Source: Octopus sinensis (Eukaryota). From it: a stretch of DNA of 64,000 nucleotides. The stretch is from the NCBI RefSeq assembly GCF_006345805.1, contig NC_043021.1, positions 25,234,001 to 25,298,000 on the forward strand, in the 5' to 3' direction. The notes beneath the pieces are model-generated. The model saw only the letters and a list, made by a program, of their open reading frames with translations, did no database searches and was not told where the DNA came from. The position numbers were made by a program, and so were the translations under genes. Positions within the stretch are counted from its first letter, which is position 1, and each line of letters starts with the position of its first letter. Shown here piece after piece: positions 1 through 64,000 of the stretch.

Positions 1-14
1 GCCCCACTGACTTT

Positions 15-312
15 GTTTCCACATAACTTTCAGAAAAGTCGGGTTTTAAATGAAATTTTCAACAAATACCTCTTTCAGATGGTGTAGATTACGATTATAT
101 TAGAATTTAATGTGAAATATCCAAATACATACATACAAACATAATAACTTATAATATTTACAAAATGCAATTTTGAAACAATTGCGATGTATGTGTGCGT
201 GCCAATCAATTTTTTTCCCCCATTAAATTCCGAAGTAACCGAAATCTACGCCATCTGAAAGATATTTGTTTTCATTTAAAAAATATTCATTTTTTAAAAA
301 ATTTATGGAAAC
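15..312. mobile_element. Possible MITE with long imperfect terminal inverted repeats
   Basis: The segment ~15-90 (TTTCCACATAA...TCTTTCAGATGGTGTAGATT) is an imperfect reverse complement of ~243-312 (AATCTACGCCATCTGAAAGA...TTATGGAAAC). No coding sequence lies between them. Confidence 0.4.
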
Positions 313-744
313 AACTGTTGGTTTACATCGACTAGAATACTCCTGGTGCAACGAACAAAATTTCCTGAAGTCTAACAATGCGACTGTAGCTGTTTAGTAC
401 TTCTTATATAGAATATATTAACGCTAATTTAATTGTATGGGTAATTACTGTTTTTTAAACTAGCAGGAACCAGAAATTTTGTTGTTTTACAAACATTTTA
501 ATTTTTATTGGTGCCTTGTCTTATTGTGTTTTGTGTTTCATCGCAAACAAAAGCAAATGAATTATTAAATCATTTTCATTAATATATATTGGTCACAATG
601 TGATACTGATGAATTTAACCAAACTAATGATCCTTTTATTAATTCTAAAAGAGAGCAATAAAACTTTTTTTTGTACAATTCTAAATTAGGAAATATGAGA
701 AAGACCATCACTTCCTTTCTTGTGGGATTTCATCTTAGAATTAA

Positions 745-748
<4 letters not shown>

Positions 749-806
<58 letters not shown>

Positions 807-850
807 TCTTTTCTCTCCTCTCTTACCCACCTCCTCTCTCTCTCCCTCTT
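749..850. repeat. (CT)n microsatellite and polypyrimidine tract
   Basis: Direct reading. It produces the spurious LSLSLS and RERERE ORFs. Confidence 0.95.
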
Positions 851-879
851 GTGAGTCTGTAAGCTGGCAGCATTGCTCA

Positions 880-1560
880 TGTCTGAGACTGGTGAGGTTG
901 GTGCCATTAATGTTCGCTTGAAACAGGTGCAGTTCAACACCTGCAGAAAAGACACGTGGGGAAATATTGCAAAGGGTTGACAACCAGAGCAGAAAAGGAC
1001 TGGGTTTATAATGTAAATAAGGGACCAGGGACGGTTGAATGCAACAAGGAGGGTCGAGGGAACAAAACTCAGCCAGCTGCAAGGGACCGACTCTTCTTTA
1101 CTCCCAACATTTTACACATGACAACTTCCTGTTGACTGTTGATACTAATCCCAACATCTTGTGCTGTTCCTGAAAGAAATTGTCTGCTTCATGCATTCTT
1201 TATTCCTTGGAACTGTTCGGTCCCTCGACCTAATGCTCATATTCAGAGCAGTTTGGTGCACTTCAAGTCACTTCATGTTGAAAATGTATTTGTCATTCAT
1301 CTCCCACCACCCATCTAAGGAATTTGCACCTGTTCAGCCAAGGGTTGACACTAAACTGGAATGCAAAGCAGCTGCTCAGGCTACAAGAACTCCTACATAA
1401 GTACTCCTACAGAGGCGCACAGGGTTGTTCACAAACTCAGTTTAGAATTTACCTTTGGTTCAATCAGATGTGACAGCAGTCTCGGCTCAGTGAAAGAGAG
1501 GCCTCCAAAGTTGTTGCACTTTGCTTGACAGGCTCACCAGGAACCATTTCAGCCAGCCAG
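880..1560 (-). mobile_element. Highly degenerate RTE-like LINE fragment
   Basis: Minus-strand translation fragments such as GTAQDVGISIN resemble the RTE region after YADD. Many stops and frameshifts. Confidence 0.3.
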
Positions 1561-2314
1561 GGGTGAAGGTGCATGGCTTAGTGGCTAAGGTTTACAGCTC
1601 ATGATCATAAGGTTGTCAGTTTGATTCCCAGTGGCATGTTATGTCGTCAAGCAAGACCCTTTATTCCGTGTTGCTCCTGTCCACTCAGATGGCAAAAATG
1701 AGTTGTAAGCAATGGAGAGCCAGGCCTATCTCAGGAGTTAATAAATCTTCCATGTTGGTGATTTTTTTCTTTGGTTTCATGCCAAAAAGAAAAAACATTT
1801 AAATGTCCTATGCAAGCTTCGAATATCTCGTCACCACTTTTATATCCTGCCACAGGTTGGTATATCAAGAATTATGAAGCAGAGGTTTAATCACAATGTG
1901 TTCATACGATGTACTTCGCAAGACTACCAAAACACCCTCCCTGGACTACTACAGACCACTGCGCTTTATAAGAGTTCGGCTAGTCCATTCTTCCAATCTC
2001 CCAGGGGTGTCAGTGGCTCTCACCACAACACTCTTTTGGCCGCAAGTCCATATTTTGCTCCTTTTGTCTTTGTCCATCATCTTGAATTACATTTTCTTAC
2101 TTTCGTATGTCCACTCTGTGCTGTTTTGTTTGCTTGAGGCCCGATTCTCTGCGTCGTACACAGGCACTGCCAAGATAGGAAGCTCTCAGTCTCATCATTA
2201 AAGGTGCAAAACTGAGTTTTACCATTCTGGTTGATAACTGATGAAGAATTAGGGACCCTCTGTGTCTTATACATTTTTTATCTGTTGTTTATTTACAATG
2301 CATTTTTTCATTTA

Positions 2315-3263
2315 CAGGGTGATTCAAAAGTCTCCATACATAGGAAAAATTTATTTTTTTATAAGAAACAGATTATAAGATCCCCTGATCTGACCCCTCT
2401 TGATTCTATCTTTAGGGGCATACGAAAGGCATGGTGTATCGCAGAAAGATAAAAGACACAAATCATTTGAAGGAACGCATCACCAACTCCTTTGCACACG
2501 CATCACCAGATGTGCTATTACAAGTTCACAATGAGTGGGGTCAACGTATTGCAATGTGTATTCAAAACAAGGGTCACCATATAGAGACCCTTAAATAAAA
2601 AGAAATGCTGGACATAAGAAGCATCAGATGTGGTGTGCAAGAGAGACGTTTGCGGTGGTAGGGTTATATACTGCAGATGGATGAGGAGAGATGTGTGAAG
2701 AAGTGCCACTCCCAAACAGTTGAAGGTATCAGGGGGAGAGGTAGACCCAGGAAGACATGGGATGAGGTAGTCAAGCATGACCTTTGAATGTTGGGCCTCA
2801 CAGAGGCAATGATGAAAGAGCGAGATCTCTGGAGATATGCTGTGACTGCAAAGACCCAGGCTGCTTCCTGCACCAGTTTCGCATAGCCCCAGCCCATTCA
2901 AAGTACCTTGGATTGCAGAACGACCTGCTGTGCTTGAGGAGACCAATTGAGTCAAGTACATGAACATCAAAATAAATATCAAATGGAAATTGTAGTTGTG
3001 ATACCTGTACCAGTGGCACATAAAAAGCACCCACTACACTCTCAGAGTGGTTGGCGTTAGGAAGGGCATCCAGCTGTAGAAATACTGCCAGAGCTGACTG
3101 GAGCCTAGTGCAGCTTCCTGGCTTCCCAGACCCCGGTCGAACCGTCCAACCCGTGCTAGCACGAAAAATGGACGTTAAACGATGATGATGATGATGTTCT
3201 TATAAACTGTTTCTTATAAAAAAATAAATTGCTCCTATGTATGGCGACTTTTGAATCACCCTG
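2315..3263 (+). mobile_element. Non-autonomous Tc1/mariner (IS630-Tc1-mariner) element, internally deleted, interrupted by an RTE 3' fragment
   Basis: Long TIRs (CAGGGTGATTCAAAAGT...) start at 2315 and end at 3263. TA flanks at 2313-14 and 3264-65. The internal transposase C-terminus reads RSPDLTPLD...IAMCIQNKGHHIETLK* across a frameshift. Confidence 0.8.
2601..3196 (+). mobile_element. 5'-truncated RTE LINE 3' end (PHD-RTE family, subfamily B) with (GAT)n tail, nested in the Tc1/mariner element
   Basis: Near-identical to 32200-32790. Encodes MLDIRSIRCGVQERRLRW...GRGRPRKTW and ends GGACGTTAAAC(GAT)n. Confidence 0.9.
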
Positions 3264-4675
3264 TACATATATAGACATATACATATATATGTGTATGTTG
3301 TGTGTGTGTGCGTGTGTGCCTTTGTGTCCATGTTTGTACCCCATCACTGCTTGACAACTGATGTTGGTTTATTTATGTCCCCATAACTTAACAGTTCAGC
3401 AAGAGAGACCAATGGCAGGAGTACCAGGCTTGAAAAAACATAAGTCCTGGGGTCAATTTGTTTGGCTAAAATTCCTCAAGGAGGTGCTCCAGCATGACCA
3501 CAATGTAATGAACGAAACAAGTAAAAAGATGAAAGGACACTAGTACTTTCCCCTATAGGCACAAGGCCAGCAATTGTGAGGGACAAGGAAGTCAATTACA
3601 TTGACCCCCCAGTACCCAACTGGTCCTTATTTTATTGGCCCCAAAAGGATGAACGGTAAAGCCAACCTCATCACAATTTGAACTCAAAACTTAAAGATGA
3701 AATGCTTTGCAGCACTTTCCTGGCAATGGAAGGATTCTGCATGCTCCTCATCTTTTCTAAATGTATAATTAGGGACACAAGGACGTGTGTAAATTAGCTT
3801 GTGTTATAGAGAATAATTAATTATGTAAATTAGCTTGTATCATAGAGGATAAATGATTATGTAAATAAGCATGTTTTAGAGGATAAATGATTATGTCTAA
3901 TTAACTATTCAATTCATTAAATATACTGACAGTAACCTGGCTATTGTGTCACTGCTGGTTTGAGAAGCATTAACATTTATTTCACAAACGGAGCCTGTTT
4001 GCCAAATATACCTGTGGCTGATTGAGAGTTGATAATATAGGCAAATCAGGTAACTAATGAAATATTATGTTACATATCAGCTTTGATGTGTGAAAAGCAG
4101 AGATCTGGGTCATTCGGTCAGAAAAGGTGGGCAAACATTAACCTGATTAAAATACCAGAGTCAATGGTTTTCAAACGGATGGTTAGTCAGCTGGCCTACC
4201 CGAGAATGTTCCAAGTTTTTGGCACTCTCCTTGCATCCGAATCCTTCTTCTTCCATTGCTACAGAATTGGACAAGTTTAAAAAGATGGAAGTCATTTTAA
4301 TGTTTGTTAAATAGCAATTTGTTCTCCTCCTTTCCAATCCTCCTCACTCTGCTGCAGCCTGGTCGTCCGCCTCTTCTCCCGTGAGAAACATGAGAGTGAG
4401 TGAACCTGGGGGCAGCAGAAAGGGGAAAACAAATTTTGAAGATTTTGTAGTTGTTTGAGTTATTTGGATCAAAAGTCAGGATTGAAGCACCTGCGCAGGT
4501 GTCATATAAGAGCACCTGATACACTTTGTGGAGTGGCTGGTAGTAGGAAGGGCATCCAGCCATAAAAACCATGCCAAAATCAGAAAATTGGAACCTAGGC
4601 AGCTGGCCATGCTCCAGTCAAACCGTCCAACCCATGCCAGCATTAAATGATAACCATGCTCATGATAATCATATA

Positions 4676-5088
4676 TACTCTTTTACTCTTTAACTCTTTT
4701 ACTTGTTTCAGTCATTTGACTGCGGCCATGCTGGAGCACCGCCTTTAGTCGAGCAAATCGACCCTGGGACTTATTCTTTGTAAGCCCAGTACTTATTTTA
4801 TCGGTCTCTTTTGCCAAACCGCTAAGTGACGGGTACGTAAACACACCAGCATCAGTTGTCAAGCAATGCTAGGGGAACAAACACAGACACACAAACACAC
4901 ACACATATACATATATATACATATATAAGACGGGCTTCTTTCAGTTTCCGTCTACCAAATCCACTCACAAGGCATTGGTCGGCCCAGGGCTATAGCAGAA
5001 GACACTTGCCCAAGATGCCACGCAGTGGGACTGAACCCGGAACCATGTGGTTGGTAGGCAAGCTACTTACCACACAGCCACTCCTGCG

Positions 5089-5091
<3 letters not shown>
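4676..5091 (-). mobile_element. tRNA-derived CORE-type SINE with an internal (CA)/(TA) microsatellite
   Basis: The minus strand begins AGGCGCAGGAGTGGCTGTGTGG (A-box-like) and has GGTTCAGTCCC (B-box-like) and a CORE-like CTTGGGCAAGTGTCTT. The 3' tail is (AAAGAGT)-like. Related copies lie at ~3265-3540, 19895-20180, 56465-56700, 59315-59640 and 60590-60720. Confidence 0.75.
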
Positions 5092-5122
<31 letters not shown>

Positions 5123-5223
5123 AAAATTGAGGGAGATAAATTAATATTAATTTTAATATCAATTTAAAACCAGTAGTCCAGCATTCAAAAAATCTGAGGA
5201 GTCAGAGAAAATTCAAATATATG

Positions 5224-5511
5224 TGTATATTGGCAGGGCTGGCCTGCTAGGTAGCCGGCCAGAATGCTAGAAGAAGATCATCAACGATCAAACTACAAGG
5301 GAAATTCTCTAGAGGAAGAATTCAGCGAACACCAGAACCAACTTTGGCGGGCAGGACATATGAAAAATTTTTCATATGTCCTGCCCGCCAAAGTTGGTTC
5401 TGGTGTTCGCTGAATTCTTCCTCTAGAGAATTTCCCTTGTAGTTTGATCGTTGATGATCTTCTTCTAGCATTCTGGCCGGCTACCTAGCAGGCCAGCCCT
5501 GCCAATATACA
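5224..5511. repeat. Perfect spacerless palindrome, 288 bp (two 144-bp arms)
   Basis: The centre is GAAAAA|TTTTTC between 5367 and 5368. Position p pairs with 10735-p. I checked both ends, the centre and 5275-5334 against 5401-5460 and found no mismatch. Confidence 0.95.
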
Positions 5512-5842
5512 TATATATATATATATATATATATTGTACAAAAAACAAAAAAAAAACAGAAGGGAGAGAACAACAAACAGGGTATGTGTGTGTGTGTGTG
5601 TGTTTACATATATAAAATGTTAAAATAAAGATGGAGAATTGTAAACCCACAAAGCTTGTTTATCACAGTCTTACATTCAATGTATTCGCTCTAAACTTCT
5701 GTGCCACATGTGTGTGCAACTGATGTGTGTCGGACAGAGTTTTAAAGTGAACACATTGTACAAAAAGACTGCAATAATCAAGCTTTGTGGATGTAGAATT
5801 CACCATTTTTATTTTAACTTTTAACATCTTACAGATTTAATA

Positions 5843-7945
5843 ATATCAGGCCCATCAGGAATTACTGCAGAGATGCTCAAAATATCTGGCAGTGTCGGCT
5901 ATAACTTAGTCACCCGTATAGTCAACCAGGTGATACACGAAGGAGTCATACCCAATGACTGGTGTAGCAGCATACTAGTCAACTGCTACAAAGGTAAAGG
6001 TGATGCCCTAGATACAAATAATTACAGAGGTATCAAGCTGTTGGATCAGGTAATGAAGGTTACGGAGAGGGTCATAGCCCAACTAATTAGAGAGAGAGTT
6101 AGTTTAGATGAGATGCAGTTTGGGTTCGTGCCAGGGAAAAGTACCACTGATGCTATATTCCTGGTAAGGCAGCTGCAGGAGAAATACCTGGCCAAAGATA
6201 AGCCCCTGTACCTGGCTTTCGTTGACATGGAGAAAGCCTTTGATAGGGTCCCCCGATCCCTTATCTGGTGGTCAATGAGGAAACTAGGGATAGATGAATG
6301 GCTGGTGAGGGTTGTGCAAGCCATGTACAGAGATGCCGTAAGAAAGGTTAGGGTTGGCAACATGTACACAGAAGAACTCAAAGTAGAGGTTGGGGTCCAC
6401 CAGGGTTCAGTACTCAGCCCCCTCCTATTTATCATAGTCCTCCAGGCAATTACGGAGGAATTCAAGACAGATTGCCCCTGGGAGCTCCTCTATGCTGACG
6501 ACCTTGCTCTAATTGCTGAGTCACTATCAGAACTGGAGGAGAAGTTCCAGGTGTGGAAGGAGGGTCTAGAATCGAGGGGCCTTAGAGTCAATCTAGCTAA
6601 AACCAAAGTCGTAATAAGTAGGAAGGTAGACAATCCACAAATGTCTTCAGGAAGATGGCCCTGCTCGATCTGTAGAAAAGGTGTAGGTAGAAACTCTATA
6701 AGATGTACCCAGTGTAAGCTATGGACACATAAGAGGTGCAGCAATGTCAAAGGTAGGCTAACTGGGAAGATAGTTTTTGTATGTGGCAGATGCTCAGGAG
6801 CATTAACCTCCGAAAATCTGCAGAAAACAACTTCCGTCACTTTCCAGGGGGAAAAACTAGAAGTAGTTGATAGCTTCCGTTATCTAGGTGATAAAGTCAG
6901 TAGTGGGGGTGGGTGCGCTGAAAGTGTAACTGCTAGAATAAGAATAGCCTGGGCAAAGTTTAGGGAGCTCTTACCTCTGCTGGTGACTAAAGGCCTCTCG
7001 CTCAGAGTAAAAGGCAGACTGTATGATGCATGTGTACGAACAGCCATGCTACATGGCAGTGAAACATGGGCCGTGACTGCTGAGGACATGTGTAAGCTTG
7101 TGAGGAATGAAGCCAGTATGCTCCGATGGATGTGTAATGTCAGTGTACATACTCGACAGAGCGTTAGTACCTTGAGAGAAATGTTGTACCTAAGAAGCAT
7201 CAGTTGTGGTGTGCAAGAGAGATGATTGCGCTGGTATGGTCATGTGGCGAGAATGGATGAAGATAGGTGTGTGAGAAAGTGCCAATCCCTAGCAGTTGAG
7301 GGAACCCGTGGAAGAGGTAGACCCAGGAAAACCTGGGATGAGGTGGTGAAGCACGACCTTCGAACCTTAGGCCTCACTGAGGAAATGACCAGCGACCGAG
7401 ACCTTTGGAAATATTCTGTATGTGAGAAGACCAGGCAGGACAAGTGAGCCCAGCCCACTTATGAATGCCTTCCTCCCTTGGACACAAAGACCTGTTGAGG
7501 CAAGCGAAGTCGATATAGAACCTCATCCGACAACAGGCACCCATGCCAACCCCCTTTGCTTGCGAAGACATGTTGGGGCAAGCGAAATCGAATTGAACCA
7601 GCCAGGATCCCTGGTCTGGTGGTACATAAAAAGCACTATCCGACTCGTGGCCGATGCCAGCGCAGCCTCGACTGGCCTCTGTGCCAGTGGCACGTAAAAT
7701 ACACCAATCCGACCGTGGCCGTTGCCAGCATCGCCTGGCACCTGTGCAGGTGGCACGTAAAAATCACCCACTACACTCACGGAGTGGTTGGCGTTAGGAA
7801 GGGCATCCAGCTGTAGAAACATTGCCAGATAAGAATGGAGCCTGGTGCAGCCTTCTGGCTTCCCAGATCCCCGGTCGAACCGTCCAACCCATGCTAGCAT
7901 GGAGAACGGACGTTAAACGATGATGATGATGATGATGATGATGAT
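5843..7945 (+). mobile_element. 5'-truncated RTE-clade LINE (PHD-RTE family, subfamily A): RT with embedded PHD finger, 3' UTR hairpin array and (GAT)n tail
   Basis: ORF 5873-7225 has RT motifs NYRGIKLL, QFGF, DMEKAFD, GVHQGSVLSP, YADD (6491-6502) and FRYLG (6875-6889). A CGA>TGA stop lies at 7223-7225 and the frame continues to 7447. The tail is GGACGTTAAAC(GAT)n. Confidence 0.95.
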
Positions 7946-8853
7946 ATAAGCTTACTCTCAGAGTGGTTGGCATGAAGAAAGACATCCAGCCATAGAAACC
8001 ATGTCAAATCAGACTGGAGTCTGGTGCAGCCCCTCAGCTTACCAGCCTTGATCAAACCGTTCATCCCATACCAGCATGGACAATGGACAATTAATGATGA
8101 TCATGATGATAAAGTACAATGATATGTTCCTATCTACCTACTTTTTGTGTCATGTAACTCAAATGAGACAGACTGACAGACAGAAAGCCAAACAAAAAAA
8201 GAAGGAAAAATAATAAGGGATGATAATGGAAAGTAGAGGAGGAAGATGATGATGATGATGTTTATTTGTTGTTTTTTAAAACAGTGGTGGCATTGGTGAT
8301 GGTCATTTCTGGCACTCGGATGCATGCATTAAATCATATTTTTAAAAATTTTATTTCAGTTCACGAAAATAAATGAACTGCTTGCCTTTAGTTCCTTACA
8401 ACTTATGAAAAACTACTACTACTACTACCACGACTACAATCACACTATTTAAGTGTGTGAAGCAGAATTATATCCCAAATTTTGAAAAGTTTCAATAAAA
8501 CTCAAATTGTCCATGTAAATGTATTTATTGTATGGTACATTGATTTCCCAAACACAACAAAATATGCTTCAACACACGAACTCACACAAAGAATCTTGAA
8601 AACCAAATCCAAAAACAATATCATCATCATCGTTTAGCATCCGCTTTCCATGCTAGCATGGGTTGGACAGTTCAACTGGGGTCTGGGAAGCCAGAAGGCT
8701 GCACCAGGCCCAGTCTGATCTGGCAATGTTTCTACGACTGGATGCCCTTCCTAATGCCAACATTTAGTGGGTGCGTTTTACGTGCCACCGGCACAGGTGC
8801 TAGACGAGGCTGGCAAACGGCCATGATCAGATGGTGCCTTTTACGTGCCAGCG

Positions 8854-8907
<54 letters not shown>

Positions 8908-9023
8908 GGTTTAAGTAATTGAGATTCAAGTGAGTTCTAATGAATTCACATGAATATGGTCCTTAACTAGGATGCACCGGAAATCTATATGGTGTTAACC
9001 ATACGACAGTGGGGTGATTACAA

Positions 9024-9126
9024 ATAGGAAAAAAGCAACAAGAATGGATCAAAATATCGGTACAATTGTCCTCGTACGAAACAATTGTACCGATATTTTG
9101 ATCCATTCTTGTTGCTTTTTTCCTAT
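9024..9126. mobile_element. Miniature hairpin element (46-bp perfect arms, 11-nt spacer), MITE-like
   Basis: 9024-9069 is the exact reverse complement of 9081-9126. TA dinucleotides lie at 9025-26 and 9124-25. Confidence 0.7.
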
Positions 9127-9297
9127 ATATATATATGTGTATATATATACATATAAATATGAGTATGTACATATACTTTGAGTATATATAGAGAGAGAGG
9201 GGGAGGGAGAGAGAGAGAGAGAAATTGTATCTGATTGACAGCCAATTTCCTCACACACACATACACGACTATTTTATATATGCATATATATATATAC

Positions 9298-9356
<59 letters not shown>

Positions 9357-10115
9357 CGAGGGTAAAGAATGGACGTAATCAGAGATGGCAATCCAATTAG
9401 TGTAAGCCGATGCAAGAAATCAGCAACTCCAAAGTATTGGTCAAATAGACGTGGAAGAGCGATGGGATGCATCTTGTAGGGTGTAGCTGGTAGTCTATGC
9501 ATATTGTTCCTTTCTACCAGCTTCTTGCATTCAGCTCACTGCTGGTAGCGAGCCCGTGTAATGAAACAGAAGGCAGCCTACTGTATAAGTAGATAGCCTA
9601 TCCCTCAGCAAAAACCTGCCATCTGTCCCTGTAGTCACAGACAGTAAATGGTCAGCTTGTGACCGCATGGTAGTTCAGCAGAGAATCTTTTAGCATCATC
9701 AAACCCTACAAATACAGCCTGAGTTCTGTCATATTGGGTGGATATTCACTGGCTCTTATTAGCCACTGTCCAGCTGCCTTGTGGGTGAGGCCAGGAATTC
9801 AAAAGCTACACAGGAGCAAACCTCAGACAAAAACAAACAGCAGCAGTTAGAACTAAGGTGGTTACCGACCGACCGACTGGATTTTGGCAGCCCAGCACAA
9901 CTTGAGTAGCCATCCACCCACCCGCCATTCCACTGAATATATCCTCTTTTAGATAATCTCCTACCATTCAGTCTAAAAAGGCAGCGACTCGCTCTTCAAA
10001 GGGAGGTTCAATTCACCCATCAGACTCAAGAAAGGCGACGATGTATTGGAAAGGCTAAAACGAATCCAAATGCAAGCAACTCGAGGTGTACAATGTCTGT
10101 GATGCAATAAATACC

Positions 10116-10335
10116 TATTTCTTTATTACCCACAAGGGGCTAAACACAGAGGGGACAAACAAGGACAGACATAGGTATTAAGACGATTACATCGACCCCA
10201 GTGCGTAACTGGTACTTAATTTATCGACCCCGAAAGGATGAAAGGCAAAGTCGACTTCAGCGGAATTTGAACTCAGAACGTAACGGCAGAGGAAATACCG
10301 CTAAGCATTTCGTCCGGCGCGCCAACGTTTCTGCC
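10116..10335 (-). mobile_element. tRNA-derived SINE (family with GCCTTTCATCCTTTCGGGGTCGATAAATTAAGTACCAG central domain), flanked by a 14-bp TSD
   Basis: B-box-like GAGTTCAAATTCC on the minus strand and an AATAAAGAAATA tail. TSD ATGCAATAAATACC at 10102-10115 and 10336-10349. Confidence 0.9.
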
Positions 10336-12727
10336 ATGCAATAAATACCGTCGACGGCTCCAGGAAATGTTTGATAGCATCAGGCGAATTATCAGCACGT
10401 TTTTACTGAAAGACCAATCACCAACAGTGAAGCACTCGGAAGACTATTTCTATCAGTTCCTTATTCAATTTAAATCAGTGAATCCATCAGCCATTGAGAC
10501 AGGGTGCAAAATCTCGTTATCCATCTTCTTGACAAGCTACCAAGCTTTGCTAAAGATAATGCTACCATCGAAACAGAAATTCTTCAGGGCCAGATAATCT
10601 TACGGCAACAGATCTCAAAGAAGGGTAGTTTCTTTTGCAGAGATCGTCACTTTTAAAACAGAAGCATAGATTACAAAGTACAAAACATCAAACTCAGAAG
10701 GATGTTAACATCGTCACCAGCGACAAAGACAAAGCAAGCTACCGTTATTGCTCCAGCAGCAACAGGATCGAATTCCCAAGCGAGTTACTATTAACTTCTA
10801 AATCAATGAGAACTTCGTTAACATCACAAAAGAATAGACAACCTCCACGTTCAGATCCAAACAGATTATTGAGTCACACAATGATGATGGCAGTATTCTG
10901 GTAATCCACACTCCAGAATTTCCAAGAGCCTTATTTCGGCAGCTGTTACAGCTTATAAAAGAAAGGGCCTACAAGGAATTGTTAGACGCATTCTTTTACT
11001 GGCCAGAAACTAAGGCCACTGGTCCACAGCACATTATTTTGTCGCTATCCCTCTTATTTTCTCAGTAAAACAGTAACAATTAATTACATCCTCCCAACTC
11101 AGGCACCTTAACAACATCAGTTACAACGATTGCACACTGAACGAACAGTTTCTAACTCTTGTCTGACAAACAAAAACCCTGTGTCTTTTGAAAGGGTCAC
11201 TTTTTGTAAATCATTCCAGTTTCCATCACAAGCTCCTTGTCTACCGGACAATCTGTGTTTCTTACCTCATGTTTCAATGCAAAACATAGACCCACATGCA
11301 GCCAGCGCTTTTAAAATACAGAAGGACTTTAACATGCACTATCTCCAGGAGATCCTTTCGATAATCCGGTAGGATTAGATTACACACACACACTTCCTCC
11401 ATTAGACCAACATCAGAAGAATTAAGTCCACACTATTCATGCGTCATCTTAGAAATAGTTCGTCCATGGATATCGTCTTTGTTCGTGTTTCCGCTGTATT
11501 ACCACGATTGACATTTGGTTTAGGACCAAAAATAACGAGAAGAAGATCCCTTTCAAAAATGGAAGGCATCACAACTCGCTTTTAACTTTGGTGGTCTCAG
11601 TTGAATGGGAATTGAAAATAAAAAGAAGAAATAATCGAGAACTATCAAAAGAATTGAGAAAAAAAAGGCGTCCATGCAAAGTTACACTTCGCTTTTCCAT
11701 GCGAACATGTATCGTTTGTAACTGAAAATTGGGATATTAACTCAGCCAAAAGATCTGCAAATAAAGATGAGGATTCTCGTTTTCGGATCTAATGGACAAC
11801 CATAAAGAAACGATTTTCATGGAATTTAGTTAAGATTTTGGTGTGTGTTTTGTGGTTGTACAATGTCTGAATAGAATTTCATGAAAGAAGACTTCTCAGT
11901 CTATTTACCGTAGTGGTCAGCGGTGAAATATATCAATCATGTATCGAACTTAATGAACAAGACAATCTCTGTAACTCCGAAGTTTGTATCTACCACAATA
12001 TTGACGAATTCAAATAAACAAGGTCCGAAGATTTGGGGAAGAAAATGTGACCATCGTTACGTCATAATAGAAATATTTCATAATTGTAAAACTCCAATGT
12101 ATTTTTTACCAACAAAAACATAAAAATTTTATTTACTAATTTTTAAAAAGATGGGTTAAAAAAAAAAGAAAAGAAAAAATGAAGGGAAATGGGTGAGGGT
12201 GAAGAAAGTGAAGCTGGAACCGGAGAAGTAATGGACCACATGTCCCAGAACAAGAGGGACAGTAACAGGCAGGATGTAGACATTGGACTCCATTTGAATG
12301 ACGTCAAGCAATTATTGTTAATTTAAAGGATTCTTCAGTATTAAACAGAATCCCAGTTACACAGCTTGCTTTATCAATTCTATCTCCAGTTACTGAATCC
12401 ATTCTACATCCTTGTTATGTTCAACTTTGTTATTCCAAACGTCTGCTATGATTTACTCATGTCTGGGATTTTCCAACGATTTCTAACATTTTGGATAGAG
12501 AGCCGATCCCTATAAAATTCCAACGGAATTTCAGCTCAGACTGATGAGAGAACCTATCTGAATACTGCAAGTTAGGTGCTCTGTCACTGAGTGAAAAAAT
12601 TTATATGGGTACCGAAAACAAAGAGAGTAGCTGGGCAGAGGCAGCTTTCATTTGCACTAATCTTCAAAAAGTATTTTCACTTTTTATTCTGTATTTGGCA
12701 ATATTAGAGGCTGAAAAAGCGGCAGCT

Positions 12728-12860
12728 GGCAGAATGGTTAGTAATGCCAGGCAAAAGACTTGGCAGAATGGTTAGCATGCCAGGCAAAAGACTTGGCAGA
12801 ATGGTTAGCATGCCAGGCAAAAGACTTGGCAGAATGGTTAGCATGCCAGGCAAAAGACTT
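12728..12860 (+). repeat. 33-bp minisatellite, 4 copies, resembling the 5' head of the tRNA-derived SINE
   Basis: Unit GGCAGAATGGTTAGCATGCCAGGCAAAAGACTT. The SINE head is GGCGAGCTGGCAGAAACGTTAGCACGCCGGGCGAAATGCT. Confidence 0.85.
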
Positions 12861-13106
12861 TGGAAGAATCGATCGTCAAAGGGAGACAAATCGCTTGGCA
12901 GTAATTCAGGCTTCTATCACTGCTAACGGATCAGTTTCTTGCGTAGTTATGTCCCTTTAATTACAATTACGGAGATGTACTTGCATAGCAAGTGACCTGA
13001 TCTGAGATCGTGTGCTGAAACAAACACAATTGCAGCGTGGAAGGTGTTTATTAGCCATTTAAAAACACACAAAAACCGTTAGATTCACTTCAATATTTAT
13101 ATTTAA

Positions 13107-13157
13107 TTTGTCAAAATATTTTCGTCGCTTTGAAACCGCGACCTCTTCACTGACAAA
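13107..13157 (-). ncRNA. Degenerate minimal type I hammerhead ribozyme-like motif (Penelope-associated type)
   Basis: Minus strand: TTTGTCA-GTGAAGA-G-GTCGC..GCGAC-GAAA-ATAT-T-T-TGACAAA. Stems I and II pair and stem III is the palindrome AATATT. C3 is replaced by G and there is one extra nt before stem II. Confidence 0.45.
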
Positions 13158-13924
13158 ATTCCACGCTGCAATTGTTTATAATATTTGTCTCAATATAATT
13201 GGGACTTAACTGAAGACAGTATCGATCCTTAATACTTGATTAATACTTTTATTTTATCGACACCGAAAAGATGAAAGGTAACGTTAACTTCTGAAGGACT
13301 TGAACTCTAACAACAAAAAGCCAGAACAATGCAAAATACTTCCCCCCACCCACGCTCAAACAATACTGTCAGCTTGATGCACGAAATAATTGTTTTTGAT
13401 TTAGGCACAACGCCAGCAATTTCGAGGGGGTGGATTTGTCCAGACGTTCTCAATCGGGGTCCACATGGCCCTTGGGGGATGCATATAAAATGTTGCTGTT
13501 ATCTACCATAAATCGATTATATTTCTACAGTACACAAAATATTTTCATTTTTTTTTAAATGAAATTTCTAATATTGAATTCTAAAAATGTTTTAGGATTT
13601 TTAAACATCAAATGGTAAAATAGGAATCAAAAGGTTCCGTGGTAAAGAAAGAAAAAATGGTTGGGAACCACTGGATTAGTCGATTCCATTCTTTTCACCC
13701 AAGTACTTCACTCCTACTTTATTTATCGACTTCGAAAGGATGGAAAATTAAGTTAACTTTTGCTGGATTTGAAAACAGAAAATAAAGAACGAAAACCCAC
13801 AAATCTTAATGACGCTCAGGAAAAAATGGAAGAGTCTTTGATGCTTCGAGCCTACGTTTCTCTACAAGAAGGAACGAAGGGGTGCACGCATGCATGTATG
13901 TACATATGTATGTATGTATGTACG

Positions 13925-13956
<32 letters not shown>

Positions 13957-14378
13957 GGTGTGTGTTTGTGTGTACGTATAGATAAGTGTCTATACGCACG
14001 CGTGTGTGTATGTGTAAAGAGAGGAAGAGAGAGAGGTGGAGCTAGAAAAAAACTGCCGTTCAAACCGAAAAGATCCCTGTTGGGTCCTTTTGACGATCCG
14101 CTAAGTTACAAGGGCGTAACACAAGCCACGGTCCTTACAGTGATATTTGATCTCCACCAGAGATAGAATGTGCGTGGGAAGTATGTCAGCTCCGGAGTCG
14201 ACCCATTCTTCGGGTTTCACATAACTCCATATACACTAATATCTTTACAGTATATAATAAACTATTTCTTATAAAATAAAAGGCGATAAATTGGTAAAAT
14301 TTATCCTCCTAGATCCTCTACCCGGTTAGCTGACCTGCTAGAAATAGCAACCAAATCTCACTTTCAAATCATATTTTA

Positions 14379-14531
14379 CGATGGGGTGCTGAAAGGTTCC
14401 TGGCTTTGGGTAGAAGAAAATATAGGAGGATCAGTTAATTATGATTTTATTCAACATATTCCCCCCTCAGATTTACACACTTACTGCAGTCACCCTTCAG
14501 TTTTTCTAACCCCTGTAAAAGAACTCGGTTG
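14379..14531 (-). mobile_element. Truncated mariner-derived MITE, same family as 37002-37220
   Basis: TA followed by TIR CGATGGGGTGCTGAAAGGTTCCTGGCTTTGG. The body is the reverse complement of the 37 kb copy. Confidence 0.75.
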
Positions 14532-15304
14532 AGCCTCTAGCCGGGCCTTTCGCTTTTGTTTTTTCCTTATTTTACAAATGACACATTCACCTTTTTGTTG
14601 CCATAATTTTATTGAAATACACAAACCCTGTACTTCTTTCCTGTCATTTTAAAATCAATAATAATGGCTAGGCCTACCTTGGGACCCCAGTTTTGTGAAT
14701 GAGTCATAGCGGCACCATTGTGACACACAGAGTGTCTTAGGAGATGTTTAGACCTGACAACATCCATTGTTTAGCCCTAGGACCAGACAACAACAACGAC
14801 AACAACAACAATACCGACAGCGAATCAATGAGGGAGCATCTTTGCAGTCGCTTGACCTGCTAGAAAGAGCAGCCAAATCCTGTCATGTGACAGGAATGAT
14901 ACTTTAGAGATAATGCAGTCGTAATGGTTTGACATGCGCTGGGATGATCCTAGCTTGAACAACTTTGCTCATAGATATTGATTAAGTGTTGACCTGGGAG
15001 TTATATGACAACAACAGCAAGAACATCGCCATCAAAACATCCTCAGATTGTCACGAATTTTGTCTCTGCCCCCCCCCCCCATCAGCCACACACACACACA
15101 CACACACACACAGAGGATCGGCTCAGCTGACAAGAAAGCAGTATCATTGTTTCACCCCACCTCAGATAAGTACTTTCTTTTAAGGATTTGGCCTTAATGA
15201 GATAACAGAGCAGAGCTCGCCTTGTTGAGTGACGTTTTTTATTACGATATTAGGTGTGTGGGGGGGGGGAGGTAAACTATGGTCAGCACAAAGACTGGCT
15301 GAGC

Positions 15305-15341
<37 letters not shown>

Positions 15342-15540
15342 CGAGGAAGAGGTGGAGGGGGATGGGAGGACAACTAGCAAGAAGGGGAGTAGGAGGAGGA
15401 GGAGCTGACATATAATCGAAACAAATACAGGCTGTGTGATGATATACACAGATATGTGCACATGTTGAGGTGTGTGTGTATGTGGTGTGTGTGTGTGTGT
15501 GTGGGGTTGTGTGAGTGTATGTGTGTGTGTATATATATAT

Positions 15541-16020
15541 ATAAAGAAAAGAAAACACACATACACAAGGTGTGTGTTGCTAGTTCGTGGGTCGTGGGTC
15601 GGCTGCCTTTTAGGCGTAAGAGAATGTATTCTCAATGTGCCTGGTGTTAAAAACATCTGAAAGTAAGTCATAGGCAAGCAAGACGACTCACATCAGGTCC
15701 CTTTCCAGAGCAACAGAAACCTTGCGACGTGCGCCTGTAGATGGTCTTCAAACCATTTACCGTATAGCCATAGCTTGTGATATAGCTTGCAGCAAGCCTT
15801 GTTTGGTACGTGGCATTGAAGAGCCCCAACAATGACGAAACATCAATGTCTGCTGCTCTGAAAAGGGAAAAAAGGGACCTGATGTGGATTGTCTCGTTTG
15901 CCTTTTAACACCAGGCGCATTGAGAATATATTCTCTTATGCCTGAAAAAGCAGCCGACCCACAATCCAACAACACACACACACACACACACCTTGTGTAT
16001 TTGTTTTCGATTTTGTTTAT
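15541..16020. mobile_element. Fold-back/MITE-like element with ~175-bp imperfect inverted arms
   Basis: The left arm ~15541-15716 and right arm ~15849-16020 are diverged reverse complements. Both contain a GAGAAT(A/G)TATTCTC palindrome and a CA/TG tract. The spacer plus right arm recur at 34041-34390. Confidence 0.75.
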
Positions 16021-16050
16021 ATTTCCTCAGCTACTTTTATTTGAATACAC

Positions 16051-16088
<38 letters not shown>

Positions 16089-16119
16089 ACACATACATAC
16101 ATACATATATATAAATATA

Positions 16120-18598
16120 TATTGTATTGGCATCCTTTCTGTCTCGGGAGACAATGGAGTTGCGCATAAAGTAGTCTAGTTCGGCTTTTATATTTCATGT
16201 CCTGATACATTTCCTGCTGTGGCTGTGTAGTCCTATCCTGGACAAACACTCCCTCTGGCAGGTACCACAAATGTAGCGAAGACTGTTCCTGGCTGGTTGT
16301 ACTGCCATAGTCTCTTGTTTACGTCTCTTCCTTTCTTTCCATTTCTCCTCTCTCTCTCTGTCACTCTTTTGTATTCCCTCTTTTACGGTACGTCGCCATT
16401 CTCCACAGTTGCCGGCAACTGCCTCCCAACCGCTAATATTGATGTTGCAGGCCTTCATGTCCCTTTTGCAAACATCCTTGTAACGTAAGATCGGTCTACC
16501 CACAGACCTAGTACCCCTAGCAAGCTCTCCGTAGAGTATGTCCTTGGGGATTCTGCCATCTTTCATACGCCTAACATGCCCAAGCCATCTCATACGTCTT
16601 TGTGTGAGGAGTGCAAACATGCTTGGTATTCCTGCTTGCCTGAGGACATCTTTGTAGGGGATATGATTCTGCCATTTGATGCGGAAGATTTTTCGGAGGC
16701 AGCGCAGGTGAAAGATGTTTAGGCGACGCTCTTGGCGTGTGTATAGCGTCCAGGTCTCGCTTCCATACAGTAGAGTGCTGAGTACACATGCCTGGTAGAT
16801 CTTCATTTTCGTGGTCTTGGTCAGCTTATTGTTGTCCCAAGCCTGTTTGGAGAGTTGGGCCATCGCAGCAGCTGCCTTGCCAATGCGTATATTGAGCTCA
16901 GCATCAAGGGATAGGTTGTAGGTGACGGTAGAGCCCAGATAGGTAAACTTCTCCACCTCTTGTAATCTGTGGTCTCCAATATGTATGTTTGGGATGTTGG
17001 TCTTCTTAAGGCTGATAGCTAAGCCAAAGTCGTTACATGCTTGCTCAAAACAGTTAATGAGCCTTTGGAGGGCTTCTTCTGTGTGTGTTACCAGAGCGGC
17101 ATCATCAGCAAATAACATCTCCTTGATCAGGACGTTTCTGATTTTGGTCTTGGCACGCAGGCGCGAGAGATTGAACAGTTTCCCGTCACTTCTACTGTGC
17201 AGAAACACTCCATCATCTGATGTCTGAAAGGCATGTGAAAGTAAGAGCGAGAAGAAGATGCCAAACAATGTAGGAGCGAGGACACAGCCTTGCTTTACCC
17301 CGTTTTTTATTTGGAAGGCGGCTGATGTTGAACTGTTGTGCTGTATGGTGCCTTGCATGTCATCATGGAAAGACTTGATGATCCTCAGCAGCTTTGGTGG
17401 ACATCCAATTTTTTGGAGCAGGATGAAGAGGCCTGTTCTGCTTACCGAGTCAAAAGCCTTTGTTAGATCAATGAAGGCCATGTATAATGGCATTTTCTGC
17501 TCTCTGGACTTCTCCTGAAGTTGGCGTATGGAGAATATCATATCGATCGTTGATCTGCTTCTTCTAAAGCCACACTGCGATTCCGGATAGATTCGAGAAG
17601 CAAGTAGTTGTAGCCTGGCCAGGATAACGCGGGCAAAGGTCTTTCCAACAGTGCTGAGAAGGGATATACCACGGTAATTGTTACAATCACCATGGTCACC
17701 TTTGTTTTTGTAAAGTGTAATGATGTTGGCATCCCGCATATCCTGAGGGACTGTACCCTCTTCCCAGCACTGACACAGAAGCTCATGAAGGTGCTGAAGC
17801 AGGATGGTGTTTTTGCCGGCTTTGATGATCTCTGAGGGGATGCCGTCTTTTCCCGGAGCCTTATTTCTTGCTAGGGAGTCCACAGCCTTGGTGAGCTCTG
17901 CTATAGATGGCGGACTGTCAAGTTCGCACATGACTGGCAAGATCTTGACACTCTCGACTGCAGCCTCAGCCACTGTGGTCTCCCGTGAGTAGAGATCCTG
18001 GTAGTGCTCCACCCATCTATCCATTTGCTTGCCTTGATCCCTGATGAGATCTCCAGTAGTTGATTTCAGAGGGGCTGACTTGGTTGCGGATGGACCGAGG
18101 GCCTTCTTCAAACCGGCATACATCTCACGGGTGTCGCCCCTGTCAGCAGCTGACTGGATACTCTGACAGATTTCCTGCCAATACCTATTTGCACAGCGTC
18201 TGGCTGTCAGTTGGGTTTTATTTCGTGCCTTTCTGAGTTCTTCGAGTGACTTTGTAGAAGAGTCACTCTTGTATTGCACCAGAGCTGCACGCTTTGTTTC
18301 GATAACTGGCTCCAGCATTGAACCAATCTGGGTTTTGCCTTTCTCTCATGCCGAAAGTATCCAATGATGTCGTATACAAGGCTTCCCTGATATAGTCCCA
18401 CCTACTTTCAGCAGAGGAGGTTGGGCAGCTACTGAGGGCAACCTTGATAGAAGCAGCAAAACATTTTCGCAGTGTAGGGTCCGAGGTTCTGGCGGTGTTG
18501 ATGCGTGGTCGGCCCACTTTCTTGGAGCAATGGACTTTTTTAGGCAGAATCCTTACCCTGCTTCTAATTAGTGAGTGGTCTGTGTCACAATCCGCGCT
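16120..18598 (-). mobile_element. RTE-clade LINE of BovB/Expander type, 5'-truncated inside the AP-endonuclease, without a PHD insertion
   Basis: 707-aa ORF 16195-18318 with NYRGISLL, ESQCGFR, DLTKAFD, GVKQGCVLAP, FADD and FTYLG, and a terminal zinc finger CGTC...H..C. Upstream SADCDTDHSLI (~18560-18598) is the APE C-terminal motif. Frameshift near 18320. The 3' UTR has CCATTGTCTCCCGAGACAGAAAGGATGCC. Confidence 0.95.
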
Positions 18599-18723
18599 GT
18601 ATATATATGTGTGTGTGTGTGTATATATATATATATGTATATATAAATTAAATTAGAGATAAAACCACTATTAGGCAACTCAAACAGTGATAGACATATA
18701 CTCCCTAATATTATTATTATATG

Positions 18724-18758
<35 letters not shown>

Positions 18759-18817
18759 GTATATATATATGTCTGTGTGTATATATATATATATATGCCT
18801 GTGTGAGTATATACATA

Positions 18818-19678
18818 CAGGGTGTGATGAATAAACTGTCATCTAAATTACACGAAAATGAAAATAACACTGACATCTCATTTTAACAGATATATTTATC
18901 AAAATTACATGAAAATATCTTGAAATACCAAAGAGTAATTTTATTCCATAAAATCACCATTGGCCTTCCGACCACTTTGGAATTTCCTGCAACTCTTCTG
19001 GACAGTCTCTTTGCTTAAGTTGGTGAATGCTGCCATAATCCTTGCTTTCAGTTCATCGTTGGTGTTACAAGGAGTTTTGTTGGGCTCTTGCTCAACTGCA
19101 CCTCACACATAATAATCAAGGGGGTTGCAGTCTGGGGAGTTAGGTGGCCAGATGTTAGGGGTGATGTAGTTGCAGAAATTGTATGACAGCCATGACTGGG
19201 TTCTCTTGCATGTGGGGTGTAGCGCAGAGTCCTGTTACCAGATATAGGGTCTTCCAGTAATCACCCTCTACACCCAGGGCAGTACTACCCTCACCAGGAA
19301 CTTGACGTAGGCCTCCATGCTGAATCTGAGGCCAAGTGGGAAGATGAACGGAGGCATAATGTCACCATCACTAGCGATCACTCCAAACAGCATGATGTTG
19401 ACTGGATGTTTGATTTTTATCACTCTAGGTACATGTCCTCAGATTCACACCCAAACACTCTGAAATGTTCATATTGGTGCTTCCGGTGTGAATGCCAAGC
19501 AGTACAGTATGTCGTTTCCAAATTTCTGGCTGAGTGAATTGTGTCATGGTGCTGGTTTTCTCACACACGGTGCCCAACTGACCCTACAATACTCTGTGGT
19601 AGGCAAAATCAAAAACAATCAATGCACATGCATGAAATAAAAAATATAAAATGGCAACAGTTTACCCATCGCACCCTG
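18818..19678 (-). mobile_element. Internally deleted DD37D (maT-family) Tc1/mariner transposon, 861 bp
   Basis: TIRs CAGGGTG(T/C)GATG..TAAACTGT with TA flanks at 18816-17 and 19679-80. The minus-strand translation QD-SALHPTCKRTQSWLSYNFCNYITPNIWPPNSPDCNPL-D has 37 residues between the second and third Asp. In-frame stops are present. Confidence 0.85.
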
Positions 19679-21331
19679 TATATATCTGGGTTTCACATCC
19701 ATAGCTTTATGGTGTATCATCAAATCCTAAAATCTGATGGCTTAAAGCCTCTCTAGCGAGTAACCAACAGGTTTTGGGACCTGATGATAAGCCGTTAAGC
19801 TAAGCACTTTATGGATGTGAAACCCAGGGTAATCCCATAGACCAACCTTATCTAACTTTATTCATATATATATATATATATATTATATATATCACCTTGG
19901 GCAAGTGTCTTCTATTATAGCCTTGGGCCGACCAAAGCCTTATGAGTGGATTTAGTAGTTAGAAACTGAAAGAAGTACGTCGTGTTTGTGTGTTTGCCCT
20001 GCAACATCACTTGACAACCAATGCTGGTGTGTTTACATCCCCATAACTTAACAGTTTGGCTAAAGAGACTGATAGAATAAGTACAAGGCTTATAAAGAAT
20101 AAGACCTGGGGTTAATTTGCTTGACTAAAGGTGCTGTTCCAGCATGGCCACAGTCAAATGACTGAAACAAGTAAAAGAATAAAAGAATATATATACATGT
20201 TTTATATGGGGAGGGTCATATTTCGCCAATTAAACACACACACTGAATATTTGGTCTTCACTTCAGACTTATTTCATATTAGCTTCTTTGTTGAGGTCTT
20301 CCATCTCACATCCTGTTACTTCTTCACTGACTTTTTATCCGTTTCACCTCTTGTTCTGCTTATTTCATTTTCTCTTTCTCTGGTATGTATCCTTACCTGT
20401 GCATGCATTTACATGTATGTGTGTGTGTGTGTGAGGAGGGTGCCTGACCATCATACAGGTGTTGTCTCTTGTATCCAGTCTTCCACAAAAACATGTCTGG
20501 CCATAGAGAAATGTTTCCTTGCTTGGAAACAGGGGTCGGTTGGCAATAGGCAAAGCTTCCAGCCATGGGACGTTCACCTCTGACGCACGAAAGCACGGAA
20601 AGCAAATGTTTAAATAATGATGGTGTGTGTGTGTGTGTATGCACCACTCCCTACACATATTATACCTGTGTGTTCGGGTACATGTGAAATGTGAACTCTG
20701 TCACTTGATCCGCCATCATTATTTTCCTCTAGTGCATGGTTTCATATATCTGACCATATGTTTAGCCTAACCCCCCCCCCACCCCCCACACACACAGCCC
20801 ATGAGTTGGCTTCTTCTTTCATCCAGGTATAACGTAGGTTGTTGTTGCTGTTGTTGTTACACTGTTTGCGATGTAGTTAAGAAGTCAGAAGAGAGACAGG
20901 GGGAAGCGAATCATTAGCTTTTTACAAATAAATAAACTCTGCTCCATTTCTGTAAAAACTCATCTTTCTCTCATTTATACTTATCCTTCCAAACATGTAC
21001 ACACACACACACACACACACATTCCTGTCCCTGTCCTCTAATTCTTTAATTTCTCAACCAAGCACAAAGCCACACACCCTTAATGCTAAACCCAGCTGGG
21101 GGTTTTTTGTCTTCAAGGTACTTGGTGACCCTGTTGATGCTGATGGCATGTAAAAAGCACCCTAAAGGGAGGGCACCCAGCTGTGGGAACCTAGACAAGG
21201 ACAGCTGCATAAAGAAGTGCTGATCTCTAACTGTGGAGGGAACCGGTGGAAGAGGTAGACCCAGGAAGACATGGGACAGCAGGATGAAGCATGATTTTTG
21301 GATGTTTGTGTGTGTGTGTGTGTATGTACAC

Positions 21332-21363
<32 letters not shown>

Positions 21364-21466
21364 CCACACAAGAAAAGCCAGATACAGAACTCTGGATTTA
21401 CAAAGGCAAACTGGTGCTGCACCCTGCCTTTGAACCTTGACTTACAATTACCTGCAGTTCCATACC

Positions 21467-21702
21467 TGTTTCTATTTCTTTACTACCCCCAAGGGGCTAA
21501 ACACAGAGGAGACAAACAAGGACAGACAAAGGGATTAAGTCGATTATATCGACCCCAGTGCGTAACTGGTACTTATTTAATCGACCCCGAAAGGATGAAA
21601 GGCAAAGTCGACCTTGGTGGAATTTGAACTCAGAACGTAACGGCAGACGAAATACCGCTGAGCATTTCGCCAGGTGTGCTAACCACTCTGCCAGCTCACC
21701 TT
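21467..21702 (-). mobile_element. tRNA-derived SINE, same family as 10116-10335, with a 12-bp TSD (1 mismatch)
   Basis: The body is near-identical to the 10.1 kb and 33.8 kb copies. TSD CAGTTC(C/A)ATACC at 21455-21466 and 21703-21714. Confidence 0.85.
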
Positions 21703-22919
21703 CAGTTCAATACCAATCTGAGAAAACCTTTTGTAAGCTTTATGTGGATTGCTAATCCTTTATTAATAACATCATCACTATTTAGTGTCTGCTTTCCATG
21801 CTGGCATGGGTTGGACGGTTTGACTGGAACTGGTAAGCCAGAGGGCAGCACTAGACTCTAGCCTGATTTTGGTTTTGTTTCTATGGCTGGGTGCTCCTCC
21901 TAACGCCAACCACTCCAAGAGTGTAGTGGGTGCCTCTTATGTGTCACCGGCACTTAGCATGATTTCGGGTTGGCAGCAGGAAGAGCATCCAGCTGTAGAA
22001 AATCTTCCTCAACAAATTTCATGTGACTCATCCAAACCTACAAAAATAGATATTGCAACAATAATAACGGCAATGGTGATAACGATGATAATGATGATGA
22101 TGGTGATTAGATTGTAGATGAACCTGTAAAATCTATTTCACGAGGAGAGGAAGAGTTACATCAACGGAGATATTTATTCATTTACTCTTCCCCACTCTGA
22201 CTTTGTCTGTTTGTCCACTGCAAGGCTGTGTAGTCTTTTTTTTTAATTTTTTATTTTACTGTTTTTCTTTTTTGCAATTACTAAAGCTATTGATATCAAG
22301 ACAGCCCTCTGCGTGGCTGGTTCGGTGACTGGTTCGGTGACTGGTTGCTTTAACAATCAACTTATCAGATATACACTTTAGAACATGACACTGAAACCAG
22401 ATGAGAAATACTGCTGCTGCTGCTGCTGCTGGCGATGATGATGATGATGATGATGATGATTGCAATAATTAGAATGACTTTGATAATTGTAACAGCAATA
22501 ATTTTACTCTGGTTCCACTTTACATAACATTCCATACAAACATCACAAAAGGTTTCAATAAAAAAGCAAAATTCCCCAAAAGCAGGGACATAAGTAAACC
22601 ATTGGACAATGTCGATGGAGACAAAAGTCTGCAGGAACCGAGCCAACCCTGTTGGGTCCAAGTGACATTCTCTGAATTACAATATGAGACCTGAGTCCCC
22701 ATTTTGGGAGGTTTGTTATAGATAGGCTTAAATGGGGAAGAGGCTACCTTGGACTAGTTTTTTTTTCTGTTATAATCTTGGATTGACCAACAGAGAGCAA
22801 TTGAAACTTGCTAAACTCAAATGGGAGTCTGTGTGTGTGTATGTGAATATATATGTATGTATGCATATATGTGCATTTGTGTGCATATATATATATATAT
22901 ATTTATGTTATCTCATCCT

Positions 22920-23470
22920 CATCATCATCATCGTTTAACATCTGCTTTTCATGCTGGCATGGGTTGGACGGTTTGACTGAGGACTGGTGAGCCAGAGGCT
23001 GCACCAGGCTCAATCTGATCTGGCAGAATTTCTACAGCTGGATGCCCTTCCTAATGCCAACCACTCCAAGAGTGCACTGGGTGCTTTTATGTGCCACCGG
23101 CACGAGGGCCAGTCAGGCAGTTGTGGCAACAACCACGCTGAAAAGGTGTTTTTTACGTGCTACCTGCATGGGAGCCAGTCAGGCAGAACTGGCAACGACT
23201 ACACTTGAATGTTGTTTTTCACATGTCACTGGCACAAGTGCCAGTAAAGCGACGCTGGCAACGATCACGCTTGAATGGTGCTTTTTATCTACCACCGGCA
23301 CAGGAGCCAATCCATGGACCTGAAAACGACCATGCTCGGATGTGCTTTTAACATTCCACTGGCACGAGTGCCAATCAGGCGGAACTGTCATCAGTCACGT
23401 CAGCGATTTTGATTTGATTTCACTTGCCTCAACAGGTCTTCACAAGCAAAGTTTATTGTCCAATGAATGA
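22920..23470 (-). mobile_element. PHD-RTE family 3' UTR fragment with five diverged ~63-bp units
   Basis: Plus strand (CAT)n-CGTTTAACATC...GGATGCCCTTCC...GGGTGCTTTTATGTGCCA is followed by repeated units with GCCAG..CTGGC stems. A ~80-bp piece is repeated again at ~23505-23590. Confidence 0.8.
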
Positions 23471-23669
23471 GGGGTATCCATAAGTGAGCTGGTTACACCC
23501 CTTGATCAGATGTGCTTTTAACATTCCACTGGCACGAGTGCCAATCAGATAGTACTATCATCAGCCACATCAGCAAGTTTGATTTTGATTTATCTATATA
23601 TGTATATATACATGTATGCATATATATATAATAAACATGTGTATATGTATGTGTGTGTATATATATATA

Positions 23670-23872
23670 TATATAAGTATGTATGTATGTATGCATGCAG
23701 GCATGTATGTATGTATGTATGTATGTATGTACGTATGTATGTATGTATGTATGTATGTATGTATGTATGTATGTATGTATGTATGTATGTATGTATGTAT
23801 GTATGTATGCATGCAGGCATGTATGTATGTATGTATGCATGCAGGCATGTATGTATGTATGTATGCATGCAT
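23670..23872. repeat. (TATG)n compound microsatellite
   Basis: Direct reading. It is the source of the MYVC and HTYI ORFs. Confidence 0.95.
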
Positions 23873-24599
23873 ACCCAGATACCTTTCTTGAAGAAAACTA
23901 GTAAGGTTTCATTGATGATAGGAAAGATATCTGACTAGGAAAGTAGCTCAGTAAGTCCTGGCAAACACACACCACTGAAGTGGAGGATGGAGGGAAGAGA
24001 CTGGGATAATAATAATGATGATGATGATGACGACGACGATGATGATGACTATGTTGATGGTGATGGTGGAGGTGGTGACTAGAATGAAATTGATGACAAT
24101 GATTATGATCATGATAAAGATGATAACGACCATCGTGCCAACATACCTCAACCCCTAATCTGGTGCACAGTTCCCCATCCAGACAGATGATATCACAAAG
24201 CCTTCTCCCTCCCCACTCTCCTACACTCAGCCCTATATATAGTACAAATAATTCATTTGTGTCCTCCAGCTACAAATATTCAATGACAAGATACCACAAA
24301 ACAACCAGTCCCTCCACACACACAAAACGAGCTTCCCAGTTTCTCATCAGATTCACCTCATTCACACCAAAAAACATCAGAAAATATTGACGGTTGTGTT
24401 TGACATGGAATTGACATATGCTAAATGCGTCAAAAAAGACCTTCCAAACAAAAGACATACAAATAATCACTCTACTTAAAATATTCCCTAACGATGTTCT
24501 AAGTTATGCACTTGTGTGTGTGTGTGGAGGAATAAAGAGGGGGGAAATGTTAGTACAAAATGTTTTCAAGATGAAATGAAATTCTTTTCTTTAATTAAA

Positions 24600-26535
24600 A
24601 GTGGTTTCTTGCATCGATGCAAATATGTTTTGCAAAGAAAGACAAAATTTACACAAAATGCAAATTTCTGAGCAAAACCCAAGGTAAAAAGGTGAAAAAA
24701 AATGGAAGAGACATTGCTCCTTCTATCGAAATGTGAAGGAGAGAGAGAAAGAGATGTCCCCTCTCGCAGAACCAACTTTGAGACCAGACAAAATATTGTC
24801 GTGAAAAGACAGTGGCCATCCCAGTTGAAGCTGAAAGAGACCTCCACCACAGGAGGAGGAGGGGGAGAAGAAGAAGAAGAAGAAGAAGAAGAAGAAGAAG
24901 AAGAAGAAGGAGGAGGAGGAGGAGGAGGTAGAAGAAGAAGAAGAAGAGAAGAAGAAGAAGAAGAAGAAGAAGAAGAAGAAGAAGAAGAGAAGAAATAGCA
25001 GAGGACCAGTAAATCCTTTGGGAAAATAACAGACCAGACGAAAACATATTATTTTGTGGAAGGAAAAAATGTTAAAGAAGAAGAAAAGAGCTTAAAACAA
25101 CATCCAAATGAAACAGAAAATGGTGAGAAGAAGAATTTAGCAGCTTTGAGAGGAACTACAAGAGGAAAACTGGTTAAAATAGTGAAAAAGGTGGATGTGT
25201 TGTTAAGAAAACTCTGAAAGTACAACAGACCTAAATGACCTCATATACTGTGGAAATTCTTGGGATTAAGAACCAAAGAAAAACAAGGAATGAAATGCCA
25301 TGGTGGGAACAGAGTCTTGAGAACCAAATTGAACAGCTTGGCAGAGAACTTGGAAGGATAACTGTAACCTCGGAAGAAAATGGTGAGTGAAAAACACTGG
25401 GGCAAGCTGCAAAGAAAGTCCACAAGACACAAAGGATTGAGGGAATTTAAAGAACGGATAAGGCAAAACATCAAAGCAGTGTCTGGGAAAAGAAACAAAA
25501 TAAAAACAGAAAAACAATCAGTACCAGCAGAAATAGAAATTCTATCAACAACTGAACAATGAAGAGAAACATCAGATGAATGATATGCCAGATGTGGAAG
25601 TGGTAAGAAAATACTGCTTTGGAGCAAGGATGTCCAACACGATAAAAAAGCAAATTGGTTGAAGGGATTTAAAAGAAGAATGGAAGAAAATATAACAATT
25701 ACAGATAAGAAAGAGAAAGGTATACTAAATTCCATATTGGAAAGTCCCCAGACCAGAAAATATTCAGGAATTCTGCTTCAAAAATCTCCCCCAAGAATAC
25801 ACCGCGATATGCTACAACCACTTTTTAATGACTTCATAAAAATGGAACTGCAGCATGGATGATAAAAGAAAGGACATTGCTGATACAGAAGGATGAAGAA
25901 AAGAAAAGAGAAGTCAGCAATTCCAGACCTATTATATGTTTGCCATTTCTCTCGAAATTATTAACTGACCTCAAAGCAGATAAAGTGTAATACTTTCTGG
26001 AAAAGAGAGAAGCAAAAGAGAGAAAATTTCCAAAAAGAATTAAGAAGGTGCTCAAAATAAAATTGAATGGAGAAAATATTATGAAAGCAATAAATACATG
26101 GGCTTTCACAGTACTGAGATGTTCTACTACCTTTCTAAAATGGATAAAGAACAAGCTATAAAACTGAGACAGAAGATCTTGGAAGCTGCTCTCAATGCAG
26201 ATGACTTACACTGATAGACTCTGCCTTCCAAGAACGGAAGATGGCAGAGGATTGCTAGATGCAGAAAACACCATTAGTAATATTGGGCTTGAAAAATGAT
26301 GCTATATGTAGTGAAGAAAGAAGAAACTATTGACAGCTAGAAATGTCTGAATAGTTAGCATAAGAGGATTCAAATACAGAAGGAAAAACAATAGAACAAA
26401 CAGATGGAAAGAAACGGAATAACTTGGCTAATTCGTAGAACAACCTGAGGATGTTGAAAGTGAAAAAACTCTGGTTGTGACTGACAGATGGAAGACTGAA
26501 GCGAGAAACAAAATTGCTGATTAGTGAGGCTCATT
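24600..26535 (+). mobile_element. Degenerate R4/Dong-clade non-LTR retrotransposon with the RT catalytic core deleted
   Basis: Translated pieces match R4-type ORF landmarks as I recall them: QNIVVKRQWPSQLKL, PWWEQSLENQIEQL, WKVPRPENIQEF, SNSRPIICLP, KIKLNGENIMKAINTWA, DRLCLPRTEDGRGL, WL*LTDGRLKRET. It has many stops and frameshifts and a (GAA)n/(GGA)n expansion at ~24850-24990. Confidence 0.7.
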
Positions 26536-27848
26536 GCTTGAAAGGTGCTTTTTATGTGTCACCTGCACAGGTGCCAGTTACGAGACACTAACATCATCCA
26601 CACCTGCAATTTCACTTGGCTTGATGGGTCTTCTCAAGCACAGCATATCGCCAAAAGTCTCGGTCACTAGTCATTGCCTCTGTGGGGCCCAAAGTTCAAA
26701 GATCATGCTTCACCACCTCATGCCATGTCTTCCTGGGTCTACCTCTACCACAAGCTCCCTCCACAGTTAGGGATCAGCACCTCTTTACGCAGCTGTCCTT
26801 CTCCATACACATCACATGAGCATACCAGTGCAGTCTCCTCTCTTGCACACCACATCTGATGCCTCTTATGCCTAACTTTTCTCTCAAGATACTTACACTC
26901 TGTCAAACATGCACACTGACATTGCACATCCAGTGAAACATACTAGCTTCATTTCTTTCTTGCCTATGTATGCCCTCGGCTGTCACAGCCCATGTCTCAC
27001 TGCTATGTAGCATGGCTGTTTGCACACTGACATTGCACAACCAGCAAAGCATACTAGCTTCATTTCCTTCAAGCCTACACATGTCCTCGGCTGTCACAGC
27101 CCATGTCTCACTGCTATGTAGCATGGCTGTTTGCATGCAGGCATCATACAACCTGCCTTTCACTCTGAGAGAGAGGCCTTTTGTTGCCAGCAGAGGTAGG
27201 AGCTCTCTAAACTTTGCCCAGCCTAATCTTATTCTCACAGCTATGCTCTCGGAGCATCCACCTCTGCCACTAACTTGATCACCTAGGTAACAGAAGCTAT
27301 CTACCACCTCTAGCCTACTCCCATGGCAGTTGATGGAGTCTGTTTTCTGTACACTTTCGGTGTTTATTGTACCTGTTCATCCACCGCACACAAAAGCTAT
27401 TTTCCCTGTTAACCTTCCTTTGACATTGCTGTCAGGTGCATCTTACAGAGTTACTACCTACACCTTTTCTACAGATCAAGCAGGGCCATCTACCTGAAGA
27501 GACTTGTGATTTGTCTGCCTTCCTACTTACTAAGACTTTGGCGATTCTAGACCTTGCTTCCACACCTGAAACTTCTTCTCTAGTTCTGGTAGTGATTCAG
27601 CTACGATAACAATGTCATCAACATAGAGGAGCTCCCAGAAGCAGCCTGTCTTAAGTTCCTCTGTTATTGCCTGGAGGACTGTGATGAACAAAAGGGGGCT
27701 TCGGTCCGATCCTTGGTGAACCCCTACTTGTACATTGAATTCTTCACTGTACTCATTGCCAATCCTCACCTTAGTGGTGGTGTCTCTGCACATTGTACAG
27801 CTCTCACCAGCCACTCGTCTATCCCTAGTTTCTGCATTGACCACCAGA
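26535..27848 (-). mobile_element. Older, degraded PHD-RTE copy with a 111-bp internal tandem duplication
   Basis: GVHQGSDRSP, LYVDD, a degraded WPCLIC, FCYLGD and TAMLHSSETW (twice) on the minus strand. It abuts the end of the R4-like relic. Confidence 0.85.
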
Positions 27849-27874
27849 ATATAATAATAATAATAATAATAATA

Positions 27875-27908
<34 letters not shown>

Positions 27909-28691
27909 CATAATTCTTTTTAATTTCGGCTCAAGGCAATAAATTTTAAGGGGAAGTCAATTTATATCAACCTCAGCTCTCAACTGGTACTAAATTTACC
28001 AACCTCCTCAGAAAGATAAAAGGCACAGTCGACCTTGGCAAATTTTTGACTCAGAACATAAAGAACAAGAAGAAATGCCAGAACATGAATGATGATGATG
28101 ATGATGATGATGATGAGTAGTAGTAGTAGGATATAGTAGTAATAAACAGTCATCAACCCCACTGCCACCATGACCACCACCACCACAACCAACAACAACA
28201 ACAACAATACCAACCCCACCACCGCCATCATGATCATCATCATTATCATCATAAATAGGTTAAGTTTGTTTCATTGTGTTTGAAGATTGTGCAAAGTGTA
28301 AAGTTTACCTGTATCTCTCTCTCTCTCTCTCTCCCCCTCTCTCCCTCCCTCCCCCTCTCTCTCTCCCTCTCCCTCTCATTTCCTCTTCCAAACCCTCCAA
28401 AATTACAATGTTATCAACTCTTACAACAACCAATGTCTCTTCTTAATCTCTGCTCAACCCCCCCACCCCCACCCCCACCAAAAAAACAAACATAAACAAA
28501 ACAAAATTGCAAAATTGCTTTTTTATTTGTTTATTTATTCATTTCTTTTTCTTGAATCTTCATTAAAACTCCTCCCCAAAAGTGTATTTGTAGGGGTTCT
28601 GAAGGATTATTTTAGAGATTCTGTCTGGTAGCAGAAAAGTCAAAGAGGAGTGAAGAGAATATCAGAAGAGAGGAGAAGTAAAGGGAGAAAA

Positions 28692-28733
<42 letters not shown>

Positions 28734-30149
28734 TAGCTAGATAGATAGAGAAAAAAGAAAGAGAGAGAAAAGAAGATGGAGTTTAGAAAAGTAGAGAGTA
28801 AAAGAGAAAAGAGAAAAAAAGGAGGTTAATTAGATCCAAGATGAAAATTGAATGAAGATGGTAAGATGGTGGAATCAGAAAGATGTGAGTGGACAAAATA
28901 CGATGGACAGTTGGTTGAGAGGTCCAGGTTCAAATTATGGAGGTTTTTCTCATTTTTTTTTTTTATCAGTCAGGAATCGGTCTTAGGCTTTTCATCAAAA
29001 AGATGGTTAGCTCCAAAATCCATAATGTCACAGGGAATCTCCGAAAACGCTTTGCCTTCAATGTCGTAGATTGATGGGATAATTGATAAATCCTTGGACA
29101 AAATAACTTGTAGGTTATTTAGCTGTAATCTTTATGTTCTGAGTTCAAATACCTCTGAGGCCTACCTTGTCTTTGATTCTCCTGGGGTTGATAAAATAAA
29201 ATACCAGACAATTTTTAAGGTTTTAATTTCATCAACTCTTCCCTCCACATGAATCTTTGGTTTTGTGCCTTGTTGCCAATTAATATTCTTTTCTAATCTA
29301 GGCACAAAGCCCGAAATTTTGGGGAAGGGAGCCAGTCAATTAGATCGACCCCAGTACACAACTGGTACTTAATTTATTGACCCCGAAAGGATGAAAGGTA
29401 AAGTCAACCTCAGCAGAGTTGCCAATTAATATTAATGAGAAGCTGATAGAAATGCAGGGAAAAATGCCTTGTGGTATTTATTCCTGCTTTCTACATTCTG
29501 GATAGAAATCCCTCCAATGTTAAGTTTGCTTTTTATCCTACTCAGATCAGTAAAATAATACATCAGTGTATATTGGCGTAATTGGCAAACCTGATCCTCT
29601 CAAAATTGCTGAAGATGCAAAAATAAAATTAATTTCAATTAATCTTCCACATGCATCAGCATGGCATACAGGCAAATGGTTCCTACACTGTTTGTGTAGG
29701 GTCATAGATTGGTGATTCAGTTTGTCCCCTGTATAATTCAGGTACATGATTTTGGCAATCCACAAGAATGGTGAAATGTCAGTATCCATCACACCTGAAT
29801 GGGATTGGAGGTGAGATATCTTGCTTGTCTAAGATTTTCAGGTATTTTAACACCCAGTGCTAAGAAGGAATTGTCTACAGAGTGCTGAACTGCAGCAGAC
29901 CAGCGAACAAGCAAAACACATAATTCAATGTGTGTGTGTGTGTGTGTGTGTAAAGAGAGAGAATGAGAAATACACACACACACACACACACATGATGGGT
30001 TTTCACACAATGTTTGTTAACCAAGTTCCACTGACACTCTCTGAGGTGTTGCCAACTTCAAGTCTGCGGTATTATATAATCCACTTATATATAATCCAAT
30101 GTACTGTGCTGTGGGATTGATCTCTGAATCCCACAGTTGCAAAACAAAC

Positions 30150-30790
30150 CTTTTACCCACACAGCCATATCTGTGTCCGTCTCATACAGCTGAGTCTATA
30201 ACCTAAATGCGGAACTCTTAACACGCTCAGTCCACTTGACTGTAAATAGACACCACAGATTGAGAACAAGTGACTGCTGTACACAGCTGCAATCCAATAA
30301 TATAATAATTGGTTGTGTTAATTGGTTTGGAGTCCTGGGCAGATTTTAACATCTCCATTGTGGTAACAGTTTAGATCCTGAAAATGTAGATTCTTGTCTG
30401 AAGAAATCTGAGAGACTCTTGAAGCAGCCAATTAAATCAAGTCCAGCCAGCGCTTTTATGGTGTGATCACATCAATATCAGGTTCATAGGGTTTGTTGAC
30501 CAGTGCACCTGCAGAGCTTAAAACATGCTGAGCATCCCAAGGCACTTTTAGGCAGAAGGCCATCGGTCAGTCAGTAGTGGAGGCAGCAAAAGTAGATGAG
30601 GAGGTGTTAGCCCTGGAAGGGACAGTGATTACCAGGGGCAGTGCTAACTGGACACAAGCCAGGGCTCGATTAACCCTGGCAGGGTCACTGAGACGAAAGT
30701 ATCTGATTGTTAGAAGACCCACAACACTTGATGATGTGTCCAGATGCATTAAAAAGATGAGATATGGAAAAACTTAATCCCAAAGGGCAA
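30150..30790 (+). mobile_element. Highly degenerate RTE-like fragment (linker region before RT)
   Basis: RRPTTLDDVSRCIKKMRYGK resembles the PT..EV..AI..LK.GK motif. SQRFYGVI resembles the RTE linker. Confidence 0.35.
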
Positions 30791-31248
30791 AGTTGAAAGC
30801 AGAGAAAGTGTGATGGCTTCAGAGAAACTAAGCAAGCAAACTCTGTTGGCTGCATAATGTTAGTGTGGATAAGTGATGTAGCACAGAAGAGTTGGGTGAA
30901 AGAAGAGAACAGAAGAGGAATCGGATGTATTGTGCAAGAAAGAGAACTGTATTGGTTTGAATAAGTAATTTGTATGGAAGACACTGTAGAATGCCGAGTA
31001 TGTTTTTATGTCTTGAAAGGTACAAGTGACATCACTAGTGTAGGTGCCACAGTGAAAATGTATTTAGGGTTTGCATTTAAGAGGAACTTCCAGTCATAGA
31101 AGCCATGCAAACATAGAACATACGAGTGTGACAGGGTCCACCGACCTGTCTGGGGTGGGAGCACCATGTCTCAGTTGTGTTTGGTTTTTATAGAACTGAC
31201 TCAGATCATTACAAATTGTCAGACCCATGCCAGCATGAAAAGTGCACA

Positions 31249-31290
<42 letters not shown>

Positions 31291-31326
31291 TGATGATGAT
31301 GATGATGATGACGATGGTGATGTGTA

Positions 31327-31362
<36 letters not shown>

Positions 31363-31442
31363 TGTGTATTTCTGAGACAAATCCCATACATTTTTATATA
31401 TCTTTGATTTTTGCCTTGTTTCAATCAAGGTTAGGATTGGCA

Positions 31443-32790
31443 ACTATTCATCATAGTCCTCCAGGCAATAACAGAGGAATTCAAAACAGGTTGCCCTTGG
31501 GAGCTCCTCTATGCTGATGACCTGGCTCTCATAGCAAAATCACTACTGGAAAGAGAAAAGAAATTTCGGGTGTGCAAGCAAGGGTTAGAATCAAAGGGCC
31601 TTAGAGTAAATGTAGCAAAGACCAAAGTTATAGTAAGCAGAAAGGCGAACTCAGCACACACACCCTCGGGCAGGTGGCCCTGCTCGATCTGTAGGAAAGG
31701 TGTAGGTAGAAACTCCTTAAGCTGTACCCAGTGTAAGCTATGGACGCATAAGAGGTGCAGCAACACCAAAGGGAAATTAACTGACAAGATAGCTTTCATG
31801 TGCGGCAGATGCACAGGGACAATAGACACCACAGATACTCAGAAAACAGATTCCATCACACTCCAGTGGGAGAAACTAATAATAGTTGATAGTTTCCGCT
31901 ACCTGGGTGACCAAGTTAGTAGTGGAGGTGGATGCTCAGAGAGTGTCACCACTAGAATACGAATAGCCTGGGCAAAGTTTAGAAAGCTCCTACCCCTACT
32001 GGCGACAAAGGGTCTCTCGCTCAGAGTGAAAGGTAGATTGTATGATGCATGTGTGCGAACTGCCATGCTTCACGGTAGTGAAACATGGGCTGTGAATGCA
32101 GAGGACATGCGTAGACTTGAAAGAAATGAAGCTAACATGATCCGCTGGATGTGTAATGTCAGTGTGCGCACACGACAGAGTGTAAGCACCCTGAGAAAAA
32201 TGCTGGACATAAGAAGCATCAGATGTGGTGTGCAAGAGCGACGTTTGCACTGGTACGGTCATGTACTGCAGATGGATGAGGAGAGATGTGTGAAGAAGTG
32301 CCGCTCCCAAACAGTTGAAGGTATCAGAGGGAGAGGTAGACCCAGGAAGACATGAGATGAGGTAGTCAAGCTTGACCTTTGAACATTGGGCCTCACAGAG
32401 GCAATGACGAAAGACCGAGATCTCTGGAGATATGCTGTGACTGCAAAGACCCAGGCTGCTTCCTACACCAGTTTCGCATAGCCCCTGCCCATTCAAAGTA
32501 CCTTTGATTGCAGAACGACCTGCTGTGCTTGAGGAGACCAATTGAGTCAAGTACATCAACATCAAAATAAATATCAAATGGAAATTGTAGTTACGATACC
32601 TGTACCAGTAGCATATAAAAAGCACCCACTACACTCTCGGAGTGGTTGGCATTAAGAAGGGCATCCAGCTGTAGAAACACTGCCAGATCAGAATGGAGCC
32701 TAGTGCAGCCTTCTGGCTTCCCAGACCCCGGTCGAACCGTCCAACCCGTGCTAGCATGAAAAACGGACGTTAAACGATGATGATGATGAT
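31443..32790 (+). mobile_element. 5'-truncated PHD-RTE LINE (subfamily B)
   Basis: YADD at ~31510, intact PHD ligands at 31681-31812, FRYLG, TAMLHGSETW and GRGRPRKT. (GAT)n tail at ~32775-32790. Confidence 0.92.
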
Positions 32791-32967
32791 TATATATATA
32801 TATTTGTATGTATGTATATATACATATATATATGTCTACATATATATATTAATCAGCCAAAATTGCGAGGATGATCCGGTTCTTGACTGAAGATTGAAGG
32901 CTTCGAATGTCCCATCCGTGTTTTTTGTATCGTCTTCTAAAATGTTTTGCGTTCTTGTCCCAGTTTG

Positions 32968-32999
<32 letters not shown>

Positions 33000-33171
33000 T
33001 GAGAGAGAGAGAGAGAGAGAGGGAGCTATTTAAATATATTAACAGTTAAATATACAGACAGAGAGAAAGATAAAATCCTTGTGTATAAGTGTACAAGGAT
33101 ACATAAACACAAACACATACATATGCACATGCACACACACACACACATGTGGACATACATGCATACATGTA

Positions 33172-33221
<50 letters not shown>

Positions 33222-33749
33222 CCTTCATTCATATATGCATAATTATTCAGATACATACATAACCTGTTGTTGATGTTGAAATTCCAATGAAGGAGCCTTG
33301 GATCTAGGTTAGGAACTGTCTCTTTCTCTATTGGCAAGAAATCTTGAAATAAAACTGAACAATGAGGCATACATACATACATAAGCCTGAACACTTGGTG
33401 TGAACAGAGGCATGGTTGGCGTGGGAGATTCTTCATTGAATGGTCTACTAAATACCACGCACAGCATTGAAGCCACAACCGTCAGCCTTGTTAAACAACT
33501 GGTTATTTTTCTGTTCACATACATCGAAGAAACCATTTATTCCTGATCACAATGATATTTGCATCAAATTGGGATTCATTATTTTGAAATTTACTACAAA
33601 AAGTCCAACAGGACATTATGAAACCTCAGAAAAACAATATTCAGAATAAATATAAGAATACGTTTTCAATGCGTACAGACGATCCATGGACTACCAACAC
33701 ACCACATGTGTGTGTGTGTGTGTGTGTGCTCGATTCTGTTTATGTACCT

Positions 33750-33983
33750 ATTTCTTTATTACCCACAAGGGGCTAAACACAGAGGGGACAAACAAGGACA
33801 GACATAGGTATTAAGTCGATTACATCGACCCCAGTGCGTAACTGGTACTTAATTTATCGATCCCGAAAGGATGAAAGGCAAAGTTGACCTCGGCGGAATT
33901 TGAACTCAGAACATAACGGCAGACGAAATACTGCTGAGCATTTCGCCCGGCGTGCTAACGTTTCTGCCAGCTCGCCACCTTTT
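33750..33983 (-). mobile_element. tRNA-derived SINE, same family as 10116-10335, with a 17-bp TSD
   Basis: TSD ATTCTGTTTATGTACCT at 33733-33749 and 33984-34000. Confidence 0.92.
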
Positions 33984-34040
33984 ATTCTGTTTATGTACCT
34001 CGAGCCGGTTCTAATTCACAGTTGAAATTTTCTGTGGCAT

Positions 34041-34390
34041 GAAACGTTGCGACATGCGCCTGTAGATGGTCTTTAAACCATTCACCGTATAGCCATAGCT
34101 TGCGATATAGCTTGCAGCAAGCCTTGTTTGGTACGTGGCATTGAAGAGCCACAACAATGACGAAATGTCTGCTGCTCTGAAAAGGAAAAAAAGAACCTGA
34201 TGGGGATTGTCCCATTTGCCTATGACTTACTTTCACGTGCTTTTAACACCAGGCGCATTGAGAATATATTCTCTTATGCCTGAAAAAGCAGCCGACCCAC
34301 AATCCAACAACACACACACACACACACCTTGTGTATTTGTTTTCGATTTTGTTTATATTTCCTCAGCTACTTTTATTCATATTTGAATAA
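34041..34390. repeat. Second, one-armed copy of the 15.5-16.0 kb fold-back element
   Basis: Highly similar to ~15717-16050. The left inverted arm is absent. Confidence 0.85.
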
Positions 34391-35659
34391 ACACACACAC
34401 ACACAACACACACACACACACACACATGCATGCCTACACAAATACACATGTACACACTCCAAGCATAAAAGCCTTCTTCACAAATGTACATAATGAGTTA
34501 ATGAATACTTGAACATGTTAATCTAAATTTGATATCTGGTACGAAGTAATTAAATATATCCCTTGTTAGTGGCTAATTATTTGTACAAGAATAGAGACAC
34601 ATACAGGACTAATTGTTACAATCCTGGAGTTGGCTTTCAAACAACACAAATTTCATGCCACTCTTGCTGGATATTCATTATTAGATCGTTAAAATGCTAA
34701 TTATATTAATTACTTATTGTTGCATCTTACCTAATAATTTTATACACAAGTGTTACTGTTTACATGTGTGTGTGTGTATGAGAATGTGTGTATCTTTGTG
34801 TTTCTCTATGTGTGTAGGTGTGTGTGTGTGGGTGGGTGTGTACATGTAAGTGCCATCCTTCTTTATTTTACAAGAATTCATAGGACCATTGATCAGCTCC
34901 GTATCCTGATTATGTGTGTATATTTGTATATACATACATACTCATGCACACACCTACATATATATATCTATGTGTGTGTATATATGTATACACACACACA
35001 CACATATATATATACATATATATATGTATATATGTATATGCATGCATGTACATGTGTGTGTGTGTGTGTGTGTATGCATGCATGTGTGTATTGAGGGAAA
35101 AGGTTGGGGGAACTGTCTCTGTCAGAAGTTTCCTGCCATGTGTTTTCTCCTCTTTGCTCAACTGAACCCCCTGCTTATTAGATTGCCATTCAAGTGACTC
35201 AGTAAGGCCCTGGTACAGGAGTTCCAGGGTTCTTGAGTAGTGTGGAACCATTTCTTTGCCGCTATTGCTCCCAGCTCTACCCTGACCCAGAGCAGTGGCA
35301 CCTGTCAGAGTTCCAGCAATGGGTTAACCAGTGTAGGTGGTGACATTCCATCTGAGTACAGAGACACAGAAATACCCTAGGTTGGTGTCAGGGTGCCCAG
35401 TAAAACTACAGGGAGTGAGGGGCCCCTCACTGTTGTCACAGCATCTTTCTAGGAGTGGGAAACACTGATGTAAAACTGTGGTTTCAAGTGATTCCTGGTC
35501 ATCTTGTTTCATCTCGTTACTTGGTATTAATCTCGGAAACTCAGAGAGTTGTACTTGTGTGCTACAAGTGGTTACCACTGTGATCCAATGATGTGCAGAT
35601 GTCTGTTTGTGCTGACCTCATTTGCAGGCATGTGCAGACCAAACTAGTAGAGAAGAGCT

Positions 35660-35825
35660 CAATAAGTTATGACTTTTGTCTGCCATCTATGTGCCAAACT
35701 TTGCAGATCTGCACTGGGAGTGAATAGTCACCAGAGAGGTCATGGATGGAAAGTTAGAAATGTCATTGACATTAAGGAAGCACAACAAGATGCAATCATC
35801 TGTGAAGATGGAGCAATCACCATGT
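35660..35825 (+). mobile_element. RTE 3' end relic with a C2H2-type zinc finger
   Basis: FVCHLCAKLCRSALGVNSHQRGH resembles the RTE C-terminal finger, as in YICGTCQRECLSRIGLHSHSRKC at 16.2 kb. Confidence 0.5.
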
Positions 35826-36094
35826 CTGTGTATATGCCTGTGTGTATATGCACACAGTACCCTGTTGTGTGATGTGGTGGTCTCTGAGGAAGCTAGGGGT
35901 ATACAATGAGTGGCTAGTGAAAGCTGTGCAGGTCATGTGTAGGGGTTTTGCCAGTAAGGTGAGAGTTAACCATGAATGCTGTTATTTAATGTATTTATCT
36001 AATCAAGCCCGAAAGGATGAAAGGCAAAGTTGGTGCAGAACAGAGAGAACGAACGGGCAAACAATTGGCATCGGTTGAGAGCTTGGAATTTCTA

Positions 36095-36311
36095 TATTCA
36101 AACATGACTGGCCAAGCGAGCAGGCCAACAGACGAAAGAGTGAGAGAAAGAGTGGTGAAAGAGTACAGCAAGGATCACCACCCCCTGCCGGAGCTTCGTG
36201 GAGCTTTTAGGTGTTTTCGCTCAATAAACATTCACAACACCCGGTCTGGGAATCGAAACCGCGATCCTACGACCGCGAGTCCACTGCTGTAACCACTAGG
36301 CCATTGCGCCT

Positions 36312-36313
<2 letters not shown>
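36095..36313 (-). mobile_element. tRNA-derived SINE, third family
   Basis: The minus strand begins GGAGGCGCAATGGCCTAGTGGTT (A box) and has GGTTTCGATTCCC (B box). Sister copy at 47801-48157. Confidence 0.8.
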
Positions 36314-36373
<60 letters not shown>

Positions 36374-36589
36374 GTCTTTAAAATGAAACTGGATCTTTTC
36401 TTGTCAGGTATCCCAGATGAACCAACTTCACGGCAGGAGGTGCAGATGAGGGCAGCTGCATCGAACTCCCTCATGCACCAAATGGCAGTTGCTAAAAAGC
36501 ATTCGTGAAGTAAAACCATGTAGCAACACCAAATGGCGGTGCCCCAGCATGGCCACAGCTCGTGAGCTGAAACTAGAATCAATCAATCA

Positions 36590-36640
<51 letters not shown>

Positions 36641-36877
36641 TTCGAAACGTTTAGTAGATGAACCTTAGTGACTGAAGAGGGGATTTTTCGTTGTGCTTAT
36701 TGTCCTGTATCTCTTTTTTTGCTTGTCTTGTTCCTTGGTTTGTGTCTATGTTTTTCGTCTCTCTATGTGTTCGACGTCTTTTTGGTGTCCTGTACACATA
36801 TATGCGTGTATATGTACATGTAGAGGTAGGTACGTACATATATGTTTATATATATGCATATGTTCTATTTTATTAAC

Positions 36878-36927
<50 letters not shown>

Positions 36928-37001
36928 TTATATATATACACACACACATATATATATATATATATTATATATATATATATATAGATAGATAGATAGATAT
37001 A

Positions 37002-37220
37002 CAAGGTGGGGTGCTGAAAAGTTCTTGGTTTTAAGAGTATGGTAAAAGGCCTGGTTGGAGACCCAACCTTTCTAGTTCTTTTACAGGGCTTAGAAAAAAT
37101 GAAGGACCACTGCAATAAGTGTGTGAATCTGAGAGGGGAATATGTTGAATAAAATCATAATTAACCAATCCTCCTATATTTTTTCCCCCAAAGCCAGGAA
37201 CTTCACAGCACCCCATCATG
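37002..37220 (+). mobile_element. Mariner-derived MITE, 219 bp
   Basis: TIRs CA(A/T)G(G/A)TGGGGTGCTG..AAGTTC with TA flanks at 37000-01 and 37221-22. It retains the mariner C-terminus [14 protein letters not shown]. Confidence 0.85.
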
Positions 37221-37246
37221 TATATAAATATACATACATGTGTGTG

Positions 37247-37290
<44 letters not shown>

Positions 37291-37576
37291 ATATATATAT
37301 ATGTATATATTATATATATATGTATATATTATATATATATATATGTATATATTTGTATATATATATATTTGTATACATATGTATATATTTTTATATATAT
37401 ATGTATATATATGTGTGTGTGTGTATGTATATTTATATACACACACACATGTATATTATCATCAGCATCATCATCATTTGATGTCCGTTTTGCATGCAAG
37501 CTGGGATTGGATAGTTTGACAGGAACTGGCCAGCCAGGAGACTGCACCAGGCTCTCCTGTCTGCTTTGTCTGTGCA

Positions 37577-37608
<32 letters not shown>

Positions 37609-37788
37609 TGTACACGTGTGTGTGCGTGTGGAGGAGAGAAAAGAGACAGAAAGAGAGGAGGAGAAAAAGGTAAGGAGAGAAAGAGAAAGATCTTATCATG
37701 TGTGACCATCCTTACGGAAGATCGTGGAGTGGAGAGGTCGACTACTTTTTAGTAAACAACACGCACACACACACTCACACACAGACAG

Positions 37789-37820
<32 letters not shown>

Positions 37821-38089
37821 GTATTGTCTCACATATGCCATAGTGATTTGCAAATCTCTGATTTAATTAAGACTATTTATGTAATTAGTAGACAAAAACT
37901 CCCTGTAGATGTGTTTAAAATCTAAAGCAGAAAGCAAGGGAAATAACTGCAATAACATCAAGGCATTGAATTTTGGCAGGGTCCATGAAAAGTGGACTTT
38001 CTCTTTAAAACCATTGAGTGAAAGCAATGGATATCTTTCAGAAAAGCATCTTCTGTTCGGTTGGCAAGACTAAGAAGTGATCAACATGT

Positions 38090-38124
<35 letters not shown>

Positions 38125-38415
38125 CACACCATATACATATATACACATCATATACTCTCTCTCTCTCTCTCTCTCACACACACATACACACACACACACA
38201 CATACACACACACACACACACATATATATATGTAAGGCAAATTTGCCTTATAAATTCTGGGTAAATTTCTGTTTTACCCCCACTCATACCTAGTATTCAA
38301 TTGTGATACCGTCCTGCAATAGAAAGCACTTGGTTAAAAATACGTAGGTATACATCCAGTAGTATATTGGATATTTATTATCCCTTAGATGGTTGCTTAA
38401 CCTCTAACTCATACA

Positions 38416-38448
<33 letters not shown>

Positions 38449-38450
<2 letters not shown>

Positions 38451-39075
38451 TAGCAGCTAAGCCTGGTTTCATCCAGTCTATTTGGATGATGTGGCTATGA
38501 TCATTTTCGTTTAGGCATAACCTATGACAGTGCTTCTCAACCTTATCCTTTCGGGTCCCCTGTTTCGATTGGAACCTCCCCCAGCTTCAGGAGATGTGAA
38601 GAAAGAATTTGTACATAGTCTGTTTCTGAGAGCTATTCTATTGAACCTCTGTCTAATCATTAAAATATTGATTTGAAATGTGTGTATGTATGTTTGTTTG
38701 CATGTGTGTGTGTGTGTGTGCATGTGTGCTTGCGCGTGTGTATGTGAGAGAGAAGAAGAGAGACAGTATAGCGAAAGTTTTGGCTGACTGTCATCCTGTA
38801 CTCCCCTTGTTGCTAGTGAAATGGTATATGCCGGCTGTCTGAGCAACTGGTTGTTTCAATGGCGGAACAAACAGGGGAATTCCATTAGAAGAAGTTTTAA
38901 TCAATTTTCTCAATAAGTATGGGGTCTAGGGAAATAATACAAACGGCATTCCAATCTATGCACCCATCTCCACATGTGTGCCATTTTTCATGTGAATCCA
39001 CGCAGCCGTTTGGCTGTGAACCTCAAGACAAGAAAGAATACAACGATCGCCCATGTCCAATTTATATTATAGATT
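38449..39075 (+). mobile_element. Non-autonomous Helitron/Helentron-like (HINE/DINE-type) element
   Basis: The 5' end ACTAGCAGCTAAGCCTGGTTTCATCCAG follows (TA)n. The 3' end TTTCATGTGAATCCACGCAGCCGTTTGGCTGTGAAC...TTTATATTATAGATT matches the typical layout of these families as I recall it. Confidence 0.5.
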
Positions 39076-39752
39076 AGAATCAGAATCAAAATCAAAATCG
39101 AAATCGATCAGCATCAATGGAAATTGTAGCTGTGATACCAGCGCCGGTGGCATGTAAGAGAACCATCCAAACGTGGACATTGCCAGCACCGCCCCGACTG
39201 GCCTCCGTGCCAGTGGGATGTAAAAAGCACCATCCGATTGTGGCCGTAAAAAGCACCCACTACACTCACGGAGTGGTTGGCGTTAGGAAGGGCATCCAGC
39301 TGTAGAAACATTGCTAGATCAGACTGGGCCTGGTGCAGCCTTCTGGCTTCCCAGACCCCAGTTGAACCGTCCAACCCATGCTAACATGGAAAGCAGACGC
39401 TAAACGATGATGATGATGATGATGATGATGATTATTCATCATGCTGGGCTGCTGAAATCTACAAGTTTTTTTCTCTCTCTCTGCTTATTTTCTTCTATTC
39501 CTTTCTGTTGAAGGCTCCAAACATGAAAGACGTGTTCATTTTTCCTGAGCGTCAAACAAATACACTTACCTGTAGTTCATACACCTGTCTTTGTCTTTTG
39601 CTTTTCCATAAATTTCAGATATATATATATATATATATTGTTGTATTTCGGAATGGTCATTTTGCCAGTTTAGCCAATAAAAACACACACACTATATATT
39701 TGGTGTTATTTTGCTTCACCGTTATTTATTTTTTACATTAATCTTAATCTTA

Positions 39753-39804
39753 TTTCGGCCAGAGTTCTTTTGTTACACTCCTGTGACCTCATCAGTGGTC
39801 CTTT
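39753..39804 (-). ncRNA. Hammerhead ribozyme core relic
   Basis: Minus strand AAAGGACCA-CTGATGA-GGTCA...TGGCC-GAAA: canonical core and a 5-bp stem II. Stem III and the stem I partner are missing. Confidence 0.45.
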
Positions 39805-39970
39805 GTCTTCTTCTTTCTTATTTGTGTGTCTCTCCTTACTAACCATCAGCCATTTTGTAACGAAAGAACTCACATAAAAAATCTTGCACAACAAATATAT
39901 ATATATGTGTGTGTGTGTGTGTGTACATACATACATGAATACATACATATATATATGTATATGTGTGTGT

Positions 39971-41578
39971 ATCATCATCATCGTTTAACGTCCGCTTTCC
40001 ATGCTAGCATGGGTTGGCCGGTTCAACTGGGGTCTGGCAAGCCCGAAGGCTACACCAGGCCCAGTCTGATCTGGCAGTGTTTCTACAGCTGGATGCCCTT
40101 CCTAACGCCAACCACTCCGAGAGTGTAGTGGGTGATTTTATGTGTCACCGACACAGGTGCCAGACGAGGCTGGCAGACGGCCACGCTCGGATGGTGTTTT
40201 TTATGTGCCACCGACACAGGTGCCAGACGAGGCTGGCAGACGGCCACGCTCGGATGGTGTTTTTTATGTGCCACTGACACAGGTGCCAGACGAGGCTGGC
40301 AGATGGCCACCCTCGGATATGGTGTTTTTGGTGTTTTTCTTATGTGCCACTGACACAGGTGCCAGACGAGGCTGGCGAACGGCTATGATCGGATGGTGTT
40401 TGTTACGTGCCTACGGCACAGAGGCCAGTCGATGCGGTACTGGCTACGGTCCCGTTCGGATGGTTTTCTTATGTGCCACCGGCACTGGTACCACAAGGAT
40501 ACAAATTCCATTGATGTTCATCTATTTTGATTTGGTTTGACTTAATTCGATTTGACTTTGATTTGATTTGCCTCAACAGGTCTTCACAAGTGTCACAAGC
40601 AGGAAGGTATGCACAGGTGGACTGACTACGTCCCAGGTAGGGGCCATGGGTTATGGCTTCACTAGTCTTGCCGGGTCTTCTCGCGCACAGCATACTTCCA
40701 TAGGTCTCGGTCTCTAGTCATTTCCATGGTGAGACCTAACTTTCGAAGGTCGTGCTTCACCACCTTGTTCCAGGTTTTCCTGGGTCTACCTCTTCCACGG
40801 GTTCCCTCAACTGCTAGGGATTGGCACTTTCTCACACACCTATCTTCATCCATTCTTGCCACATGACCATACCAGCGCAATCGTCTCTCTTGCACGCAGC
40901 AACTGATGCTTCTTAGGTACAACATTTCTCTCAGGGAACTAACGCTCTGTCGAGTAAGTACACTGACATTACACATCCATCGGAGCATACTGGCTTCATT
41001 CCTCATGAGCTTACGCATGTCCTCAGCAGTCACGGCCCATGTTTCACTGCCATGTAGCATGGCAGTTCGAACACATGCATCATACAGTCTGCCCTTTACT
41101 CTGAGCGAGAGGCCTTTAGTCACCAGCAGAGGTAAGAGCTCCCTAAACTTTGCCCAGGCTATTCTTATTCTAGCAGTTACACTCTCAGCGCACACCACCC
41201 ACTACTGACTTTATCACCTAGATAACGGAAGCTATCAACTACTTCTAATTTTTCCCCCTGGAAAGTGACGGAAGTTGTTTTCTGCAGATTTTCGGAGGTT
41301 AATGCTCCTGAGCATCTGCCACATACAAAAAACTATCTTCCCAGTTAGCCTACCTTTGACATTGCTGCACCTCTTATGTGTCCATAGCTTACACTGGGTA
41401 CATCTTATAGAGTTTCTACCTACACCTTTTCTACAGATCGAGCAGGGCCATCTTCCTGAGGACATTTGTGGATTGCCTACCTTTCTACTTATTAGTACTT
41501 TGGTTTTAGCTAGGTTGACTCTAAGGCCCCTCGATTCTAAACCCTCCTTCCACACCTGGAACTTCTCCTCCAGTTCTG
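39971..41578 (-). mobile_element. 5'-truncated PHD-RTE LINE (subfamily A) with an expanded 63-bp 3' UTR array
   Basis: The coding part is highly similar to 6530-7440. PHD at 41312-41444 with a 1-nt frameshift. Array at ~40140-40490. (ATC)4 tail at 39971-39982. Confidence 0.93.
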
Positions 41579-42196
41579 GATGATGATGATGATGATAATA
41601 AGTTCCAAAATTTAAATGGAAACACAACAAAGGAACAAATGGAAAACACACACACTATACAGGTGTTAATTACTCATCAGTTATCATCCGAAAGACCATT
41701 ACAATTTCACACCTGTAACGATAATATTGTTCACTTGTGGTGGTGCTCCAGCATGGCCACAGCTGCATGGCTGAAACAAATTTAAAAAAATAAAAGAAAG
41801 AAACTGCTGAGAAGAGTGATGAAAACAAACCTGACACAAAGGTGAGTCTAGAAACAAAACAGACAAGATCCGAACCAGCGACAATTTTCAGGACTCAATA
41901 GAAATGAATTCTTTAAAACAGTTTAACTGAAAGTCTCCAGTTTCCATTTGTCAGAGTTACTTCTTCCTGATCATCGGCCGGCAAACAGCGAATATTTCAG
42001 AAGAAAAGCCAGCTTGGTTGTTCCAATGGCTGTCTGGAAATGAGTAAATCCGAGAACTGGATATTGGAGTCTTTCAGTTAGAAGTGGCTGTGTGGTCGAG
42101 AAGTTGCTTCCCAGTCATGCCATCACAGGTTCACTCCCTCTGTGCAGCACGGAAAGAAGCTTGTCATATCTATCTATCTGTCTATCTCTCTCTCTC

Positions 42197-42321
<125 letters not shown>

Positions 42322-42340
42322 ATATATATATATATATATA

Positions 42341-42926
42341 GAATGGTTGTATACTGTCAATCTAACGTGACAGTAGGGGAATACACCATCGCCCCACCAC
42401 CGTACATATCTCCATGAGATATTTAGAAATTTAATATTTCTGATATATATATATATATATATAATCAAGATGCAGAATTGGCATACTCCGAATGAATAAG
42501 GTGATGTAATGCAATGGTAGAAAGAAATCTGCGAATTAGGTACTCCAAAGTGAATCAGAAGGATGGGAGACCCATGTAAACATGTGGTAAATGGTTAATT
42601 AAAACATGGAGAAAAAAAGGCAAGAAAAAAACAACATGAGAACATATGACATGTAAAGTGTTAATGAGATGCTCAGAGATGGAAAGAAAGAATGGTTGTT
42701 TTACATTTCAAGCATAGCTCTTCTTTGGAAAATGGAGATGTTGGCAATTTTTTCCACCTACTTCCTTTTCTTTTGGACTTTGCTTTGTCCGCTGTTTCTG
42801 AAGAAGAGCTATGCTCGAAATGTAAACCAACCACTCTTTCTGTCCTTCTCTGAGCATCTCATTAACACTTTGCATGTAATATGTACTCATGTTTTTTCTT
42901 GTCTGTTTTTCCATTTTCTACTTAGC

Positions 42927-42982
<56 letters not shown>

Positions 42983-43563
42983 GTTGTATACTGTCAATCT
43001 AACGTGACAGTAGGGGAATACACCATCGCCCCACCACCGTACATATCTCCATGAGATATTTAGAAATTTAATATTTCTGATATATATATATATATATATA
43101 ATCAAGATGCAGAAATGGCATACTCCGAATGAATAAGGTGATGTAATGCAATGGTAGAAAGAAATCTGCGAATTAGGTACTCCAAAGTGAATCAGAAGGA
43201 TGGGAGACCCATGTAAACATGTGGTAAATGGTTAATTAAAACATGGAGAAAAAAAGGCAAGAAAAAAACAACATGAGAACATATTACATGCAAAGTGTTA
43301 ATGAGATGCTCAGAGATGGAAAGAAAGAATGGTTGTTTTACATTTCAAGCATAGCTCTTCTTTGGAAAATGGAGATGTTGGCAATTTTTTCCACCTACTT
43401 CCTTTTCTTTTGGACTTTGCTTTGTCCGCTGTTTCTGAAGAAGAGCTATGCTCGAAATGTAAACCAACCACTCTTTCTGTCCTTCTCTGAGCATCTCATT
43501 AACACTTTGCATGTAATATGTACTCATGTTTTTTCTTGTCTGTTTTCTCCATTTTCTACTTAG

Positions 43564-43566
<3 letters not shown>
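42341..43566. repeat. Tandem duplication with a 637-bp period, units separated by (TA)n
   Basis: GAATGGTTGTATACTGTC starts at 42341 and at 42978. Only a few differences were seen. Confidence 0.95.
42604..42920. mobile_element. MITE-like inverted-repeat element (~120-bp arms), duplicated at 43241-43557
   Basis: Arms ~42604-42726 and ~42803-42920 are reverse complements. Both strands translate to MQSVNEMLR-like peptides. Confidence 0.75.
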
Positions 43567-43601
<35 letters not shown>

Positions 43602-43951
43602 TCATCATCATCATCGTTCAACGTCCGCTTTCCATGCTAGCATGGGTTGGACGATTTTGTCTGAGGGATGGCAAACCAGATGGCTGCACCAGGCTCCAAT
43701 CTTGATTTGGCAGAGTTTCCACAGCTGGATGCCCTTACTAACACCAACCACTCCGAGAGTGTAGTGGGTGCTTTTTACATGCCACCAACACGGGGGCCAG
43801 TCAGGCGGTACTGGCAACGCCCTCGCTCGAATATTTTTACACATGCCGCCAGCACAGGTGCCAGTAAGGCGACTTTGGTAACGATCACACTCGAATGGTG
43901 CCTTTTATGTGCCACTGGCACGGAAGCCAGTTGGCTGCTCTGGCAACGATC

Positions 43952-44007
<56 letters not shown>

Positions 44008-44214
44008 TTCACACATATGTATACAAGTGTGTATATGTGGGTGGGTGTTTGTGTGTAGAATAATCGTGCATTGTATTTTGAATCATGACACCACATCACA
44101 CCACAAATGGTTCTTACAAGCCAATAAAAGGTGTCCTTGCATCAACCATTCAACACAGATTCAAAGACCAAAACTTAATGGAGGACTCAATACATGTGTG
44201 TGTGCATGCATGTG

Positions 44215-44267
<53 letters not shown>

Positions 44268-44419
44268 ATCTGATGACCCTTGGAAGACTATAACTTTAGT
44301 GAACTGCATATTTGGCATTGCATGCTTTAGGAATTTTGTAAGGAAAGGCCTATGTGTGGTATATTCTGATGTTGAGTGTTTGGAAATGCCAGAGGTGGTT
44401 TAGCAAGTTCAAAAGTAGG

Positions 44420-44930
44420 GATTTCGATCTTTTGGATGGGAACTGATCAGGAAAACTGTTCCCAATAACAATATAAAATAAAAAGAGCAACTGAAGGGGA
44501 TTCACAGCAAAGTATTGGGGGTCTTATCCCAAACGCTTTATAAGCTTTGGTTCACTGTGCTTTGGTTCACTCAGCCGATTGAGAAAGTGTATAGAGAAGG
44601 GAATTGGGTACCTCATGAACTCTACTCTGAAAATAAAGTGGTATGTTCTACAAGATGACCGCTCAAAAAGATAAATTCATTTGGGAGGGAAGCCCTGCCT
44701 CATCCTTCTTACTCACCAGACCTAGCACCATCAGATTTTCCTCTATTCAGGTTCCTTCAACACTTTATCAATGGATAAATATTTAGAATCAGAGATGTCA
44801 AAAGGGTACTCCAAACATTTTCCTCTTCAAAAGAGCATAATTTTCCTTTTCCTAAGGAATCAGAAAACTGGTTTTGAGATGGGAAAATGGGTTTTTCTAA
44901 CAATGGTAATCCTTATTTGGGAAGAAGAAA
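44420..44930 (+). mobile_element. Possible L1/Tx1 RT C-terminal relic
   Basis: Only weak motif echoes (KYWG, KFIWEG). Confidence 0.3.
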
Positions 44931-45429
44931 TATATCTATGATATGTTTTATACTAATTTGTACTCTTTACATGAAATACCAGAGACGACTTTTCCTCATC
45001 ATTTAACATCCATTTTCCATGCTTGCATGGGTTAGATGGTTTGACGAGAGGTGGTCAGCTGGAGAGCTGCTACACCAGGCACCAGTTGTCTGCTTTGGCA
45101 TGGCTTCTGCAGCTGAATGCCTTTCATAACACCAACCACTTTACAGAGTGTCTGCTGGGTGCTTTTACGTGGCATTGGCACTTTCTACATGACTCTGGTA
45201 CAGGTACTTTTTTTGTGACATGAGTTAGTGTGGTTACCAAGTGGCTAGCAGGACAAAGACATCTCAGCTGAGAGAGGGAAAGAAACCAAAAAAGTGGCCA
45301 AGTGCTAGGCAAGAAGTAGGAGTATGACAGAAAGTCAAGGATAGATGTCATACTACAGAGGAGACACTCATTTGACCCAGGTCCTGGCCCTTACGCCTAG
45401 ACTACAGACATGTAGTGCACACTTGTTAG

Positions 45430-45990
45430 ATTTTCGTTTTCATGCAAGACAAGCAAATGCATTGAGCAGAGACCATAAACCCATATATGATCACTAGTGA
45501 TGATGGTCTTCATGAAGTATGGGTTATGGTTTGCACAATCCAGCATGTCCTGAATGATTTCCATGCAGAGTTGCTTCTGCTGCTCTGCCAGCACCTTGGA
45601 GATGAATTTTACTGACACTCTCCGCATGCACAAATCCTCCCTTCAAATGGAAAGCACTGTTCCTGTACATATTCCCACTTTGTAAGCAATTTCCTGGATT
45701 GTTACACGACAGTCTTCCATGACTGTTCATCAAATCTTCTCAATTGCCTCCTCATTTCAGCTTGTCGATGGCTTTCCTAAGCATGCCTCACTCTCCATTG
45801 AGAAGCAGCCAAGTTTGAAGTGGTTGTACCACTCCTTGATCAGAGTTTTGCCCATGGTGTCATCACCCAAGGCCTGCTGAATTTTCTGGATAGTTTCAGC
45901 TTGAGTATCACGAAACTTTTGGCAAAACTGATGCAATATCTCTGCTCAATGCGTTTGGTGAAAAGGAAAGTCCAGTGAGGATGCAGACTA
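45430..45990 (-). mobile_element. Mariner transposase fragment (N-terminal HTH to first catalytic Asp)
   Basis: EQRYCI..., EW..HFK.G, TIQEIAYKVGI and MRRVSVKFISKVLAEQQKQL...IITSDHIWVY match the mariner WVPHxL and TGDETW motifs. Confidence 0.8.
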
Positions 45991-46555
45991 CATGTCTGTA
46001 CTCTAGGCGTAACAGCCAGGAACTGATGTAGCCTACTGTGTATTTGGTGCTTTTTATGTGACATCAGCCCCTATTCTATTTACATGACACCAGATAGTTA
46101 TAGACCCACTCTGCTGACCAATACATCAATGCCTTTTTTTTTACAGACTAATGGATCCTTAAATGACTATACATACATGCACACATACATACTATGTATA
46201 TATATATATATATATATCTCACGGAGTGGTTGGCGTTAGGAAGGGCATCCAGCTGTAGAAACACTGCCAGATAAGACTGGAGCCTGGTGCAGCCTTCTGG
46301 CTTCCCAGATCCTCGGTCGAACCGTCCAACCCATGCTAGCATGGAGAATGGACGTTAAACGATGATGATGATGATGATGATGATATATATATATATATAT
46401 ATGCATATGTATATATAGTTGGAATTTATAAAAAAACGAAAGATGAAGACAGGTGTGTAAACAACATGTATGTATGTATGTATGCATGCTCACACAACAT
46501 ATATATATATATATAATATATATATATATATGTGTGTGTGTGGTGTGTGTGTGTG

Positions 46556-46586
<31 letters not shown>

Positions 46587-46632
46587 ATATATATAATATA
46601 TATAATATATATATAATATATATATAATAATA

Positions 46633-46664
<32 letters not shown>

Positions 46665-47800
46665 CATACATATACATGTATGTATGCACCGCACACACAC
46701 ATATATATGTATGTATGTTTTTATGATGTATAAATCCTGAATAAAGTCTTAATTTCCTTTTCTGCTAGGTTATTATTAACTCTGCTGCTAACACCTTTAG
46801 GAAAGGTATGAGTATCACCACTTCACATTTCTTGTCATTGAGAATTAAAACATAATTGGTCAGCTATGAGGAGTGTAGGTTGTGTTGCTGGGGTGAGATG
46901 TTATAAGGCTCAGCAGGGCAAATGATATCACTGGAAAATTGTAATAGCCAGCTCGTTTCCTCCAACTTAACTGCAGCCAAGGGAAAGGACCAGTCAATAA
47001 TGTGTGTGTCTGTGGGTGCTTTACGTAATTATCTGACCTGCTAGAAATAGTAGTCAAATCGACCTCAAATTACACCCTACAGTTTAACACTCTGGATATT
47101 TGTTGGTGGTGAAAGAACAAGGCTGGGACGAATTGGATTAAAGGCCTGCAGATTAGGAATCACATTGAGCAAATCCACAAGAAAAATCCGGACTTGCCAA
47201 CAAGGGATCTTCCATATAGTCGATCGATTGACAAGACACAGCAGTCGAAACTCAGGTTAAAATGCATTCTGCTTAAAGAAAAATGAAGGCACATTTGCAT
47301 ATGTAGTCCTAAAGAGATTGTCTGAAAAGCTGGAAAAAATTAATAAAGACCGGTTGGTCACGTCGGAATGTCTTTGATCATAGGTCTGCTTAGAGTTTGC
47401 TTGACACTAGGAAAATTAGCAGCTTCATGGGACAGGGGAGAAACAAAAAAAAAAAAAAAAGACTATTGTAAAAGTGGAAGAGGACTAGGATGTATTTATT
47501 AGTATTATTGGTAGTAATTTTAATTTGGCTCTCACTGGGTATTGAGCTCGAAATCCCCGCCACCCTGGCTCCACAACAATCTTCACGCCGTTGGCTTCAT
47601 CATAATTATTCCTCAAATCCATTCATTTAATCGATCCAACAAAAAAGAAAAAAATTTCTGACTCCAACAAAAATCAATCATACAACTACTATTACTACTG
47701 CTGCTACTACAACAACGACACCACCACCACTATTACTACTATTACTACTATTAGTACAGCTACAGCCACCACAACTACTATTACTACTGTAGCTGCTGCT

Positions 47801-48157
47801 TGTTTGTTTGTTTGTTTGTTGAGCGAAGCGGTCTTCGTCCTTAGTGGGAGAAGTCCGAAACGTGGTCCTTTGCTATTCCTAAGACCCGCAGAAGAGAAAG
47901 CAGGTCAACCCTCGACACCGAGAGCATCGACGAATGGATGAATGCGCATCCAGGCTCAGCGGTTGCGTAGGAAGTCGGGGACAAGAAACAGGAAGAAAGA
48001 GTGAGAGAAAGTCGGAGTGAAAGAGTACAACAGGGGTCGCCACCACCCCCTGCCGGAGCCTCGTGGAGCTTTAAGTGTTTTCACTCAATAAACACACACA
48101 ACGCCCGGTCTGGGAATCGAAACCGCGATCCTCCGACCACTGGGCCATTGCGCCTCC
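47801..48157 (-). mobile_element. tRNA-derived SINE (third family) with (AAAC)n tail and a deletion in the tRNA-like head
   Basis: Homologous to 36095-36313. The segment between TGGT and CG(G/T)AGGATC is missing. Confidence 0.8.
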
Positions 48158-48486
48158 ACTGTAGCTGCTGCTACTACTACAATGACAGCCACCACCGCTA
48201 CTACTATTACAGCTATCACTGCCACCACCACCACCACCCTATTGCCCGCTAACCACTGACCTATCATCTTATTTAATAAAACATCTGCCAAACCTCGTTG
48301 AAGGAATAACATTTAATGTAAGTATATTAGAGAGTGTGTGTGTCTATGCCATATTACATATGTAGTAATATTACACATAATTATAAGTATATATACATGT
48401 ATCTGTATACCTACAGCTTGATATATATATATATATACACATATTATATATATATATACACACATATTATATATATATACACACAC

Positions 48487-48552
<66 letters not shown>

Positions 48553-50783
48553 CATACAATGCTATAGGCTAAGTGGTTGTGTGTACTTGGTAATCTTGTA
48601 CACGTTATTGTTACAGCAATAATTAATTATAAATATTTTACATTAAAATATAAATCCAAAACAGAAGAAAATATAATCATGAGCGAAGAAAGAAGAAAAA
48701 AAAAGACAAATAAACCTCAATTCAAAAGTAATTGCATGAATCGGTGGCGCACCAAAAGGGGTGAACAGAACTTATTGAAGCAATTAGCGCGGGCGATGGC
48801 GAGACTAAGGCGGTGGTAACAGCCAAGTGCGGCAAGTTTCCATTTATGTCACGTTTGCCTGTCTTATCCTTTCTAAAACTATCCCTAGAGTTTTAAAGAA
48901 TCTGGTCTCAGTCTGGAGAGAATCCAGTTATAAAACACCGAACGTGAAGTTCATTGAATTGTCGTGAATATTGGAAACATCTCGAGTTTCGGTTAAAGAT
49001 TTTCGCCAACGTTTGCTTTCCTTTCCTAAACAAAGGGGTTTTAAAATTAGCTATCTATCCAAATAGAATGTCTGTGTGGTGGATGTATATATGTGTGTAT
49101 CTCTATAGAAGTTTGTATCTATCCAAATAGAACGGTTGTGGTGTGTATGTCTATGTAGAGGTCCCTATCTGTCTATACAGCTGTTTACCTATGCATGCAC
49201 ACTTGCATATGTCTATCTGTCTAATCTATATAGATGTAGTATTTCTGTATATTTATAATGTGCTCAATATTAATCCATAACGTGGTGTTCCTTTCCTGAC
49301 TAAAAACTAGTGAAGACAGAAAACTAGGAAATGAAAGGCGAACATGTGTTCGGAGGGAAATAACAGCGGGAAGAAGATCAAGTCACACTGTCTCGCTGTT
49401 TTGATAAGATGTAATGGCCTTTTTATTAAATATATTTTACTCATAAACATTCAGAGGACCTCTATCATCTCCACCAAACCCATAATCGATATCTCCACCA
49501 CTGCCGTCATCGATAACTACAATCAATAAACACTATCATCGCTATCGTCAATACCAATCAGTACCACTACTATCATCGATACCAATCGATACCGTGGGAA
49601 CAATAACACCCACCAAAATCATCCCAAAACATCAATAAAATCGAAAGCGGTCAGGTCACCTCCCCAATTATCTTTACTCCATAATCATTGCTTTAAGGTT
49701 TTTTCTTTTTTCCTTAGCGTGGTTTCTCCTTCTAATATCTATCTACACACACTCACATACATACATACACATAAACACACATATATATTCACATAAATGT
49801 AAAGTAAAAGGCCCATCCTTTGTTGTTTCTTTTTTTTTATTAATATTTATATCAATTAAAGCCACAAATGAACACACGCCACATCCAGTCACACTCATAT
49901 CAACACACTTGAATAAGTGGGTGTCAGTCTATCTTTATTTTTATATCTATCGTTAACGCTTATTATCTTTTTAATATTTGAATCGCTTTGCCAAAGACTG
50001 GTGAGTTATTGTTATTTCAATTATTTTATCAAATTCATATCGTTTTATTGTCTCCATGTCCTAAATATTTACTATTTCACGCACTCGTTCTCCTCTCCCA
50101 CGCTGGAGCCAACAAGGAGGCAGTCGGGAGCCACCTCCACTTTGTAATCGTTCGACCTGGTAAAAATAACAGTCGACTAGACAAACCTCCCTTAAAATCT
50201 CAGCCTAAAACAAAGAGGATACGTTGGATAATATCGTCTTTGGCTGTCCATCTACAAAAGAGGAAAAATACTAAATGGTTGCCGATGGAATGTCTCTGAT
50301 TATAACCTGCCTCGGTAGAGCTGACCTGGGGCTAAACAACAATCTAACATCTATCATATACACGCATACATGCATGCATGCATGTATGTATGTGTGTGTG
50401 TATATATAATACTATGGTATATTCACATTAATTAAGCTGTACAGAATGCTATATAATAAATTTAATCGAAGCATTCTGACTGTGACATAACTTGTATTGT
50501 CCTTAAATATTCTGATTTTCTCTGCAATTGCTATGCTTTTTAGCATTCTATGTCGATGCCTTTTCCATCCTTTTACCAAATCTGTTCCCAATCTGCAGCT
50601 GTTGTTCTGCTGGGAACAAACAGAAAGCCGGCATTTTCGTCTTTTCTCGACAAAGTTGAATGTTTGGTTGTAAATCCATTCTATCTCATGACGGATGCCA
50701 ATTGCAAGATTAAACCAAGAAATGTTATGAAATGGCTCGTTGGAGCATTTCGAGAGCTTCAATGCAGTAATATATACACACAC

Positions 50784-50874
<91 letters not shown>

Positions 50875-50991
50875 TCAGTATTTATATAATTAGTCACACA
50901 AACAAATATATATATACACATGCATGTGTATATATGAGTGTGTATCTCATTATATATAAATATACGTACACCCACATGCACGTGCATGTGG

Positions 50992-51035
<44 letters not shown>

Positions 51036-51227
51036 GTTTGCGTGTGCATTGACTAGACAGTCTATATATTTCTGTATGTATGCGCTATTAAAACCCAAGA
51101 TTGACATATTTTGTTAAGGTGTTCGTTCACTACTCGCCATTAGAAGTTGCTTTTTGTCATCAGTCATATTTGAAGTTTTATTATAGTTTGGTAAGGTGGT
51201 GGTGGTGGTGGTGATGGTTGTTATTAT

Positions 51228-51445
51228 TGCTAAGGCGGTAGATTTGGTGCGTCGGACAAAATGCCTTGTGGTGTTTTCGTTTCGTAGCCGTTCTTTACGT
51301 TCAGAGTTCAAAACCTGCCGGGGTCGACCTCGCCTTTCATCGTTCCGGAGTCAAAATACGAACCAAAGTCCTGGTGTCGATGTAATCTGCCGACTCCTTC
51401 CCTTCAAAAATGCCTGGCCTTGTCTTTAAATTAGAAATAACATTA
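51228..51445 (+). mobile_element. Diverged tRNA-derived SINE, family of 10116-10335
   Basis: GAGTTCAAAACC..GTCGACCTCGCCTTTCATCGTTCCGGAGTC. Confidence 0.6.
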
Positions 51446-52745
51446 TGTGCTGACTTTAGCGGAAAAGAATGGATTTAGAAGCGAATCGTGCCATATCTCG
51501 ATTGTCATTGAAGAGGCAATGTGCTTATTAATAATAATAATTAATTTATAAACTCGTCTACCAAGAATTGTACTTTTCTCCAGCCAAGAAAATTAAAGAT
51601 TTATCGTAGATTTTGTATTATTTATTATTATTGTATTATTTATAATTATAACTGAAAAGAATTATGTGTGCGTGTATGTGAGAGAGAGAGTGCGTGTATG
51701 TGAACGTGTGTGTTTGTGGTATGTGTGGTGCGGTGTGTATGTTGATGTGTTAGTGTAGATGGTGGTTGTATGAATTTCGACCCTCTCAGTTGAATCTGAA
51801 ATTCTGGTGAGTAACGATCTGGTCAGCGAGATTTCCGCATTCACTCAGCCATTTTAATTATACTAATTGTGATCTGAATGTTGAATTTATTTATTTTTCA
51901 AGTTGTCATTATGAAAGTTAATCTGACAGTCGGCATTGTAGGTTCGAAACCCCAAACCCTTTCACTCATCGTCGTCGACAACCTCCCCTAAGAAAGGCAT
52001 TCATGATACTACACAGAATTATTATTTCTTTCCTCCACGTTCTGGTTAAAAATCTATCTACATTACTTGTAAACCATTTCACTTCACATTTATCGATTAT
52101 AGGAGCCAACGTGCGAGCTTCTAGTGTTTCCTGTCTCGAGTCTTCTTGCTAGAAAAATAGCAGCCAAATCGCAATTATATCAGACACACTCTGCTAACTT
52201 ATGATAAAGGATGGACACGTCGGTTAATGCAGTCCTCCAAACATTATTCAAAAATTAAACAGGATTGTCATTGTTTGAAAATGTTTAGTCATAGGTCAGC
52301 TCGATCAAGGCCGATTTCAAGCTGAACAACTACAATAACTTTGATCAATAATTGATATTTTAAACCTCTTTCATTCCGCCCTAAAATGTCTGACTTTGCC
52401 ATTTGTAAAAACTTTTCTTTTTTTTATTTAAAAAAAAAAAGAAACCCACATTTGACTTCGACTCGGTTTCCTCGGCTGTTTCAGAACAACCTTGAGTCGC
52501 TCAAATAATGAGAAAAAAGTATGAACACCACAACTTTATACTTTGTCTCTTCTATAAATAATGTTGTCAGTTTTTTATTTTTATATATTATGATTACTTC
52601 CAGCGGTCTTGGGTTCGATCCTCACAGTTTCTTGTTTTACTTTAACCCGCCCTTCTCTTAAAGACAATGTTTTATTAGAATCTTTTTCTTTATTTTCTTA
52701 TTGAGGTGTTAAATGCAATGTGAAATTTACATAAATGATTTCTTG

Positions 52746-53066
52746 CTAAGACCGTGTTAGTTCGAATTTCGAGAAAAACTGAGCTTTTGTGACGGTTATG
52801 CCTTTCATTGTGTGAAGAAAGTTATTCAGTTTGAACGAAGAGAGGAAAGCAGTTGGTAAAAGAAAAGACGAACGTGAGGAGGTAGAGAATGTTTGGTAAG
52901 AATTCTGGAGACTGTCAGAAAGAATGATGGTTAAATAGCTTCCTGTTTCGAGTTTGTGTGCACCGAGGGAGGACTGCTTGTCTTGGATATCATCTGGTTT
53001 AATGTAGCCAAGTAGATCCGGGCAGACGGAGCGGGTCTCGGTAGGGTCTTCCACTACCACACTCAT
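52746..53066 (-). other. Unassigned 106-aa ATG-initiated ORF in unique, GC-richer sequence
   Basis: Non-repetitive ORF MSVVVEDPTETRSVCPDLLGY... with a TTCTGCAG candidate acceptor just upstream. I do not recognise any domain. Confidence 0.25.
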
Positions 53067-54227
53067 ACAATCTGCAGAATCCCGTAATATTTACACTACT
53101 TATTTCAACTATGGTATACTTTCCCAACATCTATGCTATGTGTGTGTGTACAAACATACACCCGCACACAAATATATACATAAACGCACGCTCACACACA
53201 CACACACACACACACATTTTTTTGATATCGCAAAGGGATTAATTGCTGTTTGGTCAGCTGTCGATTTTTACCCAATTTCCGTTCTTCAACCGCTCCATCA
53301 TTTATCCTTTCTTTCCCTCCCCGCCTTTTCATTCTGCACCTCCACTCTATACGAGGCCATAACCACCATCTTCTTCTCTCATACAAACACTCCACTTGTC
53401 CCACACTTACCACCACCACCACCATCGAACCAGTCATTACCCACCAAGCCAACCATCCGTTCACCACCACCGTCACCACATCTCCATCGTCGCTTCTATG
53501 TTTTTTTTTAAAATTTTTACCCTTTTCCTTCCAACAATGGTATGGGAGTCCTAGGTAGAGTGACAGCTGATCCAAAACCTCTGCCATACAAAAAGAAAAA
53601 AACAAAAATGCATAAAACAATAAAAAATAAATGAAAATTGGACGGTCACGGCTGGAATGTCTACCCTCATTACATGTGACTTTAGCCTTTTTCACCTGAT
53701 TTCAAACCCAAACCTCAGCTCTGACAATCTTTTGCTTTACAGATTCCATGAGAGAACCGCTTTTATCTATTTATTTCTGATTGCCATTTTATTTATTTAC
53801 TTTTTTTCTTCCAAAATATACGAATCTCGCCTTATTTAGTAATTTTTCTCGATTCCGGCTGGTCCGACTCTGTAGTTGCTGCTCCACTTCAAATGTCACC
53901 ACCTCCTCCACCACCGCCACGACCATCGCCGCCGCCGCCATCAACACAACAATAACAAAAAAAAAAAAAACATAAGTCACCCACCCACTTTTGTTGTTGT
54001 TGTTCTGTGTTTGCCGACTCGGGTATATTTGAAATGTTGCTTATTGATACCCGTCTACGTGATCCTGTTTGCAGTGTGTACAGACCCGTAATTAAATTTG
54101 TTAATGAAAGACAATTTGGTTTGCTTGTCTGAATATATTTCATTAATTCTTACCCCTTCTCTCCCATACACACCTACATTATATATGCATGCACATATAT
54201 ATGTATACATATATACTAATTTGTGAA

Positions 54228-54267
<40 letters not shown>

Positions 54268-55754
54268 GTGTGTGTGTGTATAAGCTTACACTTTTTCAAA
54301 AACTAACAAAAAGGCAATTTCTATATTCCTGAATAATTACAAAATATTCTACAAAAATATATTTTTAAGAAATTGACTTGCATAACTAGTTTTGACACTG
54401 GCTGGGCAATTCAAATTTTAAAAAAATTGAAAAGGTACTTAGACATTTTGCTACAATCATTAATTATATCTATAATAATTAATAATATCTATTGTAATTA
54501 ATAATGCCTTTTCTGACTCTGTCAACAAAACGTATGATGAGAAATAATATTTTAAAAGAAATATCTACATTTCCATTTAGTAACTTGTATTTTAAGTATA
54601 ACCTTTTAAATTCCGAAGCAAAAACAAACCAAAAAACTTGAATTTATCACCCCAAATCTTCTTCGTAGTCGGTGTTGACTTAATTTTTGCGTGTGTCTTG
54701 AGTCCTTAACTTTCGAGTTATTTGTAACATCGCTCCGGTCGAGTTTGGGGCCCGGGTTCAGACACACAGTACCTCTCTCACGTACATACACAGTCGCCAC
54801 CTCCAACATAATTTTATTTTAACCTTGACGTTACCATTTTTCACCAATCTTTCGTGGTTATCATCTGTTAAAGTAGGTTTCAATCAAGCTGCGAACTTTG
54901 GTCGTTTTTCTGGGGTTTTTTCCCATCGATATTGAATAGCAGCTGTGTGCATGGCGGTGGCGAGTGGGTGGGAGCTAAAATATCCTTTGACCCTTTATCT
55001 TTTACTACATTCACACACATGTGCATGTGTACAAGTCATACATTCGTTCGTTTTCTCTTTTTTCTATGATGTTATGTTTTGGGCGGGAACTGATTTTAAA
55101 ACAGGATTTTACGGCCGAATACTCTTCCTCTCGCCAAACCCTACGTTTTTCAGGTTAAGGATTTTTTTAATATTCACAGGTCTTTAATGAGTACACACAC
55201 ACACACATATACATGAGTAACTGAGGAAGTCTCTACATGCACGCTCGACCTGCTAGAAATAGCTGCCAGGTCTCTCAGACCACATATTCTTACAGTCTTC
55301 GAAAAGGGATACCTTGGGTAACGTAACCCAAGGTACACAATTACTGAAAAAAAATGGATTAGTCATAGCTTAAATGTTTTTGATCAGGGACCTGCTTGAT
55401 TCGGACTGGATTTGGGTCTGAACAACACCATCCTTAGGTAGTTTCAGGATTGTATGGCTATTATGTCAAACCATCCAACCTATGCCAGCATGGAATATGG
55501 ACATTAAATAATGATGCTGATGTCTGGTTGTTTAAATCACAAGCACAATCCATGTGACAGGCTTCCACACAGTCTCCATCTACCCAACTTTCAGTCACAA
55601 GGCTTGGGTTGACCCAGGGTTTGGGTAAAAAACAATTTTCCCCAAATGCCCAGCAATTATGGTTGAACCTGGGACTCCAAGATAGTGAAGCAAACTTCTT
55701 GGTTAAGCCTGTGGGCCTATAAGGCATTTGGGGTCAGACTAATGTACGCTTCCC

Positions 55755-56226
55755 TTACAATTCATCTCGAAAGAGTCCAGAAGCTGGCTACCCGCATGGT
55801 TCTTGGTCTCAAGCATTTGTCTTATGAAGAAAGGCTGAAGACGCTTGACCTTTATTCTCTCGAAAAACGCCGCCGCTGTGGGAATCTCATTCTCGCTCAC
55901 AACATCATAAGCGGAAAGTGTAACCTCTCGAAAGAGCTGTTCTTCACTCCTGCTCCAGAGCGTCGACTGCGGGGTCACTCTGAAAAGCTCTATCTACGAC
56001 GATTTCATCTCAGTCGAAGGAGAGGGGCTTTCTCCATCCTGGTTGTGGATCCGTAGAATAAGCTGCCAGACGAGATAATGAAGATGCCAACGACCGCTCG
56101 GTTCAAAGTCTCTCTTGACTGGAAATGGCCTGAACTCTTTGTATGACCATCCTCTCTGTACATAACTCCCTGTCCCCCTACATGGCCTTGCTTTTGCTTT
56201 TTGAGCCAATAAAAATTAAATTAAAT
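55755..56226 (+). mobile_element. CR1-clade LINE 3' end
   Basis: HLERVQKLATRMV..LSYEERL..L.LYSLEKRR...LRGH..KL is the typical CR1 ORF2 C-terminus. It ends in an (AAATT)n tail. Confidence 0.85.
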
Positions 56227-56849
56227 TGTGTGAATTGTAGGAAATTTTGCTGCAATTTCTGACAGGTTGTGTTGTGATATAAAGGCTCCCTGATTGGTGG
56301 TCAGTTGAACAGTGAGATATGTGGATGCATTGAGTGGAAGGCATCTAGTGTTGGAGGCTGACCATCTTGTATTTTCTCTAGGCCAACGAAGAAGCAACTG
56401 CACTGTGGTCTGACCTTTGAGAAATAGCAGCCAAATCGCTCCAACATTTTTAAAAGGCACAAGCATGGCTAAGAAGTTTGTTTCCTAACCATGTGATTTT
56501 GGGTTCAGTTCCACTGTGCAGATGTCTTCTACTATAGCCCTGGGTCAATCAAAGCTTTGTGAATAAATTTGGCTAACAGAAACTGAAAGAAGCCCATTGT
56601 GTTGTGTGTATGTATAAAGTGTATAAATTTGTGTTTATGTCCTTTTGCCTTGATATCATGTGAGGGTTTTTCTAGCCTTAGGGAAATACTTGGAAACTAG
56701 TGAAGGTTGGTCACAGGAAGGGCATCCAGCTGTAAGATATCTGCTTCAACAAATTCCATTTTATCAATGTAACCATGGAGAAATAAATGGTCTTGTGACT
56801 ACAATAGAGTAGAGTTGAAAGTTCAATCTCTCTCCACAGCACCTTGAGA

Positions 56850-59270
56850 AAAGGTCTTCTTCTGTAGCATCATTAATGGTGTTATGAATGTGGATGTATG
56901 TGTGTGTGTGGTAAAAGAGGGGTGTCTATGTACAATGTATATGTGTGACATATTATGATGTGGTGATATGTGTGAGGTTGTGGATTTCTGATGAAATGCG
57001 GAGTGTATATGTTTGTGCTTGAGCCTGTCTTCATGTGTGTGAGTAAGGTGAGTAATTATGCCCATGTGCTTGTGTGTGTGTGTGGTATATTCAAGCAGTG
57101 CAGATGTGTAGGAGGATAGTGTATGAAATGGGTGTGTTTATGTGGTGTACGATAGCATGGTGTAATTTAAGCAGAGATACGATCCATGTTATGAGATCAG
57201 AGGCACGAACATGATTGACATTCGTCCAGGTGTATCCTAATGCATGAATTGGGGTAGGTTCATCAAAACTATGAGGTAGAGAAGGCATGGGAATTGTAAG
57301 TAAGGAATTGAAGATATGGAGTGGTTGGGGTGGGCATAGAGAAGGAGAGGTTTGAATAAGTAGCGGTGGCAAGAAGATCGAAGGAGGAGGAGGGGAGAGA
57401 TGGTGAAATTGAAGGTGAGGGTCAAAAGGATAGAATTGCTGAAGGCGAATTGAGTAATGGTAAGAGAGGTGACCCTAATACAATCATTGCCATACTTACT
57501 TTCTACTTCAGGAGTGGGACCTATAAACTGGACAGGAATATGAAACCTCAATGTAATCAACAAATAGGTTAGCATAGCTTGGGCTCTTCCTGGTTCCCAT
57601 GGCCGCCCCATTGATCTATTGGTAAAATTTACTGTCGAAAGTGGCAATTCAAAATAAGGACAAGCTCAGCAAGGTAAGGGAGATTAGAAGAGCTTAAGGG
57701 CTCCCTACATAATGTGGGATGATGGTGTGTTAGGGATTTAATATCTCAAGTGAAGAGGAGAATGAAGGAGCTTGGTGGGAAGGAGAAGAAGGATTTGGAA
57801 AGGTGAAGAATGGGATTTTCTTGAATATGAGACGGAAGAGTAGTGATTAAGGGCTGGGGAACCTTCTCAAGGTGGTGGCATAATTGCGAATTTGGCAAAG
57901 GAAATAGGTGGTGGGATGTGAGGGGTGAGAACAATATGGTTGGTGTCAGTGGGGGAAAGGACAAAGTGATGAGATTTTTTTATAGTGGTGGACAGAAGAA
58001 GTTGAGTAGGAGGTGGGGGTCTGATAGAAGGGGCTAATAGAAGAGGGGTGTGTTCTATTGGCTTAATACTTCCTCCCTGTAGAGGCCTGTTTACCATACA
58101 TCTACTTCACCACCTTTATCAGCTGATTTCATCACAATTATATTTTTGCATTGGAGTTGGTAAGTGTGATGTGCTCAGTTTGAGTAACGTTGAAGCAATG
58201 TGATTAAAAAAACGTCAAAACAGTACACTGAAAAATGGCAAAGACTGGTGACAGCACCCAGGGTTTCAAATTGACCTGGGGACCAGTATGCAGTTGGAGC
58301 ATTGATGGTGAGAGGTAGTAGAAACCACCAGAACTGCAGGCTCAGGCAATGAGTTGTGTTGGAAGGCACTCAGTGTGGTTTGTTATTGGAATTGTTTAAT
58401 ATCTTGTCAGTGCTAGGGCAAGGAGTATGGCCTGGAGGCCTCAAGAGAGAGAGGAAGGAATGGAGGTTGTATGGCAACTACAGTTCTAAGGGAGACGAGA
58501 TGGAGAGAGTGGAGCCATTGGAGGGAGGGGATTGGCAGAGTGTGTAGATGCAGAAGGATTGGGAAGAGTAGGAAGAGGTGGAGTGAATGGCATTGGAGGG
58601 AGTATAGGAGAAGGAGTAGAGTTTGAATGCCTTGGTGTGGGAGAAGAATTAAAATGTTTGGTGATCAAGTTGGTGGAGGAACGGCCAAACAAAGGTTTGG
58701 TGCAGCTCATTCGGCATTGCTCAGTTATTTGACATCCTGAATGATTTTGGAGTTTTTTATATTCTAATTGACAAGTAACTAGTAATCACAACTCAACTGT
58801 TTCATCAATAAATTCTGTTTTGACTTTCTACTTCACTTTATGTCTCTGTCCGTCCGTCCGTCTGTCTATCTCTCTCTCTCTCTCTCTCTCTAACTATATT
58901 TCTTTCTATATCTCTGTCTGTCTGTATGCCTGTTAGTGCACGTTTGCCTCCTTCATTAAAAAATTCACCAAAACAGACGCAGTGTCCTGTTAGCCAAATG
59001 ACCAGTCTCCAAACAGCCATGCCCAGTGGTCTTACTCAATGAATTGTGTTGGAGAGAAGGTGGGTGGGTTTGTAGAGTGGAGGGTGATTCACATGTGATG
59101 TCATGAGCTGTGAGTAGGGGTTGAATAACAGAGGTGAAGCAAGGGGGAACTGAAGAAGACCTTTGGGGATTGTGCTGTAGACAATGGTTAACGAAGTTGG
59201 TGTGGCTAGAATGCCAGGTCTTAGGAGACAGCTATGGCAAGGTGTAGGGGAGACAGAGTGGTAAAAGGGG
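56850..59270 (-). mobile_element. Degenerate Penelope-like element (RT relic)
   Basis: Minus-strand motifs occur in PLE order: SHTNFVNHCL (~59.2 kb), ADKGG (~58111-58123), DIKSL, FYQ*INGAAMGT..PSYANLF (~57560-57630), YGND(CI) at the YIDD position (~57480) and HP....SIPY.Q. A further possible PLE piece lies at ~60010-60260. Confidence 0.7.
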
Positions 59271-60799
59271 TTGAGAAATTGCTTAAGATAAACTTGAATT
59301 TAAATATTCTTCTGCTTGTTTCAGTCATTTGACTGTGGCCATGCTGGAGCTCTGCCTTTAAAGGGTTTTTAATCAAAGAAATCGAATCCAGGACTTCCTC
59401 TTTGTAAGCCTAGTACTTATACTATCGGTCTCTTTATTAGAACTGCTAAGTTACAGGGATGTAAACGCACCAACAAACACACACACACAATGTATATATA
59501 TATATACAACAAGTTTCTTTCAGTCTACCAAATCCACTCACAAAGCTTTGGTTGGCCTGAGGCTATAGAAGAAAACATTTGCCCAAAGTGCCATGCAGTG
59601 GGACTGAACCTAGGACCATGTGGTTGGGAAGAAAGCTTCTTGTGTATGTGTATCATTGATTATTTAATGTCCCTTTTCCTATGATAGCATGGGTTGGACA
59701 GTTTGACAGCAACTGATGAACCAAAGAGCTGTGCTGAGCCAAAAGGTTCTTCTTTGGTATGGTTTCTACAACTGGAAGCCCTTCCTAATGCCAACCATTT
59801 TGCAGAGTGTGCTGGGTTCCTTTTTTTATATGAGACCAGTTGCAGTGAAGTCACCAAGTAACATGCAGGACAGGACCCCCTCAACTGAGTGGGGAATAGT
59901 TGTGAGGGAGGTGGCTTTGTGCCAGGTGTGGAGAAGTTAGGGTATGAATAGAGGGACAGAAGTAGGGGTCTTGCAGTAGATGAGTTATATGGCTATATCA
60001 GTTGGAAAAGAGGAGAGGAGGGAGAGAAGATGGTGAAAATAAAATGTATGAGGGTGCACCCTCAAGTTACAAGCGTGGGGTGGGGGTATATCTGAAGAGG
60101 TGCGGAGGATTGGATAGGGTGAGTTAGTAATAAGAATCTTCCTAGTATGGACAACAAGAGGAAATCACTGGACTTTTATAAAAGCTGTGGTCCCAAATTC
60201 CAAAAATGTTATTGAGTAGGACTGGCTCCAAATGAAGCCCTGTGAGTAGAACTGCAGAACTCTTGTGACCATTAGAACGAAGATGGGGAGGAGGACACTG
60301 GTCTATCGTCGTCATCATTGTTTTAACTGTTTCATACTTGCAAGGGTCAGACGGAATTTACTGAGGCAGATTTTCTATGGCTGGATGCCCTTCCTGCTGC
60401 CAACACTTTGCCTATTTCCATGCAAGCTAATATTTCTTCGTAAACAGACATGTTTTGATGGAAGATTTGAAATGAAGGACACTGCTTGTATTATTGTGAC
60501 ATTTGTTTACAACTGTTATGTGATGTCAAGACATCACATGACAATAACACCCACACATGTATGTATACATATACACACACACATACACGATGCACTTATT
60601 TCAGCTTCCATCTGCCAGATCCACTCACAGGGTTTTGTTTGGCCCGAGGCTGTAGTAAAAGATGCTTGCCCAAAGTGTTGTGCAGTAGGACTGAACCTGA
60701 AACCATGTTGTTAGGAAGCAAAATTATTATTATGATAATTAGTAATCTCATAAATTCAGACAAAACATAACAGTCATCTGTAAATTGGTTTGGGATGAG

Positions 60800-61240
60800 T
60801 CTACTCTCTCTCGCTCTTAAATGTTGTGGCCTTGTGTCTGTGTCATCTCACTGGTGTCTTTTGGTCAGGAGAGACAGGCAGTTCTCTTTCACCTTATGGC
60901 AATGGCAAAAAGGATTGTATGGTGGATGAGAATGAAAGAGTTGAAGACAGAGACTTTCCTCTTTGATTAGGACCTCGTTAACTGTTTTTAAGGAAGGTGA
61001 GGGTGAAGAGAGAGATGCTACCTTTCTGTAAATTTATTGAAAGGTTGGAGAATATGATGAGAATTGCCTGAGTGAGTGGATCTGCTCTGAGTGTGTGCCT
61101 ACAGGATGGATGGAACTGATGGGAGAGAGATGCCCTCTTGTGGTACCCTTGGTAGTTGGGGGAGGGTGATTCAGGATTGTGGGGTTCTGTGGTTAACCCT
61201 GGTGGTACTCCACCCTATAAGGGAATTTTGTTATCAATTT
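60800..61240 (+). mobile_element. Possible Tx1/L1-clade 3' end relic
   Basis: MAMAKRIVWW.R..ERCYL..LL.GW resembles Tx1-type C-termini. Confidence 0.4.
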
Positions 61241-61258
61241 CTTAACTGTTATTCTTAA

Positions 61259-61317
<59 letters not shown>

Positions 61318-63113
61318 CCCCACTGTTCTTAGCCTTTGTGTTGTCCTAAATATCTATTTCCAGCCCTTGAGGCCAATAAAGAAAAGTATTATTGCGTTTG
61401 TGATTTTCCTCATCTATGCCCCTGTGGCTAATAAAAAAAAATTATTATTTGAGTTCAAATCCCGTAGAAGTCAACTTTGCCTTTCATCCTTTTGGGGTTG
61501 ATAAAATAAGTTCCAAGTTAGCACTGGGAACAATGTTATTGACTGTCCCTTTCCCCCAAACTTCGGGTCTTGTGCCCGTAATAGACAGAATCATCATCAT
61601 CATCATCATCATCACCACAGAAGCGGCGAACATGCCGGACCAGAATTAATATTTCATCGACTGAGAGATCAAACGCCTTTACAGATCGACGACTTTTGCC
61701 TTTTGTTATTCTGGTGACTGGTGGATCGTTAAAGTACCAGTCATACACTGTTTCGATATAATCGATCCATAATAATCTGCCTTCTCTTCTCCTTAAAAGA
61801 AAAAAATTGAAATTCATGGCTTTGTTCCTTTGTTAGAGAAGAATTATTCCAATTGGCAGAAACTGCATTAGATGACTTCGACATTTTTATTTACATCTCT
61901 TTTCCGTGCCAAAATCAACTTTTTTTTTGTCTTTTGCCTTCCTTTCTTCCTTCCTTCTGATGATGATAGAAAATGTACTCGTTATATACTTGAGTTAATT
62001 CGATCGCCTTTCACCACACACCTCTTGCAAACTCGTGGCCTCCTGCCAATGTTAAGGAAGAAGAAATCATTAAATATTCCAGTAGATAGGATAGATAGAT
62101 GGTTATTCAGCTGATAGGCTAGCTAAACCAGCCCAGCGTTGTTGTAAAAAGGAAGAAACCACCGACATATGGATGACACATCCAAGTCTCCTACCACCGC
62201 TTCCTCATCCCTCTCATCCTCTTCTTTCTTCTCTGCCGACCAACCCTCTTTTGTCTACATTTAAGCTTCACACAACCGTCACTCCTCCCCCTCCTACTCT
62301 CATTGTTTCCACTTCTTCCTACTCTCCTCTTTTTCTCCTCTCTCTTCCCTTTTCTCTCTTCTTCTCTACGTCTCTCTCTCTCTCTCTCTCTTACAACTAC
62401 TACTATAACTACTAATATTGTTACTACTAATACTACTATTGTTTTTTTTCTTATTGTTCGTATGTTCTTTGTTTTTTTTTTGTTTTTTTAATTCTACTAC
62501 TTCTGCTGCTGCTAATAATATGTAGATCATGTATTTTCCTCCTTCCTTTGTTACTGTGTAATAAACTCATTTTTTCTTTTTGTCTCTCTCTCTCTCTCTT
62601 TACAGAGGAAGCTTAGTCTGGGTTCGGGCAATTTGCAGAAAACATCAGCGATTACTGGGGAGGACACGGATTCATTATTACCCCTGGTTTGGTACACAGA
62701 TATTTCTGTTGCAAAGTGGCTTGAACCTATAGTAAATACATACATGCATACATAAGAAAATATACATAGATTAGGAGATAACATTTTATGCCCAGCTGAA
62801 AGCACGTGCACATAATATATATATCTTTATGCATATACACCCTCGATCATTCAATACTGTCAGATATATAACTGCAGGCTTTCTAAATGTATTACATATT
62901 AAATGACAGAGAGTTCTTTTAAACCCACCTCCACTAAACTCATTGCCTGTCGACTTCTCCACCTCCCTCTCTCTCCCTTCACGGTTTTAACATTCGTCAA
63001 ATAACCACACAATATAGACTTACAAAACAGCACTAAACACATACAAACATATATATTCATTCAGGCAGGCACACACATACAGCCATACAGTCGAATATCT
63101 AGCATTACATTAG

Positions 63114-63377
<264 letters not shown>

Positions 63378-64000
63378 TAAAAAAAAAATATCGATTATAG
63401 TATGTATGTGTGTGTGTGGGGTAATCTTTAAAGTTCTTGTTCCTACACAAACTTAGAACAATTAAAGGACCGGTTCATTAATGGTAACTTTTCATAATTG
63501 ATTTACTAACTTATTTTTCAGTAAGTTAATTCAGTTACACAACCCCTCCCTGTATGTAATATATACACACGTATATATATATGTATACACGTATAAATCC
63601 TGGGGGCGTAAAACAAGTTCTTTCTAACCTTTCCAAAAGGATTTTGTTGACAAAACTTGAAAGATCGCCGTTTATAGAATTACTTTTTTTTTTATATTTC
63701 TGTGAGAAGAAAAAAAAAAAGAGCATTGAACGAGGTGTTGCCCTCAATTTTGATTTTTTAGTTGTATTTTCATGATTTTCTAGTATATGGGTGTGTGTGC
63801 GCGCCTTTATTGCGAGCACTGGCTGTTGTTGTAAATGAAGAAATATAACGGAAAGGGAATTTATTAAAAACTCCTTTTATCTACTCAAAAATAAATGACA
63901 CCATCAAATTCAATCATCTCGATTTGTCCTTAACAGAAATATATGGCATTTCATCACATTCAGTGTTTCTACACAGTATCTCCTTCGCTTGTAACCATTC

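What the first reader, a model, noticed from the sequence alone, without database searches (positions are those of the whole stretch)
6662..6793. Complete PHD finger inserted inside the reverse transcriptase palm of an abundant RTE LINE family
Seen in sequence: between YADD/NLAKTKV and FRYLG the ORF reads C-x2-C-x10-C-x2-C-x4-H-x2-C-x14-C-x2-C (CSIC...CTQCKLWTHKRC...CGRC). This is the exact C4HC3 spacing, including the typical W-x-H. All eight ligands are kept in a diverged subfamily (31681-31812) while the flanks change, and they are also present at 41312-41444. The other RTE in the window (16195-18318) runs from FADD to FTYLG in under 60 residues with no such insert, which serves as an internal control. 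Established knowledge: PHD fingers usually read histone H3 tails, and in LINEs they are mainly known from ORF1 of CR1/L2-type elements, not from within RT. Inference: this family may couple target-primed reverse transcription to chromatin reading, which would be a chromatin-targeted LINE. Similar proteins may already sit unremarked in repeat databases.
Basis: partly seen in the sequence, partly recalled or inferred. Interest (0 to 1): 0.8.

Follow-up and report, generated by a model that had tools for sequence, protein, structure and literature searches.

The report
PHD zinc finger inside LINE reverse transcriptase
An octopus jumping gene of the RTE type, like thousands of relatives across animals, carries a real, conserved PHD zinc finger inside its reverse transcriptase, at the loop another retrotransposon (R2) uses to grip target DNA; what the finger binds is unknown.

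Summary
At 6662-6793 a 5'-truncated RTE-type LINE copy encodes a C4HC3 motif between RT motif 6 (NLAKTKV) and motif 7 (FRYLG). It passes Pfam PHD, matches solved PHD fingers by profile (Pygopus, E=1.5e-7), and its model resembles solved PHD fingers.

The finger is not private to octopus. Of the 120 best homologues (cnidarian, bivalve, amphioxus, octopus), 116 keep the motif. All eight zinc ligands are invariant in 117 sequences that are about 50% identical. About 1,100 protein clusters carry this PHD subtype. Between two window copies dN/dS is 0.18 in the PHD core.

The insertion point matches R2's "6a" loop, which reads upstream target DNA. I therefore read the finger as a tethered module for engaging the target site.

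The ligand is unresolved. The hydrophobic methyl-lysine pocket of Pygopus is kept. The acidic rim is lost, and the finger is strongly basic (+2 to +11; +11 here). That favours DNA or RNA over the basic H3 tail, though histone reading is not excluded.

I found no paper describing this architecture. It is a new variant of a known kind, and the sequences sit unremarked in databases.

The parts
5846..7945 (+). Copy 1 of the PHD-bearing RTE-type LINE. It is 5'-truncated (starts at RT motif 0, GPSGITAEMLK) and runs to the (GAT)n tail.
5873..7447 (+). ORF2 remnant (RT, PHD insert, C-terminal RLRWYGHV...GRGRPRKTW region). One in-frame stop at 7223-7225.
   Evidence: RVT_1 E=1.8e-32
6491..6502 (+). RT motif 5, YADD (catalytic aspartates).
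   Evidence: D209 is invariant and D210 at least 90% conserved in A1
6590..6610 (+). RT motif 6, NLAKTKV.
   Evidence: K243 invariant
6620..6661 (+). N-terminal linker of the insert. Variable in sequence, low model confidence.
   Evidence: low conservation; pLDDT 66 for residues 251-260
6662..6793 (+). PHD-type C4HC3 zinc finger core, C1 to C8.
   Evidence: Pfam PHD 26.6 bits against a cut-off of 24. Pygo PHD E=1.5e-7. Foldseek top hits are BPTF, Pygo and TAF3 PHD fingers. All eight ligands invariant in 117 sequences
6794..6847 (+). C-terminal linker of the insert.
   Evidence: (pLDDT 61 for residues 311-320)
6875..6892 (+). RT motif 7, FRYLGD.
   Evidence: Y337 and G339 invariant
7448..7918 (+). 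3' UTR with internal repeats of roughly 70-85 nt (7619-7768). The 178-nt 3' end is shared with many short copies.
7919..7945 (+). (GAT)9 terminal trinucleotide-repeat tail.
   Evidence: The same tail type is seen on copies 2, 3 and 5, and on the unrelated-host copy L002
31444..32793 (+). Copy 2, a diverged subfamily. PHD core at 31681-31812 is intact.
   Evidence: dN/dS against copy 1
39971..41578 (-). Copy 3 (95% nt identity to copy 1). PHD codons at 41312-41444, with a 1-nt insertion near 41330 that shifts the frame before the last CxxC.
26612..27848 (-). Copy 4, decayed. A 26-nt deletion removes C4, W, H and C5 of the finger, and there is an internal duplication.
2601..3196 (+). Copy 5, a 3' fragment (C-terminal coding part and tail).
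16195..18345 (-). PHD-less RTE used as the control. FADD to FTYLG is 55 residues motif start to motif start (51 between the motifs). It ends in its own C-terminal C2HC finger (16207-16275).

Best explanation
SHOWN. The segment is a genuine PHD-type cross-brace zinc finger of about 45 residues. It hangs on two variable linkers of about 12-15 residues, which the model predicts with low confidence. It is inserted between RT motifs 6 and 7 of a compact single-ORF APE-RT LINE with a (GAT)n tail, that is, an RTE-type element. The insert is a fixed, selectively maintained feature of a large clade seen in a cnidarian, molluscs and cephalochordates. It is not an octopus oddity.

INFERRED. The insertion point is the 'RT6a' loop. 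In R2 that loop reaches the upstream target DNA and is needed for nicking. I therefore propose that the finger is an enlarged, tethered 6a module that holds the RT on its target site during target-primed reverse transcription. Its most likely direct ligand is nucleic acid: target DNA, or possibly the RNA template or primer. It would bind through the conserved basic residues (positions 261, 268/269, 287/288, 293, 295, 303, 306), with the exposed Trp and Tyr available for stacking. It would work as an accessory nucleic-acid-binding zinc finger inside the RT.
For: PHD identity:
- Pfam PF00628 scores 26.6 bits on the isolated segment (cut-off 24) and 23.2-30.9 bits in ten relatives scanned, all but two of them above the cut-off.
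- The family profile hits solved PHD fingers: Pygo1/2 E=1.5e-7, then PHF23, PHF2, PHF13, BPTF, TAF3.
- The AF2 model has pLDDT 81-90 over the finger.
- For the domain-only model, nearly all of the top 50 Foldseek hits are PHD fingers, the better ones with rmsd 2.2-3.0 A.

Selection and spread:
- 116 of the 120 best homologues keep C4HC3.
- All eight ligands are invariant, and P263, V266, G270-G272, N274, I276, W284 and L296 are at least 90% conserved, in 117 sequences about 50% identical.
- 1,125 clusters at 50% identity match the profile at E<=1e-10.
- dN/dS is 0.18 in the finger against 0.09-0.10 in the flanking RT.

RTE-type architecture:
- APE, RT with PHD, and the C-terminal region lie in one reading frame of about 1,000 aa (interrupted by one stop in this copy), ending in (GAT)n in L002.
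- The window copies carry (GAT)n tails.
- The C-terminal RxRWxGHV motif is shared with the other RTE.

Position:
- R2Bm '6a' is an insertion between motifs 6 and 7 that reads upstream target DNA (His673, Lys675). Deleting residues 672-677 blocks nicking (PMC10499050; also PMC11601368, PMC11204384).
- The family profile aligns to R2Bm up to residue 670, immediately before that loop.

Charge:
- Net charge from C1 to C8 ranges from +2 to +11, median +6. The window copy is +11 with no Asp or Glu.
- The Pygo1 finger shown is about -6.
- The positively charged VIN3 PHD does not bind H3 and binds DNA and RNA weakly (PMC9640981).

Parallel case: the other RTE lineage in the window carries a different accessory finger, a C-terminal C2HC.
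Against: - No binding experiment and no model of a complex was possible. The tools give no coordinates, so the finger's orientation relative to the RT cleft is unknown.
- Most characterised PHD fingers with this Trp bind the histone H3 tail. Six hydrophobic histone-contact positions of Pygo are conserved here (PMC2726290).
- The R2 analogy crosses clades. R2 uses a restriction-like endonuclease and N-terminal DNA-binding domains, whereas this element uses an APE, so the path of its target DNA may differ.
- The VIN3 interaction with DNA is only millimolar.
- RT phylogeny against reference clades was not done.
Confidence: 0.45

Rival explanations
1. Histone-tail reader. The finger binds the H3 N-terminal tail, probably methylated at K4, on the nucleosome next to the nick. 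This would bias integration toward a chromatin state.
For: - The best sequence and fold matches are H3K4me2/3 readers: Pygo, PHF23, PHF2, PHF13, TAF3, BPTF, ING.
- Mapped through the alignment onto the Pygo1 residues shown to bind H3K4me2 (PMC2726290), six positions are conserved: Y341 to 262 (Y/F/W in 103 of 117), V350 to V271 (108), A356 to S/A275 (115), I357 to I276 (115), W366 to W284 (116), L382 to L296 (112).
- The 6a site faces upstream target DNA in R2, so a nucleosome tail could be within reach (PMC10499050).
Against: - The cage lip D352 is deleted.
- The E360 equivalent, essential in Pygo, is acidic in only 4 of 117 sequences.
- The Y379 and A388/V389 loops are absent.
- The 'front' positions 268/269 are mostly Lys or Arg.
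- Net charge is +2 to +11, whereas histone-binding PHDs typically have a negative surface (PMC9640981).
- The window copy has no acidic residue, so it would have to bind a +4 peptide.
Confidence: 0.3
2. Docking site for another protein or for lipid. The finger recruits a host factor (a non-histone peptide with a free N-terminus or a methyl-lysine), another part of the ORF protein such as the APE, or an acidic phospholipid.
For: - A conserved hydrophobic groove and a conserved family-specific loop (G-V-G-x-N-S-I) suggest a specific ligand that need not be a histone.
- Some PHD fingers bind non-histone partners: Pygo binds BCL9 on its rear face (PMC2726290), and PHF2 binds a VRK1 peptide (7m10).
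- The element has no ORF1 partner protein.
Against: No candidate partner is indicated by any result. The strong positive charge and the 6a position are more simply explained by nucleic acid.
Confidence: 0.12
3. Purely structural zinc module. The finger only stabilises the palm-thumb region and has no ligand.
For: The zinc ligands are the most conserved positions. In the full-length model the finger is predicted with good confidence.
Against: - It is joined by two low-confidence, fast-evolving linkers. dN/dS for the whole insert is 0.38 against 0.18 for the core.
- Solvent-type positions are conserved far beyond what the fold needs: W284, the aromatic at 262, K287, K/R288, R306.
- Related RTs do well without it.
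Confidence: 0.08
4. Chance Cys/His pattern, or a host exon captured by one dead copy.
For: None beyond the fact that all copies in the window are defective.
Against: There were 0 hits in 100 shuffles. The motif sits at the same position in 116 of the 120 best homologues, which include cnidarian, bivalve, amphioxus and octopus proteins. It is under purifying selection.
Confidence: 0.01

Closest known systems
RTE-clade LINEs (RTE-1, BovB and, in octopus, RTE-2_OV)
   Same: Compact element with APE and RT in one ORF of about 1,000 aa. No ORF1 was seen in L002. Copies are 5'-truncated, the 3' end is a short tandem repeat ((GAT)n) rather than poly(A), and the 3' end is shared with many short copies. 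The C-terminal RxRWxGHV...GRP motif is shared with the other RTE in the window.
   Different: It carries an insert of about 65 residues, a PHD finger with linkers, between RT motifs 6 and 7. The RTE-2_OV-like element in the window has 51 residues between FADD and FTYLG and instead ends in a C2HC finger (PMC9115989). Placement in RTE versus RTEX by RT phylogeny was not done.
PHD fingers in ORF1 of CR1/L2/Jockey-superfamily LINEs (Kapitonov & Jurka 2003; Metcalfe & Casane 2014, PMC4120745)
   Same: A PHD finger recruited by a non-LTR retrotransposon.
   Different: Those fingers lie in ORF1, or 5' of the endonuclease, on a separate protein or region. That paper describes ORF2 structure as highly constrained. 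Here the finger is inside the RT catalytic domain of an element without ORF1.
R2 'RT6a' insertion (Wilkinson et al. 2023, PMC10499050)
   Same: Same place in the RT, between motifs 6 and 7. In R2 it contacts upstream target DNA and is required for nicking. The family profile aligns to R2Bm up to residue 670, next to loop residues 672-677.
   Different: R2's 6a is a short basic loop (DGHRKK) and was reported as unique to R2. Here the site holds a complete zinc-finger domain in an APE-type LINE. DNA contact is inferred, not shown.
Pygopus PHD finger (H3K4me2 reader; PDB 2vpe, 2vpg, 4up0)
   Same: Best sequence match (E=1.5e-7). It shares Y-P-C-G-[VI]-C, [AS]-I-x-C and W-x-H. The hydrophobic K4me cage and T3 pocket residues are conserved, and the fold matches with rmsd 2.4 A.
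   Different: The acidic EVND loop and E360 are absent, two loops are shorter, and the net charge is about +6 (family median) against about -6 for Pygo.
VIN3/VEL PHD superdomain (PMC9640981)
   Same: A PHD fold with a conserved positive surface. That domain does not bind H3 tails and interacts with DNA and RNA.
   Different: VIN3 lacks the aromatic cage and is part of a three-part superdomain. The LINE finger keeps the cage and is a single tethered finger.
Chromatin-reader domains on other mobile-element enzymes (RAG2 PHD; chromodomain integrases of chromoviruses). Recalled from memory, not tested here.
   Different: Those are terminal domains or separate subunits with demonstrated histone binding. 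Here the domain is internal to a polymerase and its binding is untested.

Membership tests
PHD finger (Pfam PF00628) | C4HC3 ligand signature with canonical spacing | tested here: met
   C-x2-C-x10-C-x2-C-x4-H-x2-C-x14-C-x2-C at 6662-6793. All eight ligands are invariant in 117 homologues.
PHD finger (Pfam PF00628) | Score above Pfam's gathering cut-off | tested here: met
   26.6 bits against a cut-off of 24 on the isolated 76-aa segment. It scores 21.3 bits, below the cut-off, when scored within the 450-aa ORF. Ten relatives scanned score 23.2-30.9 bits, all but two (P0060 at 23.2, P0223 at 23.3) above the cut-off.
PHD finger (Pfam PF00628) | Homology to solved PHD fingers | tested here: met
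   The family profile against PDB sequences gives Pygo1/2 at 1.5e-7 and 58 matches at E<=0.01, nearly all named PHD fingers or PHD-containing proteins.
PHD finger (Pfam PF00628) | Cross-brace fold with a two-stranded sheet and a short helix after the His | tested here: met
   AF2 gives strands at 275-277 and 284-286 and a helix at 287-290, with pLDDT 81-90. For the domain model, nearly all of the top 50 Foldseek hits are PHD fingers, led by BPTF, Pygo, TAF3 and ING. E-values are weak (about 0.02) because the domain is small.
PHD finger (Pfam PF00628) | Binds two zinc ions | not testable with these tools
   Needs purified protein (ICP-MS or PAR assay).
H3K4me-reading PHD subclass | Aromatic or hydrophobic cage for methyl-lysine (Pygo Y341, V350, A356, W366) | tested here: met
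   Equivalent positions are 262 (Y/F/W in 103 of 117), V271 (108), S/A275 (115) and W284 (116) (PMC2726290).
H3K4me-reading PHD subclass | Acidic residues anchoring A1, R2 and K4 (Pygo D352, E360) and a negative binding face | tested here: not met
   D352 falls in a 2-residue deletion. The E360 equivalent is acidic in 4 of 117. Net charge is +2 to +11 (PMC9640981).
H3K4me-reading PHD subclass | Measured binding to H3 tail peptides | not testable with these tools
   No binding assay or complex prediction is available.
RTE-clade non-LTR retrotransposon | APE endonuclease N-terminal to the RT in a single ORF, with no substantial ORF1 | tested here: met
   In L002, Exo_endo_phos (297 aa) is in frame with the RT-PHD ORF, about 1,000 aa in total with one stop. 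The remaining gene calls upstream in the locus are under 70 aa. P0093 begins in the APE C-terminus. The window copies themselves are 5'-truncated.
RTE-clade non-LTR retrotransposon | 3' end made of short tandem repeats rather than poly(A) | tested here: met
   ...GGACGTTAAAC(GAT)n on four window copies, and (GAT)n directly after the stop in L002.
RTE-clade non-LTR retrotransposon | No CCHC cysteine-rich domain after the RT | tested here: met
   The ORF ends about 70 aa after RLRWYGHV and has no Cys/His motif.
RTE-clade non-LTR retrotransposon | RT groups with RTE or RTEX reference elements in a phylogeny | not tested
   No Repbase or Dfam reference set was available. The only evidence is 28% identity and a shared C-terminal motif with the RTE-2_OV-like copy.
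R2-type RT6a target-DNA contact | Insertion located between RT motifs 6 and 7 | tested here: met
   The insert lies between NLAKTKV and FRYLG. The profile alignment to R2Bm stops at residue 670, and the 6a loop is residues 672-677 (PMC10499050).
R2-type RT6a target-DNA contact | Contacts target DNA and is required for nicking or TPRT | not testable with these tools
   Needs biochemistry or a structure of the complex.

The most novel reading that the evidence does not exclude
A clade of APE-type LINEs found from cnidarians to cephalochordates has built a methyl-lysine-type histone reader into the catalytic domain of its reverse transcriptase, at the loop that faces upstream target DNA. Target-primed reverse transcription would then be gated by the chromatin state of the adjacent nucleosome. 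That would be a histone reader embedded in a polymerase and an epigenetically targeted LINE.
Probability: 0.25. Interest if true: 0.85.

Novelty: new variant of a known kind. Interest (0 to 1): 0.6.

Why it matters
- ORF2 of LINEs is usually described as structurally constrained, with accessory domains confined to ORF1 or the termini. The RT6a insertion was reported as unique to R2. This clade, found in four animal groups, has instead placed a whole zinc-finger domain at that site and kept it under selection. That marks 6a as a recurrent hot spot for engaging the target site.
- It gives a directly testable handle on how APE-type LINEs without ORF1 or a CCHC domain hold their target DNA or chromatin.
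- It bears on efforts to retarget LINE and R2 enzymes for gene insertion, because it shows that a folded domain is tolerated at 6a.
- If the finger reads histones, it would be the first chromatin-guided LINE of this type.

Tried and rejected
- Literature. Nine full-text searches found no description of a PHD inside an RT. They covered PHD with RTE and non-LTR terms, RTEX, plant homeodomain with ORF2, AlphaFold, and motif 6a. The 'PHD' hits were funding lines or ORF1 papers. The RTclass1 paper that defines RTEX (PMC2829327) is not held. The supplements of the octopus LINE paper contain no sequences to compare.
- Full-length copy. L001 (P0050) proved 5'-truncated. L002 gave the APE.
- Non-RT contexts for this PHD subtype. 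P0256 (ORC3_N plus a PHD array) scores only by summing eight generic PHDs, so it is not related. P0268 (BRWD_AD plus a LINE-type PHD) looks like a chimeric gene model. P0121 is a LINE fragment with an internal duplication.
- PF27108, listed among precomputed domains of some homologues, is absent from the local Pfam copy and could not be examined.
- A tRNA-like head for the short tail-sharing copies: ARAGORN found none.
- Orientation of the finger relative to the RT cleft: the structure tools return no coordinates, so this could not be measured.
- Chance origin was rejected.
Full report
**1. The observation**

The window is AT-rich, microsatellite-laden eukaryotic DNA. Its closest named proteins are from Octopus bimaculoides (84% identity) and O. 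vulgaris (82%).

- At 5873-7447(+) there is an RT reading frame with one in-frame stop. Pfam RVT_1 scores E=1.8e-32.
- Between YADD...NLAKTKV and FRYLG it reads WPCSICRKGVGRNSIRCTQCKLWTHKRCSNVKGRLTGKIVFVCGRC. This is C-x2-C-x10-C-x2-C-x4-H-x2-C-x14-C-x2-C at 6662-6793.
- A relaxed C4HC3 pattern over all six frames finds only this site and 31681-31812. It finds nothing in 100 shuffles.
- tblastn and blastn define five copies of the family:
  - 5846-7945(+)
  - 31444-32793(+)
  - 41578-39971(-)
  - 27848-26612(-)
  - 2601-3196(+)
- The copy at 31681-31812 keeps all eight ligands at 77% overall protein identity.
- The minus-strand copy has all eight ligand codons, but a 1-nt insertion in a T run shifts the frame before the last CxxC.
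- The fourth copy has a 26-nt deletion inside the finger.
- The PHD-less RTE on the minus strand runs from FADD to FTYLG in 55 residues, motif start to motif start.

Two details should be added: the third copy is on the minus strand and frameshifted, and every copy in the window is dead.

**2. Is it a PHD finger?**

- The isolated 76-residue segment passes Pfam PHD (26.6 bits, cut-off 24). Within the whole ORF it scores 21.3 bits. Ten relatives scanned score 23.2-30.9 bits, all but two above the cut-off.
- A profile of the insert hits 58 PDB sequences at E<=0.01, nearly all named PHD fingers or PHD-containing proteins. Pygopus 1/2 lead at E=1.5e-7, followed by PHF23, PHF2, PHF13, KDM5B, BPTF and TAF3. 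The whole-protein profile finds the same fingers independently of its RT hits.
- AlphaFold2 on a 117-sequence alignment gives mean pLDDT 83.6. The finger scores 81-90 and shows the expected two short strands and a helical turn after the His. The two linkers score 61-66.
- For the domain-only model, nearly all of the top 50 Foldseek hits are PHD fingers (BPTF 2f6j, Pygo 2vpg, MLL3, TAF3, ING1). The better ones have rmsd 2.2-3.0 A. E-values are weak, as expected for about 50 residues.
- The RT body matches R2 and LINE-1 ORF2p structures.

**3. How widespread and how constrained?**

- A search of 5.8 billion proteins returned more than 2,845 hits at E<=1e-10 among the 8,000 candidates scored. Most of the listed hits have precomputed RVT_1 plus PHD domains.
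- Named hosts are Hydractinia (a cnidarian), Mercenaria (a bivalve), Branchiostoma floridae and B. belcheri (cephalochordates) and two octopuses.
- 116 of the best 120 hits have a complete C4HC3, in nearly all cases starting 57-58 residues after YADD.
- In 117 aligned sequences about 50% identical to the query, all eight ligands are invariant, like the catalytic residues. P263, V266, G270, V271, G272, N274, I276, W284 and L296 are at least 90% conserved.
- An exhaustive HMMER pass over 1.84 billion cluster representatives, using the insert profile, finds 4,917 clusters at E<=1e-3 and 1,125 at E<=1e-10. The best 150 are mostly short fragments of 70-400 aa; of eight scanned with Pfam, five also carry RVT_1.
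- Between window copies 1 and 2, Nei-Gojobori dN/dS is 0.14 overall. It is 0.18 for the 44-codon finger, 0.09-0.10 for flanking RT and 0.38 for the whole insert. The core is therefore constrained and the linkers are not. The site counts are small.

**4. What the host element is**

- A near-complete copy in an unrelated ENA assembly (L002) shows one frame of about 1,000 aa holding APE (Exo_endo_phos), a linker, RT with PHD, and a C-terminal region. It ends in (GAT)n directly after the stop.
- The window copies end ...GGACGTTAAAC(GAT)n.
- There is no CCHC domain after the RT.
- The C-terminal RLRWYGHV...GRGRPRKTW motif is shared with the other RTE in the window.
- These are RTE-group hallmarks. 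I could not run an RT phylogeny against reference clades, so RTE versus RTEX remains open.

**5. Where the finger sits, and what that suggests**

- The insert lies between RT motifs 6 and 7.
- In Bombyx R2 an insertion at exactly this place, '6a', recognises the upstream target DNA together with the ZnF and Myb domains (His673, Lys675). Deleting residues 672-677 blocks nicking. It was described as unique to R2 among non-LTR RTs (PMC10499050). Vertebrate R2 structures show the same loop wedging into distorted target DNA (PMC11601368; also PMC11204384, PMC13188248).
- The family profile aligns to R2Bm up to residue 670, immediately before that loop.
- By inference, the finger is placed where upstream target DNA, or the chromatin carrying it, passes the RT. 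It is tethered there by two linkers that the model predicts with low confidence.

**6. Which ligand?**

Two lines of evidence point in opposite directions.

For a histone ligand:
- I used the HMMER alignment to Pygo1 and the residues shown experimentally to bind H3K4me2 (PMC2726290).
- The hydrophobic pocket is kept. Y341 maps to position 262 (Y/F/W in 103 of 117), V350 to V271, A356 to S/A275, I357 to I276, W366 to W284 and L382 to L296.

Against a histone ligand:
- The cage-lip D352 falls in a deletion.
- The essential E360 is acidic in only 4 of 117 sequences.
- The loops carrying Y379 and A388/V389 are missing.
- Conserved Lys or Arg occupy positions 261, 268/269, 287/288, 293, 295, 303 and 306.
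- Net charge from C1 to C8 is +2 to +11, median +6. The window copy is +11 with no acidic residue, against about -6 for Pygo1.
- Canonical histone-binding PHDs have a negative face. The positively charged VIN3 PHD fails to bind H3 and interacts weakly with DNA and RNA (PMC9640981).

I therefore rank direct nucleic-acid binding at the target site first (0.45) and H3-tail reading second (0.30). Another protein or lipid partner (0.12) and a purely structural role (0.08) trail behind. Identification as a conserved PHD-type finger at RT6a is much firmer, at about 0.95.

A suggestive parallel is that the other RTE lineage in the same window carries a different accessory finger, a C-terminal C2HC at 16207-16275. 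This matches the 'C2H2' finger reported for octopus RTE-2_OV (PMC9115989).

**7. Novelty**

- PHD fingers in LINEs are documented for ORF1 of CR1/L2/Jockey elements, and ORF2 is described as highly constrained (PMC4120745).
- Nine full-text searches found no description of a PHD inside an RT.
- The key clade-definition paper was not readable, and Repbase notes could not be checked.
- The sequences themselves are abundant in public databases with automatic RVT_1 plus PHD annotation.
- I rate it a new variant of a known kind: an RTE-type LINE with a domain-sized RT6a insertion.

**8. Limits**

- No coordinates, complex models or binding data were available.
- The charge argument is sequence-based.
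- dN/dS rests on two copies.
- Taxonomic spread rests on a handful of named hits.
- Vertical inheritance versus horizontal transfer was not examined.

Noticed in passing
window 16195-18345 (-), finger at 16207-16275: The PHD-less RTE ends in YICGTCQRECLSRIGLHSHSRKC, a C-x2-C-x12-H-x3-C (C2HC) zinc finger just before its stop. This appears to be the 'C2H2' finger reported as rare in RTEs for octopus RTE-2_OV. Two RTE lineages in one genome therefore carry different accessory zinc fingers.
   Followed up: partly
window 3003-3196, 4487-4643, 7954-8110, 8620-8858, 21770-21953, 22913-23197, 37455-37554, 39240-39432, 43598-43915, 46218-46384, 59663-59817: The last 178 nt or so of the LINE, ending ...GGACGTTAAAC(GAT)n, occurs 15 times in 64 kb, mostly without any coding part. 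These are either SINE-like elements borrowing the LINE tail or extremely 5'-truncated copies. ARAGORN finds no tRNA-like head.
   Followed up: partly
window 7619-7768; 40193-40480 (-): The 3' UTR contains a repeat unit of roughly 70-85 nt (...GGCACGTAAAA.CACC.TCCGA...GCC.GC...). It is present about twice in copy 1 and four or five times in copy 3, so repeat number varies between copies.
   Followed up: no
P0004: A protein labelled 'MAG: Herbaspirillum sp.' is 74% identical to this octopus LINE RT-PHD. It is almost certainly animal (cephalopod-like) contamination in a bacterial metagenome bin.
   Followed up: no
P0268 and P0059: Gene models fuse the LINE-type finger or RT to host domains: a BRWD/PHIP ancillary domain in P0268, and PF07766 in the O. 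bimaculoides protein P0059. These are probably exonised or mis-joined LINE fragments, but domestication was not excluded.
   Followed up: partly
homologues P0016, P0025, P0058 and others: Some homologues carry a precomputed Pfam hit PF27108, which is absent from the local Pfam copy. Its identity, and whether it was built on this insert, is unknown.
   Followed up: partly
L002 6900-7100 (ENA ERZ25069870): In this unidentified host the element has essentially no 3' UTR. The (GAT)n tail starts at the stop codon, whereas the octopus copies have acquired a 3' UTR of about 470 nt.
   Followed up: no
window 26612-27848 (-): Copy 4 contains an internal duplication of about 130 nt of the thumb-region coding sequence (the TAMLHSSETWAVTAE... 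segment appears twice).
   Followed up: no
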